This document shows positions 1 to 32,000 of a stretch of DNA of 32,000 nt, one piece after another. Source of the DNA: Candidatus Saccharimonadota bacterium (lineage in GTDB: Bacteria; Patescibacteriota; Saccharimonadia; Saccharimonadales; Saccharimonadaceae); contig CP006915.1 of assembly GCA_000503915.1 (NCBI GenBank), forward strand, positions 600,001 through 632,000, read 5' to 3'. The notes under the pieces were generated by a model. That model did no database searches, was not told the origin of the DNA, and saw nothing but the letters and a program-made list of their open reading frames with translations. Numbering within the stretch: position 1 is the stretch's first letter; every line of letters starts with the position of its first letter. The position numbers and the translations under genes were made by a program.

Positions 1-2
1 TG

Positions 3-236
3 AAGTCCGTCGAGCTGGCGGCCAAGACAGATGTCAAGCGTGCTGAGCGGATTGACGTGGCTCATGGCTTCGTCTACGGTGCGGAACTTTTCGTGATGCT
101 GGTTGTTATGACCTGGCAGGCGTTTGAGTTCTGGCCTTGGATTGTTGCTGGCTATGTCGTCCTCGCGTGTCCTCTTCTTTGGGCAAAGCGTGATCGCATC
201 ACGTCGCGTCCCGAGGTGGACTACGGCGGCCATTAA
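3..236 (+). CDS. C-terminal fragment of a membrane protein (5' end lies outside the window)
   Basis: Frame 3 is open from the window edge to TAA at 234-236. It reads ...AHGFVYGAELFVMLVVMTWQAFEFWPWIVAGYVVLACPLLWAKRDRITSRPEVDYGGH*, with hydrophobic helices, and is followed by a terminator-like hairpin. It is absent from the ORF track because its start is upstream of the window. Confidence 0.4.
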   Translation, partial: KSVELAAKTDVKRAERIDVAHGFVYGAELFVMLVVMTWQAFEFWPWIVAGYVVLACPLLWAKRDRITSRPEVDYGGH

Positions 237-246
237 AGCCGTCTAC

Positions 247-306
247 GCCGCCCCTGAGTACTCACCGCAGCAAGCGGCGAGGAAAACGGGCGGCTTTGCC
301 TTGTTT
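247..306 (+). terminator. Terminator-like compound hairpin with a T-rich tail
   Basis: GCCGCCC (247-253) pairs with GGGCGGC (288-294). An inner stem CTCACCGC/GCGGCGAG has 7 of 8 pairs. TTTGCCTTGTTT follows. Confidence 0.45.
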
Positions 307-329
307 GGTGCTACGCTATCTGTTATAGT
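301..329 (+). promoter_or_regulatory. Sigma70-like promoter for cmk (TTGTTT, 17-nt spacer, TGtTATAGT)
   Basis: -35 TTGTTT at 301-306, 17-nt spacer, extended -10 TGtTATAGT at 321-329. The -10 ends 8 nt before the GTG at 338, which implies a leaderless or near-leaderless mRNA. Confidence 0.5.
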
Positions 330-337
330 CTAGCGAA

Positions 338-1168
338 GTGACACGTGAGATCAAGAAACCTATCCTCATCACGTTTGATGGTGAGGCGCGTACTGGCAAG
401 GGCACAATTGTTCAGGCTACCAAGGATTTTTTACGTGATGAACTCGGCTACAAAGTGATGCTGATCGACCGCGGACAGACATTTCGCGTTTTAGTTGTGG
501 CGGCGACCCGTGCCGGGGCCAATCTTGATGATCCAACGGCCATTGATGCTTTTCTTGAGGACAAGCAGAATGTCGCTGCCTGCGTACAGTTTGTCAAAGA
601 TGTTTATCATATGGAAAAGTCGGAACGAGACAACCTGCTCTATACCAATCAAGTCGGAGAGAGTAGCGCTAAAGTGGGTGCGAGGCCAGCAAGTCAGAAA
701 TTTGTGGCAAATCTCACCAAAAAGTGGCTCCACGATGCTGGCATCGAAGATTTCGAGGTAGTGCTCGTTGATGGACGGGCGCTCGAAAACATTGCTCAGG
801 AAATGGAAGCCGAAGGCTTGTGTGACTACCGCGCAGGTCTTTATTTTATCTGTGAGGAATATATTGGTGCACGCCGTACCTTAGGCTACGCGGCTACAAA
901 GTATGAAGATTTATCACCTAGTCAACGAGTGGAAGTCGAGGATCTCGTTGCACAAATCAAGGCACGCAATCAACGTGACTTTGAGCGAGACGTCGAGCCG
1001 CTTATACGACCAAATGCACCGACTATTGTTTTACCAAGCGCCATTGACCCCGAAATTATTCAGCAGCCGAGTGGTCGCTACGTAGCAATCATTGATACAA
1101 GTGCTGACATGACGAAGAGAGTAATGTGTGCGCCAGTACTCAAACTTATGCGTGCGGTCTTCTCTTAG
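338..1168 (+). CDS. cmk: Cytidylate kinase
   Basis: P-loop ITFDGEARTGKGT near the N-terminus, VDGRALEN, and a late R-N-Q-RD-ERD...PL motif, all typical of the Cmk family. GTG start. Confidence 0.8.
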   Translation: MTREIKKPILITFDGEARTGKGTIVQATKDFLRDELGYKVMLIDRGQTFRVLVVAATRAGANLDDPTAIDAFLEDKQNVAACVQFVKDVYHMEKSERDNLLYTNQVGESSAKVGARPASQKFVANLTKKWLHDAGIEDFEVVLVDGRALENIAQEMEAEGLCDYRAGLYFICEEYIGARRTLGYAATKYEDLSPSQRVEVEDLVAQIKARNQRDFERDVEPLIRPNAPTIVLPSAIDPEIIQQPSGRYVAIIDTSADMTKRVMCAPVLKLMRAVFS

Positions 1169-1244
1169 ATTGACTTTTGTTTATAAAAGTATTATAATAT
1201 AATTATGGCTTTCCCTTTGACTTTTCGAAAGGAGGTGAAAAGCT

Positions 1245-1530
1245 ATGTTCCTCGTTTTGACAGCAATACTGTTCGTCCTTATGACGATTGCTACTTACGC
1301 GGTGGCATACAGGCTCGCCAATCCTCAAGCGGAAGTTTCTTACTCCAAGCTGGTGGGAGGGCTCGCCGGTATGAGTGGACTGCCGTTTTTGAGCGGCGCT
1401 ACCTACTCTGCCTACCGGGCAGGTGGGCGAAGGATTGTCGGTCGCAGTACTCATGGTGGGAATAGTGACGATGGCCATTGCCTCCGTGAGGGGCGAATTG
1501 CAAGGCCTCGAGCAGCCGACCATCACGTAG
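1245..1530 (+). CDS. Small two-TM membrane protein, apparently frameshifted (frame of ATG 1245 joined to the +1 frame ending at 1530)
   Basis: AAGGAGGTG (1229-1237) lies 7 nt upstream of ATG 1245, and the N-terminus has a TM helix, FLVLTAILFVLMTIATYAVAY. The ATG frame runs through the terminator into the convergent gene (track ORF 1245-1634). The +1 frame from 1393 encodes a second TM helix (GLSVAVLMVGIVTMAIASV) and stops at 1528-1530, 17 nt before the terminator stem. Confidence 0.4.
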
Positions 1531-1547
1531 TACCTGAAGCGAGGAAC

Positions 1548-1583
1548 GGCCTCGGACTAGTGTCCGAGGCCTGTTTCTTCTTT
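1548..1583 (+). terminator. Rho-independent terminator
   Basis: Perfect 10-bp stem GGCCTCGGAC (1548-1557) / GTCCGAGGCC (1562-1571), loop TAGT, then TGTTTCTTCTTT. Confidence 0.7.
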
Positions 1584-2655
1584 AGAGCTTCTTTACAGCT
1601 TCGAGTAGGATCTCAGCGGATTGATCCCAGCTAAATTTATTGATATAGCTCTGGCCGTTAGCGACGATTTTTTCACGCGTTTCTTTATCGTCAAGTTTTT
1701 TTACCTTATCGGCAAAATCTTTCGGATTACCTACCTTGAAGTAGAGCGCACCACTGCCGGCGACTTCACGCAGGATTGGCAGGTCGGTAATGACGGCCGG
1801 TACGCCAAACTTCAAACCTTCGGCCACTGGCAGGCCGTAGCCTTCATCGCGGGTGGCGGTGACGAGGAGGGCGTCGTCGGCCAGTAAGGCCGCATATTCT
1901 TCGTCGCTTACGCCATTGTGAAACAGTACGTTAGTACCTTTCGGAATCAGTGCAGTCAGCTCCTGGCGGCGTTTCGTGGAAATCGGGCTGAGGATATGCA
2001 ACGTTCGCCCGTCTAGCCACTCCATGCCGGCGATTAGCGTCTCGACATCTTTGTAGCCACGAGGCACGCCCATGAAAACGAGATTCTTTGGCGGGTTTTT
2101 TTTCTGCACAACTTTTTTCGGATAAAACTCATGCAAGTCGCGCGGCGCGTTCGGAACGACAATAATTGGCTTCTTGGTAAGCCGAGCTGTCTCGATATCA
2201 ATCTTGCTAGTCTCGCTGACCGTCATGATTAGGTCGGCGGCATTGAGCGTGATACGCTGCGGCGTATAGCTAGAGTGGTACAGGCGCCAGCCGAGCCGAA
2301 TCAGCCAGCTGAGATTTGACGGCGGTGTCGGATGGCGATAGTAGATCATGTCATGGAGCGTTAGGACAAGCTTGTATTTGCGGCCAGTGGAACCGATCGT
2401 CTGCATCGGTGATACCACAACGTCGGGTTTATGCTTATTTAAAAAGCGCGCCGTCAGCGGCTCTTTGGGTGACGTCGGCGCGTGGATAATCAGAAAGTGA
2501 GAATTGTCAGGCAGAAACGGAATCTGGGCCTTATCGTGGATGAGATACGTCACGCTGACGAGCTTGCCGAGCGCACAGCCAAGCTCCGCGCTGTAGCGAC
2601 TGACGCCATCATGGTAATCTGTCCGGATATAACGGGCATCAAAAAATAATTTCAT
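1582..2655 (-). CDS. Glycosyltransferase, GT4 family (GT-B fold)
   Basis: C-terminal EGYGLPVAEGLKFGVPAVITD (E-x7-E type motif) and overall GT4 architecture. Extended -10 TGaTAGAAT (2674-2666) lies 10 nt upstream of the ATG. Confidence 0.85.
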   Translation of the reverse strand: MKLFFDARYIRTDYHDGVSRYSAELGCALGKLVSVTYLIHDKAQIPFLPDNSHFLIIHAPTSPKEPLTARFLNKHKPDVVVSPMQTIGSTGRKYKLVLTLHDMIYYRHPTPPSNLSWLIRLGWRLYHSSYTPQRITLNAADLIMTVSETSKIDIETARLTKKPIIVVPNAPRDLHEFYPKKVVQKKNPPKNLVFMGVPRGYKDVETLIAGMEWLDGRTLHILSPISTKRRQELTALIPKGTNVLFHNGVSDEEYAALLADDALLVTATRDEGYGLPVAEGLKFGVPAVITDLPILREVAGSGALYFKVGNPKDFADKVKKLDDKETREKIVANGQSYINKFSWDQSAEILLEAVKKL

Positions 2656-2721
2656 GACTGACTTTATTCTATCACGAACCTAAGGCTTGCCGAATCCACT
2701 CGTGGTACAATAGTTAGTAAT

Positions 2722-3924
2722 ATGAAAATTCTTATCGCGGCCGATCTGCACTGGCCCACGATAAACGGTGTCGCGACCTTTAGCCGCAACTTGGCGAAGG
2801 GTCTAGCTGACCGCGGGCATGAAGTGATCGTGATTGCGCCGAGCCAGACCGGTGGCTCGTATGAGGAGTGGGACGGCAATTATCTTATTAAGCGTACGAT
2901 GTCGGTGCCCTTCCCTTTTTACCAAAACTTCCGCATTTCGCTGACGCCGCAGCGGGAAATCAAAAAGATTTTTCAAGAGTTTCAACCCGACCTCGTACAT
3001 CTACAAATGTGCCTGACGATTGGCAATGTCGCGCAGCGTTACGCGCTCAAATACGGTATCCCGATCGTGGCGACCAACCACGCCATTCCCGATAACTTGC
3101 TCGATAACCTGCGCTATTTAGCGCCAATGTCACGACCAATCAGCTACGTAATCACCGAGTATGGCGTACGCTTTCACGCTAAAGTTGATTACGTGACACT
3201 ACCGACCCAGTCGGCGATCGAAATGTTTGGCGAAGAGCGCATCGTGGTGCCAGTCGAGGCGGTCTCAAACGGCATCGATTTGAGCAAATTTACCCCAACA
3301 AAGCCGACGGATGCGATTTATGAGAAGTTTAAAATACCAAGAGACAAACGTATTCTCGCCTATGTCGGCCGCACCGATGCCGAAAAACACATCCCGGTTT
3401 TGGTTGAAGCCTACAAGATTGCACGCGAAAGCTTAAAGACGCCGTCGCATTTGCTAATTGTTGGCGCGGGTACTGACCTCGAGCGACTGAAAAATATCGT
3501 CTATGAAAATGACCTGCATGATCATGTTACTTTCACGGGCCGAGTCAGCGACGAAGAAATCGTTGAGCTGCACAAAGTCGGTGATGTCTTTGCGATGCCG
3601 TCGCCAGCCGAATTGCAATGTATTGCGATGCTCGAAGCCATGGCCAGCGGCAAGCCAGTCATTGCCGTTGATGCTGGCCCACTTAAAGAGCTCTGCCAGC
3701 CTGAGCGCAACGGCCTACTGTCTGAAAAGGATAACCCGGCCGATATGGCAAAAAATATCGTCACACTGCTCGACGACCCGGCGAAGCGAAAGGCCTACAG
3801 TAAAGAAAGTCTGGCGATCGCCAAGACACACGATCTACAGCACACCATCGATAAATTTGAAGAAATTTACCAGACGGTTATGAAGCTGCCAAAAACTCGT
3901 CGATTACCGCAGCCGCTTCTGTAG
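2722..3924 (+). CDS. Glycosyltransferase, GT4 family
   Basis: N-terminal MKILIAADLHWPTINGVATFSRNLAKGLADRGHEV and C-terminal ELQCIAMLEAMASGKPVIAVDAGP motifs. Divergent from the other GT4 gene. Confidence 0.85.
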   Translation: MKILIAADLHWPTINGVATFSRNLAKGLADRGHEVIVIAPSQTGGSYEEWDGNYLIKRTMSVPFPFYQNFRISLTPQREIKKIFQEFQPDLVHLQMCLTIGNVAQRYALKYGIPIVATNHAIPDNLLDNLRYLAPMSRPISYVITEYGVRFHAKVDYVTLPTQSAIEMFGEERIVVPVEAVSNGIDLSKFTPTKPTDAIYEKFKIPRDKRILAYVGRTDAEKHIPVLVEAYKIARESLKTPSHLLIVGAGTDLERLKNIVYENDLHDHVTFTGRVSDEEIVELHKVGDVFAMPSPAELQCIAMLEAMASGKPVIAVDAGPLKELCQPERNGLLSEKDNPADMAKNIVTLLDDPAKRKAYSKESLAIAKTHDLQHTIDKFEEIYQTVMKLPKTRRLPQPLL

Positions 3925-4717
3925 CTTTTTCATAATGGACGAGATGACCGACATTTTTGATGACATGCAGTCTACCGTGTTCGATAGTATTGGCAAATGC
4001 TACTTGTGAATGAAGTGATGAGATCTGGTCCTTCTCGGCAGCAAGTACGAGCGTGGGCATGGTGAGTTTTTTGGCCGCGTCCATGGTGGTGTTTGATATC
4101 GAGGTGGCAAATGCCTCCGCGACCACTTTAGGCGAGGCAAAGGTACTAAAGTGCTGGCGGTGCTGGTCGAAGATGTAGCGGCGCAAGTTTTTATCCTTAC
4201 TAATCGTCATCGAGTGGCTCATGGCATCGACAATCAGCTTGGAAGCGAGTAGCTTCTGGGCTGAACGTTCAGGCAGCTGCTTGGCAGTCCAATAATAAAA
4301 CTGCGCCAGGCGAGTTCCTATAACTTTCGAACCTTTCAGCGCTGGTGCACTGATCGGATTGATCAGAACTAATTTCTCAACCATATCAGGATATGTGGCG
4401 GCTGTATGGCTGGCGACGATACTGCCAAACGAATGACCGACGAGAAAAACCTTGTCGTGTTTTTTAACGGCCACGATGAAGTCATGCACGGCATCGATAT
4501 AGTTTTCGAGCGAATGTATATTGTCTAGCGGATCGCTGTCGCCAAAACCGGGCAGGTCCGGCACGATACAGTAATAGTTCTTCTCGAGTTCGTGCACGAT
4601 TTTTTCAAAGCCGTGATGCGTGCCACGGAAACCATGTAAAAATACAGCCATTGGATGAAGAGGATTGCCATAGTGCCAGTAACGTACTGCTGCACCCTGG
4701 ATAGTAAGAGTGTTCAT
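3878..4717 (-). CDS. Alpha/beta-fold hydrolase
   Basis: HGFRGTHHGF oxyanion region, nucleophile elbow VGHSFGS, and a late GHLVH histidine region. Confidence 0.8.
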   Translation of the reverse strand: MNTLTIQGAAVRYWHYGNPLHPMAVFLHGFRGTHHGFEKIVHELEKNYYCIVPDLPGFGDSDPLDNIHSLENYIDAVHDFIVAVKKHDKVFLVGHSFGSIVASHTAATYPDMVEKLVLINPISAPALKGSKVIGTRLAQFYYWTAKQLPERSAQKLLASKLIVDAMSHSMTISKDKNLRRYIFDQHRQHFSTFASPKVVAEAFATSISNTTMDAAKKLTMPTLVLAAEKDQISSLHSQVAFANTIEHGRLHVIKNVGHLVHYEKATEAAAVIDEFLAAS

Positions 4718-4737
4718 GAACAGGTTTAGTATAACAA

Positions 4738-4976
4738 ATCGACGGCCCCCCGTTCCAGACCATGATCGAGGTGTAAGCTCAAATCATGCGGAACACGGGG
4801 GGCGACGGTGGGCTTCGGAGGGTCTTTGCAGGATAATCGTGATCAAAGATCATCCTTTCCCTAGCCTACCGCTACGGTAGTTCTGCTCAGCCATTGGGGC
4901 CAAGGCGCTGAGCGCATGGACAGAAGCACCGCATTTGAACCGCTTTCGCGGCATCTGAGACGGGCGTCGTCAGATT
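4738..4976 (-). ncRNA. Unassigned structured RNA: standalone sRNA or riboswitch-like leader of the hydrolase gene
   Basis: Six local hairpins in ~240 nt: 4745-4803, 4831-4855, 4866-4880, 4885-4913, 4940-4951 and 4954-4974. On the minus strand, 4940-4951 reads CCGC-GAAA-GCGG (GNRA loop), and the 4831-4855 mismatch becomes G-U. Upstream is TGcTATACT. The last hairpin has a GC-rich base and is followed by TTTGTT. Confidence 0.45.
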
Positions 4977-4982
4977 GCGATT

Positions 4983-4991
4983 AGTATAGCA
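4983..4991 (-). promoter_or_regulatory. Extended -10 promoter element (TGcTATACT) for the structured RNA
   Basis: The minus strand reads tattatgTGcTATACTaatcgca. Predicted start site is near 4976. Confidence 0.45.
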
Positions 4992-5044
4992 CATAATATT
5001 TCTATAAGAAAAGTACTCAGACTATTTGCTATACTTGAACAGAT

Positions 5045-6679
5045 ATGATCGCTGATATTTCTGTGACCGAAAAATCATTCGGCTCTAAGGTCTTAATGTT
5101 CGGGGTTAAGTTTTCAGTGGATGCCAAAGAAAAAGTCGGCGTGATTGGACGTAATGGCGTCGGTAAAAGTACGCTATTTACTATCTTGACCGGTAAAGAC
5201 ACCGATTTTACTGGTGAAGTCATCTACCGGCGCGGCACCGTCGTCGCCAGTACCGAGCAGGAGCATCATGCCATCGGCGATACGACGGTACTGCAGTATG
5301 TTCTCGCCGGGCTGCCCGAATACAGCGAATTGAGCGATGTCATCGAAACCTATCCGTCCCATATGGGTGACGACATGAAGAAGATCGAAGTCTATACCCA
5401 GGCGCTGGAGCGTTTTGATCAAAAAGGCTTTTATCGGATTGAGGAAGCAATCGAGCGTGAGCTCGAGGCGTTTCAGCTGCCGGGCGTGGCACATGCGCCC
5501 TTCGCTTCCCTGTCGGGTGGTCAGAAACGATTAGTAGAAGTAGTTAAGATTATGCACGCTAAGGCAGATCTCGCCTTGCTCGACGAACCGACGAACCATA
5601 TGGACTACGTGGCGAAAAAACAGTTTATTGACTGGATGAAGGGCACGCCTGAAGCAATGCTTGTCATTACCCACGACCGCGATGTTCTCAGGCATGTTGA
5701 TCGGATTATCGAACTCAAGGATGGCGGCAGTGTTAGCTACAAAGGAAATTACGATGCATATTTAAAACAAAATGCTGCCAGTACCGGCAGCGCGATGAAT
5801 GAGTTTGAACTGATCGAAAAGCGCATCACCAACCTCAAGCAAAAAGTGATCGACTATCAGCGGCTCAAAGAAAAAGCGCGAAACCCGGCGACAATCCAGA
5901 AGTTCAAGCGCCTCGAACAAACCTCTCGAACAGAGCTTGCCGAGTTGCAAACCAAAGAAAAGCCGACCTTTTGGATTGATAAAGAGTCAGTCGATACCCT
6001 GCACTACAAGACAGCGAATCAATATGAAAAGTTCAAAGCCAAAAATATCCGCATGAACATCAAGGGCGAGCAGTCGCGTAGCAAGCATGTCCTTGTCAAG
6101 GCGGAAGCTCTCAGCTTGGGCTACAATAGTCCCCTGTTTGACGGGGTGAATATTGACCTGCGCGAAGGTGAAGCAGTCGAACTGCGCGGTCGTAATGGCA
6201 CGGGAAAGTCGACACTGATCAAGCGGCTACTCGGCGACGAATCAATCACGTTGTTTGGCGGCGAGCTTCAGCACGATCCGCAGGTGCGAATCGGTGTCTA
6301 CGAGCAGGAAGTTTCGCCGACCTATTTTACTCTTCCGCTCCACAATGCGATTGAACACCTGTATCTTGACCGTTCTCTGCCGATCAACGAGACAAAAATC
6401 CGCCAACTTATGAGCGAATATCTATTTACTGAGGGTGACGGCCAGGTACCGGTTAAGCGATTGTCGGGCGGACAGAAAGCCAGGCTACAGCTGATCGCTA
6501 TGTTGGCGAATGATCCGCAACTATTGATCCTTGACGAACCGACAAACCACCTTGATTTGCCGAGTATTGAGGAACTTGAGACGGCACTTGGTCGTTTCGG
6601 TGGTGCTATCTTGTATGTAAGTCACGATGATTATTTCCGCCGGGCAGTACCGGCGACAGTGGCGATGATCGGCGCTTAA
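5045..6679 (+). CDS. ABC-F family ATPase (two ABC domains, no transmembrane domain)
   Basis: Two Walker A sites (GRNGVGKST, GRNGTGKST), two signature motifs (LSGGQKRL, LSGGQKARL), and a charged inter-domain linker. TGcTATACT at 5027-5035 lies 9 nt upstream of the ATG. Confidence 0.9.
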   Translation: MIADISVTEKSFGSKVLMFGVKFSVDAKEKVGVIGRNGVGKSTLFTILTGKDTDFTGEVIYRRGTVVASTEQEHHAIGDTTVLQYVLAGLPEYSELSDVIETYPSHMGDDMKKIEVYTQALERFDQKGFYRIEEAIERELEAFQLPGVAHAPFASLSGGQKRLVEVVKIMHAKADLALLDEPTNHMDYVAKKQFIDWMKGTPEAMLVITHDRDVLRHVDRIIELKDGGSVSYKGNYDAYLKQNAASTGSAMNEFELIEKRITNLKQKVIDYQRLKEKARNPATIQKFKRLEQTSRTELAELQTKEKPTFWIDKESVDTLHYKTANQYEKFKAKNIRMNIKGEQSRSKHVLVKAEALSLGYNSPLFDGVNIDLREGEAVELRGRNGTGKSTLIKRLLGDESITLFGGELQHDPQVRIGVYEQEVSPTYFTLPLHNAIEHLYLDRSLPINETKIRQLMSEYLFTEGDGQVPVKRLSGGQKARLQLIAMLANDPQLLILDEPTNHLDLPSIEELETALGRFGGAILYVSHDDYFRRAVPATVAMIGA

Positions 6680-6682
6680 TTA

Positions 6683-6715
6683 AAAATACCGACATACACT
6701 GATGTCGATATTTTT
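6683..6715. terminator. Bidirectional terminator between convergent genes
   Basis: AAAATAcCGACAT-acactg-ATGTCGaTATTTT, with an A tract on one side and a T tract on the other. Confidence 0.7.
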
Positions 6716-6732
6716 CGCTATCTTCACGCTAG

Positions 6733-7008
6733 CTATACTGCTTGCGGAATAAGATCGTTCTTTTTCAGAGCATTCTGCAGCTTCATACGGTCGAAACCGA
6801 GAATGATCTCGCCACCTATGTCGGTGACGGGTACGCCCTGAAAGTTGCCGCCAAGCTTTTCCATCAGTTCTTTTTGGGCGCCAGCGTCTTCCTCAACATT
6901 CTTAGAAATGTACTTCACGCCGAGCTTGTCCATCCATTGCTTCTCAGTGTTACAAAAAGCACACCAGTTGGTGCTGTAAATCGTGACTGTTGGTGTTGTA
7001 TCGCTCAT
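6733..7008 (-). CDS. Glutaredoxin-like (NrdH/Grx) thioredoxin-fold protein
   Basis: VTIYSTNWCAFCNTEKQW contains a CxxC motif at the canonical position, and the ~90-aa size fits. GGGGA Shine-Dalgarno upstream. Confidence 0.8.
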   Translation of the reverse strand: MSDTTPTVTIYSTNWCAFCNTEKQWMDKLGVKYISKNVEEDAGAQKELMEKLGGNFQGVPVTDIGGEIILGFDRMKLQNALKKNDLIPQAV

Positions 7009-7129
7009 TGATCCCCTTTCTTGTAGGTCTCGTTACTATACATTATACACTAACCGTGAGTATAAACGAAATTATTTTCATACCTTTAATTGGCAATTTT
7101 GACAAAGGTTTGCTACACTATACAAGTAC

Positions 7130-7384
7130 ATGAGTGCGTCTGGTGATCACCCAAAAAGCACCCAGCAGCCGCCGACCCATTCGACGGTACTTTTATTGCT
7201 CGGCGACATCGCTGATACCACGTGGCGAATGTTTGTGCCGACGATAGGTTTCATCGGGCTTGGTTTTTGGGGAGACAGCACCTTCCGTGGTACGAAGCCG
7301 TGGCTGACTATCGCGGGAATCGTCGTCGGTATCACGGTCACAAGTCTGCTCATCGCAAGACAGCTCAAAAAGGTAAAACAATGA
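7130..7384 (+). CDS. AtpZ/AtpI-like small membrane protein of the ATP synthase operon
   Basis: Two TM helices, with WGDSTFRGTKPWLTIAGIVVGITVTSLLIARQL resembling the ATPase_gene1 family. First gene of the atp operon. Its stop overlaps the atpB start (ATGA). Confidence 0.7.
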   Translation: MSASGDHPKSTQQPPTHSTVLLLLGDIADTTWRMFVPTIGFIGLGFWGDSTFRGTKPWLTIAGIVVGITVTSLLIARQLKKVKQ

Positions 7385-8190
7385 TAGATACATTCGCAGC
7401 CATCGAAATCCATCTCGCCTCCCAGGCAATCTTTGAGCTTGGCGGTTTTCCGATTACTAATTCAGTACTGACGGGTCTGGCCGGACTCGTCATTATGCTG
7501 GCGCTATTTGGCTACGTGGTGACGAAAGTAAAGCGCGGCCAGTACAACCGTTTTGTCGGCCTGATGCAATGGACTTTCGAGGGCATGTTGTCACAGGTTG
7601 AGAGCGTGATCCCAGACAAAAAGCTTGCCCGTGAAGTTGCTCCGCTGGCGCTAACGATTTTCTTCTTCGTGCTCGTCTCCTACTGGATGAGTATCTTGCC
7701 GGGACTCGACTCAATCAAGGTGGGTGACGCGCCGATTCTTCGTAGCATCGCCGCTGACCTCAACTTTACTTTTGCTATGGCGATCGTGGTGCTCATTACC
7801 GTGCAGATTTTTGCCTGGAAAACGCACGGTCCGATTGGTAATGCCAAGCGCTACCTTCGTAACCCACTGAAAGATCCGATTGGTTCATTCGAAGGCATAC
7901 TTGAGTTTATCGGTGAAATATCGCGCTACACTGCTCTCAGTTTGCGTCTGTTTGGCAACTGTTTCGCTGGTGAAATCTTGCTACTGATCATCGCCGTACT
8001 GACGAGCTATCTGTCGATCGGTCTGCTGCCGGTTTTTATGGCCTTCGAACTATTCATCGGCTTTATTCAGGCCTACGTCTTCTTTATCCTGACCGTTATC
8101 TTCACCAGCCTAGCCGTCGAGTCACACGGCGATTCACATGATCATTCTCCTGCTGATAATAACCACATCAAAGAGGAGGTGTCAGCGTAG
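7381..8190 (+). CDS. atpB: F0F1 ATP synthase subunit a
   Basis: Polytopic membrane protein with LSLRLFGNCFAGE (the conserved Arg region of subunit a). Start placed at ATG 7381, coupled to the upstream stop, rather than at the track start 7222. Confidence 0.9.
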   Translation: MIDTFAAIEIHLASQAIFELGGFPITNSVLTGLAGLVIMLALFGYVVTKVKRGQYNRFVGLMQWTFEGMLSQVESVIPDKKLAREVAPLALTIFFFVLVSYWMSILPGLDSIKVGDAPILRSIAADLNFTFAMAIVVLITVQIFAWKTHGPIGNAKRYLRNPLKDPIGSFEGILEFIGEISRYTALSLRLFGNCFAGEILLLIIAVLTSYLSIGLLPVFMAFELFIGFIQAYVFFILTVIFTSLAVESHGDSHDHSPADNNHIKEEVSA

Positions 8191-8284
8191 TTTATTGGTG
8201 GCCAAAACGATGAACTACGTTGATACCTCTGGTGTATCGGCAGGAATGATATAATTATAAGTAATAAATAAGGAGTTATAACAA

Positions 8285-8497
8285 ATGGACGCACTTGCAT
8301 TCGGTCTGACATACGGACTTCCAGCACTTGGCGCAGCAATGGGTATTGGCTTTATTGGCATGGGAGCATTGAATGCTTTCGGTCGCAATCCAGAGCAGCT
8401 TGGTAACATCCGTACGCTGATGATTACCGCTATCGTCTTTGCCGACTCGCTAGCGATTATCGGTATCGTTGTCGCTATCATCGCGAAGTTTATCTAG
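8285..8497 (+). CDS. atpE: F0F1 ATP synthase subunit c
   Basis: 70-aa hairpin proteolipid with an RNPEQ loop. The helix-2 carboxylate occurs as Asp (FADSLAI). AAGGAG Shine-Dalgarno. Confidence 0.9.
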   Translation: MDALAFGLTYGLPALGAAMGIGFIGMGALNAFGRNPEQLGNIRTLMITAIVFADSLAIIGIVVAIIAKFI

Positions 8498-8515
8498 AGG
8501 TAGTAGGCGCATATA

Positions 8516-9061
8516 ATGACAGAATTACTAACACAATTTGCCTCAGCCGAAGCGGGCTCGGGCAACCTGTTCTCAGCGCTCGGTATCGACTGGCAAATGC
8601 TGATCTTTCAGAGTATTGCCTTTGTGATACTTGTCTTTCTGTTGGGAAAATTCGTTTTTCCGATTTTGATGAAGTCGGTCGACGAACACCAGGCAAAGAT
8701 TGAAGAAAGCATTAAGGCTGCTGATGAAGCGGCAAAGCAAGCTCGTGAAGCTGAGGAAAAAATCGAAGCGACGCTTAAGAAAGCTCGCGGTGAGGCCGCG
8801 GACATCGTTTCTATTGCCAAGACTGAAGCAACGCAAATGATTGAAAAGGCCGAGGATCACGCCAAGGGTCGTGCGGAGCGTATTGTTGCCAAGGCTCAAG
8901 AGGAGCTGCAGAAAGACGTGTTGGCTGCACGAAAGACACTGGAAAAAGATACGATTGCTTTCGTCAAGAAGGCCGCCAGTTTGGCTGTGTCATCGGTGGC
9001 CGATGACCGGCTCGATACAGCAATCGTTAAAAAATCAATCGAGGAGGCCAGGCGGTCGTAA
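8516..9061 (+). CDS. atpF: F0F1 ATP synthase subunit b
   Basis: One N-terminal TM helix followed by a long charged Ala/Glu/Lys-rich helix. Operon position fits. Confidence 0.85.
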   Translation: MTELLTQFASAEAGSGNLFSALGIDWQMLIFQSIAFVILVFLLGKFVFPILMKSVDEHQAKIEESIKAADEAAKQAREAEEKIEATLKKARGEAADIVSIAKTEATQMIEKAEDHAKGRAERIVAKAQEELQKDVLAARKTLEKDTIAFVKKAASLAVSSVADDRLDTAIVKKSIEEARRS

Positions 9062-9450
9062 TGGCAGGGGCAATTTCTCGGCGTAAACTTTCACAGTACG
9101 TAGCTGATCGCCTCGCAGAGGGTGAGTCGAATGGTATGGTACTCCGTGAACTTGCAGCCTACCTGATCGAAACGCATCGCCAACGTGAAGCCGAGCTGAT
9201 CATCCGTGATGTCGAAACAGCCCTGCTCGCGCGTGGCATGGCAGCAGCGACGGTTACTTCGGCGCGTCCGCTCAGTGAAGATGCAAAAAAGTCACTCGAG
9301 ACCTTTATTAAAAGTCAGTACGAGGGCATCGAGCGAGTAGCGCTGAAGGAGCAGATTGATACTTCACTCATCGGCGGTATGCGACTTAAGCTGCCAGATA
9401 AGCAACTTGATGCGAGTGTGAAAACGAGATTAGAGAAATTGGGCGCTTAA
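9061..9450 (+). CDS. atpH: F0F1 ATP synthase subunit delta (short form, 129 aa)
   Basis: C-terminal LIGGMRLKLPDKQLDASVKTRLEKL matches the delta/OSCP C-terminal motif. TAATG overlap with atpF. Confidence 0.75.
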   Translation: MAGAISRRKLSQYVADRLAEGESNGMVLRELAAYLIETHRQREAELIIRDVETALLARGMAAATVTSARPLSEDAKKSLETFIKSQYEGIERVALKEQIDTSLIGGMRLKLPDKQLDASVKTRLEKLGA

Positions 9451-9462
9451 AGAGAGGAATAT

Positions 9463-10998
9463 ATGGCTGAACTAAATGTTGCAGAATTATCAAAAGAACT
9501 TCAAAGCGCGATTGCCGGGCTGGAAGGCTCGGAAGGCTTGAAAGACGCCGGTGTCGTCATCCGTGTCGGAGACGGTGTCGCTTGGGTGCATGGCCTGAAA
9601 GAGGCTGGGTACAGCGAGGTGCTTGAAATCGATACCAAGAAAGGCGTCGTTGAAGCATTTGCCCTGAACCTCATGGAAGATGAAATTGGTGCCGTTATCC
9701 TCGGTGATGACAGCCAGGTCGCGGCCGGCGACACGGTTCGTCTAAAAGGTGTTGTACTGGAAGTGCCGGTTGGCGAAGAACTGCTTGGCCGCGTCGTTGA
9801 CCCACTCGGTCGTCCGCTTGATGGCGGTTCGGCGATTAAAACGAAGCGCACCGGCCGTGTTGAGCGTGAAGCTATCGGCGTGATGGGGCGTAAGCACGTC
9901 CATGAACCACTCATGACTGGTATTATGGCGATTGACGCTATGTTCCCGATCGGTCGCGGTCAGCGTGAGCTGATCATCGGTGACCGCCAGACGGGAAAGA
10001 CAGCAATTGTGCTCGATACTATGATCAACCAGTCCAAGCAAAAATCCGGCGTCGTCAACATCTATGTTGCAATTGGACAGAAGCTTTCTAAAGTTGCGCG
10101 TATCGTTGAGCGCCTTAAGCAAGAAGGCGTGATGGAGCAGACCATTGTGGTTGCGACCGGTCCTTCTGACCCAGCTTCGATGCTTTACCTAGCGCCTTAT
10201 GCCGCTACCGCTATGGGTGAATATTTCCGTGATAACAAAGGCCATGCACTGATGGTTTACGACGACTTGTCAAAGCACGCCGTCGCCTACCGCCAGATGT
10301 CGCTACTGCTGCGCCGTCCACCGGGACGTGAGGCTTTCCCCGGTGATGTCTTCTACCTGCACTCTCGCCTGCTCGAGCGTTCGGCGAAGCTTTCCGACGA
10401 TCTAGGTGCTGGCTCATTAACTGCCCTGCCGATCATCGAGACGCAGGCCGGTGACATTTCTGCCTACATTCCGACCAACGTTATTTCGATTACCGACGGT
10501 CAGATCTTTATGGAAACTGATCTGTTTAACCAAGGCATCCGCCCGGCTATCTCGGCTGGTCTGTCGGTCTCTCGTGTCGGTGGTGATGCCCAGACGAAGA
10601 CGGTTAAATCTGTCTCTGGCCATTTAAAACTCGGCCTCTCGCAGTTCCGTGAGCTTGCCAGTTTCGCTCAGTTCGGTTCCGATCTTGACGAAGCGACCAA
10701 AGCGCAGATCGACCGCGGTCAGCGCTTGACTGAACTGCTCAAGCAGTCGCAGTACCAGCCGATGAGCGTTTGGGAACAGACCGCAAGTATTTATGCTGTC
10801 AGTGAAGGTACCTTCGATAGCGTACCGGTTGCCAAGATCAAGGACGCGCAAAGTGCTATGCTTACTAAACTGTGGACCGATCACAAGTCGGAGATGCATG
10901 AGCTCGATAAGGGTGATGAAAAAGTTGGAACAGACAGTCCGGCAGCCAAATTAATCGTCAATGTGGCAAAATCGGTTGCGAAAGGATTTGAAGATTAA
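9463..10998 (+). CDS. atpA: F0F1 ATP synthase subunit alpha
   Basis: GDRQTGKT Walker A, YDDLSKHA, and [21 protein letters not shown]. Confidence 0.97.
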
Positions 10999-11864
10999 TG
11001 CTAAGTCAGCGTCAGCTTAAAAGTCGTATCCGCTCGGTGAAAAATACCAAGCAGATTACAAAAGCTATGCAGATGGTGGCGGCGTCGAAGATGCGACGTG
11101 CGCAAGGTGCCACGAAGCTGACGGCACCGTATACTAAGACGGCTCGAGAAATACTTGCTCACTTGGCGAAACTAGGTGCCACGAATGGCCATCCGTTGTT
11201 TGAAGTTCGTGAAGTCAAAAGCCGCCTGCTGATCGTCATTGCCAGTGATAAAGGACTTGCTGGTGCATATAACGCCAATATCGCCAAGCATTATTTTCAA
11301 GAACTGGTCAGTGACGATAAGATAAAGATTAAAACGCATAGTATCGCTGTCGGCCGCAAAGTGACGCAGTTCGTCACGCGCTTGAAGGATGCTGAGCTTG
11401 TTGGCGCCTACGAAGACCTACCAGATAACCTAGAGGGTTACGAGTTACGCGCTGCACTGGATACCGCCTACAATCTATTTATGGTCGGGACCGTGGACGC
11501 GGTCGACGTGGTATATACAGAGTTTATCTCTAGTGTCACGCAGACACCGAAGACGGAGCGACTATTGCCGGCTGGTCAGGCTGCTGAGAATAACGATGCG
11601 ATTCCAGCAGAAGCGGAATTTGAGCCGGACACGGAGACGGTACTCAAGAATGTCGTCTATCGCCTGGTGGGAGCGCAATTATTCCAGGCGTTACTCGATG
11701 CCCGTGCGTCCGAACACAGCATGCGCATGATCGCCATGAAAAACGCGACCGACAACGCCAGCGATCTTGTTGATGACTTGACACTCGCTATGAACAAGGC
11801 GCGCCAGGCAGCGATTACGCAGGAGCTGGCAGAGATTAGCGGCGGGTCGGAGGCAATGGGATGA
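10998..11864 (+). CDS. atpG: F0F1 ATP synthase subunit gamma
   Basis: N-terminal IRSVKNTKQITKAMQMVAASKMRRAQ and C-terminal NKARQAAITQELAEI. TAATG overlap with atpA. Confidence 0.93.
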   Translation: MLSQRQLKSRIRSVKNTKQITKAMQMVAASKMRRAQGATKLTAPYTKTAREILAHLAKLGATNGHPLFEVREVKSRLLIVIASDKGLAGAYNANIAKHYFQELVSDDKIKIKTHSIAVGRKVTQFVTRLKDAELVGAYEDLPDNLEGYELRAALDTAYNLFMVGTVDAVDVVYTEFISSVTQTPKTERLLPAGQAAENNDAIPAEAEFEPDTETVLKNVVYRLVGAQLFQALLDARASEHSMRMIAMKNATDNASDLVDDLTLAMNKARQAAITQELAEISGGSEAMG

Positions 11865-11870
11865 ATCTAG

Positions 11871-13262
<1,392 letters not shown>

Positions 13263-13268
13263 TACACC

Positions 13269-13694
13269 GTGGATTTTCAACTCATCACTCTGCATGGAGT
13301 CGCTCTCAATAAAGAGGTCTATGAGGTAATGCTACCGACGGCTGATGGCCCAATCTCCGTCTTCCCTGGCCATGAGCCGCTTGTCTCGATTGCAACGCCG
13401 GGTGTCATCGCTGTCCGCCATCAGAAAATAGATGACGATGATCATCTGGAGTACTTTGCAGTCGGTGGTGGGGTGATCGAGGTTACGCAAAAATCAATCA
13501 AGGTGCTGGTTGATGAAGCTGATCATGGTGATGATATCATCGAAGCTGAAAGCAAGGCCGCGCTTGAGCGTGCCATAAAACTACGTGATAGTGCAAAGGA
13601 TCAGATTGAGATCGAAAAAGCGCATCAGTTGATTGATCGTCATATGATACGCCTGAAAGTTGCCGACCTGCGTCGCCGCCACCGACGAGGCTAA
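13269..13694 (+). CDS. atpC: F0F1 ATP synthase subunit epsilon
   Basis: Last gene of the operon. N-terminal beta-sandwich-like region (GPISVFPGHEPL) followed by a helical tail. GTG start. Confidence 0.9.
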   Translation: MDFQLITLHGVALNKEVYEVMLPTADGPISVFPGHEPLVSIATPGVIAVRHQKIDDDDHLEYFAVGGGVIEVTQKSIKVLVDEADHGDDIIEAESKAALERAIKLRDSAKDQIEIEKAHQLIDRHMIRLKVADLRRRHRRG

Positions 13695-13707
13695 GTTACC
13701 TCTAGCG

Positions 13708-13736
13708 TTGTAAATAATTTTAAACGTCGCTATACT
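13708..13736 (+). promoter_or_regulatory. Sigma70-like promoter for the pilin gene (TTGTAA, 17-nt spacer, TATACT)
   Basis: -35 at 13708-13713, 17-nt spacer, -10 at 13731-13736. The ATG lies 10 nt further on. Confidence 0.55.
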
Positions 13737-13746
13737 GAAAGCTATT

Positions 13747-14298
13747 ATGCTTTCTGGCCAAAATCAGCGAGGTTTTACAATTGTTGAATTGCTTATTGTA
13801 ATCGTGGTAATTGCTATTTTAGTCGCTGTTACTATAGTGGCATATAGCGGGGTACAGTCACGAGCACGCGACAATATCCGCTATCAAGATGCTAAGGCGA
13901 TTATTAATGCACTTGAGTTGTATAAAATTGACAACGGGAAATATCCGAATATGCCAGCCACTGCTGCTGGGGCGACTGGCTGCAGTGCTGGTGGCTACAA
14001 TTTCAGTTGGGCACAAGACGGCACATGGCTCAAACTACTTGTAGATGGGAAGTATTTACCAAGAGTCTTGTTGCCACCTATTAATGACTGTTCGCATTTC
14101 TACAGCTATATCTATCGAGCTGCTTCTAACTATGGATGCACGACCCGAACCTCGAATTATTACATTCTCCAAATTGTAGGAACGGATGGAACGATGACAC
14201 CAAGCGATAGTACGAGTTATTTCAAGCCATGCCCAGAGACGACGGTGGCCTGGGGCAGTAGTGCGTCAACCTGGGCATTCGCTAAGGACGATGATTAA
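13747..14298 (+). CDS. Type IV pilin-like protein (prepilin N-terminal cleavage/methylation domain)
   Basis: MLSGQNQRG|FTIVELLIVIVVIAIL is a class III signal with Glu at +5. Four Cys in the C-terminal globular part. Confidence 0.85.
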   Translation: MLSGQNQRGFTIVELLIVIVVIAILVAVTIVAYSGVQSRARDNIRYQDAKAIINALELYKIDNGKYPNMPATAAGATGCSAGGYNFSWAQDGTWLKLLVDGKYLPRVLLPPINDCSHFYSYIYRAASNYGCTTRTSNYYILQIVGTDGTMTPSDSTSYFKPCPETTVAWGSSASTWAFAKDDD

Positions 14299-14309
14299 CT
14301 TTATTAGAC

Positions 14310-15341
14310 TTATAATCTAAGAATTTCACGAACTTCGGCGGTACTTTTTGTATGCATTAGTTTATCGCGCAGCTCCGCTGCACCCTCAAAGTCACGGACA
14401 TAAATCTTGAAGAAGCGTTTGAGCGGATCAAATTTGCGCGGATACTCTGGTGTATTCCACTGATCATGAAGATCAAGGTGGAAATATAATAGGTCGATAA
14501 GCATTTTTTTGTTCGCAGCTTTTCGACTACGTTCTATCGCAGAGGGCGCTTCGTCAGCTGAAGCTGACTGCACTACGCTTTTACCCTCTACTCCAGAAGT
14601 AGCCGAGCGCTGCTCTACCGCTTGGAAGCAGAATGGATTATGAAACACGCCGCGCCCTATCATGATGCCGTCAACGCCAGTTTCTCTCGCAAGCTGTTCG
14701 CCGTGCGCGCGGTCTTCGATATCGCCGTTGATTGTTAGGAGCGTCTTGGGTGCTATATTGTCGCGCAGCTGTTTGATTTCCGGGATAAGCTCCAGGTGTG
14801 CCGGGACTTTGCTCATCTCTTTTTTGGTACGCAGGTGGATCGTTAGATTGACAATATCTTGGTGAAGAAGATGTGCCAGCCAGTCCTGCCATTCGTCTAA
14901 CTGGCTGTAGCCGAGACGAGTTTTGACGCTGACCGGTAATCCGCTGGTCTTAGCGGCTTCAATCATTTCACTTGCCAGTTCCGGCGTACGGATCATGGCT
15001 GCTCCCCCACCGCTCTTGGTCGCGGAACTATCAGGGCAACCCATGTTGATATCAATGCCATCGTAGCCAAGCTCTTTGCAGTGTAGCGCTAGCTTTGCTA
15101 TCGCTTCGGGTTCTGCACCCCAAAGCTGTGCGATGATCGAATGTTCATCGTCAGTTTTGACGAGCCGCCCACCGATAGCCTTGTCGCCAGCGTGCGTCCA
15201 ACCGGTAGCATTGGTAAATTCAGTAAAATACAGATCTGGCGCGGAGGCTTTTGCTACCACGTGCCGAAAAACCACATCAGTTACTGCCTCCATCGGAGCC
15301 AAAATAAAGAAAGGTCGTGGTAAATCGCGCCAGATATTCAT
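14310..15341 (-). CDS. tRNA-dihydrouridine synthase (Dus family)
   Basis: FILAPMEAVTD, DINMGCPD (catalytic Cys) and a TIM-barrel pattern. Start placed at ATG 15341, because the upstream 30 codons overlap a better small ORF. Confidence 0.85.
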   Translation of the reverse strand: MNIWRDLPRPFFILAPMEAVTDVVFRHVVAKASAPDLYFTEFTNATGWTHAGDKAIGGRLVKTDDEHSIIAQLWGAEPEAIAKLALHCKELGYDGIDINMGCPDSSATKSGGGAAMIRTPELASEMIEAAKTSGLPVSVKTRLGYSQLDEWQDWLAHLLHQDIVNLTIHLRTKKEMSKVPAHLELIPEIKQLRDNIAPKTLLTINGDIEDRAHGEQLARETGVDGIMIGRGVFHNPFCFQAVEQRSATSGVEGKSVVQSASADEAPSAIERSRKAANKKMLIDLLYFHLDLHDQWNTPEYPRKFDPLKRFFKIYVRDFEGAAELRDKLMHTKSTAEVREILRL

Positions 15342-15351
15342 AGAAACAATA

Positions 15352-15531
15352 TTATTCAGCTGCCGGAATGATCTCGGCGCCGTCGCGCTCTTCCCCTTGA
15401 GATTTGTAGAGAATATCAAACAGCGCGGCATCGGAGAGTCCTTGAGCTACTTTTGGCGGCAGCTCAAACTTGAGGTCGCGCAAAACCTCGTCCTGAGTAT
15501 GAATAGCTAGTTGGTCGTGTACCATCGTCAT
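15352..15531 (-). CDS. Hypothetical 59-aa protein (below the ORF-track size cutoff)
   Basis: AAGGAG lies 10 nt upstream of ATG 15531. Product: MTMVHDQLAIHTQDEVLRDLKFELPPKVAQGLSDAALFDILYKSQGEERDGAEIIPAAE*. The stop lies 10 nt before the dus ATG. Confidence 0.5.
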   Translation of the reverse strand: MTMVHDQLAIHTQDEVLRDLKFELPPKVAQGLSDAALFDILYKSQGEERDGAEIIPAAE

Positions 15532-15652
15532 AGTGAGGAGACTCCTTTATGGTATTAAGACATGGGTTGAGTCTTCATAATATCATTTTTTTAGGCAAAA
15601 ATAAAACGCCTCACGCCGGACACGAATCATTATTCATATCGAGTGTGAGACG

Positions 15653-15666
15653 GACAGGAAATAGTG
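15653..15666. repeat. Left copy of a 14-bp perfect inverted repeat (GACAGGAAATAGTG)
   Basis: Exact reverse complement of 16247-16260. An imperfect extension, GTCTC, appears on both sides after a 1-2 nt offset. Confidence 0.8.
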
Positions 15667-15674
15667 GGTCTCAG

Positions 15675-15704
15675 GGGGCGGGATGACCGTAGCCACCCCG
15701 CCCC
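15675..15704 (-). terminator. GC-rich hairpin 6 nt downstream of the 55-aa ORF stop
   Basis: GGGGCGGG (15675-15682) pairs with CCCGCCCC (15697-15704), 8 bp. There is no U tract directly after it. Confidence 0.45.
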
Positions 15705-15710
15705 GCCGGA

Positions 15711-15878
15711 TTACGACTTGGCGCGGCCGTGAATCTTCTGCTCGCCCTTGGACCAGTGGTCGTTGTTACGAACACCTTGGTCGCCACGGTTGTCGTCGAC
15801 CATCCGCTGTTCCTCCGGTGTTCGGGCGGACGGTCGCTTCTTGGCTGCATCGCGAGCATCTTGGATGCTGTACGCCAT
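15711..15878 (-). CDS. Hypothetical 55-aa hydrophilic protein with GC-rich codon usage
   Basis: ATG at 15878 is preceded by GAAAGGGTGA. Product: MAYSIQDARDAAKKRPSARTPEEQRMVDDNRGDQGVRNNDHWSKGEQKIHGRAKS*. Third codon positions are mostly G/C, unlike neighbouring genes. Confidence 0.5.
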   Translation of the reverse strand: MAYSIQDARDAAKKRPSARTPEEQRMVDDNRGDQGVRNNDHWSKGEQKIHGRAKS

Positions 15879-15897
15879 GTGATCACCCTTTCGGGTC

Positions 15898-16157
15898 AAA
15901 ACTCACACGGACGATCCGCGTGAGGCATTGCTGATCAAGCTTGGGCTCCGACGGGCTTTGGGCTTCGGGGTTTCCCATAGCCCGTCGGAGCGGTCTAGCT
16001 GACGGACGAGCCCAGCGCGCAGCGGCAAACAGCCGAGCTCGCCCGTCAGGTCTTGGAGCGGAGCCACCGGACGCATCGCCGGTGGCTCCGCAGAGAAGCG
16101 GGTGTCGAGGGAGACGGGTGACCGATCCATTCCACGGCCATCTTTTACCCACTTCTC
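15898..16157 (-). ncRNA. Array of five consecutive long hairpins (structured RNA or leader) between the tRNA-like element and the small ORF
   Basis: Stems, in plus-strand coordinates: 16093-16103/16147-16157 (11 bp); 16058-16070/16079-16091 (13 bp, perfect); 15999-16011/16037-16049 (13 bp); 15946-15957/15979-15990 (12 bp, perfect); 15902-15910/15916-15924 (9 bp, followed by UUUU). Every non-Watson-Crick position is G-U on the minus strand and A-C on the plus strand. Confidence 0.45.
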
Positions 16158-16159
16158 GG

Positions 16160-16235
16160 TGGGACTGATAGGGTTCGAACCTACGACCTCCACCTAGTAG
16201 TGTGGGTGGTGCTCTTCCTCTTCGGCTACAGCCCC
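16160..16235 (-). tRNA. tRNA-like element, non-canonical; anticodon not assignable
   Basis: GGGGCTG-TA-GCCGAAGAGGAAGAGC-A-CCACC-CACACTACTA-GGTGG-AGGTC-GTAGG-TTCGAAC-CCTAT-CAGTCCC-A. It has a 7-bp acceptor stem, 5-bp anticodon stem, 5-bp T stem and a TTCGAAC T loop. The anticodon loop is 10 nt with no U33 context, the D stem has only 2 pairs, and no CCA is encoded. Confidence 0.6.
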
Positions 16236-16246
16236 TCTAGAGACTG

Positions 16247-16260
16247 CACTATTTCCTGTC
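16247..16260. repeat. Right copy of the 14-bp perfect inverted repeat (CACTATTTCCTGTC)
   Basis: Exact reverse complement of 15653-15666. Lies 11 nt upstream of the 5' end of the tRNA-like element. Confidence 0.8.
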
Positions 16261-16275
16261 AAAATACATTTTGAC
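16258..16275. promoter_or_regulatory. 18-bp palindrome GTCAAAAT-AC-ATTTTGAC (candidate dimeric-protein binding site)
   Basis: Perfect 8+8 inverted repeat with a 2-nt centre. It overlaps the right IR copy by 3 nt. A 2-nt loop is too tight for a favourable RNA hairpin. Confidence 0.4.
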
Positions 16276-16277
16276 GG

Positions 16278-16329
16278 GGAGCGCAGATACCAGCCTGCGA
16301 ATAAGTTCGTAGACTCCTATCCGCGCTCC
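16278..16329 (-). other. Leader hairpin (12-bp stem) between the promoter and the tRNA-like element
   Basis: The minus strand reads GGAGCGCGGATA...TATCTGCGCTCC, with one G-U that would be A-C on the plus strand. An inner CGAA-CTTA-TTCG hairpin is present. Confidence 0.55.
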
Positions 16330-16349
16330 GACCCGCCAAAAGTAGTATT

Positions 16350-16378
16350 ATTTTACTGCAATTGCGCGTATGTGTCAA
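16350..16378 (-). promoter_or_regulatory. Near-consensus sigma70 promoter (TTGACA, 17-nt spacer, TAAAAT)
   Basis: On the minus strand: TTGACA at 16378-16373, 17-nt spacer, TAAAAT at 16355-16350. It starts 1 nt after the helicase stop codon. Predicted start site is near 16343. Confidence 0.65.
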
Positions 16379-16379
16379 C

Positions 16380-19300
16380 TTATTCGACGAGTAAACTATC
16401 TTCAAAATCGAGAATGCCTTGGTAGGTGGCTGCATAGGCGGTACTATCGGGTAGGTCGAGGGCGGTAATTTTACCGTAAATAGCTTCAACCAAACGAGCG
16501 AAGCGGTCTAGCTCTTTTTGATCAAACGTCAGGTCGAGCCGGTATATCGTGCCGTCAGGCGTCGGTTCGACGAACTGGATGCGCCCTTCGCGTACTTCAT
16601 AATTGTGGTAGCTGCGTGAGTTTTCGATTAAAAGCTTATAGAACATCAACTGCTGCCTATATTTGTGCAGCTTGATCTTTTCGTAGTCCGTTTTACCGCG
16701 CCAGGCACTACTCGGCTTGCCGGTCTTGTAGTCAGTTACGACAATTGTTTTAGTTGTCTCATCGATGTCGACCAAGTCGAGTTTGCCAGTCAAGTGCGCG
16801 CTGCCACAGAAGCTCTGCTGGCTGTTAAAATTCTGCTCACTTAATTGCGTGTCAGTGAATGTCTCATAGCATTCGCCTAGGAACGTCTCTAGCGCATCTT
16901 CGCCTCTACGGAGGAACTGTTCGTACTCGTGCGCTGCTAGGTGCATCGAACTAAGCTCTGATTGGAAGTCGTGCAGAATGTCCTCGATTGGTTTTGCCTT
17001 GTGGGTTGCCCGGCGGTGGCTATGTGCACGGTGCAACGCTTGGTGCAGGGCCGAGCCGTAGGCGGCATTCGGGCTGATAGCCTGCGGGAAATGGAGCAGA
17101 TTATTCAGAAGAAAGTGTTGCGGCCCTCCCCTAGTAACGTCAATAAAATTATTTAGGTGCGTTGCGCTGAGCTTGTAGTCGGTCAGTAGCGGTGTGAGTA
17201 ATTCTTTCATGGATGTTTTGGAGAGTGCCAGTAGTGGCTGGCGCCACTCGCGCTCTAAGCTTTCGATCGTTGCAGCGACAGTCTGCTCTACCTCGGGGGA
17301 GCTAACTTCCCAACCGTCGCTATTGAGGAAGCTGGCGCGCAAAGTTGGCTTGTCACTCGTATCGCTCAGGCTGTAGCTAATCGTCAGGGTACTGCGAGCG
17401 CGAGTCATAGCGACAAAGAACAGTCGGAGACGTTCATCGAAACTATCGCCCGCTACCCCGATTGGTAGATTTTCCGGGTAGCCAATCAGGCGGCTACGCA
17501 CACGGACACGCTCGCCCCAGGCTGAATCGACTGCGCCATAGATATAAACGTGGTCAAACTCTAGCCCTTTGGCCTTGTGAGCGGTCATTAGGTTGATAGC
17601 GCCACTTGGCGCATCACTGCGGACGCGGACGCTACTGATCACGCTACCAATTCGCTGGTGAAGCTCGACGAATTCAATAAAATCACTGAGTTTTAGCGTC
17701 TCCATCGGTTTGTATTCGCGGAGTTTTGTGCGGATTGTCCGAACCGCTTCGAGATAGACCAGGTACTGTTCGGGATTATGCGCTCGCCGCTCATCGCTAA
17801 AGAAGTGACCATACAGCGGTGAATGGAACGCTTGGCGGCCTTCACTCTCATCTGGTAATCCGATCAACTCATCGAGTACTGTTTCAAGCGGCAGTGTGAG
17901 ACTGTCGCGGACGCGCTCGGCGAGCCAGTCGTGAAATGGTTTCCAGGCGGGCGCTATGGCGAGCTCTTCTCGCCAACTACTGCGGTGCTTGTACGCAGCG
18001 AGGCTGAGACTCCAGATAGCTTCGGCATCAATTCCCCATGCGGGATGCGCCAAGAGCTCCGGCAAGAGCGCGTCTGCCTCATCGATTCGGCTGGCTGCCG
18101 TCAGTGTGACGACGCGCGTCAAAGTGAGAAGTTGCTGGATAACATCGGCTTCTAGGACGTTGTCGCGACGCTCATAATTGACCGGAATATCGAGGGCATA
18201 AAAATAAGGGATGAGGTTGGTCAGCTCATGATGCCGCCGTGCCAGCACGGCAATATTCGCGCCATCGGTGCCCTCGTCGAGCTGTTGTTTGATGGACGCG
18301 GCGAGGGCACGCCGCTCATCTTCGGGGCGTTCATATTCACGGAGCTGGACGTTGGCATGCTTCGGCGCGTGATGAGCGACGAGAGTTTTATCGATCTCCT
18401 CGACGAAACGCTCCAGACGCTGCTCACCAAGCGTAATAACACTACGGGCTTTCTCGAGGATGAGGTCTGCCGAACGGTAATTATCGGCTAGCGTGACCAG
18501 CTTTACCGACTCATAGCGGTCGCGAAACGAGAGAATGTTGCCGACTTCTGCACCCTGGAAGCTGTAAATTGCCTGATCGTCATCACCCACAACCATGATA
18601 TTCGGTTCGTCGCCCGTCGGGTTGGCAGTGAGGTTATAGAGTATACGCGCCTGCGCCATGTTGGTATCCTGAAATTCGTCAACCATAATGTAGAGATAGC
18701 GTTCCTGGAGGTCAAATCTGAGGCTACTGTTAACCTCCATAGTATGCACAACATTAAGTACCATGTCGTCAAAATCATATAACTCCATTTCCTGCATCTT
18801 CATCAGATACTGGTAATAGATAAAACTTACCGCACGTAGTTTTGCAATGCGACGACGGTCCTTAAAGACAAATTCGCCACGCTCATTCTTCTCTAAGTAA
18901 GTATTTTTCCAGGCAGTAATGGGCTTTGTAGAGTCGGCGTCTATCGCATTTTTAACGGCATGCGCAAGACTACGCGCGAAGACGTCAGAGAGTGGAGTGA
19001 TACCAGGCGGTAACTTTGGCGGTTTTTCATTAGCTATTCTTTGAGCGACATTTGCTAATTTATCAATTGTAGCTTTGGAGATACGATCGGCAAAAATGGC
19101 CGCGACGTCCGGTTCAATTCTATCGAGCGTATGCTCATTGGCATCGAGTACGGCGAGCAGCTCGTCACTCGTAAGGCCGCTCTTTTTTAGATCGGAAATC
19201 GTGCCGAGCGTATCGCGAAGGTGTGTGTAGTCACCGTTCATTTTACTGGCCAGAGGGTTACTGTATTCGAGCGAATCGAAGATCGAATATAGCAGTTCGT

Positions 19301-19658
19301 ACGAGCTCAGTTCGTCGGCGGGTCGAAAAGCAGCGCCTTGGTAAAAGTATTCACCGTATTGGTTGATGATCTCGCTGCCAAAACTGTGGAAGGTATGGAT
19401 AGCGACTTTGTAGGCGGCTGGGCCGATGATCTCGCCGAGTCGCTGGCGCATCGCCGCTGCACCACTTTCGGTAAAGGTAAGACAGAGGATATTTTCTGGA
19501 AGCGTGTCAGTTTTACGGAGAATGTTGGCTGCACGCATACTCAGTAGCTCGGTCTTGCCCGTCCCTGGTCCGGCCACGACCATCAGTGGGCCTTCGATTG
19601 TGTCGACGGCTTCTTTCTGGCGAGCATTTAACTTTTTGTAGCGAGTTGCAAAATCCAT
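16380..19658 (-). CDS. UvrD/PcrA-family helicase fused to a C-terminal RecB-type PD-(D/E)XK nuclease (AddA/RecB-like)
   Basis: Helicase motifs: AGPGTGKT, DEFQDTN, VGDDDQAIYSFQGA, NYRS, TAHKAKGLEFDHVY and FFVAMTRARSTL. Nuclease motifs: GKLDLVDID...VVTDYKTGKP...YRQQLMFYKLL. Start placed at ATG 19658 (MDFATRYKKLNARQKEAV); the track uses TTG 19730. Confidence 0.85.
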   Translation of the reverse strand: MDFATRYKKLNARQKEAVDTIEGPLMVVAGPGTGKTELLSMRAANILRKTDTLPENILCLTFTESGAAAMRQRLGEIIGPAAYKVAIHTFHSFGSEIINQYGEYFYQGAAFRPADELSSYELLYSIFDSLEYSNPLASKMNGDYTHLRDTLGTISDLKKSGLTSDELLAVLDANEHTLDRIEPDVAAIFADRISKATIDKLANVAQRIANEKPPKLPPGITPLSDVFARSLAHAVKNAIDADSTKPITAWKNTYLEKNERGEFVFKDRRRIAKLRAVSFIYYQYLMKMQEMELYDFDDMVLNVVHTMEVNSSLRFDLQERYLYIMVDEFQDTNMAQARILYNLTANPTGDEPNIMVVGDDDQAIYSFQGAEVGNILSFRDRYESVKLVTLADNYRSADLILEKARSVITLGEQRLERFVEEIDKTLVAHHAPKHANVQLREYERPEDERRALAASIKQQLDEGTDGANIAVLARRHHELTNLIPYFYALDIPVNYERRDNVLEADVIQQLLTLTRVVTLTAASRIDEADALLPELLAHPAWGIDAEAIWSLSLAAYKHRSSWREELAIAPAWKPFHDWLAERVRDSLTLPLETVLDELIGLPDESEGRQAFHSPLYGHFFSDERRAHNPEQYLVYLEAVRTIRTKLREYKPMETLKLSDFIEFVELHQRIGSVISSVRVRSDAPSGAINLMTAHKAKGLEFDHVYIYGAVDSAWGERVRVRSRLIGYPENLPIGVAGDSFDERLRLFFVAMTRARSTLTISYSLSDTSDKPTLRASFLNSDGWEVSSPEVEQTVAATIESLEREWRQPLLALSKTSMKELLTPLLTDYKLSATHLNNFIDVTRGGPQHFLLNNLLHFPQAISPNAAYGSALHQALHRAHSHRRATHKAKPIEDILHDFQSELSSMHLAAHEYEQFLRRGEDALETFLGECYETFTDTQLSEQNFNSQQSFCGSAHLTGKLDLVDIDETTKTIVVTDYKTGKPSSAWRGKTDYEKIKLHKYRQQLMFYKLLIENSRSYHNYEVREGRIQFVEPTPDGTIYRLDLTFDQKELDRFARLVEAIYGKITALDLPDSTAYAATYQGILDFEDSLLVE

Positions 19659-19788
19659 ACTGTTACTATTGTACCGCAACCTGTCATCGTGGGTGTTCAA
19701 AACCGTCTTATAGTGGTGTTTCGTAGACAAATACCCTATGAATATGGTTTGGTATCGTTCTTACTACCTAAAGTGATACAATAACGAT

Positions 19789-20277
19789 ATGAACGACAAT
19801 GTCTATGACGATATGGCACTCGAGCATATTGCCAAGGAGAAATTCGGCATGACCGTAGATATTGATCATGTGATCGCCCGCAATGTGCCGGTGAGTCATG
19901 TGGCGACAGCGACGCTTTTTTTAACGAGTAAGAAGCAGTTACTGCTCTATATCAACGCCCATTCCAAATTGCTCCTCGGTGATGTGAAAAAGATCGTGAC
20001 GCGCATGGGGTTGGTGCCAGAGCTATTTGTGCCACCAAAAGGTCAGCCGCAGTATTTTGATGAGATCGGTCGCGAACATTATAAAAAAGTATTTCCTGGC
20101 CTTTCACACCCGAGCAAAGAAGATATTATTTATTATCGTACGCTTGCACCGTACAACCCTGCCCTCGTGCAGATTGCCGAAGTTAAAAACGGCGAAGTCC
20201 GTCAGTTTGATACTGATGCTTCGAGCGGCTGGCGCGTAGCGACGAAATTTGCGTATCGGCGAATTAAGACAAGCTAA
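19789..20277 (+). CDS. Hypothetical protein (162 aa), family not recognised
   Basis: Clean ORF. Extended -10 TGaTACAAT (19774-19782) ends 6 nt before the ATG. Overlaps the convergent gene by 4 nt. Confidence 0.6.
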   Translation: MNDNVYDDMALEHIAKEKFGMTVDIDHVIARNVPVSHVATATLFLTSKKQLLLYINAHSKLLLGDVKKIVTRMGLVPELFVPPKGQPQYFDEIGREHYKKVFPGLSHPSKEDIIYYRTLAPYNPALVQIAEVKNGEVRQFDTDASSGWRVATKFAYRRIKTS

Positions 20278-21566
20278 ATCTTATCAAGTACGACGAGGTG
20301 TTCGATATGCGGCGTACACGGAAAAAAGTTGTAACCTTGGTGTGCGCGGATACCGTATTTTTCAGCGAGTAAGGCAACGTCACGGGCTTGAGTGACAGGA
20401 TTGCAGCTGAGGTAGATGATGCGTCCTGGCTGAACCTCAAGTAGACGGTCGATGACGGCTTGATGCAAACCAGCGCGGGGCGGGTCGAGAATAACGGTTG
20501 CGTCGCTGGTAAGGTATTCGACGGCCTGCTCACTGGCAGCATGAACCGCTACAGCGTTGCTACGAAGCGCAGCGATATTGCGCTTCATTTCGCGCACAGC
20601 ATGCTCGTCAACTTCGACCAGCGTCGTATGCTCGCTCCCTATCGTGAGGCCAATTGTACCAACACCACTGTACATATCAACCGTTGGCGTAGATGGCTCA
20701 AGCCAGGCTTTCATATCTTCAAGTGCTCGCTCATAGAGCGGGAGGTTCACCTGAAAGAACCCCTCGGTTGCGTAAGAGAACGCCACGCCGCGAATTTCAT
20801 CGTGTAACACCACGTCGCCGTAAGCGGCTAAACGCTTGGTGATACGACTTGCCGGGCTGCGCGGGTCGGAGTAGATGACTTCGCCACCTTGTGCTGGCAA
20901 TGTAGCCGCCTCCATTTCGCTGATATACGTTTTATCCTCTTCCTTGACGTAGAGCTGCCAGGCGCAGTTGCCCTCCCGGTCGCAGCGAATCAGGAGGGTC
21001 TTTAAATCGCGAGCTTCGAGTGGTTTAGTACGGAGTAGATTGCGAATAGCGCGAGCCAGTATATTGATTGTCTCGTGCGCCAGTGAAGTTCCTTCTAGCG
21101 GAATTTTCCCCTTACTACCGCGTCGAAAGAATGCAAGCTCCAGCTGCTCTGCTTCTCCGTCCCAGTACCAGCTAAACTCAACTTTGTTGCGGTACCCGAA
21201 CCGTCGGCCGTCGGTATAGACTTCGATTGCTTGAGGCAGAACAATATCATGCAACTCAAAGGCTTCTTCAATCAAGGCGGCTTTGTAGTGTGTTTCTGCT
21301 TCGGGTGTCATGATTTGCCACGGGCTGGTGGAAAGATAGCTTTCGGAATCTATTGGCGCAATACGTTCATCGCTCGGTATGGTCACATCGACGACAATTC
21401 CCTCGATAAGTTTTGAGCGTTTTTTAGTAATTTTAACTGCGACGGTTTCACTCGGCAGTCCGCCCCAGACAAATAATTTCCGACCATCAGGATACTGGCC
21501 GAGTGCTTGCCCGCCACCAACAATTTTGTCGAGCTTTGTCTCGACGATTTCATCTTGTTTACTCAT
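20274..21566 (-). CDS. RNA (uracil-5-)-methyltransferase, RlmD/TrmA family, with an N-terminal TRAM-like domain
   Basis: FFQVN, DPPRAGL (SAM motif IV), YLSCNPVTQARD (catalytic Cys) and a C-terminal FPCTPHIEHLVVL. Confidence 0.85.
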   Translation of the reverse strand: MSKQDEIVETKLDKIVGGGQALGQYPDGRKLFVWGGLPSETVAVKITKKRSKLIEGIVVDVTIPSDERIAPIDSESYLSTSPWQIMTPEAETHYKAALIEEAFELHDIVLPQAIEVYTDGRRFGYRNKVEFSWYWDGEAEQLELAFFRRGSKGKIPLEGTSLAHETINILARAIRNLLRTKPLEARDLKTLLIRCDREGNCAWQLYVKEEDKTYISEMEAATLPAQGGEVIYSDPRSPASRITKRLAAYGDVVLHDEIRGVAFSYATEGFFQVNLPLYERALEDMKAWLEPSTPTVDMYSGVGTIGLTIGSEHTTLVEVDEHAVREMKRNIAALRSNAVAVHAASEQAVEYLTSDATVILDPPRAGLHQAVIDRLLEVQPGRIIYLSCNPVTQARDVALLAEKYGIRAHQGYNFFPCTPHIEHLVVLDKI

Positions 21567-21607
21567 CCTCTCTATAGTAGCAGAAGCCAGCGGGTTATAC
21601 TGGAGAT

Positions 21608-22096
21608 ATGGAGACCAAGAGCAAGCTGCGTCAAGTGTTGAAAGCGCGCCGTCAGGCGTTAGTCTTCGAGCAGCGCCACGCGGCGAGTGTGCAGATTGAA
21701 GAGAAGCTCCACTGGCTAATCAACTGGCAATCCGAGCTCGTCGTCCATGTCTATAGTGCTCAGTTGCATCTCGGCGAAGTTGAAACGGCGCATTTTATCG
21801 ATTACCTTACGCGTTCTTGTCCGGAGGTAACACTGCATGCCGGTCGGGCAGATAAAACTGCGGCTATACCAACAGCAAACTTCGATGTTATTATTGTGCC
21901 GCTGGTCGGCTTTGACGAGGCCGGCAATCGGCTTGGAATGGGCGGCGGCTGGTACGACCGGTTTCTTGCAGTGCAGCCGCACGCATTGACGATTGGGTTA
22001 GCATTTGAATGTCAGAAAGTTCCGCTCGTTCCTATCGAAGCACACGACCAGTCGCTCGACGTCATCATAACTGAAGCAGCGATTTATCGAAACTAA
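21608..22096 (+). CDS. 5-formyltetrahydrofolate cyclo-ligase
   Basis: VIIVPLVGFDEAGNRLGMGGGWYDRFL is the family signature. Size ~160 aa. Confidence 0.85.
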   Translation: METKSKLRQVLKARRQALVFEQRHAASVQIEEKLHWLINWQSELVVHVYSAQLHLGEVETAHFIDYLTRSCPEVTLHAGRADKTAAIPTANFDVIIVPLVGFDEAGNRLGMGGGWYDRFLAVQPHALTIGLAFECQKVPLVPIEAHDQSLDVIITEAAIYRN

Positions 22097-22141
22097 TCGG
22101 CGGTTGTCACACCACTAGGGTTCGCGTATACTAAACCCCAT

Positions 22142-22966
22142 ATGCTTGATATTGATCAAATTATAAAAATCGTCATTATTGTTGCGGCGGCGTGGGTACT
22201 ACCGACGCTTCTTAAGCGAGTGATTGAGCGGTTGGTGCGCCGTTCGATCCGTTCGCATAAATTTAAAACCAAAAAGGACGAGCAGCAGCGCGAAGATACT
22301 ATTGTTTCGATCATCAATACTGGCTTGAAGGCAACATTCTGGACGACCGCCGGACTAATGATTCTGAGCGTACTTGGCATCAATATTACGCCGCTACTCG
22401 CTGGTGCGGGTATTGTCGGCGTGGCGCTTGGGTTTGGTGCTCAGTCGATGGTCAAGGACCTGCTAGCAGGTATTTTTATTATCGCTGAAAACCAGTACCG
22501 GGTTGGTGACGTGCTGCGAGTCAACCAGGGTGTAGCGGGCACCGTAGAGCGTATCTCGCTGCGTATTACGGTCTTACGCGACCTCGAGGGAAAAGTCCAC
22601 TATATTCCCAATGGTAATATCGAGATAGCGACCAATATGACGCTAGAATACGCTAATGTCGATCTTAATATCACGGTTGGCTACGAGTCTGACCTCGATA
22701 AAGTTGAGCAGGTGATCAATGAAGTCGGAGCAGCAATTGCTGAAGACAATGACTGGAAAGATGTCGTACTCGAAGCACCGTATATGTTGCGGGTTGATGC
22801 GTTCAGCGAACTGGGGGTGGTCGTAAAAGTTATCTGCAAGACAGCGCCGATCCGCCAGTGGGAGGCAAAAAGCGAGATCTTGCGCCGACTCAAAAAAGCC
22901 TTTGAAAAGCACGACATCATCATCCCCTATCCGCAGCGTGTTATTCATCAAGCGGAGCGTCGCTAG
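22142..22966 (+). CDS. Mechanosensitive ion channel, MscS family
   Basis: Three N-terminal TM helices followed by DLLAGIFIIAENQYRVGDVLRV, the MscS beta-domain signature. Confidence 0.85.
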   Translation: MLDIDQIIKIVIIVAAAWVLPTLLKRVIERLVRRSIRSHKFKTKKDEQQREDTIVSIINTGLKATFWTTAGLMILSVLGINITPLLAGAGIVGVALGFGAQSMVKDLLAGIFIIAENQYRVGDVLRVNQGVAGTVERISLRITVLRDLEGKVHYIPNGNIEIATNMTLEYANVDLNITVGYESDLDKVEQVINEVGAAIAEDNDWKDVVLEAPYMLRVDAFSELGVVVKVICKTAPIRQWEAKSEILRRLKKAFEKHDIIIPYPQRVIHQAERR

Positions 22967-23031
22967 ATTGTATCGGCCAGGGGTTTAGTCTGGCGCTGAA
23001 TGAGTGTATACTGACACCAGAAGTCAGAGAC

Positions 23032-23679
23032 ATGAACACACTTGAGGTTACAACGCGAGAATTTTTCCATCGCTATCCCTTGCGACGCTACGGCAAGGGG
23101 CAGATTATCATGCGTCCTGATGAGAACGTTACCGAAGTGCTTTACCTGGAGGATGGTCAGGTCGTACAGTATGACATCTCACCCGCTGGTAATGAGGTGA
23201 TTCTCAATATATTCAAACCGCGAGCCTTTTTTCCAATGTCAAACGCTGTCAATAATGTATCGAACTACTACTTCTTCGAAGCAGCGACACCGGTGGCAGC
23301 GCGCGCGGTGCCCGTACAACACGCCGTTGATTTTTTGCGTGAGCATCCTGAGGTGACATTTGACCTCCTGAGCCGCGTATATAAAGGAACAGACGGGGTT
23401 ATCCGCCGTATGGCGCACTTGATGGGTGGAACGGCGAAAAGTCGTCTAGTGTTTGAGTTGCTTAACGTGGCGTATCGCTTTGGTCAGAAAGACGAGCAAG
23501 GCGCGATTCACCTGTCGGTCAGTGAGAATGACCTAGCGAAGCGCTCCGGCCTAACCCGCGAAACGGTCAATCGGACAATGAAGGAATTAAAGAACCTTGG
23601 CTGCGTCAAAGTTCGTCAGCATCGGATCGAGATCCCTGACCTTGCCAAACTGGAAGACGTCATCGGCACGACACTATAG
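23032..23679 (+). CDS. Crp/Fnr family transcriptional regulator
   Basis: N-terminal cNMP-binding-like beta-roll and a C-terminal helix-turn-helix, ENDLAKRSGLTRETVNRTMKELKNLGCV. Confidence 0.8.
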   Translation: MNTLEVTTREFFHRYPLRRYGKGQIIMRPDENVTEVLYLEDGQVVQYDISPAGNEVILNIFKPRAFFPMSNAVNNVSNYYFFEAATPVAARAVPVQHAVDFLREHPEVTFDLLSRVYKGTDGVIRRMAHLMGGTAKSRLVFELLNVAYRFGQKDEQGAIHLSVSENDLAKRSGLTRETVNRTMKELKNLGCVKVRQHRIEIPDLAKLEDVIGTTL

Positions 23680-23688
23680 CCTTGTTGC

Positions 23689-23704
23689 TGTGATCTACGT
23701 CACG
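23689..23704. promoter_or_regulatory. CRP-like site, 9 of 10 matches (TGTGA-tctacg-TCACG)
   Basis: Lies 10 nt downstream of the Crp/Fnr gene stop, in the convergent spacer with nrdJ. Confidence 0.3.
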
Positions 23705-23718
23705 TCCACCCTACGCCA

Positions 23719-23745
23719 AGGGCTCGGCATAATACGCCGAGCCCT
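23719..23745. terminator. Hairpin between convergent genes (10-bp perfect stem)
   Basis: AGGGCTCGGC-ataatac-GCCGAGCCCT. Only weak T tracts on either side. Confidence 0.5.
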
Positions 23746-23803
23746 ATACTGGTTTCGCCCTTTACTTCACCGCTATAAACGATGACGACAGAAGTGTCTT
23801 TGT

Positions 23804-26101
23804 TTATATTTCGCAGACACCACCGACGCAGGCTAATTCCTTGGCGCCAATTGTCTGGTCATTCTGCTCGTAGATGACAAGCTTTGAAAAGTCGAGTGTA
23901 CCGAGCGCTTTTATGCGCTTTTCATACTCTTCTTTGCTGATCTCTTCGTATGGCGCAAGCTGATAGACGTGGTCGTTACGTGGCAGGAACGACAGACCGC
24001 CGACGATATCCCAGTTCTCGTAGACGAAGTTGACGACCTTGATCCATTCGTCCTCGCCGACGTAAATGGTGACGGACGGGTTGTGTTCGGTAAAGTGGAG
24101 TTTTAGGCGTTTCCACTCCTCGAGCATTTCGAGCGCGGAGACGTCTTTAGCCACAATGGCGCCTTTAGGTGCCTTGACCGGGAACTCGAGTACCATCGTG
24201 GTAGCCGTGGCCGTCGAGTAGCCAACTTCTGGGTGAACCGGCACACCGTGGTCTTTCGCGAGTTGCAGGAGGGGGTCATTAACACTGATACGGACACGAC
24301 GGATGTAGTGCTCAGCAAACCACGGGTGCATACCCGAGCCGACGCCGAGCAGTTGTCCGGAGTTGCCGTGTGGCTTGACGCAGGTAACGGCCGTTGAGGC
24401 AACGACTTCAAAGCGCTTTGCGTAGGTTTGGTTGGTTTTAACAGCTGCGTCGCGTAGGGTTTCGAGGTTCTGGTCGTTTCGAACGAGCGCATTGTCGTAG
24501 TAGCCAGTGATCGAGATACCAAGCAGCTGTTCTTCTTCACAGTTCAGTTTCCAGGCTTCATCGAGGTAGCCGAAGTTAGTTAGCGTGGCTTGGTAGGTAC
24601 CGACCAGTGAGGCCAGTTTAATCTTGCGCGTCAGGTCTTTCATGGTGTCATCGGGTCGGACAACGATGGAGGTAAGGTTGCAAAATTGCTTTGAGCGCAA
24701 GTAAATCTCGCCGCAAGGGTTGACGCCAATTTGAGACTGGTCTTTGATTGCATCCCAGCGACGTTTTGGCATTTGCTTTTCCAGGCCGCCGCGGTTAAAG
24801 ATACCACGCTCACCACTACCAGAGCTGACGAGAGCGGTCCATTCTTCAAGTAACTCGCTTGCTGACGGCTTTGTCTCGTAGACGGCTGAGTTGTTAGCCA
24901 TTGAACGCTGGCCTTCGCTTTGCCAGAAGGTGCCTTTTTTAGCATCACGCATAGTAACATCATCGAGTGAAGACAATGATATCAGCGCGGAGCGCCTGAC
25001 ACCACCGGCGACGACAATCAAGCCGATCTGGCAGATGATATCGTGCAGATCGATGGTTGTGAGTCGTCTACCCTGGCGTCCAAGCATCTTGGTACGGGTA
25101 AAGTTCATCAGGTCGCGAAGTGGTGCTGGACCAGACGAACGGCCGCCCATTGTCTTTAAGCGTGCACCAGCTGGGCGGAGTAATGAATAGTCGATCTCAA
25201 CATCGTAGCCATTCGCCCAGGCGTCACAGGCTTCGACAAAAGCTTGGCACCAACCTTCTTTGTCGTCGTAGACAACGATTGGAGGCAGTTTTTTACCAGT
25301 CTGCTTTTGGATTTGTGGAAACTTCTCAACGTTTTCTGGTTCAACGGCAAAGCCGCAACCAGCACCACACATCGATACGTACATAATCTCCGATAGATCT
25401 TTCCACGAAGTTGGAGCGATGTAGGCACAGTTATAGGCAGTAACATTGGTCGCGTCACAGGCTTCACCGGCTGACCAGAGCAGACGCATCGATGGGCAGA
25501 TCTCTTGCTTTAGAATTGCTTCGCGGACGTCGCTGTATTCCTGGTCGGTTAGTTTGTCGTCGAGTTTGCCGCGCATGTAGTCCATGAAGCGATCGATTGC
25601 TTCAACCCACGTTTCGCGACGACCGAATTCATCGCGCCAACGGGCGTAGAACTGGTAGAAAATAAACTCTTGGTACGAGGTAGCAAAATATTGACCACTT
25701 TCTTTTACCTTTTCTTTGACGTGCTGTGGAATTTGCGCTTCCTGGTCGCGTAGTTGAGCGTGCTGCTCGCGATAGAGGATGTAGGCTTTAGCAGTCTGGG
25801 TATAGTCGGTCAGCATCAGCTGTCGCTCAACCTCGTCTTGGATTGCTTCGACATTCGGGATAAAGTCACGGTATTTTTTAGCCGCCAGCATTAGCTCGCC
25901 GGCTACTCGATGTGCTACCACGCGGGCTTCTTCTGGTGTGCCTTCGTTGGTTTCGTGCATAGCTTTGGCAATAGCATTGACGATATTTTCAAAATTGAAA
26001 CGAACAATCCGTCCATCGCGTTTTTGTGTCTTTGGTAAATACTTTTTATACACTTTGATGAGTGAGTCGGTGTGTGTTGTTTCTTTCGTGAGTGTTTCCA
26101 T
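23804..26101 (-). CDS. nrdJ: Class II (adenosylcobalamin-dependent) ribonucleotide reductase
   Basis: N-terminal ATP-cone-like segment (DGRIVRFNFENIVNAIAKAM), active-site VNPCGEIYL, and a C-terminal Cys pair (CVGGVCEI). GGAAGGA Shine-Dalgarno. Confidence 0.92.
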   Translation of the reverse strand: METLTKETTHTDSLIKVYKKYLPKTQKRDGRIVRFNFENIVNAIAKAMHETNEGTPEEARVVAHRVAGELMLAAKKYRDFIPNVEAIQDEVERQLMLTDYTQTAKAYILYREQHAQLRDQEAQIPQHVKEKVKESGQYFATSYQEFIFYQFYARWRDEFGRRETWVEAIDRFMDYMRGKLDDKLTDQEYSDVREAILKQEICPSMRLLWSAGEACDATNVTAYNCAYIAPTSWKDLSEIMYVSMCGAGCGFAVEPENVEKFPQIQKQTGKKLPPIVVYDDKEGWCQAFVEACDAWANGYDVEIDYSLLRPAGARLKTMGGRSSGPAPLRDLMNFTRTKMLGRQGRRLTTIDLHDIICQIGLIVVAGGVRRSALISLSSLDDVTMRDAKKGTFWQSEGQRSMANNSAVYETKPSASELLEEWTALVSSGSGERGIFNRGGLEKQMPKRRWDAIKDQSQIGVNPCGEIYLRSKQFCNLTSIVVRPDDTMKDLTRKIKLASLVGTYQATLTNFGYLDEAWKLNCEEEQLLGISITGYYDNALVRNDQNLETLRDAAVKTNQTYAKRFEVVASTAVTCVKPHGNSGQLLGVGSGMHPWFAEHYIRRVRISVNDPLLQLAKDHGVPVHPEVGYSTATATTMVLEFPVKAPKGAIVAKDVSALEMLEEWKRLKLHFTEHNPSVTIYVGEDEWIKVVNFVYENWDIVGGLSFLPRNDHVYQLAPYEEISKEEYEKRIKALGTLDFSKLVIYEQNDQTIGAKELACVGGVCEI

Positions 26102-26169
26102 GTGTTTCCTTCCTGTTTGTCATCTCTTTGTTGTAGGCATAAGTATATAAAGCAGGCTCCAAAGTGGCA

Positions 26170-26185
26170 TGTGACATAGGTCACA
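26170..26185. promoter_or_regulatory. Perfect CRP/FNR-family consensus site TGTGA-catagg-TCACA
   Basis: Exact TGTGA-N6-TCACA in the nrdJ/pyrD divergent spacer. It abuts the candidate nrdJ -35 element (ATGCCA, 17-nt spacer, TATACT). It overlaps a second palindrome, TCACAC-taaatg-GTGTGA (26181-26198). Confidence 0.55.
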
Positions 26186-26246
26186 CTAAATGGTGTGATT
26201 TATGCGTTATGCTGGTAGGTACTAAAATGACTTGAAGGGAGCAGCG

Positions 26247-27383
26247 ATGAACGCACTTGTCAGCGTGGTGACTGGCTTCGCGTATAAACGGATGATTAAG
26301 CCGGTTTTGTTTCGGTTTTCACCGGATAAAGTACATGACCGCATGATCCGCAGTGGCGCGCGCTTGCAGTGTCATCAAAGTGTCCGGACACTTCTTGTAA
26401 AGAGTTTGCGCTATGACAACCCTGTCAGGCTGCAACAGACGCTCCATGGGATCACGTTCCCTACTCCGATTGGATTGTCGGCCGGGCTTGATAAAAATTT
26501 CGAGCTCGTTCCGTTGATGCATGCAGTTGGCTTTGGCTTTATGGAAGGTGGCTCAATCACACTTCGGCCGTGTGCTGGTAATCCACGCCCATGGTTCTAT
26601 CGCTTGCCGAAGTCGAAGTCGTTGGTCGTCCACGCCGGCCTGGCAAATCATGGTGCGCCTGAGATTATCGGTCGTTTACGTACTGACGCGAGGCATCTGC
26701 CGACAGGTTTTCCACTTAATGTTTCGGTGGCCAAAACGAATTCGCCGGAAGCAGTCAGCGATACTGATGCGATCAGTGACTATGTTGGTAGTTTGTCACT
26801 CTTAAAGACAGCTGGTATTGGTGCCATGTATACACTCAATATATCGTGCCCCAATACGTATGGGGGCGAGCCATTCACGACGCCGGCGAAGCTGGATAAA
26901 CTGCTTGCAGAGGTCGACAAGCTCAAGTTGCAGAAGCCGGTCTTTATCAAAATGCCGATCGATCTCACTTGGGATAAATTCTGCCATCTTTTGAAAGTTG
27001 CCGAGCAACACAAGGTGGCGGGCGTAACGATCGGTAACCTTACTAAGAGACGTGAGTCGCTACGAGATCGTCTGCCGCAGTCGGTTAAAGGACACCTGAG
27101 CGGTTTACCGACTCGTGAGCAATCAACCTATCTAATTCATCAAACGTACCAAAAATTTGGTGACCGCTTCACAATCATTGGCGTTGGTGGCGTATTTTCG
27201 GCTGCGGACGCTTATGACAAAATCCGACACGGTGCCCATCTGGTAGAGCTGGTAACCGGCATTATCTTTGAAGGACCGCAGCTAGTGGGACAAGTGAACC
27301 GTGACTTAGTAAAGCTTTTAGAGCGCGATGGTTTTAGGAATGTAGCTGAGGCGGTTGGTTCGGCCACATCATCAGCTGACTGA
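26247..27383 (+). CDS. pyrD: Dihydroorotate dehydrogenase, class-2-like architecture
   Basis: GLSAGLDKNFE, GFGFMEGGSITLRP, LNISCPNT, GHLSGLPT and IIGVGGVFSAADAYDKIRHGA. Start placed at ATG 26247 after AAGGGA; the track uses TTG 26232. Confidence 0.85.
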   Translation: MNALVSVVTGFAYKRMIKPVLFRFSPDKVHDRMIRSGARLQCHQSVRTLLVKSLRYDNPVRLQQTLHGITFPTPIGLSAGLDKNFELVPLMHAVGFGFMEGGSITLRPCAGNPRPWFYRLPKSKSLVVHAGLANHGAPEIIGRLRTDARHLPTGFPLNVSVAKTNSPEAVSDTDAISDYVGSLSLLKTAGIGAMYTLNISCPNTYGGEPFTTPAKLDKLLAEVDKLKLQKPVFIKMPIDLTWDKFCHLLKVAEQHKVAGVTIGNLTKRRESLRDRLPQSVKGHLSGLPTREQSTYLIHQTYQKFGDRFTIIGVGGVFSAADAYDKIRHGAHLVELVTGIIFEGPQLVGQVNRDLVKLLERDGFRNVAEAVGSATSSAD

Positions 27384-28098
27384 CGGAATGTGACTGTAAA
27401 TAGTCGAAGTGAATGCTCTGTGTTCCCGCTACGAGCAGCACGTTTTGCTCGTCGCCCTTCGCCTGGTGTGGGTCGGCCTGGTAAAGTTCGCAGGCCGGGA
27501 ACACTTCCAAAAATGTCGCCATCATTTCGTGCGCAAGCTGCTGACGGCGGCCGATAAACTGTGAGATGAAATTGATCGTGACAACTCCACTCTCGGTTAG
27601 GTGTTGCTGATATAGCACAGCAGCGGTATGTTCGAGTAAGTGAATTGGTGTCGTAAAACCATGAAAGGCGTCGATGATGATCATGTCGTACTGACCCGTC
27701 GTTTGCTCGAGAAAAGCCCGGCCATCGCCGGTGAAGATTTGAAAGCGGTTTTCGGTCGGCACGCGAAAGAAGTCGTGTGCCAACTGAATGAGCAGTGGGT
27801 CTATCTCGACGACGTCAATTTTCATATCAGCAAATCGGTCATAGACGGCAACGGGCAACATCAATACACCACCGCCAATTACCAGTATTTTTTTCGGCTG
27901 CGCGCTCTCGATCATCTCCAGGAAGCGCTGATTGTAATCAAATAAAAGTTCACCTTCGTCGTCCAGTGCTACACCGGACTGGGGTGTATTTTTGTCGCCG
28001 TAGAGTAGCCGAGCCCGCCTGCCGCTGTAGATCGTATCAACAACTTCGTAGCTGCCATAACTGCTCTTGCCGGAATATAATCTACGCCGTCTACTCAT
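27334..28098 (-). CDS. Spermidine synthase-like (polyamine aminopropyltransferase family) protein
   Basis: ILVIGGGVLML, VVEIDP, TGDGRAFL and YDMIIIDAF motifs of the spermidine-synthase fold. Confidence 0.75.
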   Translation of the reverse strand: MSRRRRLYSGKSSYGSYEVVDTIYSGRRARLLYGDKNTPQSGVALDDEGELLFDYNQRFLEMIESAQPKKILVIGGGVLMLPVAVYDRFADMKIDVVEIDPLLIQLAHDFFRVPTENRFQIFTGDGRAFLEQTTGQYDMIIIDAFHGFTTPIHLLEHTAAVLYQQHLTESGVVTINFISQFIGRRQQLAHEMMATFLEVFPACELYQADPHQAKGDEQNVLLVAGTQSIHFDYLQSHSVSQLMMWPNQPPQLHS

Positions 28099-28118
28099 GT
28101 ATTTAGTATACCGCTCGT

Positions 28119-28283
28119 CTAGTCGGTGCGTTTGGTCATCATCTTGAGGTTGGAGACGTACTGCAGGCAGTCGAGATTTGGAAATTGGCTCATGTACCGC
28201 ATGTGCTTCTCGACGAAACCGAGTCCATTGACGTCTTGGGCAGAATACATGGTGCGGGTATTGTACTGCTGGCTTTTTACCAT
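28119..28283 (-). CDS. Hypothetical 54-aa protein (below the ORF-track size cutoff)
   Basis: Product: MVKSQQYNTRTMYSAQDVNGLGFVEKHMRYMSQFPNLDCLQYVSNLKMMTKRTD*. TAGAAT (28297-28292) ends 8 nt before the ATG. The stop lies 20 nt upstream of the spermidine-synthase-like gene. Confidence 0.45.
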   Translation of the reverse strand: MVKSQQYNTRTMYSAQDVNGLGFVEKHMRYMSQFPNLDCLQYVSNLKMMTKRTD

Positions 28284-28442
28284 CTTTACTAATTCTACCT
28301 GTACCAGCTTTCCTTGTGGTGACTCGGAAAATGATTTTATTCGTGTGTTGATATGCTCTTGCCTCTTTACATTTTATCGAGCAAAAGTTCCTAAGCCTTG
28401 GCGGTAAGAATGATATGCTTCTCTTCTATTATATCACGAATA

Positions 28443-28471
28443 TTGTAAAAATGGCTACTTTAGGCTATAAT
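28443..28471 (+). promoter_or_regulatory. Sigma70-like promoter (TTGTAA, 17-nt spacer, TATAAT)
   Basis: -35 at 28443-28448 and -10 at 28466-28471. Back to back with a minus-strand TGaTATAAT (28436-28428). Confidence 0.55.
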
Positions 28472-28496
28472 GGTAGTTTAATACGAATGGAGAAAC

Positions 28497-28583
28497 ATGG
28501 CTAAACAGAAAAATCGTCATAGCGCCGATATCAAGCGAGCACGCAAGCGAAAATTGAAGTCAAACAAGCAAAGCAACGCGTAA
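28497..28583 (+). CDS. Hypothetical 28-aa highly basic peptide
   Basis: Product: MAKQKNRHSADIKRARKRKLKSNKQSNA*. GGAGA lies 5 nt upstream of the ATG, and a promoter lies ~25 nt upstream. Confidence 0.4.
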   Translation: MAKQKNRHSADIKRARKRKLKSNKQSNA

Positions 28584-28614
28584 ACCACTCGGTTCTCGAG
28601 CTTAAAGTAGATAC

Positions 28615-28893
28615 ATGATCAGAGAGCTCCAGTTCGCAATTGATTGGCTGGTTCGTGGCAAAGACGGGCGAGCCTATATCTTCCAGTTCCCTAACCTATC
28701 GATCATTGGCTGGTTTGCTAGTATGGTTATTGCACAGCTTACTACGGCGAATCTAAAAACAGGATTTTCCAGTATCAGCTTTGCTTTTCTTTCGATCTGG
28801 TGCTATCTGGAGATAACACAAGGCTCATCAAGGTTCAGGCGAATACTCGGTGGCGTGGTCGCGATAGTGTTGGCGTATGGGTTGTTTGGGTGA
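28615..28893 (+). CDS. Hypothetical small membrane protein (92 aa)
   Basis: Two to three hydrophobic helices (LSIIGWFASMVIAQL, ISFAFLSIWCYL, ILGGVVAIVLAYGLF). TAAAGT ends 6 nt before the ATG. Confidence 0.55.
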   Translation: MIRELQFAIDWLVRGKDGRAYIFQFPNLSIIGWFASMVIAQLTTANLKTGFSSISFAFLSIWCYLEITQGSSRFRRILGGVVAIVLAYGLFG

Positions 28894-28927
28894 GCGGTAC
28901 CTGGCCTTTGACTAACGTTTGTATATT

Positions 28928-29455
28928 TCAATAATTTCCTAATTTGCAGTATTCTTTCAGTATATTTTCAATATGCGCGGGAGGTGCTACCGCATTAATA
29001 ATGGGGATATTTCTATGGTGGGCGGTGTGTAGCCACTTTTTATGTGCTGTTTTTATTCTTAATTGTTCGGACGCCGTCCTGCCGTAGTTATGCTCTCGTT
29101 CATTATGCTCGAATCTATGAGCGAGTTCTTCTTGAGCAAGCCCTAGGTAGAAGACCTTATCAAATAGACTAAATGCATCAGTTATATTAGCTGCCCAGCC
29201 GAAAATAATAATGGGGTTGGGCTGGTCATCCAGGTATCCCTTTAAAAAATCTAACTGCCACATCCGATTCGCTATCCGTCTGCTTCTATAGGCGCCTGTC
29301 TGTACTGCATGCGTAACATCCTTACCGTCTCGGGTAATAAACTTCGAGAGACCTACTATATAATCTCCGTCAAAAGCGTTATATCCACGGTTCATCATAT
29401 AATTAGACATGTAGGTCTTACCGGCAAACGGAACACCGAGAACAAGTATTTTCAT
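28928..29455 (-). CDS. P-loop NTPase / nucleotide-kinase-like protein
   Basis: MKILVLGVPFAGKTY has a Walker A at the extreme N-terminus. Size 175 aa. Codon usage is AT-rich relative to neighbouring genes. Confidence 0.65.
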   Translation of the reverse strand: MKILVLGVPFAGKTYMSNYMMNRGYNAFDGDYIVGLSKFITRDGKDVTHAVQTGAYRSRRIANRMWQLDFLKGYLDDQPNPIIIFGWAANITDAFSLFDKVFYLGLAQEELAHRFEHNEREHNYGRTASEQLRIKTAHKKWLHTAHHRNIPIINAVAPPAHIENILKEYCKLGNY

Positions 29456-29510
29456 TTAATCCATCTTACACAGGTGATTAGCCGTGGTAAAGGGCTCGAT
29501 AACTTTCTTC

Positions 29511-29585
29511 TGGCTGGGCCGGCAGGATTCGAACCTGCGAATGCCAGGACCAAAACCTGGTGCCTTACCACTTGGCCACGGCCCA
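29511..29585 (-). tRNA. tRNA-Gln (anticodon UUG), CCA encoded
   Basis: TGGGCCG-TG-GCCAAGTGGTAAGGC-A-CCAGG-TTTTGGT-CCTGG-CATTC-GCAGG-TTCGAAT-CCTGC-CGGCCCA-G-CCA. U1-A72 and G73 are as in bacterial tRNA-Gln. TGaTACAAT promoter element at 29643-29635. Confidence 0.93.
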
Positions 29586-29662
29586 CTGAAAGCCAGAAGA
29601 GAACTATCGAATTGTCACCCTTAGAACGTTAGTTATTGTATCATGGTTTACCCTTTCATATC

Positions 29663-29692
29663 AAAACTCTGCCTCGGGGTAGCGAGACAGAG
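29663..29692 (-). terminator. Rho-independent terminator of greA
   Basis: The minus strand reads CTCTGTCTCG-ctaccc-CGAGGCAGAG (10 bp, one G-U), followed by TTTT. Confidence 0.7.
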
Positions 29693-29719
29693 TCTTGGTG
29701 ATATATAGGGGTAGACCGT

Positions 29720-30193
29720 CTAAGCTATCCCGATGAGAGTGAACTTGTTGGTGCGAATCCCATTGCCCCAGTGGATCGTCTCCTGGATACGCTTGCCGAT
29801 CAGTGACTGGCCAAGCGGGCTACTGATCGAGATACGGCCATCGCTAGGGTTTGCTTCGATACTGTCAACCAGTGTGTAGCGGATGAGACGGCCACTGGAG
29901 TCGACTAAGTCAACGACCGAGCCGAGCGAGGCAATCAGCGCGTCGCGCTTACGTGGAAAGAGCTTGGCGGTAGATAGGTACATTTGCTTGTCGGCCAGCT
30001 GGCTCTCGACTATTTCGAGATCGGCGAGTTTCTCGACACGCGCTAGGCGGTGTTCGTGGTTGTCGGTCTTGTCGAGCTCGTGCAACTCTTTGATGATGCG
30101 TTGTTGCTTGCGCTCGAGCTTAGCGACGGACTTTTTAAGTTCTTTCATGCCTTTTTTGCTGAGAAGAATAGTTTTCTGTTGGATTGTTTGCAT
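29720..30193 (-). CDS. greA: Transcription elongation factor GreA
   Basis: N-terminal coiled coil and a C-terminal GSVVDLVD...YTLVDSIEANPSDGRISISSPLGQSLIGKR (Gre C-terminal domain). GGAGGG Shine-Dalgarno. Confidence 0.85.
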   Translation of the reverse strand: MQTIQQKTILLSKKGMKELKKSVAKLERKQQRIIKELHELDKTDNHEHRLARVEKLADLEIVESQLADKQMYLSTAKLFPRKRDALIASLGSVVDLVDSSGRLIRYTLVDSIEANPSDGRISISSPLGQSLIGKRIQETIHWGNGIRTNKFTLIGIA

Positions 30194-30306
30194 ATTTATC
30201 CCTCCGTTTTAGTTCTCGTGTTCTTGTTTGTCGGCGGATAGTACCACCGTACGCCATTTACTATACGACTTGAATCTGAGAGGAATCTGAAAAAATCGTC
30301 AAAAAA

Positions 30307-31332
30307 CTAACGATTTTTTCGTACATGGGGTAAGGACACTCGAAACGTCGTCAGCTTACCGGGGGTGCTGCTGGCTTGAATCTGTCCGTCATGAAGCTCG
30401 ACGATCTTTCGAGCCAGTGACAACCCGAGCCCGTAGCTCTTGGTAGTCTGGCGTGAGGTACGAGAGCGATCGGCACGGTAGAAACGCTTGAAGATATGCG
30501 GCAAGTCCTCCTGACTAATCCCCTGCCCTTCATTACTAATCTCAAGCTTCGCGGTGCGGCCGTTTGACGATAAGGTGACTCTGGCGACCGTGTCTGGTGG
30601 GCTGTACTTGAGCGCGTTGTCGAGTAGGATGGCTGCCAGATCACCGATCATGGTAATATTGCCGTCTATCAGCACGGCATTTTTGGGATGGTGGAACTTT
30701 ATTCTGCGGTTTCGCTCGCTTGAAAAAGTGGCGACTGCCGAAGTGAGGATAGCCGTGAGATTGACGCGCTCGCCACGCGGGATATCGGAATAGTCGAGCC
30801 GAGAAAGCTGGAGTAAAGTCTGTGACAAGCCGGCTAATTTGTCGACTTCTTCGAGGTTGCTTTCGAGCGTCTGGCGAAGCTCCGCGGGGGTGATGTGTTT
30901 ATCGCGCAAAGCCACCTGGATTTCTGATTTCATAACTGCGAGCGGCGTCTTGAGCTCGTGACTGGCGTCACTCGTAAAACGCGACTGGGCTTCGTGTGCC
31001 GCTTCGATCGGCCGGAGTGTACGACGTGCCAGCAGGAATGAAACGATACCACCGATACCAAGCACACTGAGATTCATATAAAGGAGTCCAAAAAAGATGC
31101 TCACTTTTGCTTCGCGCGTTTGGTGCATGCGTACTTCGTTGAGCGTCGTCGTACCGGGCAGTATCAACGTCTGACCACCCTCGAGACGTATTTGGAACTG
31201 CTCTAGGCGGCTACTGATCTCGTTGGTCGAGAGCTCAAAGATCAAGCCGCTAAACAGTAGACTGACGACCATGATAACGAGTAAGTACCAGGCGGTTAGC
31301 TGGAGAGTAGCGGAAGCGAACATCTGGCGCAT
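30307..31332 (-). CDS. Sensor histidine kinase (HisKA + HATPase_c)
   Basis: Two N-terminal TM helices, H-box SDASHELKTPL, N-box LLDNALKYSP, and G-boxes NEGQGI and YGLGLSLARKIVELHDG. Confidence 0.88.
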   Translation of the reverse strand: MRQMFASATLQLTAWYLLVIMVVSLLFSGLIFELSTNEISSRLEQFQIRLEGGQTLILPGTTTLNEVRMHQTREAKVSIFFGLLYMNLSVLGIGGIVSFLLARRTLRPIEAAHEAQSRFTSDASHELKTPLAVMKSEIQVALRDKHITPAELRQTLESNLEEVDKLAGLSQTLLQLSRLDYSDIPRGERVNLTAILTSAVATFSSERNRRIKFHHPKNAVLIDGNITMIGDLAAILLDNALKYSPPDTVARVTLSSNGRTAKLEISNEGQGISQEDLPHIFKRFYRADRSRTSRQTTKSYGLGLSLARKIVELHDGQIQASSTPGKLTTFRVSLPHVRKNR

Positions 31333-31335
31333 AGG

Positions 31336-32000
31336 CTACTTGTCTTCCAATTTGTAGCCGAAGCCGCGAATCGTTTGCAGTAAGGACGTTTTGAATGGCT
31401 TGTCGATTTTCGTGCGCAGGTATTTTATATAGACCTCAACCGTATTGGGGAGGATATCGGCGTCGTAGTCCCAGACATGCTGGATGATCATGTCTTTATT
31501 GGCCGGGCGATGCTTGTTGCGTAGGAGATACTCGAGCAAGCTAAACTCTTTGGCGGTTAACGTAATGTCCTGGCCCGCTCTGGTGACGCGTTTGTTGACA
31601 GTGTCGAGCTCGAGGTCGGCGATATTGAGAGTGTTTGGTTGGTGCGAGGCGGGACGGCGGAGCAGCGCACGCAGTCGTGCCAATAGTTCCTCGATAGCGA
31701 AGGGCTTTGTCAGGTAATCGTCGGCGCCGCTATCAAGCCCCATCGTCTTGTCTTCGATGCGGCCGAGGGCAGTTAAAAGCAGGATTGGCACATGGATTCC
31801 TTGCTCGCGGACGGCCTTAACGATCCCGATGCCGTCGTACTCGCCGGGGATCATGCGATCGATAATCATCGCATCGTATGGTTCGGTCGTTGCCATGGCA
31901 TAGCCATCATCACCGTCATACGAAACATCGACGGCGTAATGCTCTTGCTCGAGCGCTCGCTTGAGCGCCTGGGCAATCTTATGTTCATCTTCAACAACAA
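31336..32000 (-). CDS. OmpR-family response regulator (N-terminus cut by the window end)
   Basis: The frame stays open upstream of the track start (..VVEDEHKIAQALKRALEQEHYAVDVSYDGDDGYAMATTEPYDAMIIDRMIPG). Has a conserved Lys region (LTKPF) and a winged-helix C-terminus (IQTIRGFGYKL). The stop lies 3 nt before the kinase ATG. Confidence 0.9.
   Translation of the reverse strand, partial: VVEDEHKIAQALKRALEQEHYAVDVSYDGDDGYAMATTEPYDAMIIDRMIPGEYDGIGIVKAVREQGIHVPILLLTALGRIEDKTMGLDSGADDYLTKPFAIEELLARLRALLRRPASHQPNTLNIADLELDTVNKRVTRAGQDITLTAKEFSLLEYLLRNKHRPANKDMIIQHVWDYDADILPNTVEVYIKYLRTKIDKPFKTSLLQTIRGFGYKLEDK

Follow-up and report, generated by a model that had tools for sequence, protein, structure and literature searches.

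The spacer between an alpha/beta-hydrolase gene and an ABC-F ATPase gene in the window (the whole 32-kb stretch of DNA analyzed here) carries on its minus strand, from about 4976 to 4735, an element that on balance we take to be a self-contained, strain-variable gene for a structured non-coding RNA of a new and very narrow family. The element is ~240 nt long in the window and 260–270 nt in its relatives, and it is a presence/absence polymorphism, which the preliminary description of this DNA had overlooked. In the explanation that we favor, a sigma-70-type promoter of its own would drive transcription of the RNA on the minus strand; in the window this promoter is an extended -10 box. The transcript would begin at a conserved AAUC, would fold into P0, a GAAA-capped P1, a three-way P2, a P3 with asymmetric loops and a GC-rich P4, and would end with P4 or shortly beyond it, right ahead of the leaderless promoter that belongs to the hydrolase. 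Its most likely role would be to act in trans, as a protein-binding or otherwise structural RNA, and it probably does not regulate the hydrolase in cis. The sequence comparisons show the fold and its covariation, the conservation, the strand, the matches to promoter consensus and the presence or absence among strains; transcription of the RNA, both of its ends, its action in trans and any protein partner are what we infer.

Locus, promoters and predicted transcript ends

The spacer between the divergent hydrolase and ABC-F genes measures 327 nt (4718–5044), as had been described, with the hydrolase ATG at 4717 (minus) and the ABC-F ATG at 5045 (plus), and it is GC-richer than the usual intergenic DNA. 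The features of the locus are as follows.

3878–4717, minus: alpha/beta-hydrolase gene (context)
4728–4736, minus: TGTTATACT, the hydrolase's own -10 box of the leaderless type, 10 nt from the ATG and outside the RNA
4734–4744, minus: 3′ tail CGUCGAUUUGU, whose U-rich part overlaps the hydrolase promoter
4745–4803, minus: P4, GC-rich 3′ hairpin, likely transcript end or terminator (covariation and fold)
4805–4872, minus: P3, long hairpin whose asymmetric internal loops are conserved (UAGGGAA on the 5′ side, GCAAAGACCCUCCGAA on the 3′ side)
4874–4932, minus: P2, three-way domain with outer stem GCGGU/ACCGU, an invariant UUCUG/CAGAA stem and two variable inner hairpins
4933–4938, minus: single-stranded junction UCAAAU, conserved in the alignment
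4939–4952, minus: P1, hairpin GCCGC-GAAA-GCGGU with a GNRA tetraloop, the GAAA being invariant in the window, L064 and L247
4953–4976, minus: P0, hairpin AUCUGA...UCAGAU with a covarying base stem, and the predicted 5′ end (~4976, AAUC...)
4983–4991, minus: TGCTATACT, extended -10 promoter of the RNA (consensus match)
5045–6679, plus: ABC-F ATPase gene, with its own -10 box at 5027–5035 (context)

The other assignable genes of the window are housekeeping genes (glycosyltransferases, the ATP synthase operon, Dus, a UvrD-type helicase-nuclease and ribonucleotide reductase). The relatives of the ABC-F protein all belong to Saccharibacteria (TM7, Patescibacteria) genomes assembled from metagenomes, and the window region is identical in GCA_003537595.1 and in one Logan assembly. 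On the far side of the hydrolase gene, this gene and a glycosyltransferase gene overlap convergently by 47 nt (3878–3924). The slot between the glycosyltransferase and ABC-F genes is occupied in the window and in loci L001–L073 by two types of alpha/beta-hydrolase, which are 27–33% identical.

Three -10 elements had been reported here, one each for the hydrolase and ABC-F genes and a third at 4991–4983, and all were found in place. The sequence TGCTATACT of the third element also occurs at 5027–5035 on the plus strand, 9 nt from the ABC-F ATG, and TGNTATACT is present three times in the 32 kb, every time in the spacer, against 0.5 occurrences expected. A TAnnnT box, most often TATACT, lies 6–10 nt before the start codon in 13 of the 29 ORFs examined, both flanking genes included, while several internal operon genes of this genome (the atp genes) have GGAGG or AGGA and not the TAnnnT box. 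A -10 box so near the start codon is a recognized signature of leaderless transcription (PMC3160421, PMC6028130). As had been argued, the spacer is not required as a leader by either flanking gene, each having its own -10 box 9–10 nt from the ATG.

No start codon follows the box at 4991–4983, which would therefore drive a non-coding transcript from about 4976. The start proposed earlier near this position is consistent with a suitably placed promoter in the window and with an 11/12 sigma-70 match at the equivalent position in each of three relatives, L064, L247 and L113 (TTGACA-17-TATCAT or TATGAT; consensus matches). Furthermore, AAUC follows the -10 box by 6–7 nt in all four copies (window, L064, L247 and L113). 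A promoter of its own, correctly placed and conserved as judged by consensus matches, is what a standalone sRNA gene would be expected to have.

At the other end, the 59-nt P4 hairpin (4803–4745) is followed by CGTCGA and then by TTTGTT, and a terminator scan flagged 4763–4742 with the tail CGATTTGTTA. The GC-based hairpin and the TTTGTT described earlier are thus both present, but the U-run does not abut the hairpin, 6–7 nt lying between them; in L064, too, the hairpin is followed by 6–7 bases other than U. The U-run is 5–7 nt from P4 in the window, L064 and L247; in L113, P4 is followed by GGGGGUUUUCC, which escaped the scan, as this allows only loops of 3–8 nt. Because the U-run is 5–7 nt distant from P4, termination there may be inefficient, and read-through into the hydrolase gene may occur.

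Fold and covariation of the RNA

The minus-strand RNA has a folding energy of −107 kcal/mol, compared with −82.7±4.7 for dinucleotide shuffles (z −5.16, with 0 of 200 shuffles as good), and the plus strand folds less well (z −3.98). The corresponding z values are −4.95 for L064, −4.9 for L247 and −2.0 for L113. From its predicted start, the window RNA is modeled as five serial domains, P0, P1, the three-way P2, P3 and P4. The minimum-energy fold of L064, run independently, has the identical five-domain order, and that of L247 agrees except that the P1 region is paired with the 3′ tail; the L113 fold retains P0, P1 and P4. The hairpin CCGC-GAAA-GCGG that had been singled out before is present at 4952–4939 on the minus strand, with its GAAA loop conserved.

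The structured minus-strand RNA that had been proposed is conserved in relatives, where we found compensatory changes. In a core of 32 pairs compared between the window and L064, 100% of the cells pair, with 8 pairs altered in both partners, 2 altered compatibly in one partner only and 0 broken. L247, which was left out of the structure derivation, keeps 31 of the 32 core pairs, so that 95 of 96 base-pair cells hold over the window, L064 and L247, a covariation that rests on 3–4 sequences, below R-scape-type statistics, and on a structure partly derived from the same sequences. When the 3′ partners were slid by 1–3 columns as a control, pairing fell to 28–56%. In the individual domains, the base stem of P0 covaries (U-A/U-G/C-G and A-U/U-A), the closing pair of P1 changes from C-G to A-U among copies, two or three pairs in the basal 8 bp of P4 are changed on both sides among the copies, and the second helix of P4 changes from A-U to U-A between L064 and L247. 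The one-sided changes that still pair are all G-U on the minus strand, where ~13 of the 96 cells are G-U and 0 are A-C. Because the one-sided changes give G-U and not A-C, and because the GAAA loop is conserved, the functional strand is the hydrolase-sense (minus) strand.

The coding potential of the same strand was compared among the copies. The ORF that begins at AUG 4954 runs for 36 codons in the window, against 11 in L064; in L247 it has 32 codons and is frameshifted after codon 5, and L113 lacks the AUG. The alignment gaps are 1, 3, 5, 7 and 8 nt long, not all of them multiples of three. Over these three to four sequences, the element thus combines a compensated secondary structure with the lack of a conserved ORF, as expected of a standalone sRNA gene.

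The invariant positions are UCAAAU in the junction, the UUCUG/CAGAA stem, and GGCUAG.GA (5′ side) and UGCAA..AC...CGAUGCC (3′ side) in the P3 loop, for which the signature GCUAG.GAR...GCAAR...GAWGC is common to all four copies. The functional core probably consists of these invariant nucleotides of the internal loops and the junction. At the base of P3, the two strands read GGC (or AGC)-U-AGN-GA and GA-W-GCC (or GCU) in all four copies, and 12–13 unpaired nt interrupt the non-bulged strand. This arrangement resembles the K-turn motif, in which a canonical stem is followed by a 3-nt bulge and tandem G-A/A-G pairs, and serves only as a lead. The GGAGG at 4817–4821 (CCUCC on the minus strand) lies inside P3. 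The CCUCC had been described as single-stranded; the motif is there, but in the predicted fold it belongs to an internal loop and is partly paired. Its suggested function as an anti-Shine-Dalgarno finds no conservation, as the corresponding sequence is ACCAUAC in L064, ACAAUCC in L247 and GCAGUGA in L113. Other candidate motifs were rejected. Long-range 5′–3′ pairings are seen in single copies only and are not conserved, a T-loop reading of GGUUCAAAU is lost in L247, which is without one U, and the candidate receptors for the GAAA tetraloop, CCUAAG and UAUGG, are found in L064 only.

Homologues and presence or absence among strains

The RNA had been called unassigned, and a search with all 4227 models of Rfam 15 at the gathering score returned no family for the spacer or for the RNA. 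A permissive search of the spacer (E ≤ 10) gave only noise, the best match being a plant miRNA (18 bits, E 0.43), and at E ≤ 1 nothing was found in L064 or L113. Over the window, the spacer, L064, L113, L001 and 14 further loci, Rfam yielded only tRNAs and noise. A weak match to CRISPR-DR23 at 4880–4915 (14.8 bits) was discarded, the sequence of this hairpin not being conserved. A 6S RNA beside the 5-formyl-THF cyclo-ligase gene at 21608 was likewise rejected, the spacer upstream of that gene being just 41 nt.

The search for homologues suggested earlier did yield copies, in three other Saccharibacteria lineages only: L064, L247 and the very divergent L113. In each, the element is found at the same site and points the same way, with the hydrolase -10 box directly downstream. 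Among 73 GTDB species-representative Saccharibacteria loci around ABC-F, which were searched by nhmmer, blastn and a covariance model of the core (R1), L064 is the sole homologue (nhmmer E 6e-14), and the covariance model added no copy beyond it. Further loci were reached from the two hydrolase proteins and ABC-F through to their contigs. In these, L247 is a third clear copy (116.7 bits), over which the gene caller had placed a spurious 206-codon ORF. It came to light in a six-frame comparison with gap ORFs, which gave nucleotide-level echoes only; 154 gap-ORF peptides compared with the RNAs by tblastn showed no protein-level signal, and an origin from a pseudogene was set aside. L113, together with L114 and L115, represents the very divergent copy, with a promoter region 90% identical to that of L064. 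It has in common with the others the AAUCCGU start, P0, the P1 hairpin, P4 and the P3 loop signature. Its score with the covariance model is −1 bit, and MAFFT misaligned its P3. Because alignment and model failed, the membership of L113 rests on the promoter, the start, P0, P1, P4 and the loop signature. This copy (2203–2480 in L113; also in L114 and L115) is almost unalignable in its middle, and it may be a distant allele or a chimera.

A scan of 241 million metagenome records with the best-conserved 20-mer hit 33 contigs, one of which is real and identical to L064, but the 20-mer is too strict, L247 differing from it by a 1-nt deletion. In viral contigs, a loose P3-loop pattern gave chance matches only and a stricter pattern gave none, and blastn found no match in phages and plasmids. 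Gaps of 450–600 nt between the hydrolase and ABC-F genes in L005, L008, L010, L014, L016, L024 and L073 contain no such RNA; these gaps hold ORFs of ~100–160 codons and, in most, a terminator that is directly followed by the hydrolase promoter.

The element is absent from L112, L116–L125, L074, L076 and 72 of the 73 GTDB loci. L112 is the empty site closest to the window, with an ABC-F 98% identical, a hydrolase 82–85% identical and a spacer of 70 nt, which aligns with window positions 4983–5044, AGTATAGCA included. In this locus, the 9-mer homologous to the RNA promoter serves the hydrolase itself as -10 box, at 11 nt from the ATG. At the nucleotide level, L112 is 95% identical to the window on the side of ABC-F and 88% on that of the hydrolase. 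In the L064 group, in which L064 and L247 carry the RNA and L113 a divergent version of it, the sites of L116, L117/118 and L119–123 (ABC-F 95–98% identical to L064) are empty, as is that of the more distant L124/125 (ABC-F 91%). In all of these the upstream terminator leads directly into TTTCTTGCTATACT and the ATG. The indel in this group is precise, ~317 nt long, and takes in the RNA's own TTGACA-17-TATCAT promoter. L074 is also without the RNA, its hydrolase gene following an ordinary, unrelated terminator and TTTGTTATACTAAA, which is the window's proximal promoter sequence. At 2600–3030 of L074, a close relative with a hydrolase 84% identical and no ABC-F gene, the hydrolase gene comes after a glutaredoxin gene and its terminator.

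The similarities among the RNAs do not follow those of the host genomes. The alignment of the RNA bodies gives a z value of 10 for L064 and the window and of 3.3 for L064 and L113, while ABC-F identity is 79% for the first pair and 97% for the second. Between the window and L064, the RNA is 77–80% identical over aligned positions, compared with 28% for the hydrolases and 79% for ABC-F. The element would thus be an accessory, strain-variable cassette that a few Saccharimonadales lineages acquired, lost or swapped at a single intergenic site, and the probable route would be homologous recombination via the conserved flanking genes. The window has a direct repeat of 14 nt (12/14 identical) on either side of a 255-bp unit, and this repeat could equally have mediated a deletion in L112.

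Other variation was seen at this locus. L001 has at ~2800–3400 (minus) a structured, ORF-poor insert of ~590 nt (z −2.7) that ends in a canonical terminator. It sits at precisely the position of the window element, with a terminator upstream and the hydrolase -10 box after it. Its sequence bears no relation to that of the window RNA, and no Rfam family matches it; the site is empty in its relatives L003, L005, L008 and L073. In the L064 group, a small gene for a putative membrane protein (~50–99 aa; no match in Pfam), equipped with a canonical terminator, is found between the ABC-F and hydrolase genes (L064 1165–1464, L119 ~1235–1385, L247 897–1058); the window does not have it. In L123, ~100 nt are duplicated in tandem (~290–430), a stretch that comprises the small ORF's 3′ end and the beginning of its terminator region.

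Alternative explanations and relation to known systems

The other architecture offered in the preliminary description, a riboswitch or attenuator, would have transcription run from 4991–4983 through a sensor made of P0–P3, with P4 as a conditional terminator and read-through giving a leadered hydrolase mRNA. We consider it unlikely. All four copies do lie directly upstream of, and co-oriented with, an alpha/beta-hydrolase gene, even though the two hydrolase types are only 28–33% identical, but the hydrolase -10 box stays 7–10 nt from the ATG (11 in L112) whether the element is present or absent. The conserved P4 resembles a terminator; between it and the ATG, however, there is no Shine-Dalgarno sequence such as several internal operon genes have. 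A segment near the 5′ end of the window RNA, GACGACGCCCG, resembles the 5′ arm of P4 and could compete for the 3′ arm, but this alternative pairing is not conserved in L064, L247 and L113. The homologue of the RNA promoter 9-mer is the hydrolase promoter in L112, whereas the cassette of the L064 group carries its own promoter, upstream of the hydrolase promoter. A gene under a riboswitch would have no promoter after the element, whereas the hydrolase has one in all copies and also at the empty sites. Nor is the element conserved upstream of orthologues across relatives; it is missing from strains with near-identical hydrolase and ABC-F genes, and no riboswitch family of Rfam matches it. A riboswitch or attenuator is thus disfavored because no Shine-Dalgarno sequence follows P4, the hydrolase promoter is always retained, the closest relatives are empty and no switching helix is conserved.

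A non-autonomous mobile DNA element of the MITE or PATE kind, in which the hairpins would serve transposition and the RNA would be incidental, is about equally improbable. Clean empty sites in two genome groups, RNA similarities that do not track the hosts, and two other non-coding inserts (L113 and L001) at the identical spot would all suit such an element. The window's 12/14 repeat around the 255-bp unit would do so as well, but for the most part it is the -10 context TATACT(AA) that is common in this genome and stands before four more of the ORFs examined, and L064 and L247 have no flanking direct repeats. By eye, the ends of the window copy form an imperfect, gapped inverted repeat (AATCTGACGACGCCCG versus AATCGACGGCCCCCCG), yet a gapless repeat search of the copies of the window, L064 and L247 detected none at their termini. 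There is no second copy in the 32-kb window, nor in the 73 GTDB loci and L074–L076; the metagenome scan recovered the 20-mer in one true copy only, phages, plasmids and viral contigs had no match, and the window encodes no transposase, reverse transcriptase or integrase. Moreover, the conserved unit extends from the transcript start to the end of P4, with the promoter outside it and different between the window and the L064 group, and pairing is kept along the full length and not at the ends alone. A pure DNA transposon is less likely because conserved terminal inverted repeats and target duplications were not found, the copies were single in all that was searched and the unit starts at the transcript start. 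We regard as very unlikely a structured mRNA for a small peptide, in the style of a type I toxin-antitoxin system. The 36-codon ORF of the window lies within the most conserved block, and the element is highly structured and strain-variable, like hok-type loci, but the ORF is short in L064, frameshifted in L247 and absent from L113, it has no Shine-Dalgarno sequence and is away from the 5′ end of the transcript, the predicted peptide is not hydrophobic and there is no evident antisense partner. Finally, a neutral spacer or decayed gene remnant with chance palindromes has nothing in its favor beyond the rarity of the element, and is extremely unlikely given an RNA far better conserved between the window and L064 than are their hydrolases, varying pairs that all still pair, and gap ORFs that echoed nothing but the L247 RNA copy at the nucleotide level. 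A standalone small RNA gene, by comparison, agrees with what was found: since a promoter, a structured RNA and a 3′ hairpin stand ahead of an independently promoted hydrolase and vary among strains, the locus fits an accessory sRNA gene, and of the two architectures proposed earlier, the standalone one is in agreement.

Among the closest known systems are the orphan structured sRNAs found by comparisons of GC-rich intergenic regions (Breaker/Weinberg-type motifs, e.g., raiA, or the sRNA candidates in PMC11109978 and PMC8632094), with which the window RNA shares a long, GC-richer spacer, several compensated helices, conserved loop nucleotides, a GNRA tetraloop, its own promoter, a 3′ hairpin and the lack of an ORF. 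Unlike these, it is limited to four known copies in one Saccharibacteria order, corresponds to none of the 4227 Rfam models, and varies in presence among near-identical strains. Riboswitch and attenuator leaders also consist of a structured domain, a GC-rich hairpin and a U-rich run followed by a gene on the same strand, but the downstream gene in the window has a leaderless promoter after the hairpin and no Shine-Dalgarno sequence, the closest relatives have the gene without the element, and no conserved switching helix was found. The window RNA resembles 6S and Ms1-type RNAs in size range, in having its own promoter and in its high degree of structure; unlike them, it has five serial hairpin domains and not a single rod with a central bubble, does not match the 6S or Ms1 models of Rfam, and is not a core gene. 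Some miniature inverted-repeat elements contain promoters or give rise to them, such as the Correia elements of Neisseria. The element is like them in being small, highly structured, intergenic beside a -10 box, and present or absent between strains, but it differs in having no conserved terminal inverted repeats or target duplications, in being single-copy where searched and in its restriction to one locus.

Saccharibacteria genomes are smaller than 1 Mb, with very little non-coding DNA, and our literature search found no paper on regulatory RNAs in Saccharibacteria. A structurally selected 240-nt RNA that is dispensable among near-identical strains would be among the few accessory RNA genes known from the group. 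Some Saccharibacteria can now be transformed, and the RNA is a target for metatranscriptomics and genetics. The hydrolase/ABC-F spacer is a hot spot at which non-coding cassettes appear and vanish, which bears on how novelty arises in reduced genomes. A further reading, which we think rather unlikely, is that this site, bounded by an upstream terminator (or the divergent ABC-F promoter region) and the hydrolase -10 box, is a dedicated landing place for promoter-to-terminator RNA cassettes that Saccharibacteria strains exchange. Three or more payloads, unrelated or only barely related to each other, are seen there, namely the window/L064/L247 type, the L113 type and the structured ~590-nt insert of L001. 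If so, ultra-small episymbiont genomes would hold mobile, strain-specific RNA genes, with a possible RNA-based, strain-specific role in, for example, defense, anti-defense or host interaction, or as a new RNA-centered mobile element.

Elsewhere in the window, two other regions are poor in ORFs. The segment at 28099–28927 (~830 nt, GC 0.42–0.46) is without an ORF of ≥100 aa. The segment at 15535–16157 (minus; GC 0.56–0.60) has a folding energy of −296 kcal/mol, whereas shuffles reach −225 (z −9.5). Long, near-perfect hairpins follow one another in its 5′ half. The segment contains a small hydrophilic ORF (15711–15899) with no Pfam match, behind which lies a terminator, and it has weak Rfam "P17" matches of ~22 bits. 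It lies directly downstream of an odd tRNA at 16158–16235 (minus), which ARAGORN reports as "tRNA-???" with the anticodon at position 38 and Rfam scores at 42 bits, and whose anticodon arm may be unusual.

Follow-up and report, generated by a model that had tools for sequence, protein, structure and literature searches.

A perfect inverted repeat in the genome of Candidatus Saccharibacteria RAAC3_TM7_1 encloses a tRNA-like element, a series of hairpins and a small ORF, which raises the question of whether the repeat acts in DNA, as the ends of a mobile or invertible segment, or in RNA, as the two strands of a helix. The window analyzed here is the 32,000-nt stretch of this genome that contains the repeat. 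Its two 14-nt arms are located at 15653–15666 (left copy GACAGGAAATAGTG) and 16247–16260, are exact reverse complements as originally predicted, and are separated by 580 nt. The enclosed segment has a GC content of approximately 62%, versus approximately 47% in the flanks.

The inverted repeat

The spacing reported earlier for the repeat is correct, with 11 nt between one arm and the 5' end of the tRNA-like element (16235) and 8 nt between the other arm and a GC-rich hairpin (15675–15704). A second short complementary segment had been described inside the arms and does exist, as GTCTC (15668–15672, minus strand) pairs with GAGAC in the MFE fold, but GAGAC occupies 16240–16244 and not 16239–16243, a shift of one position. 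The offsets from the 14-nt arms are 1 nt (G15667) and 2 nt (TG, 16245–16246). This extension is specific to the window and is not conserved in the other species compared.

A search for further copies of the repeat returned none in the window, even with two mismatches allowed. Of 300 dinucleotide-preserving shuffles of the window, 53 contained one or more perfect inverted repeats of 14 nt with a spacer of 20–1500 nt, so the repeat is not significant on in-window statistics alone. It is counted as a real feature because it is conserved across species with compensatory changes. Another inverted repeat in the window (15447–15459 and 16333–16345) is not conserved and is probably due to chance.

Genomic context and distribution

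The element lies between a helicase gene and dus, and this helicase-to-dus gene order is conserved in approximately 90 related loci. The site of the element is identical in approximately 45 loci, and all genome matches are found there. The 3' motif together with the adjoining hairpin T1 was identified in 12 metagenome loci, all 12 between helicase and dus, and in no viral contigs. The element has one orientation throughout 33 loci and three assemblies of the window organism. Genes called within 10 kb on either side encode RNR, a Crp-like regulator, MscS, a tRNA methyltransferase, the helicase, dus, a pilin and ATP synthase; no reverse transcriptase (RT), recombinase or transposase is among them, and the original prediction had likewise seen none in the window. 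BLAST of the unit against phage and plasmid sequences returned only a 31-nt match to a tRNA T arm and no mobile-element relative. In an Rfam 15 scan of the unit, at the gathering threshold and at E <= 10, tRNA was the sole match, with weak P17 and miRNA hits attributed to chance.

Conservation of the helix across species

Both arms recur in at least 26 species, where compensatory changes keep them complementary. There is strong support for the two arms being the strands of a long-distance RNA helix, designated P1, on a predicted self-contained transcript of the minus strand. In RNA sense, the 5' strand of P1 is GACAGGAAAUAGUG (16247–16260) and the 3' strand is CACUAUUUCCUGUC (15653–15666), the latter belonging to the near-invariant block UUCCUGUCCGUCUCAC. 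Across 26 species, both partners vary in 11 of the 14 pairs of P1, and 96.2% of cells form pairs. Taken over the whole structure, the proportion paired is 95.4%, versus 30–47% in slid controls, and none of 500 shuffles reached the observed value. RNAalifold predicts both P1 and T1 with no structure supplied, and where the window has an extra A in its 5' arm, the 3' arm has an extra U to match. When the window unit and eight other species were folded, P1 appeared in the minimum-energy structure every time. It measures 12–16 bp in other species, and in the window 14 bp plus 5 bp across the 1/2-nt bulge.

The strand on which the helix is maintained can be read from its wobbles. Three independent G·U pairs and zero A·C pairs occur in P1, and U·G is found at two positions of T1, in 14 and 16 of the 26 species. 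Covariance model R1 scores 54–85 bits on the dus-sense strand versus 18–35 bits on the opposite strand. The wobbles and the strand scores of R1 indicate that selection acts on the dus-sense strand, which is the minus strand of the window. As judged from the alignments, this comparison shows the helix to be under RNA-level selection on the dus-sense strand in many species, and the long-range closing helix that had been proposed for a minus-strand transcript is thereby strongly supported. The original prediction had also named a pattern that would count against the repeat, namely homologous loci that keep the module and lack the repeat; the opposite is seen, as the repeat is kept and the module changes.

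The sequence version of P1 found in the window is carried by only 22 of 80 species-level loci, and in other clades either the sequence of the long-range helix or the layout is different. The junction at the base of P1, GACAGG/CCUGUC-CGUCUCAC, shows sequence conservation well in excess of what pairing requires, which points to a sequence-specific partner, and the helix may be mainly a protein-binding scaffold.

Promoter, leader and terminator-like hairpin

A putative sigma-70-type promoter is located upstream of the 5' arm on the minus strand (16350–16378) and is composed of TTGACA (16378–16373), a 17-nt spacer and TAAAAT (16355–16350). It matches 11 of the 12 consensus positions and predicts a transcription start near 16343, leaving approximately 83 nt of leader before the 5' arm. 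In other species (loci L005, L009, L084, L087 and L089), similar TTGAC-N17-TAnAAT boxes are found ahead of this arm. The leader contains hairpin L1 (16278–16329, minus strand), in which GGAGCGCGGAUA (16329–16318) pairs with UAUCUGCGCUCC (16289–16278) in the MFE fold. Equivalents of L1 with other sequences were recognized by eye in L003, L047, L027 and L024; RNAalifold does not recover L1 because leader lengths vary, and the cross-species case for it is by eye only.

A local alternative hairpin is also predicted on the minus strand (16255–16278), where CCCGUCAAAAU pairs with AUUUUGACAGG over 11 nt at 91%. This hairpin takes up the first 6 nt of the 5' arm and therefore cannot coexist with the base of P1. 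Among 27 species, the complementarity of an analogous leader segment to the 5' arm is strong in 7 and weak in the others, and the alternative hairpin is convincing in only about one quarter of species. Pairing of the 5' end of the transcript with sequence downstream of T1 was checked across species and is not conserved.

Hairpin T1 (15597–15652, minus strand) adjoins the 3' arm of P1 with zero spacer. Its CGUCUCAC (15652–15645) pairs with GUGAGGCG (15614–15607) and is followed by UUUUAUUUUU (15606–15597). T1 is supported by three alignments and by covariation in two of its helices, and model R1 scores 72 bits on the window (E = 3e-14). It looks like an intrinsic terminator, with a stable hairpin (15652–15607) followed in the window by a U tract, and was missed by a simple terminator scan because its loop exceeds 8 nt. 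The U tract is missing in 6 of the 26 species, in which the hairpin is still kept. With a predicted promoter upstream of the 5' arm and a terminator-like hairpin directly after the 3' arm, both arms would belong to one transcription unit. This arrangement, like the G·U wobbles that fit the minus strand only, further supports the closing helix.

Structured RNA elements within the helix

Structured elements lie just inside both arms of the repeat, the tRNA-like element and hairpins on the 5' side and a GC-rich hairpin on the 3' side. The tRNA-like element (16158–16235, minus strand) has an intact acceptor stem and T arm and a degenerate D stem with two non-canonical pairs. Its 5-bp anticodon stem closes a 10-nt loop, CACACUACUA, which leaves the element with no usable anticodon. 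ARAGORN labels it tRNA-???, and the Rfam tRNA model scores it at 42.2 bits (gathering threshold 29 bits) with nine residues where the model has six. By its predicted fold the element is not a canonical tRNA gene, which would form a cloverleaf with U33 and a readable anticodon in a 7-nt loop. Similar disabled tRNA-like elements occur in related loci as an optional part of the cargo, the term used here for the content between the arms, which ranges from 273 to 955 nt across species.

Two known RNA classes were considered for the unit. A tmRNA was rejected, as none was identified by ARAGORN or Rfam, the tRNA-like element is in one piece, and a Shine-Dalgarno (SD) sequence and a start codon are present for the ORFs. 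A bacterial Y RNA (YrlA) was also tried; there was no YrlA or Y RNA match at E <= 10 and no TROVE-domain (Ro/Rsr) gene within 10 kb on either side.

The 5' UTR of the small ORF contains four long, near-perfect GC-rich hairpins (15902–16091, minus strand) located at 16058–16091, 15999–16049, 15945–15991 and 15902–15924. One repeat of this array pairs over 13 bp at 100% and another over 18 bp at 94%, and no Rfam family matches the array. The unit as a whole folds with an MFE of -314.6 kcal/mol (z = -8.75). The GC-rich hairpin at 15675–15704 (minus strand) follows the stop codon of the ORF, has no U tract and ends 8 nt upstream of the 3' arm; in L005, L010 and L013, 8–15 nt separate a similar strong hairpin from the 3' arm that follows it.

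The small ORF and its Shine-Dalgarno sequence

The enclosed ORF (15711–15878, minus strand) encodes a protein of 55 aa (MAYSIQDARDAAKKRPSARTPEEQRMVDD...), designated ORF55 and assigned to family A. Both ORF55 and the alignment of its family have a hydrophilic, charged character and lack any hydrophobic stretch or membrane helix. As a single query, ORF55 matched only itself. A profile built from 19 syntenic relatives retrieved 156 clusters, none of them functionally named, and both of the two clusters that were looked up are encoded between helicase and dus. Sequence searches of the small proteins against Pfam, NCBIfam and PDB returned nothing above threshold. Short contigs with family-A ORFs were considered as assembled transcripts; an upstream gene was called on the same strand in two of three cases, so these contigs look like ordinary metagenome fragments and are uninformative on RNA ends.

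Across species the cargo ORFs encode 44–60 aa and belong to at least three unrelated families in the same slot, and closely related species differ in the family carried. For a Cys-rich family, a likeness to the CXXCXGXG motif of DnaJ and to anti-TRAP was weak and sub-threshold and was not accepted. A small ORF is present in every unit examined except the second unit of a tandem in L013, which has no obvious ORF, so the helix is apparently not strictly tied to a coding cargo.

The SD sequence of ORF55, GGGUGAU (15888–15882), lies partly within a hairpin, ACCC-GAAA-GGGU (15896–15885), the two together spanning 15882–15896 on the minus strand. An equivalent anti-SD/SD hairpin, CACCUC-GAGA-GGAGGUG, is kept in most related loci. 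In the window, the SD is paired with a probability of 0.53. The mean is 0.72 for small ORFs enclosed by the helix, versus 0.32 for 94 control genes (p = 9e-9), and 0.62 for all small ORFs, versus the same control value (p = 4e-11).

Proposed function of the closing helix

The explanation that probably accounts for the whole locus is that a very stable and translationally restrained small-protein mRNA has its ends clamped, or defined, by the helix. Transcription would start at the near-consensus promoter, cross the leader hairpin and yield the 5' arm. The variable cargo would be transcribed next, which in the window comprises the tRNA-like element, the four hairpins, the SD-locked 55-aa ORF and the GC-rich hairpin. 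The 3' arm would then emerge, running straight into the terminator-like T1, and would pair with the 5' arm, displacing the shorter local hairpin. Formation of P1 would loop out the cargo and join the leader hairpin, P1 and T1 in a conserved three-way junction.

The most likely way in which such a helix could act is as an RNase III-type (double-strand-specific) processing site that leaves structured, exonuclease-resistant mRNA ends, and the RNase III stalk that had been suggested for the closing helix is a plausible candidate. Classical E. coli RNase III substrates are approximately 20 bp, or two helical turns, and P1 is shorter than such a duplex unless coaxial stacking on T1 is counted. A related alternative would be an end-pairing lock like that which holds the hok and AapA1 mRNAs inert until processing. 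RNase III, RNase J and PNPase have been reported to be retained in CPR bacteria (PMC12641178).

Other explanations place the function elsewhere in the unit. P1, the leader hairpin and T1 could form a scaffold whose junction binds a specific protein or RNA, with the cargo a tolerated insertion at the tip of P1, comparable to the variable expansion segments or intervening sequences of stable RNAs. The near-invariant junction (UUCCUGUCCGUCUCAC, GACAGG) contrasts with a freely varying distal helix and cargo, T1 is kept even in the six species that have lost its U tract, cargo length spans a wide range, and the second L013 unit appears to lack an ORF, all of which would suit a scaffold. However, the junction has no known partner, Rfam gives no match to a known protein-binding RNA, and a small ORF with a strong, conserved SD/anti-SD is present in the units examined, bar that second L013 unit, which speaks for the cargo as the purpose of the unit; a scaffold is considered unlikely. 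Somewhat less likely still is a system resembling type I toxin-antitoxin loci, in which the ORF would encode a toxin and its mRNA would be kept inert by end pairing and SD sequestration until activated by processing. The small ORF, the helix between 5' and 3' ends, the sequestered SD, the very structured RNA and a possible co-transcriptional metastable hairpin match the properties described for the AapA1 (PMC5416894) and hok (PMC6733600) mRNAs. The ORF55 family, on the other hand, is hydrophilic and lacks the membrane helix of a membrane toxin; no antisense RNA gene was found, the sole plus-strand promoter-like site matching 9 of 12 positions, which is the level of chance; T1 shields the 3' arm from simple 3' trimming; and the locus holds a fixed chromosomal position in the whole class, unlike a scattered multi-copy addiction module.

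Explanations at the level of DNA were part of the original prediction, which offered the arms as terminal repeats of a non-autonomous element or as the ends of an invertible segment, and a site of cassette exchange can be considered with them. A perfect inverted repeat does bracket a GC-rich segment, and the enclosed content differs among species to the point of unrelated ORF families, so the cargo has been replaced during evolution. Nanosynbacter-type loci also replace their cargo, however, and the ORF there is not inside such a repeat. Neither transposition nor inversion agrees with the data: the repeat is present as a single copy in the window, lies between the same two flanking genes in all of the approximately 45 loci and is absent from viral contigs; the earlier observation that it has no target-site duplication was confirmed (flanks GAGACG and AAAATA); it has one orientation in every species and in three independent assemblies of the window organism; and the called genes within 10 kb include no enzyme of these kinds. 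That G·U mismatches occur and A·C mismatches do not also disagrees with selection on DNA, and action at the DNA level is regarded as very improbable. The a1/a2 pair of a retron-type ncRNA, to which the arms had also been compared, similarly consists of inverted repeats flanking a highly structured RNA-coding region. Here an RT is missing both from the window ORFs around the site and from the genes called within 10 kb, the unit is approximately 600 nt with some 580 nt enclosed, it carries a translatable ORF with an SD sequence, and the same architecture stands next to dus in all species without an RT, which makes a retron the least probable explanation, with almost no chance of being correct.

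Comparison with known systems

Returning to the mRNA clamp, among its closest parallels are the RNase III stalks of rRNA and of intervening sequences, in which complementary strands hundreds of nt apart likewise loop out a functional unit with structured ends and are held in pairing by compensatory change. Some rRNA intervening sequences also carry small ORFs. In contrast to these stalks, the element described here encloses an mRNA with a tRNA-like element, and has a shorter helix of 12–16 bp, with a strongly sequence-conserved base, that abuts a terminator-like hairpin. In common with the 'fbi' of hok and with aapA1 of H. pylori (PMC5416894, PMC6733600), the element places an ORF of fewer than 60 aa in a highly structured mRNA whose 5' and 3' regions interact over a long distance, and it has a sequestered SD and candidate metastable 5' hairpins; processing is expected to be required for activation. 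It differs from them in that its hydrophilic or Cys-rich proteins are unlike membrane toxins, an antisense antitoxin RNA is not evident, the locus occurs as a single copy in syntenic position, and the 3' partner is guarded by a stable hairpin. Retron msr/msd regions are also structured non-coding regions closed by inverted repeats; the present unit differs from them in its missing RT, its much larger size, its ORF and its locus context.

The tRNA-like element has parallels of its own. Elements of tRNA-like processing or mimicry include mascRNA, the t-elements of plant mitochondria and the tRNA-like domain of YrlA, and the acceptor and T arms are the parts read by RNase P, RNase Z and the CCA enzyme. 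The element in the window similarly keeps its acceptor and T arms, has an unusable anticodon loop and lies inside a longer predicted transcript near the closing stem. Unlike that of YrlA, the closing stem here encloses an mRNA instead of forming a Ro-binding site. The tRNA-like elements of these loci appear to have lost the ability to decode and kept the parts that processing enzymes read.

Saccharibacteria are ultrasmall epibionts with genomes of approximately 0.8 Mb, in which every retained element has presumably been paid for. A tentative and less probable extension of the mRNA clamp is that one fixed site in Saccharibacteria holds a promoter-to-terminator RNA frame with interchangeable cargo, in the manner of a cassette for rapidly exchanged small effectors or RNA decoys. 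The frame would consist of the leader hairpin, the long-distance closing helix, the anti-SD lock and the conserved 3' hairpin, and the cargo of small proteins unrelated to one another and tRNA mimics whose anticodon loops are disabled. If this were so, the closing helix would be the means by which any cargo is folded, maintained and released under control, with a possible role in the episymbiotic lifestyle or against phage.

The architecture has unusually clean covariation and is new to Rfam 15, and no RNA element of this kind was found described in the searchable literature on Saccharibacteria. It is a candidate case of long-distance mRNA end pairing outside toxin-antitoxin systems and rRNA, and of SD locking in a group for which almost nothing is known about post-transcriptional control. 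The enclosed small-protein gene is an orphan in the protein databases searched, and more than 150 unannotated small proteins are flagged as one family for functional study.

Region downstream of the element

A second small ORF, of 59 aa (15352–15531, minus strand), lies downstream of T1 and outside the helix, and is followed by dus (15341–14310). An extended -10 box, TGATATTAT (15585–15577, minus strand), was noted by eye before this ORF. The box TGnTATTATGAAG is also seen by eye in L013.

Organization of the repeat-bounded unit

Like all genes around it, the unit lies on the minus strand of the window, between the gene for a UvrD/PD-(D/E)XK helicase (19730–16380) and a 59-aa ORF, which is followed on the same strand by dus, encoding a tRNA-dihydrouridine synthase. 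A near-consensus promoter (TTGACA-17-TAAAAT, 16378–16350) with a predicted start near 16343 precedes a leader hairpin (16329–16278) and a small hairpin (16278–16255, inverted-repeat pair I17) that takes up six bases at the start of the 5' arm of the repeat (16260–16247). The interior, or cargo, consists of a tRNA-like element (16235–16158), four long near-perfect GC-rich hairpins (16091–15902), a Shine-Dalgarno (SD) sequence partly buried in a mini-hairpin, a 55-aa ORF (ORF55, 15878–15711) and a GC hairpin without a U tract (15704–15675). The 3' arm (15666–15653) is followed with zero spacer by the hairpin CGUCUCAC...GUGAGGCG and then UUUUAUUUUU (15652–15597). The entire unit has a minimum free energy of −314.6 kcal/mol (z = −8.75) with the arms paired, and its sole part recognised by Rfam is the tRNA-like element.

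The perfect 14-nt inverted repeat of the original prediction is present: GACAGGAAATAGTG (15653–15666, plus strand) is the exact reverse complement of 16247–16260, with 580 nt between the arms and with the predicted distances of 11 nt to the tRNA-like element and 8 nt to the GC hairpin. The second match, GTCTC/GAGAC, also exists, but GAGAC lies at 16240–16244, one base from where it had been placed. The window holds no third copy. When the window was shuffled with dinucleotides preserved, 53 of 300 shuffles had one or more perfect 14-nt inverted repeats with arms within 1.5 kb of each other, so the repeat is unremarkable taken alone and the remaining case for it is comparative. A second perfect inverted repeat of 13 nt (15447–15459 and 16333–16345), by which the transcript would pair at its predicted 5' end with the interior of the 59-aa ORF downstream, lacks conservation in other species and is therefore probably due to chance.

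The unit forms a GC island (15600–16250, 58–66% GC vs 44–50% in the flanks), a trend that is weaker in related loci and is consistent with structural RNA constraints; a foreign origin of the cargo is also possible. Public gene calls place a 57-aa ORF across the hairpin array (15903–16193, minus strand) and, on the opposite strand, one of 45 aa across the 3' arm and following hairpin (15549–15686, plus strand), with counterparts at 9803–9976 and 10193–10330 of the related locus L001. Both look like artefacts of gene calling on structured GC-rich RNA. The 59-aa ORF of the window (15352–15531, minus strand) has equivalents in L006, L010, L017, L023, L024 and L025, so that a further small ORF of 54–81 aa is encoded between the terminator hairpin and dus. 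An extended -10 box (TGnTATTATGAAG) and the SD AAAGGAG lie in front of this ORF, which has a recurring C-terminus, ...GL(T/S)(Y/F)SA or ...FTD; no family match was found for it.

Conservation and covariation of the closing helix

A Dus search provided 80 species-level loci, nearly all labelled as Saccharibacteria or Patescibacteria MAGs. The helicase lies upstream of the intergenic region wherever the contig is long enough, and this region spans 0.45–2 kb with one exception of 43 nt. The 3' arm block is conserved as (G)CACUAUUCCUGUC-CGUCUCAC-[variable stem]-GUGAGRCG-UUUU, and every locus with this block and sufficient contig reach carries a complementary 5' arm 270–955 nt upstream. The arms vary among species yet stay complementary (GACGGGAAUGAU/AUCAUUCCCGUC, GACAGGCACAGUGA/UCACUGUGCCUGUC, GACAGGAGUGAAG/CUUCACUCCUGUC, GACAGGAUGGUGCC/GGUACCAUCCUGUC, GACAAGAGAUAGUG/CACUAUCUCUUGUC and GGCAGGAAUGAUACA/UGUAUCAUUCCUGCC), and the additional A in one arm of the window has its counterpart in an additional U in the other. 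Among 26 distinct sequences, 11 of the 14 pairs of this long-distance helix (P1) show changes in both partners, and pairing is kept in 96.2% of cells. None of 500 shuffles reaches the values observed for the whole structure, pairing falls to 30–47% when the partner is slid, and RNAalifold, unaided, recovers the same two helices.

G·U wobbles occur within P1 in three lineages with the A·C counterpart absent, over half of the species have U·G at two positions of the adjoining hairpin, and a covariance model of the 3' arm and hairpin scores 54–85 bits on the dus-sense strand vs 18–35 bits on the other. These observations place the constraint on RNA transcribed in the dus direction, the window minus strand, and bear out the predicted minus-strand closing helix. 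P1 is very likely a real feature at the RNA level. The repeat is genuine and functional, and the long-distance helix, which is under selection, closes a self-contained transcript. P1 abuts the conserved terminator-like hairpin (T1, 15652–15607 in the window) with zero spacer and a near-invariant junction, whose strong conservation leaves room for a sequence-specific partner. Six species loci (L003, L009, L017, L044, L047 and L061; alignment A2) keep the sequence of this hairpin with no U tract, therefore termination alone cannot explain its conservation.

Small ORFs and tRNA-like elements of the cargo

The design of the cargo is conserved and the cargo itself is not. An ORF of 44–60 aa with a strong SD (GGAGGUGAU) is present in every unit examined except the tandem second unit of L013, and these ORFs belong to at least three unrelated families: the hydrophilic family A, which includes ORF55; family B, which is Cys-rich (CxxCxGxG or zinc-ribbon type); and family C, with the pattern MCTSxC...KTNLxC...FLASI. 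None of the three matches Pfam, NCBIfam or PDB sequences. ORF55, used as a single query, had a hypothetical protein of Candidatus Saccharibacteria bacterium RAAC3_TM7_1 as its sole match; a family A profile found 156 clusters, none with a functional name, and the two looked up both lie between helicase and dus. Arm subtype does not predict cargo family. The flanks of Nanosynbacter-type loci are approximately 90–95% identical, and the ORF between them is replaced by three unrelated sequences, which indicates that cargo has been exchanged during evolution. These loci (alignment A3: L031, L037, L045, L051, L062, L071, L077, L078 and L082) conserve the promoter, leader and SD; after the ORF comes a highly conserved, structured non-coding stretch of approximately 640 nt that contains two tRNA-likes and runs to a terminator 25 nt upstream of dus; this stretch could represent a large RNA in its own right.

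Not every cargo has hairpin arrays or tRNA-likes, and in the shortest one (L061, 273 nt) there is essentially nothing but the ORF. A structured element begins just after the 5' arm and a strong GC hairpin lies 8–15 nt upstream of the 3' arm. An anti-SD copy typically stands ahead of the SD, giving CACCUC-GAGA-GGAGGUG. The predicted pairing probability of the SD averages 0.72 for ORFs inside the helix (n=15, p = 9e-9) and 0.62 for all small ORFs (n=38, p = 4e-11) vs 0.32 for 94 ordinary genes from the same loci. By these predictions the ribosome-binding site of the small ORF is locked.

The window tRNA-like element scores 42 bits with Rfam; its anticodon loop is 10 nt long, its D stem is degenerate, and ARAGORN assigned it no anticodon. 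tRNA-shaped genes are abundant in the helicase-dus regions of related loci (Rfam 31–70 bits), and the closest ORF55 relatives (L087, L088 and L090) carry one with a 9-nt loop just inside the 5' arm. Defects include loops of 8–11 nt, C33 or A33 in place of U33, A34 'anticodons', replacement of the loop by an 8-bp hairpin and loss of the D arm. Unusable anticodon loops are found at window 16158–16235 (minus strand), L087 881–958, L013 5349–5423, L086 6245–6322, L024 4933–5031 and L037 5461–5549 and 5751–5821, among others. Some of these elements are nearly identical across several species and are thus maintained, not decaying. The acceptor and T arms, which are read by RNase P, RNase Z and the CCA enzyme, are retained. 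From these sequence features, we infer that the tRNA-likes act as processing signals or tRNA mimics, not decoders.

Proposed function

P1 would loop out the cargo and define or protect its ends; most economically, it would be a double-strand-specific processing site. Cleavage at P1 would leave an mRNA capped at the 5' end by the tRNA-like element or hairpins and at the 3' end by the GC hairpin, both of which would resist exonucleases. Retention of RNase III, RNase J and PNPase has been reported for CPR bacteria (PMC12641178). We consider this combined explanation probable; a specific RNase III step is substantially less so. The full-length fold of the hok and aapA1 mRNAs blocks translation until processing (PMC5416894; PMC6733600). 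The unit closely parallels them in its 5'-3' pairing, its SD sequestration and a local hairpin, conserved in part, competing with P1 for the 5' arm. It encodes no membrane toxin and has no evident antisense RNA, so it would work like hok/aapA1 but is not classed as a member.

Genomic location and distribution

The original prediction also offered the repeat as the ends of a non-autonomous transposable element, the arms of an invertible segment or the a1/a2 stems of a retron, and these readings are not supported. The genes within 10 kb on either side are housekeeping genes and include no reverse transcriptase, recombinase or transposase, which speaks against a retron and an inverton. As predicted, the flanking sequence has no target-site duplication. 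An exact-pattern scan for the 3' block found 12 metagenome loci, in all of which each flanking gene reached by the contig is the helicase or dus, and none in a viral collection. Of the 80 species loci, 22 carry the element according to the covariance model, each time at the helicase-dus site. This constant site, with the single copy in the window, argues against a transposable element; inversion is disfavoured by the constant orientation everywhere and by three independent assemblies of this organism, among which the unit does not differ.

Long-range closing helices are already known as a device, and the novelty lies in the conserved frame around interchangeable small-ORF and putative tRNA-mimic cargo at a fixed Saccharibacteria site; this frame is absent from Rfam 15, and no published description was found in the literature searched on Saccharibacteria RNA elements. 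The covariance model also identified a tandem second copy of the whole frame in L013 (5064–5739, T1 55.8 bits) with its own promoter, leader hairpin, arms (AACAGGAAUAGCGU / ACGCUAUUCCUGU) and T1, enclosing a tRNA-like element and no obvious small ORF. Long-range helices of other sequence occupy the same intergenic region in several other clades (e.g. L016, L018, L023, L035 and L073), which suggests that the principle extends beyond this sequence version. L016 (JASLCW010000473.1) is a 5.4-kb contig filed under a Marmoricola sp. (Actinobacteria) MAG that encodes a Saccharibacteria-type helicase and dus and a framed locus with arms ACAGAGAUAGUG, and its placement probably reflects mis-binning or an epibiont co-binned with its host.

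Follow-up and report, generated by a model that had tools for sequence, protein, structure and literature searches.

What is the role of five stable hairpins that follow one another on the minus strand at 15902-16157 of the window (the whole 32-kb stretch of DNA that was analysed), in a lineage whose genomes leave little room for such structures? Saccharibacteria, like other bacteria of the Candidate Phyla Radiation (CPR), have tiny, densely packed genomes, and to our knowledge almost no non-coding RNAs other than the universal ones have been characterised in them. The initial annotation described the hairpins, in Candidatus Saccharibacteria RAAC3_TM7_1, as standing back to back. They are not self-contained, however, but lie inside a larger unit that a long-range helix closes. 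This unit is predicted to be transcribed from the minus strand as an RNA of ~747 nt (~16343 to 15597), and in it a sigma-70 promoter, a 5' hairpin, the 5' strand of the closing helix (the “clamp”), a tRNA-like domain, the hairpins H1-H5, a further hairpin in which the Shine-Dalgarno (SD) sequence is buried, a 55-aa open reading frame (ORF) and a terminator follow in that order (Table 1). The ends of this transcript, its processing and even its expression are predictions. The reading favoured here, to which we assign a probability of roughly 0.55, is that the hairpins are helices inside a clamped RNA that holds two modules, a functional RNA scaffold and the leader of a small-protein gene.

Table 1. 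Features of the predicted unit in transcript order (positions in the window; energies in kcal/mol)
Feature	Position	Strand	Remarks
Sigma-70-type promoter, TTGACA-17 nt-TAAAAT	16350..16378	-	11/12 consensus positions
5' leader hairpin, core 16278-16329	16266..16343	-	-30.4 minus vs -26.1 plus
Clamp 5' strand	16240..16260	-	GACAGGAAAUAGUG (16247-16260) and inner extension GUCUC (16240-16244)
tRNA-like domain	16158..16235	-	ARAGORN tRNA-???; Rfam tRNA (RF00005) 42.2 bits
H1	16093..16157	-	outer stem 16147-16157 with 16093-16103, 11 bp
H2	16058..16091	-	perfect 13-bp stem; 15 pairs including 2 apical
H3	15999..16049	-	18-bp stem; -36.9 minus vs -24.3 plus
H4	15945..15991	-	13-bp perfect stem, A.A mismatch, 4 more bp; lineage-specific
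H5	15902..15924	-	10-bp stem, then UUUU; -14.9 minus vs -11.4 plus; lineage-specific
Extended Shine-Dalgarno GAAAGGGUGAUC	15879..15896	-	half buried in hairpin ACCC-GAAA-GGGU
55-aa ORF, RAAC3_TM7C00001G0692	15711..15878	-	conserved family of ~50-aa hydrophilic three-helix proteins
GC-rich hairpin 3' of the ORF	15672..15707	-	three G-U pairs; -30.3 minus vs -20.8 plus
Clamp 3' strand	15653..15672	-	GAGAC (15668-15672), C, CACUAUUUCCUGUC (15653-15666)
Intrinsic terminator hairpin CGUCUCACAC...GUGAGGCG, then UUUUAUUUUU	15597..15652	-	conserved; -23.9 minus vs -15.1 plus

Strand and extent of the unit

Folding of the minus strand over 15890-16345, a check proposed with the initial annotation, gives a z-score of -9.2, and folding of the whole 747-nt unit gives -11.4, both well outside what chance would produce. 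The plus strand of the hairpin region also has a z-score of -9.0, so that the strand cannot be identified from palindromy alone. It is identified as the minus strand by the local energies: when the hairpins are folded locally, the energies of H1-H5 add up to -141.6 kcal/mol for the minus strand vs -125.3 for the plus strand, and those of all ten local hairpins in the unit to -261.0 vs -223.9. Separate folding of the two strands yields 18 G-U pairs for the minus strand and 8 for the plus strand. The description of five hairpins whose G-U pairs are restricted to the minus strand is borne out by this folding, since the non-Watson-Crick positions of H1, H3 and H5 are all G-U on that strand, and an A.C mismatch occurs there in none of the five stems. 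An accompanying claim, that six of six wobbles in the region share this orientation, is right about the asymmetry, which is real, but slightly overstated, because a small leader hairpin at 16253-16280 is a counter-example: its minus strand contains a C.A mismatch, and the plus strand gives the more stable fold (-8.2 minus vs -13.0 plus). In the full-length fold this segment pairs instead with the 5' end of the transcript.

Transcription is predicted to start at ~16343, and promoters of the form TTGAC-N17/18-TAnAAT are found by eye at the matching place in homologous units, which are designated here by L numbers (L001, L012, L014, L086, L096, L086a, L085 and L098). The 5' leader hairpin has 2 G-U pairs on the minus strand, and L086a has a leader of similar type. 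In the full-length fold the first nucleotides of the transcript, ACUUUUGGCGGG, pair with CCCGUCAAAAU, and the 5' end of the transcript is therefore base-paired. Altogether, ~580 nt of non-coding sequence is retained at the locus, in a streamlined genome whose intergenic distances average 72 bp (PMC3812714).

Homologous loci

In ~25 Saccharibacteria contigs a homologous unit is flanked by the same two genes, helicase and dus; in RAAC3 the neighbours are genes for a helicase-nuclease, Dus, a pilin and ATP synthase. A BLASTN search of the helicase-anchored loci with the unit found nothing, and the homology was revealed by synteny, by ARAGORN, by motif searches and by later, more permissive BLAST. 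For H3, H1 and the clamp, the alignments were put together manually, helix arm by helix arm, so that the covariation figures given below for these helices carry a bias toward the tested structure. Three MAFFT alignments (A3, A4 and A5) did not keep the structural register and were left out, and three others (A6, A7 and A9) were rebuilt from helix arms of equal length.

The elements of the unit are combined in different ways among these loci. The tRNA-like domain and H1-H3 lie between the promoter and an SD-preceded ORF in the window, L108 and L095; they are present in clamped units that have no SD-preceded ORF in L086b, L093, L096 and L099; and ORF-bearing units without them are found in L001, L085 and L087.

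The long-range clamp and the terminator

The clamp is a helix of 14+5 bp in which 16247-16260 pairs with 15653-15666, with a duplex energy of -29.8 kcal/mol. Its strands form an exact 14-nt inverted repeat that has no further copy in the window (0.12 expected), and the helix appears in both the minimum-free-energy (MFE) and the centroid structure of the 747-nt fold. It encloses the tRNA-like domain, H1-H5 and the 55-aa ORF in one large multibranch domain. The clamp recurs in at least 17 units, in which it spans ~400-960 nt, and its strands covary: double changes are seen in 11 of the 14 pairs, 94.9% of cells are paired, and none of 500 shuffles matches this. The single mismatches read from the homologue sequences are split evenly on the minus strand between G.U (3) and A.C (3), and the clamp alone is for this reason equally compatible with an inverted repeat that acts at the DNA level.

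On its 3' side the clamp adjoins the terminator hairpin, which contains 4 G-U pairs. A consensus scan for terminators missed this conserved hairpin. A profile of the 3' module matched ~25 loci with nhmmer; the sole match off the strand of helicase and dus is in L084, where the profile hits itself weakly as a palindrome. A weak promoter-like site (9/12) is found on the plus strand at 15557-15586.

A further question is whether the hairpins act in DNA rather than in RNA, as REP- or MITE-like palindromes, as replication hairpins, or as part of a recombining or invertible segment bounded by the 14-bp repeats. The nearly equal overall folding of the two strands would agree with such a role, and so would a perfect 14-bp inverted repeat around a variable interior and clamp mismatches without strand bias. 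Action in DNA is nevertheless extremely unlikely, because the wobbles and energies differ by 37 kcal/mol in favour of one strand, because neither any hairpin nor the 14-nt repeat has a second copy in the 32-kb window, and because the unit holds a fixed position between the same two genes, with an interior (the 3' module, the L084 self-hit aside, and the tRNA-like domain) whose orientation is constant across loci and with no recombinase among the neighbours examined. REP, BIME and MITE palindromes were rejected in particular on the single-copy state of the hairpins in the window and on the strand bias (18 G-U pairs, 37 kcal/mol). A link with phages or other mobile elements was also rejected: two scans of viral contigs gave chance matches only (7 short exact ones in one scan, more than 120 in the other), with no extended similarity and no tRNA-like elements.

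The tRNA-like domain

The Rfam tRNA score of the domain that precedes the hairpins lies well above the gathering score of 29, and the domain thus qualifies as a cloverleaf. It has an acceptor stem, a T arm and a weak D arm, whose stem in the window has 2 standard pairs. The “anticodon” arm has a 5-bp stem and a 10-nt loop, in place of the 7-nt loop with U33 of a decoding tRNA. In the homologues this loop ranges from 3 to more than 10 nt, has G33, is replaced by closed tetraloop stems or by insertions of 30-45 nt, or is absent, and the “anticodons” are arbitrary (aaa, aat, atg and agc, for example). The 3' end of the domain is A-C-C-G, without CCA; the genuine tRNA-Gln of the window, at 29511-29585, ends in GCCA, with CCA encoded.

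Across 21 homologues, double compensatory changes are found in 18 of the 21 cloverleaf pairs. Covariance-model matches to the tRNA-like domain occur in many loci, and those in this intergenic region are all on the strand of the flanking genes. Many units have no such domain (L001, L083, L085, L087 and L098), and it is therefore not essential to the cassette.

The degenerate D arm in the window, the arbitrary “anticodon” loops and the number of hairpins, which differs among lineages, could also be the marks of decay, in which case the locus would consist of the remnants and trailers of a tRNA gene cluster that have no function today. This is very unlikely, because the acceptor, D and T arms are kept by compensatory changes across lineages in which the identity of the helicase is only ~46-62%, and because the clamp, the terminator and the loop of H3 are conserved. 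In a streamlined genome, moreover, non-functional DNA is unlikely to persist.

Hairpins H1, H2 and H3

H1 begins 3 nt past the discriminator base of the tRNA-like domain, and this arrangement recurs: in 20 of 30 tRNA-like elements a helix begins ~1-6 nt past the 3' end. The outer stem of H1, in which U16151.G16099 is the wobble, encloses a small hairpin at ~16121-16138. Homologous stems are found in six units (L086, L093, L095, L096, L099 and L108), with 90% of cells paired, and BLAST detects similarity to the tRNA-like domain together with H1 in L108, L093 and L095. The covariation in H1 is weak: apart from an alternation of G-U, A-U and G-C at one position, only 2 double changes are seen, and the covariation score is equalled in 19 of 500 shuffles. 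At the position of H2, comparison by eye finds a hairpin with a related CCGG(A/U)GG core in L086, L093, L096 and L099.

The compensatory changes that the initial annotation called for in homologues are found in H3, where 14 of the 16 stem pairs show double compensatory changes and 88.8% of cells are paired, vs 54.7% in shuffles; the signal collapses when the pairing register is shifted. The stem in the window has three G-U pairs in its main part and two more near the loop. The apical loop comprises 15 nt, UGUUUGCCGCUGCGC (16017-16031). Its core UUGCCGCUGCGCG is shared without change by L086, L093, L096, L099 and L108, and over its full length the loop differs by at most one base among these units while the stems diverge. 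A near-invariant loop carried on freely varying stems points to sequence-specific recognition and not to structural ballast. The complement of the loop, GCGCAGCGGCAAAC, has no match above chance in the window. A complementary GCAGCGGC is present upstream in L093 and absent from the window. A resemblance of the loop to tRNA D-arm sequences was considered and rejected, since it is not conserved.

The pattern of change in H3 also bears on whether the hairpin region encodes protein. Minus-strand ORFs of 89 and 96 aa are present at 15883-16152 and 15903-16193, and a gene caller predicts a 57-aa product at 15903-16076 in a public assembly. The homologous H3 stems differ almost everywhere and yet stay paired, however, which is the signature of an RNA helix; the ORFs have no upstream SD sequence and no Pfam match, and their Arg/Pro/Gly/Ala-rich translations are what would be expected from GC-rich non-coding DNA. 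That the region codes for protein has next to no chance of being correct.

Lineage-specific hairpins H4 and H5

Permissive BLAST detected no homologue of H4 or H5 among 160 related loci, and selection on these two hairpins is consequently not established. The initial proposal of selection on a minus-strand RNA structure holds in so far as it is supported by the promoter, the terminator, the wobble asymmetry, the covarying H3 pairs and the alternation in H1, but it does not extend to these two hairpins, and the initial interpretation as a whole is partly supported. Likewise, the statement that almost no spacer separates the hairpins applies to the first three gaps (1, 8 and 7 nt) but not to the 20 nt that precede H5. 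The five hairpins are mutually unrelated in sequence, and the direct repeats found are chance ones of 10-13 nt. An array of the type III toxin-antitoxin kind was rejected because there are no tandem direct repeats upstream of the ORF and the hairpins are unrelated. A CCAAG linker motif, which occurs 7 times in the unit vs 0.9 expected, was rejected as a feature because 5 of the copies are Lys codons in the ORF.

H5, whose single G-U pair is G15919.U15907, had been proposed as a terminator or attenuator, a proposal that now appears weak. If it were correct, H5 with its UUUU, perhaps aided by other hairpins, would end most transcripts ahead of the ORF, and regulated read-through would supply the ORF, a downstream small gene and dus. 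The position of a GC-rich 10-bp stem and its U tract directly upstream of the SD sequence agrees with this mechanism, and in relatives the non-coding module does have its own terminator. The tract has only four U, however, where a terminator would be expected to have ~5-8 nt, and the consensus scan made no call at H5, although it also missed the conserved terminator. H5 is not conserved, nor is a terminator at its position, where relatives with the same ORF family carry anti-SD:SD hairpins that mask the SD sequence and lack U tracts. In addition, the ORF is followed by the 3' strand of the clamp, whose covariation with the 5' strand implies that full-length transcripts matter. Attenuation at H5 is accordingly judged improbable.

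The small ORF and its leader

The 55-aa ORF belongs to a real protein family, as judged from sequence comparison: an exhaustive HMMER search of 1.84 billion representative proteins found 12 relatives, whose alignments share invariant A, P and R residues and a VRN motif. A word-indexed protein search with the ORF returned the ORF alone, and an exact-protein look-up returned identical copies of the same sequence and nothing else. The product is hydrophilic and charged, and the AlphaFold model of it has three helices, with a mean pLDDT of 89. Searches of Pfam, NCBIfam, PDB sequences and, with Foldseek, PDB structures gave no match. The SD sequence is buried in all units examined; the probability that its core is unpaired is 0.17 in the window and 0.11-0.47 in 10 homologous units.

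The main competing explanation is that the hairpins and the tRNA-like domain form a purely cis-acting 5' untranslated region of the 55-aa mRNA, which would stabilise that mRNA, adjust its translation and have no role of its own as RNA. Such a leader would be expected to lie between the promoter and an SD-preceded ORF, as the module does in the window, L108 and L095, and to control access to an SD sequence that is in fact buried throughout; leader and ORF also lie together inside the clamp. The units in which one part occurs without the other count against it, since the tRNA-like domain and H1-H3 persist in four lineages without an SD-preceded ORF, while three ORF-bearing units lack the module. 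The near-invariant loop of H3 on its freely varying stems is also difficult to reconcile with a leader of this kind. We regard a purely cis-acting leader as unlikely, though with a substantial residual chance of being right. Because four lineages have the tRNA-like domain and H1-H3 without an SD-preceded ORF, these elements are probably a functional RNA module.

Relation to known RNAs

The initial annotation recognised no known RNA family in the hairpins, and the Rfam 15 covariance models agree: in the window and 18 homologous loci, tRNA is the only model that passes its threshold. The best match to another family, Pseudomonas P17, was rejected because it consists of a GC hairpin alone and scores 22 bits, where the threshold is 45. 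The tmRNA, RNase P, SRP, 6S, YrlA, ROOL and GOLLD families were rejected as well, since their covariance models have no matches and their layout does not fit; the cloverleaf of tmRNA, for example, is split, while that of the present unit is contiguous. OLE, raiA and RtT also have no Rfam 15 match in the window and the 18 homologous loci.

Several known systems nevertheless resemble parts of the unit. tRNA-like processing signals within longer transcripts are exemplified by MALAT1/mascRNA in mammals, by mitochondrial tRNA punctuation, and by bacterial co-transcripts of tRNA and mRNA such as thrU-tufB and tyrT-tpr/rtT RNA. The unit shares with these systems a cloverleaf, with acceptor and T arms, inside a longer transcript, a following RNA that begins directly past the discriminator base, and new ends that RNase P and RNase Z would set; it differs in that it lacks an anticodon loop, has the domain in some lineages only, and adds a clamp and an array of GC-rich hairpins. 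YrlA, the bacterial Y RNA-like partner of Rsr/Ro, carries a tRNA-mimicking module and is likewise a non-coding RNA in which a non-decoding mimic of tRNA D and T arms is joined to a long stem formed by distant segments. Its topology is the opposite, however, since in the present domain it is the “anticodon” arm that is closed, and the open acceptor stem runs on into the flanks; no rsr gene is found among the neighbours examined, and Rfam gives no YrlA match.

The large ornate bacterial RNAs ROOL, GOLLD, OLE and raiA, the function of which is not known, are often found near tRNAs. The unit shares with them a length of several hundred nucleotides, many covarying helices, restriction to a lineage and the association with tRNA, but its interior is modular and poorly conserved and may carry small ORFs, and its conserved parts are confined to the clamp, the terminator, H1, H3 and the tRNA-like domain. 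The hok-family mRNAs of type I toxin-antitoxin systems have long-range fold-back pairing between their 5' and 3' ends, and they resemble the unit as structured mRNAs with a product of ~50 aa, a 5' region paired with the 3' end and a sequestered SD sequence. They differ from it in that hok loci are mobile or plasmid-borne, while the present locus is fixed and syntenic, and in that the product here is hydrophilic and helical and not a membrane peptide. No gene for an antisense RNA, which hok systems encode in cis, was identified; the weak promoter-like site on the plus strand at 15557-15586 is the only sign of one.

Finally, 5'-terminal hairpins stabilise the ompA, aprE and ermC leaders, and hairpins that mask the SD sequence act as RNA thermometers in ROSE and fourU elements. 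H1 would be 5'-terminal after processing, and the 5' end of the transcript is paired, as in the former, and a short, weak hairpin covers the SD sequence, as in the latter. These are generic mechanisms, however, and not families that include the present sequence; ROSE and fourU have no Rfam match.

Proposed mechanism

In the clamped two-module RNA favoured here, transcription would start at the strong sigma-70 promoter and stop at the conserved terminator. The first module, consisting of the tRNA-like domain with H1, H2 and H3, would be a nuclease-resistant RNA scaffold, in which the anticodon-less tRNA-shaped domain may serve as a substrate or decoy for RNase P, RNase Z or the CCA-adding enzyme and the loop of H3 would be displayed to a putative sequence-specific partner. 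If the RNA were cut at the 3' end of the tRNA-like domain, where CCA is missing, H1 would become a 5'-terminal stem, which could protect the RNA downstream, while the clamp and the terminator may protect the 3' end. The second module, consisting of H4, H5 and the small hairpin that buries the SD sequence, would be a lineage-specific leader of the small-protein gene, the translation of which it probably damps or conditions.

A broader proposal, to which we give slightly less than an even chance, is that the units represent a previously undescribed “clamped cassette” class of RNAs of ~0.45-0.95 kb, specific to Saccharibacteria, which would act as ribonucleoprotein scaffolds or tRNA-enzyme decoys and in some cases also as mRNAs, and would thus be dual-function. 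In this class a covarying helix next to the terminator would enclose interchangeable modules: one to three anticodon-less tRNA shapes, mini-ORFs that belong to three or more unrelated families, and GC-rich hairpins, one of which bears the near-invariant 15-nt loop.

Significance

A conserved, strongly promoted and extensively paired unit of ~750 nt stands out in a genome of 845 kb, and this one combines a non-decoding tRNA mimic, a near-invariant loop on a covarying stem and a long-range clamp. The analysis also rescues a conserved family of ~50-aa proteins from orphan status in routine annotation. The predictions that follow are directly testable, and concern the transcript ends, cleavage by RNase P and RNase Z, the 5' cap formed by H1 and the partner of the H3 loop. 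If the unit functions as RNA, it would represent a new class of structured RNA in a poorly explored phylum, and it would provide a natural instance, in bacteria, of a tRNA shape that serves as a scaffold or as a processing signal.

Folding and strand of the hairpins

The initial annotation of this region described five back-to-back hairpins on the minus strand, and folding of the minus strand of 15890-16345 recovers all five (H1-H5; see table), with an energy of -231.6 kcal/mol and z = -9.2 relative to dinucleotide shuffles. The plus strand of the hairpin region folds nearly as well overall (z = -9.0), so the strand assignment rests on the wobble pairs. The asymmetry was measured by folding every hairpin separately on either strand. 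Summed over H1-H5, the energy is -141.6 kcal/mol for the minus and -125.3 for the plus strand, with H3 alone giving -36.9 versus -24.3; for the ten local hairpins of the unit the corresponding totals are -261.0 and -223.9, and the minus strand forms 18 G-U pairs. The wobble bias toward the minus strand that had been claimed is thus borne out, the single exception in the unit being a small leader hairpin (16253-16280), in which the minus strand carries a C.A mismatch.

The hairpins are RNA helices of a predicted minus-strand transcript of 747 nt (15597-16343, the “unit”). Folded whole, this transcript has an energy of -380.9 kcal/mol (z = -11.4); H1-H5, the terminator and a long-range “clamp” helix are all present in both the minimum free energy and centroid structures, and the extreme 5' end is base-paired. 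The unit has a GC content of 59.5%, compared with 64% in the hairpin region, 50.6% in the window and 52-65% in homologous units.

Alternatively, the hairpins might be DNA-level palindromes or an invertible segment. This explanation is argued against by the strand asymmetry of hairpin energies and wobbles, by the lack of other copies within the window, by the constant orientation of the interior among homologous loci, and by a position that does not change relative to the two flanking genes. A protein-coding role for the hairpin region is unlikely.

Genomic setting

The genome of Candidatus Saccharibacteria bacterium RAAC3_TM7_1, whose ORF RAAC3_TM7C00001G0692 is identical to the 55-aa ORF of the unit, comprises 845,464 bp, with a GC content of 49% and an average intergenic distance of 72 bp; the paper describing it does not mention the element (PMC3812714). 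Along the minus strand the order is the helicase-nuclease gene, the hairpin unit, a further small ORF and the dihydrouridine synthase (Dus) gene, and beyond this stretch lie ATP synthase and a pilin gene. The sigma-70 promoter directly follows the helicase stop codon. The further small ORF, between the cassette terminator and dus (~15355-15600, minus strand), starts at ~15531 downstream of the Shine-Dalgarno (SD) sequence AAAGGAG and is called as 59 aa in a public assembly; its leader contains a small hairpin AAGAC...GUCUU, which in homologous locus L096 reads AAGAU...AUCUU. A weak promoter-like site (9/12) on the plus strand at 15557-15586 is oriented antisense to the terminator and this small ORF. 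Near the tRNA-like RNA there are two genes for tRNA/rRNA modification, Dus and a U5-methyltransferase-like gene (20274-21566, minus strand), perhaps only through conserved gene order.

Features of the cassette in the window and of related elements in homologous loci (L numbers)
Feature	Locus	Position	Strand	Remarks
UvrD/PD-(D/E)XK helicase-nuclease gene	window	16380-19730	-	
Sigma-70 promoter TTGACA-17-TAAAAT	window	16378..16350	-	11/12 consensus positions
Clamp, 5' strand	window	16247-16260	-	GACAGGAAAUAGUG
tRNA-like element	window	16158-16235	-	42 bits, Rfam tRNA model
H1	window	16093-16157	-	outer stem 11 bp
H2	window	16058-16091	-	13 bp, perfect
H3	window	15999-16049	-	18 bp
H4	window	15945-15991	-	13 bp perfect, A.A mismatch, 4 bp more
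H5	window	15902-15924	-	10 bp
Extended SD GAAAGGGUGAUC	window	after H5	-	half buried in hairpin ACCC-GAAA-GGGU
55-aa ORF	window	15711-15878	-	identical to RAAC3_TM7C00001G0692
GC-rich hairpin 3' of 55-aa ORF	window	15672-15707	-	
Clamp, 3' strand	window	15653-15666	-	CACUAUUUCCUGUC
Terminator hairpin with UUUUAUUUUU	window	15597-15652	-	
Dus gene	window	14310-15431	-	
tRNA-like element	L101	2191-2498		
tRNA-like element	L139	2148-2550		
tRNA-like element	L004	9737-9843		
tRNA-like element	L005	9406-9524		
Mini-ORF cassette	L095	~2413-2570		
Mini-ORF cassette	L108	~2438-2593		
Mini-ORF cassette	L086	~1773-1928		

Conservation of the hairpins

Searches with the helicase against species-representative genomes and with Dus against metagenomes yielded 160 loci, mostly from Saccharibacteria, and units of this kind recur in their helicase-dus intergenic regions. 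A permissive BLAST search of the unit against all loci matched three parts: the tRNA-like element together with H1, the ORF, and the clamp 3' strand with its terminator (the “3' module”). It gave no match to 15898-16091 and detected no homologue of H4 or H5.

H1 is conserved: a homologous stem (GAAGCGAGU/ACUCGUUUC and variants) begins 1-4 nt past the tRNA-like element in L086, L093, L095, L096, L099 and L108, with 90% of cells paired. G-U, A-U and G-C alternate at one position, which fits RNA-level selection on the minus strand; double changes occur in two pairs only, so the covariation evidence for H1 is weak. H2 has positional counterparts with, by inspection, a related CCGG(A/U)GG core.

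The strongest case for conservation among the five is H3. Long hairpins of this type occur in five other lineages with stems that diverge almost everywhere, and the apical loop UGUUUGCCGCUGCGC (16017-16031) is identical or one base off in all of them. In an ungapped alignment of five sequences, compensatory double changes occur at 14 of the 16 stem pairs, and 88.8% of cells are paired versus 54.7% in shuffled alignments, none of which (0/500) equals it. The stem is under structural selection and the loop under sequence selection. No partner complementary to the loop above chance was found within the window; a complementary GCAGCGGC lies upstream inside the L093 unit only (~222-232).

The proposal that a minus-strand RNA structure is under selection holds for H1 and H3. 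H4 and H5, with no detectable homologue, are most reasonably seen as leader hairpins specific to this lineage. H5 may act as a terminator, as had been suggested, but conservation gives this no support.

The clamp helix

The two clamp strands are exact complements and form a helix, lengthened by GUCUC/GAGAC, that closes off the tRNA-like domain, H1-H5 and the ORF. The window contains no other such pair of 14-mers (0.12 expected by chance). RNAduplex finds the helix in 17 of 22 units, spanning ~400-960 nt. The helix covaries in at least 14 lineages. When 14 distinct clamp helices were aligned without gaps, 94.9% of cells paired, a score reached by 0/500 shuffles, and both sides have changed at 11 of the 14 pairs; sliding the register reduces pairing to 32-51%. 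The clamp is thus under structural selection, and H1-H5 lie inside the domain that this covarying, long-range helix closes. Its mismatches, three G.U and three A.C, are on their own no guide to the strand. A profile of the 3' module matches about 25 loci, and all matches share the orientation of the neighbouring genes apart from a weak palindromic self-hit in L084.

At the base of the clamp, CCCGUCAAAAU (16253-16343 region, minus strand) can pair either with the 5' end of the transcript, AUUUUGGCGGG, or with the following AUUUUGACAGG, which overlaps the clamp 5' strand, and the two pairings possibly form a switch. Leaders of a second type (L088, L093, L096, L108) similarly repeat GGAAUAG and CUAUUCC segments.

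tRNA-like elements

The initial annotation recognised no known RNA family, and a search of Rfam 15 agrees, tRNA being the only match whether the window or 18 homologous loci are searched. The element in the window has an “anticodon” loop of 10 nt, a D stem of two pairs and a 3' end ACCG, unlike the genuine tRNA-Gln of the same window, which encodes CCA. Such elements precede dus in about 30 of 80 metagenome loci and follow the helicase gene in several genomes. They come in one to three copies per locus, and all lie in the helicase-dus interval of Saccharibacteria. None encodes CCA or has a usable anticodon loop: the loops are arbitrary in size and content (3 to >10 nt, some with G33), and some arms are closed stems or bear 30-45-nt insertions. 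Covariation at 18 of 21 pairs places the cloverleaf under structural selection. A helix of at least 6 bp starts ~1-6 nt after the 3' end in 20 of 30 cases.

Small ORFs

Judged from its sequence relatives, the 55-aa ORF is a real gene. Exhaustive searching with HMMER returned 12 related proteins of about 50 aa, and L083 and L085 encode members of the family at the corresponding position. In the alignment, A, P and R residues are invariant and a VRN motif is shared (consensus ..ARDAA.K.P..RT..EQ..VD.N.G.Q.VRN.DHEA.R.QRI.G; hydrophilic, three-helix). AlphaFold predicts a confident three-helix bundle (mean pLDDT 89). The family has no match in Pfam, NCBIfam or PDB, and the model none in PDB by Foldseek.

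The mini-ORFs of other cassettes are unrelated to this family. L095 and L108, for example, encode Cys-rich CxxCxGxG peptides of ~50 aa that resemble the DnaJ zinc finger, and another group of mini-ORFs ends in a GSRGNRAR.AFKGKK-like tail. The cassettes of L095, L108 and L086 have extended SDs of the GGAGGUGAU type, all buried in short hairpins, and in 11 of 11 units folding predicts an SD core that is largely paired (P(unpaired) 0.11-0.47).

Modularity and possible function

The cassette occurs in three arrangements. In the first (window, L108, L095), one clamp holds the tRNA-like domain, hairpins and ORF. The second consists of two tandem clamped units, each with promoter and terminator: in L086 and L093 the first contains a small ORF and the second the tRNA-like domain and H1-H3 with no SD-preceded ORF. 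The same ORF-less unit occurs in L096 and L099, whose contigs are too short upstream to reveal a first unit. L088 is likewise laid out in tandem, and its non-coding second unit has none of these modules. In the third (L001, L083, L085, L087, L098), hairpins and ORF occur with the tRNA-like domain absent. The tRNA-like and H1-H3 module thus occurs apart from the ORF in sister lineages, where it can be a non-coding RNA. The explanation that the hairpins and tRNA-like domain are purely a 5' UTR is contradicted by the versions without an SD-preceded ORF, and also by the conservation of the H3 loop.

A 5'-terminal stem is the arrangement that shields bacterial mRNAs from 5'-end-dependent decay. For the biochemical function of the cassette we infer a scheme in which the tRNA-shaped domain, with intact acceptor and T arms and neither CCA nor anticodon, would probably be recognised by tRNA-processing enzymes and cut after its discriminator base, leaving H1 as the 5'-terminal stem of the downstream RNA. 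The other end would be guarded by the clamp and neighbouring terminator, the near-invariant H3 loop would bind a putative partner, and the SD hairpin, as modelled, may restrain or condition translation.

The closest parallels to this possible working are mascRNA/MALAT1 and bacterial tRNA-mRNA co-transcripts (tRNA-like processing signals in longer transcripts), YrlA (a tRNA-mimicking module), hok mRNAs (fold-back pairing), 5' stabiliser hairpins, and large ornate RNAs of unknown function near tRNAs. The unit belongs to none of these systems; it lacks testable defining features of theirs. Scans of viral contigs gave no phage link of the unit, and full-text searches found no paper that joins Saccharibacteria or other bacteria of the Candidate Phyla Radiation with tRNA-like RNAs. 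The five hairpins are best restated as components of a larger RNA cassette, modular and clamped, which is Saccharibacteria-specific and so far undescribed.

Follow-up and report, generated by a model that had tools for sequence, protein, structure and literature searches.

The window, the whole 32,000-nt stretch of DNA that was analysed, contains a tRNA-shaped element with a 10-nt anticodon loop, and the question raised by this locus is what such a cloverleaf does if it does not decode. The element was found on the minus strand, a strand not having been given in the preliminary description, and extends over 76 nt from 16235 to 16160. Its layout is GGGGCUG-UA-GCCG-AAGAGGAA-GAGC-A-CCACC-CACACUACUA-GGUGG-AGGUC-GUAGG-UUCGAAC-CCUAU-CAGUCCC-A, followed by CCG. 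The minus-strand sequence contained the parts previously described as canonical, namely a 7-bp acceptor stem including the pair G4:U69, the anticodon stem CCACC/GGUGG, the variable loop AGGUC, and a regular T stem with the T loop UUCGAAC. The anticodon loop CACACUACUA was indeed 10 nt long, and no register allowed U33 with a 7-nt loop. The D stem was as weak as had been stated, with G10-C25 and C11-G24 as the only Watson-Crick pairs and C12.A23 and G13.G22 unpaired, although A14, G18, G19 and A21 were retained. The statement that no CCA is encoded was correct for the complete CCA, as position 76 is G, but C74 and C75 are encoded. The G:U pair is located at 4:69 and not at 3:70, and no identity elements were evident.

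The argument that this arrangement cannot be due to chance was borne out by ARAGORN, which called the element, and by Rfam model RF00005, which scored it at 42.2 bits, over a gathering score of 29 and with an E of 7e-6 for the window. The same model scored the tRNA-Gln of the window at 66.7 bits, well above the element. ARAGORN reported 16158-16235(-) as 'tRNA-???' with an 'anticodon' of 2 bases; together with the 10-nt loop this differs from a canonical tRNA, which has a 7-nt loop with U33 and a purine at position 37. The covariance model recognised the element above the gathering score, with an insertion in the anticodon loop and two flagged pairs of the D stem. Free-energy folding of the element alone gave a non-significant z of -0.88 and was not discriminating for this question. 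The loop shows a CA/CUA repeat pattern resembling slippage, with CUA present twice. An assembly artefact as the source of the 10-nt loop is nevertheless unlikely. The Logan assembly of run SRR6486448 (L082) was 100% identical over 1200 nt including the loop, with reads possibly shared between the two assemblies.

Comparison of related genomes placed the element in a lineage-wide set of tRNA-shaped, by their sequences mostly non-decoding elements. The organism belongs to Candidatus Saccharibacteria, its Dus being identical to that of RAAC3_TM7_1. The spacer is flanked by genes for an AddA-like helicase-nuclease and for Dus, with a pilin-like protein and ATP synthase also encoded nearby, and the trmA-addA-dus-atp region is syntenic across related species. 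tRNA-like elements were present in the same AddA-Dus spacer in 53 of 80 related species of Candidatus Saccharibacteria, always on the gene strand, and 75 of the 76 covariance-model matches (81 sources) lay in this spacer on that strand. Copies per spacer ranged from 0 to 6, and the content differed quickly from species to species. The median spacer measured about 950 nt; the mean intergenic distance in the genome of the same organism is 72 bp (PMC3812714). The elements resembled Pro-like (CGGGGUG...CCCCGA), Val-like and Gly-like tRNAs. Some spacers (L054, L079) contained tight tandem arrays like ordinary tRNA operons, with a few canonical-looking members carrying CCA. About a third of the species had no tRNA-like element, among them the close relatives L085 and L088-L090, which were examined for the 10-nt loop. 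Two patterns describing the window-type element had no match when metagenomes were scanned with them, and no previous description of these elements was found in the literature. The existence of the set had been beyond the view of the preliminary description.

The set shows which parts of the cloverleaf are kept. Pairing was 98% in the acceptor stem, 100% in the T stem and 96% in the D stem (94-100% over all stems), and in 26 aligned elements both sides had changed in 18 of 21 stem pairs. The sequences for these counts were selected without the D and anticodon stems, but as only elements that are still tRNA-like can be detected, the picture is biased, and much of the covariation may be inherited from differing parental tRNA types (Pro-like, Val-like and others) and not gained after decoding was lost. 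The elbow nucleotides were kept across species along with the acceptor stem and the T arm, and the D arm in most copies, so that conservation decreased from acceptor stem and T arm to the D arm and further to the anticodon arm. The anticodon loop was free in length and sequence, ranging from 0 to 76 nt among relatives. A nominal 7-nt loop was found in 28 of 73 model matches (72 spacer elements and the tRNA-Gln of the window), about a dozen of which looked canonical. GNRA tetraloops took the place of the loop in L059 and L080, and long hairpin extensions of the anticodon arm varied via G.U wobbles. Even the nearest homologues differed in the loop, with CUAAUAC in L013, UGUACC in L054 and GCAGUCA in L084. 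The window copy, L013 and L054 share the 3' end ACCG, and the window copy and L013 alone share G4:U69, while their stems differ by compensated changes. At position 74, the first nucleotide past the discriminator, 70 of 72 elements had C, compared with 22 at position 75, and a complete CCA was present in 7; this marks a constraint at the acceptor 3' end and not a leftover CCA. The 10-nt loop, together with the variable loops of the relatives in an otherwise kept cloverleaf, supports the view already taken in the preliminary description that the window element does not look like a decoding tRNA. The weakened D stem of the window copy could reflect incipient decay.

Going by the predicted signals (Table 1), the window element forms one domain within a distinct RNA of high structural content, reaching from 16378-16350 to 15652-15597. 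The predicted promoter is located 108 nt upstream of the element and the terminator 510 nt downstream, with a predicted RNA start near 16343. TTGACA/TATAAT-like motifs occurred at the matching place in nine related loci and in both units of L013. The terminator block was the sole part of the spacer that was widely conserved by BLAST; a simple terminator scan had missed it because the hairpin is branched. The structured RNA suggested earlier downstream of the element is real and is made up of GC hairpins; in one of them, a loop of 17 nt is conserved across three species. This loop was identical in the window, L013 and L084, while its stems were completely different. A long GC hairpin of other sequence was located in unit 2 of L013 at the place matching 16059..16091. 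In L013 and L084 homologous units without an ORF keep the tRNA-like element and the 17-nt-loop hairpin, and contain nothing else but hairpins. The small ORF within the helix-closed transcript had escaped earlier notice. Relatives of its peptide were encoded in the same spacer of L004, L011, L062, L063 and L080, and the products of the small ORFs matched no Pfam or NCBIfam family. Cys-rich variants showed a faint likeness to DnaJ CXXCXGXG and anti-TRAP. Rfam searches of the window at gathering and E-value thresholds and of 11 related loci at gathering thresholds detected RF00005 alone; weak matches to Rfam P17 were discarded as mere GC hairpins.

Table 1. Features of the tRNA-like element and its predicted carrier RNA (window positions).
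Feature	Position	Strand	Basis or remark
Sigma-70-like promoter TTGACA-17-TAAAAT	16350..16378	-	11/12 matches; directly past the stop codon of the AddA-like gene
5' leader hairpin GGAGCGCGGAUA...UAUCUGCGCUCC	16278..16329	-	Sequence; counterparts ahead of the long-range helix in related loci
P1, 5' strand GACAGGAAAUAGUG	16247..16260	-	Perfect complement of 15666-15653
tRNA-like element	16160..16235	-	ARAGORN, Rfam, custom covariance model R1 (68 bits), second assembly
GC-rich hairpin GGAGCCACCGG/CCGGUGGCUCC	16059..16091	-	Sequence
Hairpin with 17-nt loop CUGUUUGCCGCUGCGCG (16032-16016)	16001..16048	-	Comparison with L013 and L084
Third GC-rich hairpin CUCCGACGGGCU/AGCCCGUCGGAG	15946..15992 (approximate)	-	Sequence
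55-codon ORF MAYSIQDARDAAKKRPSARTPEEQ...	15711..15878	-	Own ATG; Shine-Dalgarno-like AAGGGUGAUC at 15890-15881
GC hairpin past the ORF stop codon	15672..15709	-	Sequence
P1, 3' strand CACUAUUUCCUGUC	15653..15666	-	Covariation with the 5' strand
Intrinsic terminator CGUCUCACAC...GCGUGAGGCG + UUUUAUUUUU	15597..15652	-	Alignment A2 of 16 spacers
Extended -10 promoter UGAUAUUAU	about 15583-15575	-	3' of the terminator; predicted to serve a 59-codon ORF (15531-15352) and Dus

The two ends of the predicted RNA are joined by the helix P1, which with 14 bp was the longest long-range helix in an unbiased search. P1 spans the tRNA-like element, which begins 11 nt past the 5' strand, and encloses about 600 nt of RNA in the window. 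Among 27 units 94.6% of the positions were paired, and both sides had changed in 10 of 14 pairs; none of 500 shuffles did as well. The 3' strand of the window has an extra U of its own, whose counterpart is an additional A on the 5' side. The displayed helices had a paired core without mismatches except G.U, and disagreements occurred only at the inner two positions. The helix was found in three further loci. In helix-type loci 11 of 12 tRNA-like elements were located inside the helix, but about half of the helix-closed units had no such element, indicating that the carrier RNA does not need one. An inverted DNA repeat or invertible segment in place of an RNA helix is disfavoured, as the imperfections of the paired core are of the strand-specific G.U type, all elements share one orientation and no recombinase is encoded nearby.

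Recognition by RNase P, RNase Z and the CCA-adding enzyme is directed at the acceptor-T half, and it is this half that was retained together with the elbow, while the anticodon arm was dispensable, as in t-elements and mascRNA. An RNase P/Z handle, one of the readings put forward before, is the best fit to this pattern of conserved and free parts. As far as can be judged from sequence comparison, the favoured explanation is a tRNA mimic that does not decode but is recognised by RNase P and by enzymes of the 3' end; it is quite conceivable, though we would stop short of calling it probable. The element would act in cis as a tRNA mimic, with a predicted RNase P cut at its 5' end (16235/16236) and predicted 3' trimming at 16160/16159 by RNase Z or exonucleases, possibly with participation of the CCA-adding enzyme. 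The product would be a tRNA-like RNA of about 76 nt incapable of decoding, and the carrier transcript would be split in two, a 5' piece that the long-range helix still retains and a 3' piece with the hairpins and the ORF. Either the cleavage itself or the freed small RNA would be the purpose. The base 5' of the element was mostly A (43 of 72 cases), which may count against RNase P, depending on the preference of the enzyme in these bacteria.

One competing explanation is a redundant tRNA copy, arisen by duplication or horizontal transfer, that decays in a permissive, expressed spacer. The anticodon loop would have been lost first because a mis-decoding copy is harmful; a short time since then, or gene conversion with a functional paralogue, would account for the intact look of the remainder. 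The likeness to different tRNA types, which implies several origins, the few neighbouring elements that look fully canonical, the two D-stem mismatches and slippage-like repeats of the window copy, and the many species without elements, including the next-closest relatives L085, L088 and L090, all agree with decay. However, the lesions are confined to one loop while 42 stem positions remain paired, GNRA tetraloops and long, well-paired hairpins in place of the loop look like remodelling, and C74 was retained when C75 and A76 were not. Gene conversion would have restored the anticodon loop too, and the window copy, L013 and L054 are separated by compensated stem changes despite their common 3' end. 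The elements also keep one location and strand throughout a whole class; a locus and strand shared by 53 of 80 species and stems paired to 94-100% are not what a neutral pseudogene would show, even if detection bias and inherited covariation may contribute to these values. Decay is considered improbable. That the decayed tRNA marks an integration site, as had been suggested, found no support: the window lacks an integrase, a direct repeat of the tRNA 3' part and any break in composition, and position and orientation are shared by 53 species. tRNA genes are frequent integration targets and the loop resembles a small duplication, but with a homologous element at the matching place in other species and the identical sequence in the second assembly, an attachment-site remnant of an integrative element or an assembly artefact is exceedingly improbable. 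Neither the helix/terminator motif nor the T arm had a match in scans of viral contigs, leaving a phage origin without support. The element might also decode in a non-canonical way, for instance by frameshift or quadruplet reading or by suppression through a CUA triplet of the loop; this reading could draw on the complete cloverleaf, the score over the Rfam threshold and the two CUA. Against this, a 10-nt loop offers no U33 geometry and was not conserved even in the closest homologues (L013, L054, L084), and the D stem is weak. The 3:70 G:U pair, the alanine identity element, was present in none of the 26 aligned elements, and the synthetases other than alanine's that the elements resemble are anticodon readers. 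Such a decoder is scarcely credible. An intron in the long anticodon-arm inserts was rejected, since inspection revealed no register restoring a canonical loop and a group I intron would need a far longer insert.

A different possibility is that the tRNA-like RNA, freed or still embedded, is itself the product and the cut in the carrier incidental. It might serve as a scaffold, or as a decoy or sponge might capture a protein with affinity for the tRNA elbow or acceptor end; EF-Tu, the CCA-adding enzyme, a modification enzyme or a toxin directed at tRNAs are examples. The conservation pattern fits this explanation as well as it fits a processing handle, 0 to 6 copies per spacer with rapid turnover are typical of conflict-related loci, and the units without an ORF consist of a tRNA-like element and hairpins only. 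On the other hand, candidate partners nearby are limited to Dus and a U5-methyltransferase-like gene, and the D loop of the window copy contains no U, which rules this copy out as a D-loop substrate for Dus. One species in three has no element, and a decoy for anticodon nucleases would require the anticodon loop. Overall, a decoy is unlikely, though worth keeping in mind. Regulation of dus or the small ORF by the element via Dus or another tRNA-binding protein is suggested by the constant adjacency of dus, by Dus enzymes recognising tRNA architecture rather than the anticodon, and by a 13-bp perfect complement in the window between the RNA start and the ORF in front of dus. But this complement is specific to the window and was not kept in 19 other loci, the distance from element to dus lies anywhere between about 100 and 1500 nt, the window copy has its weakest part in the D stem and a D loop free of U, and the surrounding trmA-addA-dus-atp genes are syntenic in any case. 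With these points, and with a terminator and a separate promoter between element and dus, this kind of regulation is very unlikely. A leader or autoregulation of dus itself was rejected because of the intervening terminator and separate promoter and the restriction of the complement to the window.

Processing at an internal tRNA-like fold has precedents. In the mRNAs of plant mitochondria, RNase P and RNase Z cleave at t-elements (PMC3790967). Like the elements described here they are non-decoding tRNA-like folds within longer transcripts, and RNA ends are made at the element because both enzymes recognise it. Unlike t-elements, the present elements occur in a CPR bacterial host, have a near-complete cloverleaf with a D arm, and number 0-6 at a single fixed locus, where those of one clade lie inside a helix-closed RNA; their cleavage is a prediction. 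A haloarchaeal t-element next to 5S rRNA has a comparable tRNA-like fold. In mascRNA/MALAT1 the RNase P cut matures the long RNA, while RNase Z and CCA addition free a small tRNA-like RNA. The mascRNA/MALAT1 and MEN-beta modules (RF01684) share with our elements the conserved acceptor, T and D arms and a reduced, unconserved anticodon arm, but they are vertebrate and nuclear, lie at the 3' end of the long RNA and are unrelated in sequence. The bacterial Y RNA YrlA reportedly joins a helix of its 5' and 3' ends to a tRNA-mimicking domain accepted by tRNA enzymes. It has about 100 nt and adjoins rsr (Ro), its terminal helix being the Ro-binding site; the closed RNA here has 270-950 nt and a terminal helix far from the acceptor stem. 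No Rfam Y RNA matched, and no Ro-type gene was found among the ten neighbouring ORFs scanned. tmRNA also combines a tRNA-like part and a short reading frame in one RNA with pairing ends, but its paired ends are the acceptor stem and its frame has no start codon, whereas the element here is contiguous and the ORF has a Shine-Dalgarno site and ATG. Neither ARAGORN nor Rfam detected a tmRNA in the window. In the E. coli operons tyrT-tpr and thrU-tyrU-glyT-thrT-tufB, tRNAs are co-transcribed with a coding segment and separated by RNase P; those tRNAs decode, which most elements here cannot. Frameshift suppressors and yeast mitochondrial tRNA-Thr (8-nt loop) likewise have anticodon loops of more than 7 nt in an otherwise normal cloverleaf, but such loops of 8-9 nt are conserved and functional, while the loop here has 10 nt and is unconserved among homologues.

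A broader interpretation, offered tentatively, is that the AddA-Dus spacer encodes an undescribed class of long (about 300-950 nt) modular RNAs with a fixed frame, exchangeable cargo and a functional tRNA mimic. The frame may comprise the promoter, the leader hairpin, a covarying long-range helix of 12-17 bp and the terminator, and the cargo may comprise tRNA mimics that do not decode, hairpins whose loops are invariant (CUGUUUGCCGCUGCGCG) and small ORFs preceded by Shine-Dalgarno sites of great strength. The tRNA mimic may then be a processing or partner-binding module of a dual-function (coding and structured) RNA and not a relic, and a local hairpin competing with the long-range helix may act as a switch.

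Saccharibacteria and other CPR have tiny, dense genomes whose non-coding RNAs are almost unstudied, so that a non-coding locus of about 1 kb at one class-wide place is informative. This locus carries tRNA mimics in which the decoding part has been freed or remodelled. tRNA finders give these elements spurious anticodons (AAA, AAU, ACC, AGG and others), which inflate or distort CPR tRNA inventories and the genetic-code inferences built on them. If the interpretation is correct, the elements would be a bacterial counterpart of t-elements and mascRNA, and tRNA genes would have been recruited repeatedly to a task outside translation. The locus would then also offer a defined RNA open to testing, with a long-range helix, an invariant loop and a small ORF, in organisms for which genetic manipulation is now available.

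The tRNA-like element reads GGGGCUG UA GCCG AAGAGGAA GAGC A CCACC CACACUACUA GGUGG AGGUC GUAGG UUCGAAC CCUAU CAGUCCC A and is followed by CCG. The acceptor stem of 7 bp with G4:U69, the 5-bp anticodon stem (CCACC/GGUGG), the 5-nt variable loop (AGGUC) and the canonical T arm with its UUCGAAC loop were all present as reported in the preliminary description. The same was true of the 10-nt anticodon loop, which has no U33 register, and of the D stem, in which G10-C25 and C11-G24 are the sole pairs. The statement that no CCA is encoded was correct for position 76, which is G, but C74 and C75 are encoded. The view that the element does not resemble a decoding tRNA was borne out. ARAGORN called it 'tRNA-???' with a two-base anticodon. 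Against the Rfam tRNA model it scored 42.2 bits, above the threshold of 29; the anticodon loop carried an insertion in this match, and two pairs of the D stem were flagged. The tRNA-Gln of the window reached 66.7 bits. Free-energy folding of the element alone was unremarkable (z = -0.88). An assembler artefact is an unlikely source of the 10-nt loop, since a Logan assembly from another run (L082) was identical to the window over 1200 nt, including the loop.

Coordinates of features in the window
Feature	Position	Strand	Remark
U5-methyltransferase-like gene	20274-21566		
AddA-like UvrD-helicase/PD-(D/E)XK nuclease gene	19730-16380	minus	
Promoter-like site TTGACA-17-TAAAAT, strong	16378-16350	minus	after AddA stop codon
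5' strand of long-range helix, GACAGGAAAUAGUG	16260-16247	minus	reverse complement of CACUAUU(U)CCUGUC
tRNA-like element	16235->16160	minus	~76 nt
17-nt loop CUGUUUGCCGCUGCGCG	16032-16016	minus	inside hairpin 16048-16001
55-codon ORF	15878-15711	minus	Shine-Dalgarno-like AAGGGUGAUC
Intrinsic terminator, predicted	15652-15597	minus	from alignment of 16 spacers
59-codon ORF	15531-15352	minus	between Dus promoter and Dus; good ribosome-binding site AAAGGAG
Dus	14310-15431	minus	mechanically listed as 373-codon ORF
tRNA-Gln	29514-29585		

The window sequence matches GCA_003537595.1, and the Dus protein it encodes shows 100% identity to the one from Candidatus Saccharibacteria RAAC3_TM7_1. For the closed 845-kb genome of RAAC3_TM7_1, 43 tRNAs are reported, and its intergenic distances average 72 bp (PMC3812714). 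Dus probably starts at 15341 and has 343 residues, as in that genome. On the minus strand the AddA-like gene is followed by a stretch of about 950 nt that lacks any large gene and then by Dus, beyond which a pilin-like gene and the ATP synthase operon lie on the opposite strand. ORFs comparable to the 59-codon ORF upstream of Dus exist in two related loci, L013 and L084. Two tRNA-modification genes, U5-methyltransferase-like and Dus, flank the element region within 6 kb; their proximity may be incidental, because the entire block is syntenic across the class.

Species-representative genomes were scanned with Dus, which yielded 80 Saccharibacteria loci. The order h162-AddA-spacer-Dus-atpC was kept in nearly all of them, with a median AddA-Dus spacer length of about 950 nt. 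ARAGORN made tRNA-like calls in many related loci, all just 5' of Dus and on the same strand, with odd assignments (AAA, AAU, ACC, AGG, AUC, and two- or four-base anticodons). A covariance model (R1) built on 26 aligned elements (alignment A1) found 76 matches in 916 kb. Seventy-five fell within the AddA-Dus spacer and had the orientation of the genes; the remaining one was the tRNA-Gln of the window. At least one match was present in 53 of the 80 species, with up to five per spacer; a simple scan added a sixth element. No Rfam family except 'tRNA' was matched in the related spacers. The closest homologues of the window element, in L013 and L054, share its ACCG 3' end, and that of L013 also shares the G4:U69 pair. 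Relative to the window copy, both have compensated changes in the stems, and their anticodon loops read CUAAUAC and UGUACC, respectively. L084 is the next relative for which data exist; its acceptor stem differs, and its loop is GCAGUCA. The spacers of L085, L088 and L090 contained no tRNA-like element. A second tRNA-like type with a reduced D arm (GGGUGUGCCAGG...CGCGGGUUCGACUCCCGUCACAUCCACUG) was seen about 100-200 nt 5' of Dus in lineages that are oral or animal-associated (L030, L038, L050, L058, L066, L077 and L081 at about 5806-5876; also L024, L056 and L062). In these lineages many elements are preceded by a leader motif, AAAAGAAUCACA, and two small hairpins.

On A1 the cloverleaf was 93.6% paired, with changes on both sides in 18 of 21 pairs. 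Pairing reached 98% in the acceptor stem, 100% in the T stem and 96% in the D stem, the acceptor and T stems having been among the selection criteria for A1 and the D and anticodon stems not. The broken D stem sets the window copy apart within this family. The T-loop motif GTTYRA occurred in 70 of 72 elements and GG within the D-loop region in 67 of 72. The anticodon 'loop', in contrast, ranged from 0 to 76 nt, and a nominal 7-nt loop was seen in only 28 of the 73 sequences matched by the model (72 spacer elements and the window tRNA-Gln); about a dozen looked canonical by inspection. In many elements position 33 is C or A, or a C-G pair closes the loop and reduces it to 5 nt. GNRA tetraloops were present in L059 and L080, and hairpin extensions of 15-76 nt in more than 20 elements; among eight 88-nt elements that are close relatives, G.U wobbles account for all changes in the extension hairpin. 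The first nucleotide past the discriminator was C in 70 of 72 spacer elements (L002-L081; window 16159), while the second was C in only 22 and CCA was complete in 7. This pattern indicates that the 3' end of the acceptor is specifically constrained; it is not that of a fading CCA. The base preceding the element was A in 43 of 72. As judged from these alignments, the element is a tRNA mimic constrained in the acceptor-T half, the elbow and C74, with a free anticodon arm.

The mimic sits within a separate structured RNA that is predicted to be its own transcript. Motifs resembling the TTGACA/TAAAAT site were found at the same position in related loci. With BLAST, only window 15690-15565 stood out in the spacer as a block of wide conservation. 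In an alignment of 16 spacers this block contained CACUAUU(U)CCUGUC, the terminator and, for the downstream genes, an extended -10 promoter. The 5' helix strand stands 11 nt upstream of the tRNA-like element. When each spacer was searched without bias for its longest long-range helix, this pair came first in about two dozen units. The strands covary (GAGUAG/CUACUC, GGCACAGUGA/UCACUGUGCC, AAUGAU/AUCAUU, GACAAGAGAUAGUG/CACUAUCUCUUGUC), and an extra A in the window helix is matched by an extra U. G.U was the only kind of mismatch in the paired core of the displayed helices, and disagreements were limited to the inner two positions. In a 20-sequence alignment 94.6% of cells paired and 10 of 14 pairs had changed on both sides; none of 500 shuffles was as good, and slid registers gave 29-49%. 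Three loci fetched later also carry the helix, one as a new variant. In L013 two units lie in tandem, and promoter, self-consistent helix and terminator are separate for each. In helix-type loci 11 of 12 tRNA-like elements were enclosed by the helix. The strand-specific G.U pairs and the single orientation of all elements favour an RNA helix over DNA inverted repeats. The segment directly 5' of the 5' strand often copies the 3'-strand core (CUCCUGUC...GACAGGAG, for example; window 16277-16251, L006, L013 unit 1, L009) and could fold into a local hairpin in competition with the long-range helix, which may be a switch. A 13-bp perfect complement on the minus strand joins the predicted RNA start (16345-16333) to the inside of the 59-codon ORF (15459-15447); the maximum over 30 shuffles was 10, and it was not conserved among 19 other loci.

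Inside the window helix, three GC-rich hairpins, the 55-codon ORF and another hairpin follow 3' of the element. Most spacers contain a small ORF of 45-60 codons behind a near-perfect Shine-Dalgarno site, GGAGGUGAU. The products belong to a hydrophilic family of about 50 residues, which includes the window peptide, or are Cys-rich CxxCxGxG peptides; the types differ between species at the same locus, and no Pfam or NCBIfam family was matched. As units carry an ORF only, a tRNA-like element only (L013 unit 2, L084) or both, the frame is constant and the cargo modular. The 17-nt loop is 100% identical in the window unit, L013 unit 2 (about 5620-5636) and L084 (338-354), with entirely different enclosing stems, each time 180-285 nt downstream of the tRNA-like element. 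No complement to it was found elsewhere in the window.

By established knowledge of how RNase P recognises its substrates, the acceptor-T half is the part of a tRNA that is read by this enzyme, by RNase Z and by the CCA-adding enzyme. Because this is the conserved half, we infer that RNase P would cut at the 5' end of the element and that the 3' end would be trimmed. A ~76-nt RNA incapable of decoding would be released, and the 5' leader would then be joined to the 3' part of the carrier via the long-range helix alone. An RNase P/Z handle had been among the readings first offered; the conservation of the acceptor-T half and C74 agrees with it, and the cleavage itself is putative. As half of the helix-closed units have no tRNA-like element, we hold this reading tentatively, with confidence somewhat short of even. 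The same evidence, together with rapid turnover of the locus, would also suit a released RNA that is itself the product, as a decoy or sponge; it has no known partner, and we consider this rather unlikely.

Decay of a redundant tRNA copy, which appears unlikely, would account for the differing parental tRNA types, the canonical-looking neighbours, the weak D stem of the window copy and the patchy presence across species, but lesions are restricted to one loop, which is remodelled into tetraloops and paired extensions, C74 is selectively retained, and locus and strand are fixed. Covariation across parental types and detection bias weaken this counter-argument. Regulation linked to Dus is improbable given the terminator and promoter between the element and Dus, the absence of U from the window D loop and the lack of conservation of the 13-bp complement. 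The proposed integration site was not upheld: no integrase, tRNA 3'-half repeat or compositional break was found around the element in the window, and an att remnant or artefact is highly improbable. A non-canonical decoder is equally hard to credit.

Processing modules that mimic tRNA are already known, and mascRNA of MALAT1 is one of the closest precedents. Plant mitochondrial t-elements are the other (PMC3790967), the cut in the window element being a predicted one. Full-text searches turned up no paper that joins tRNA-like elements with Saccharibacteria, Patescibacteria or CPR, and the RAAC3 genome paper makes no mention of the element (PMC3812714). A bacterial, class-wide version with a modular helix-closed carrier RNA appears to be undescribed. 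Several elements (L013 5349-5421, L055 5627-5699, L037, L035, L064, L079) were assigned A34 anticodons (AAU, AGG, ACC, AAA, AUC, AAC) by tRNA finders. Genome annotations would count such elements as unusual tRNAs, and inferences on decoding could be misled.
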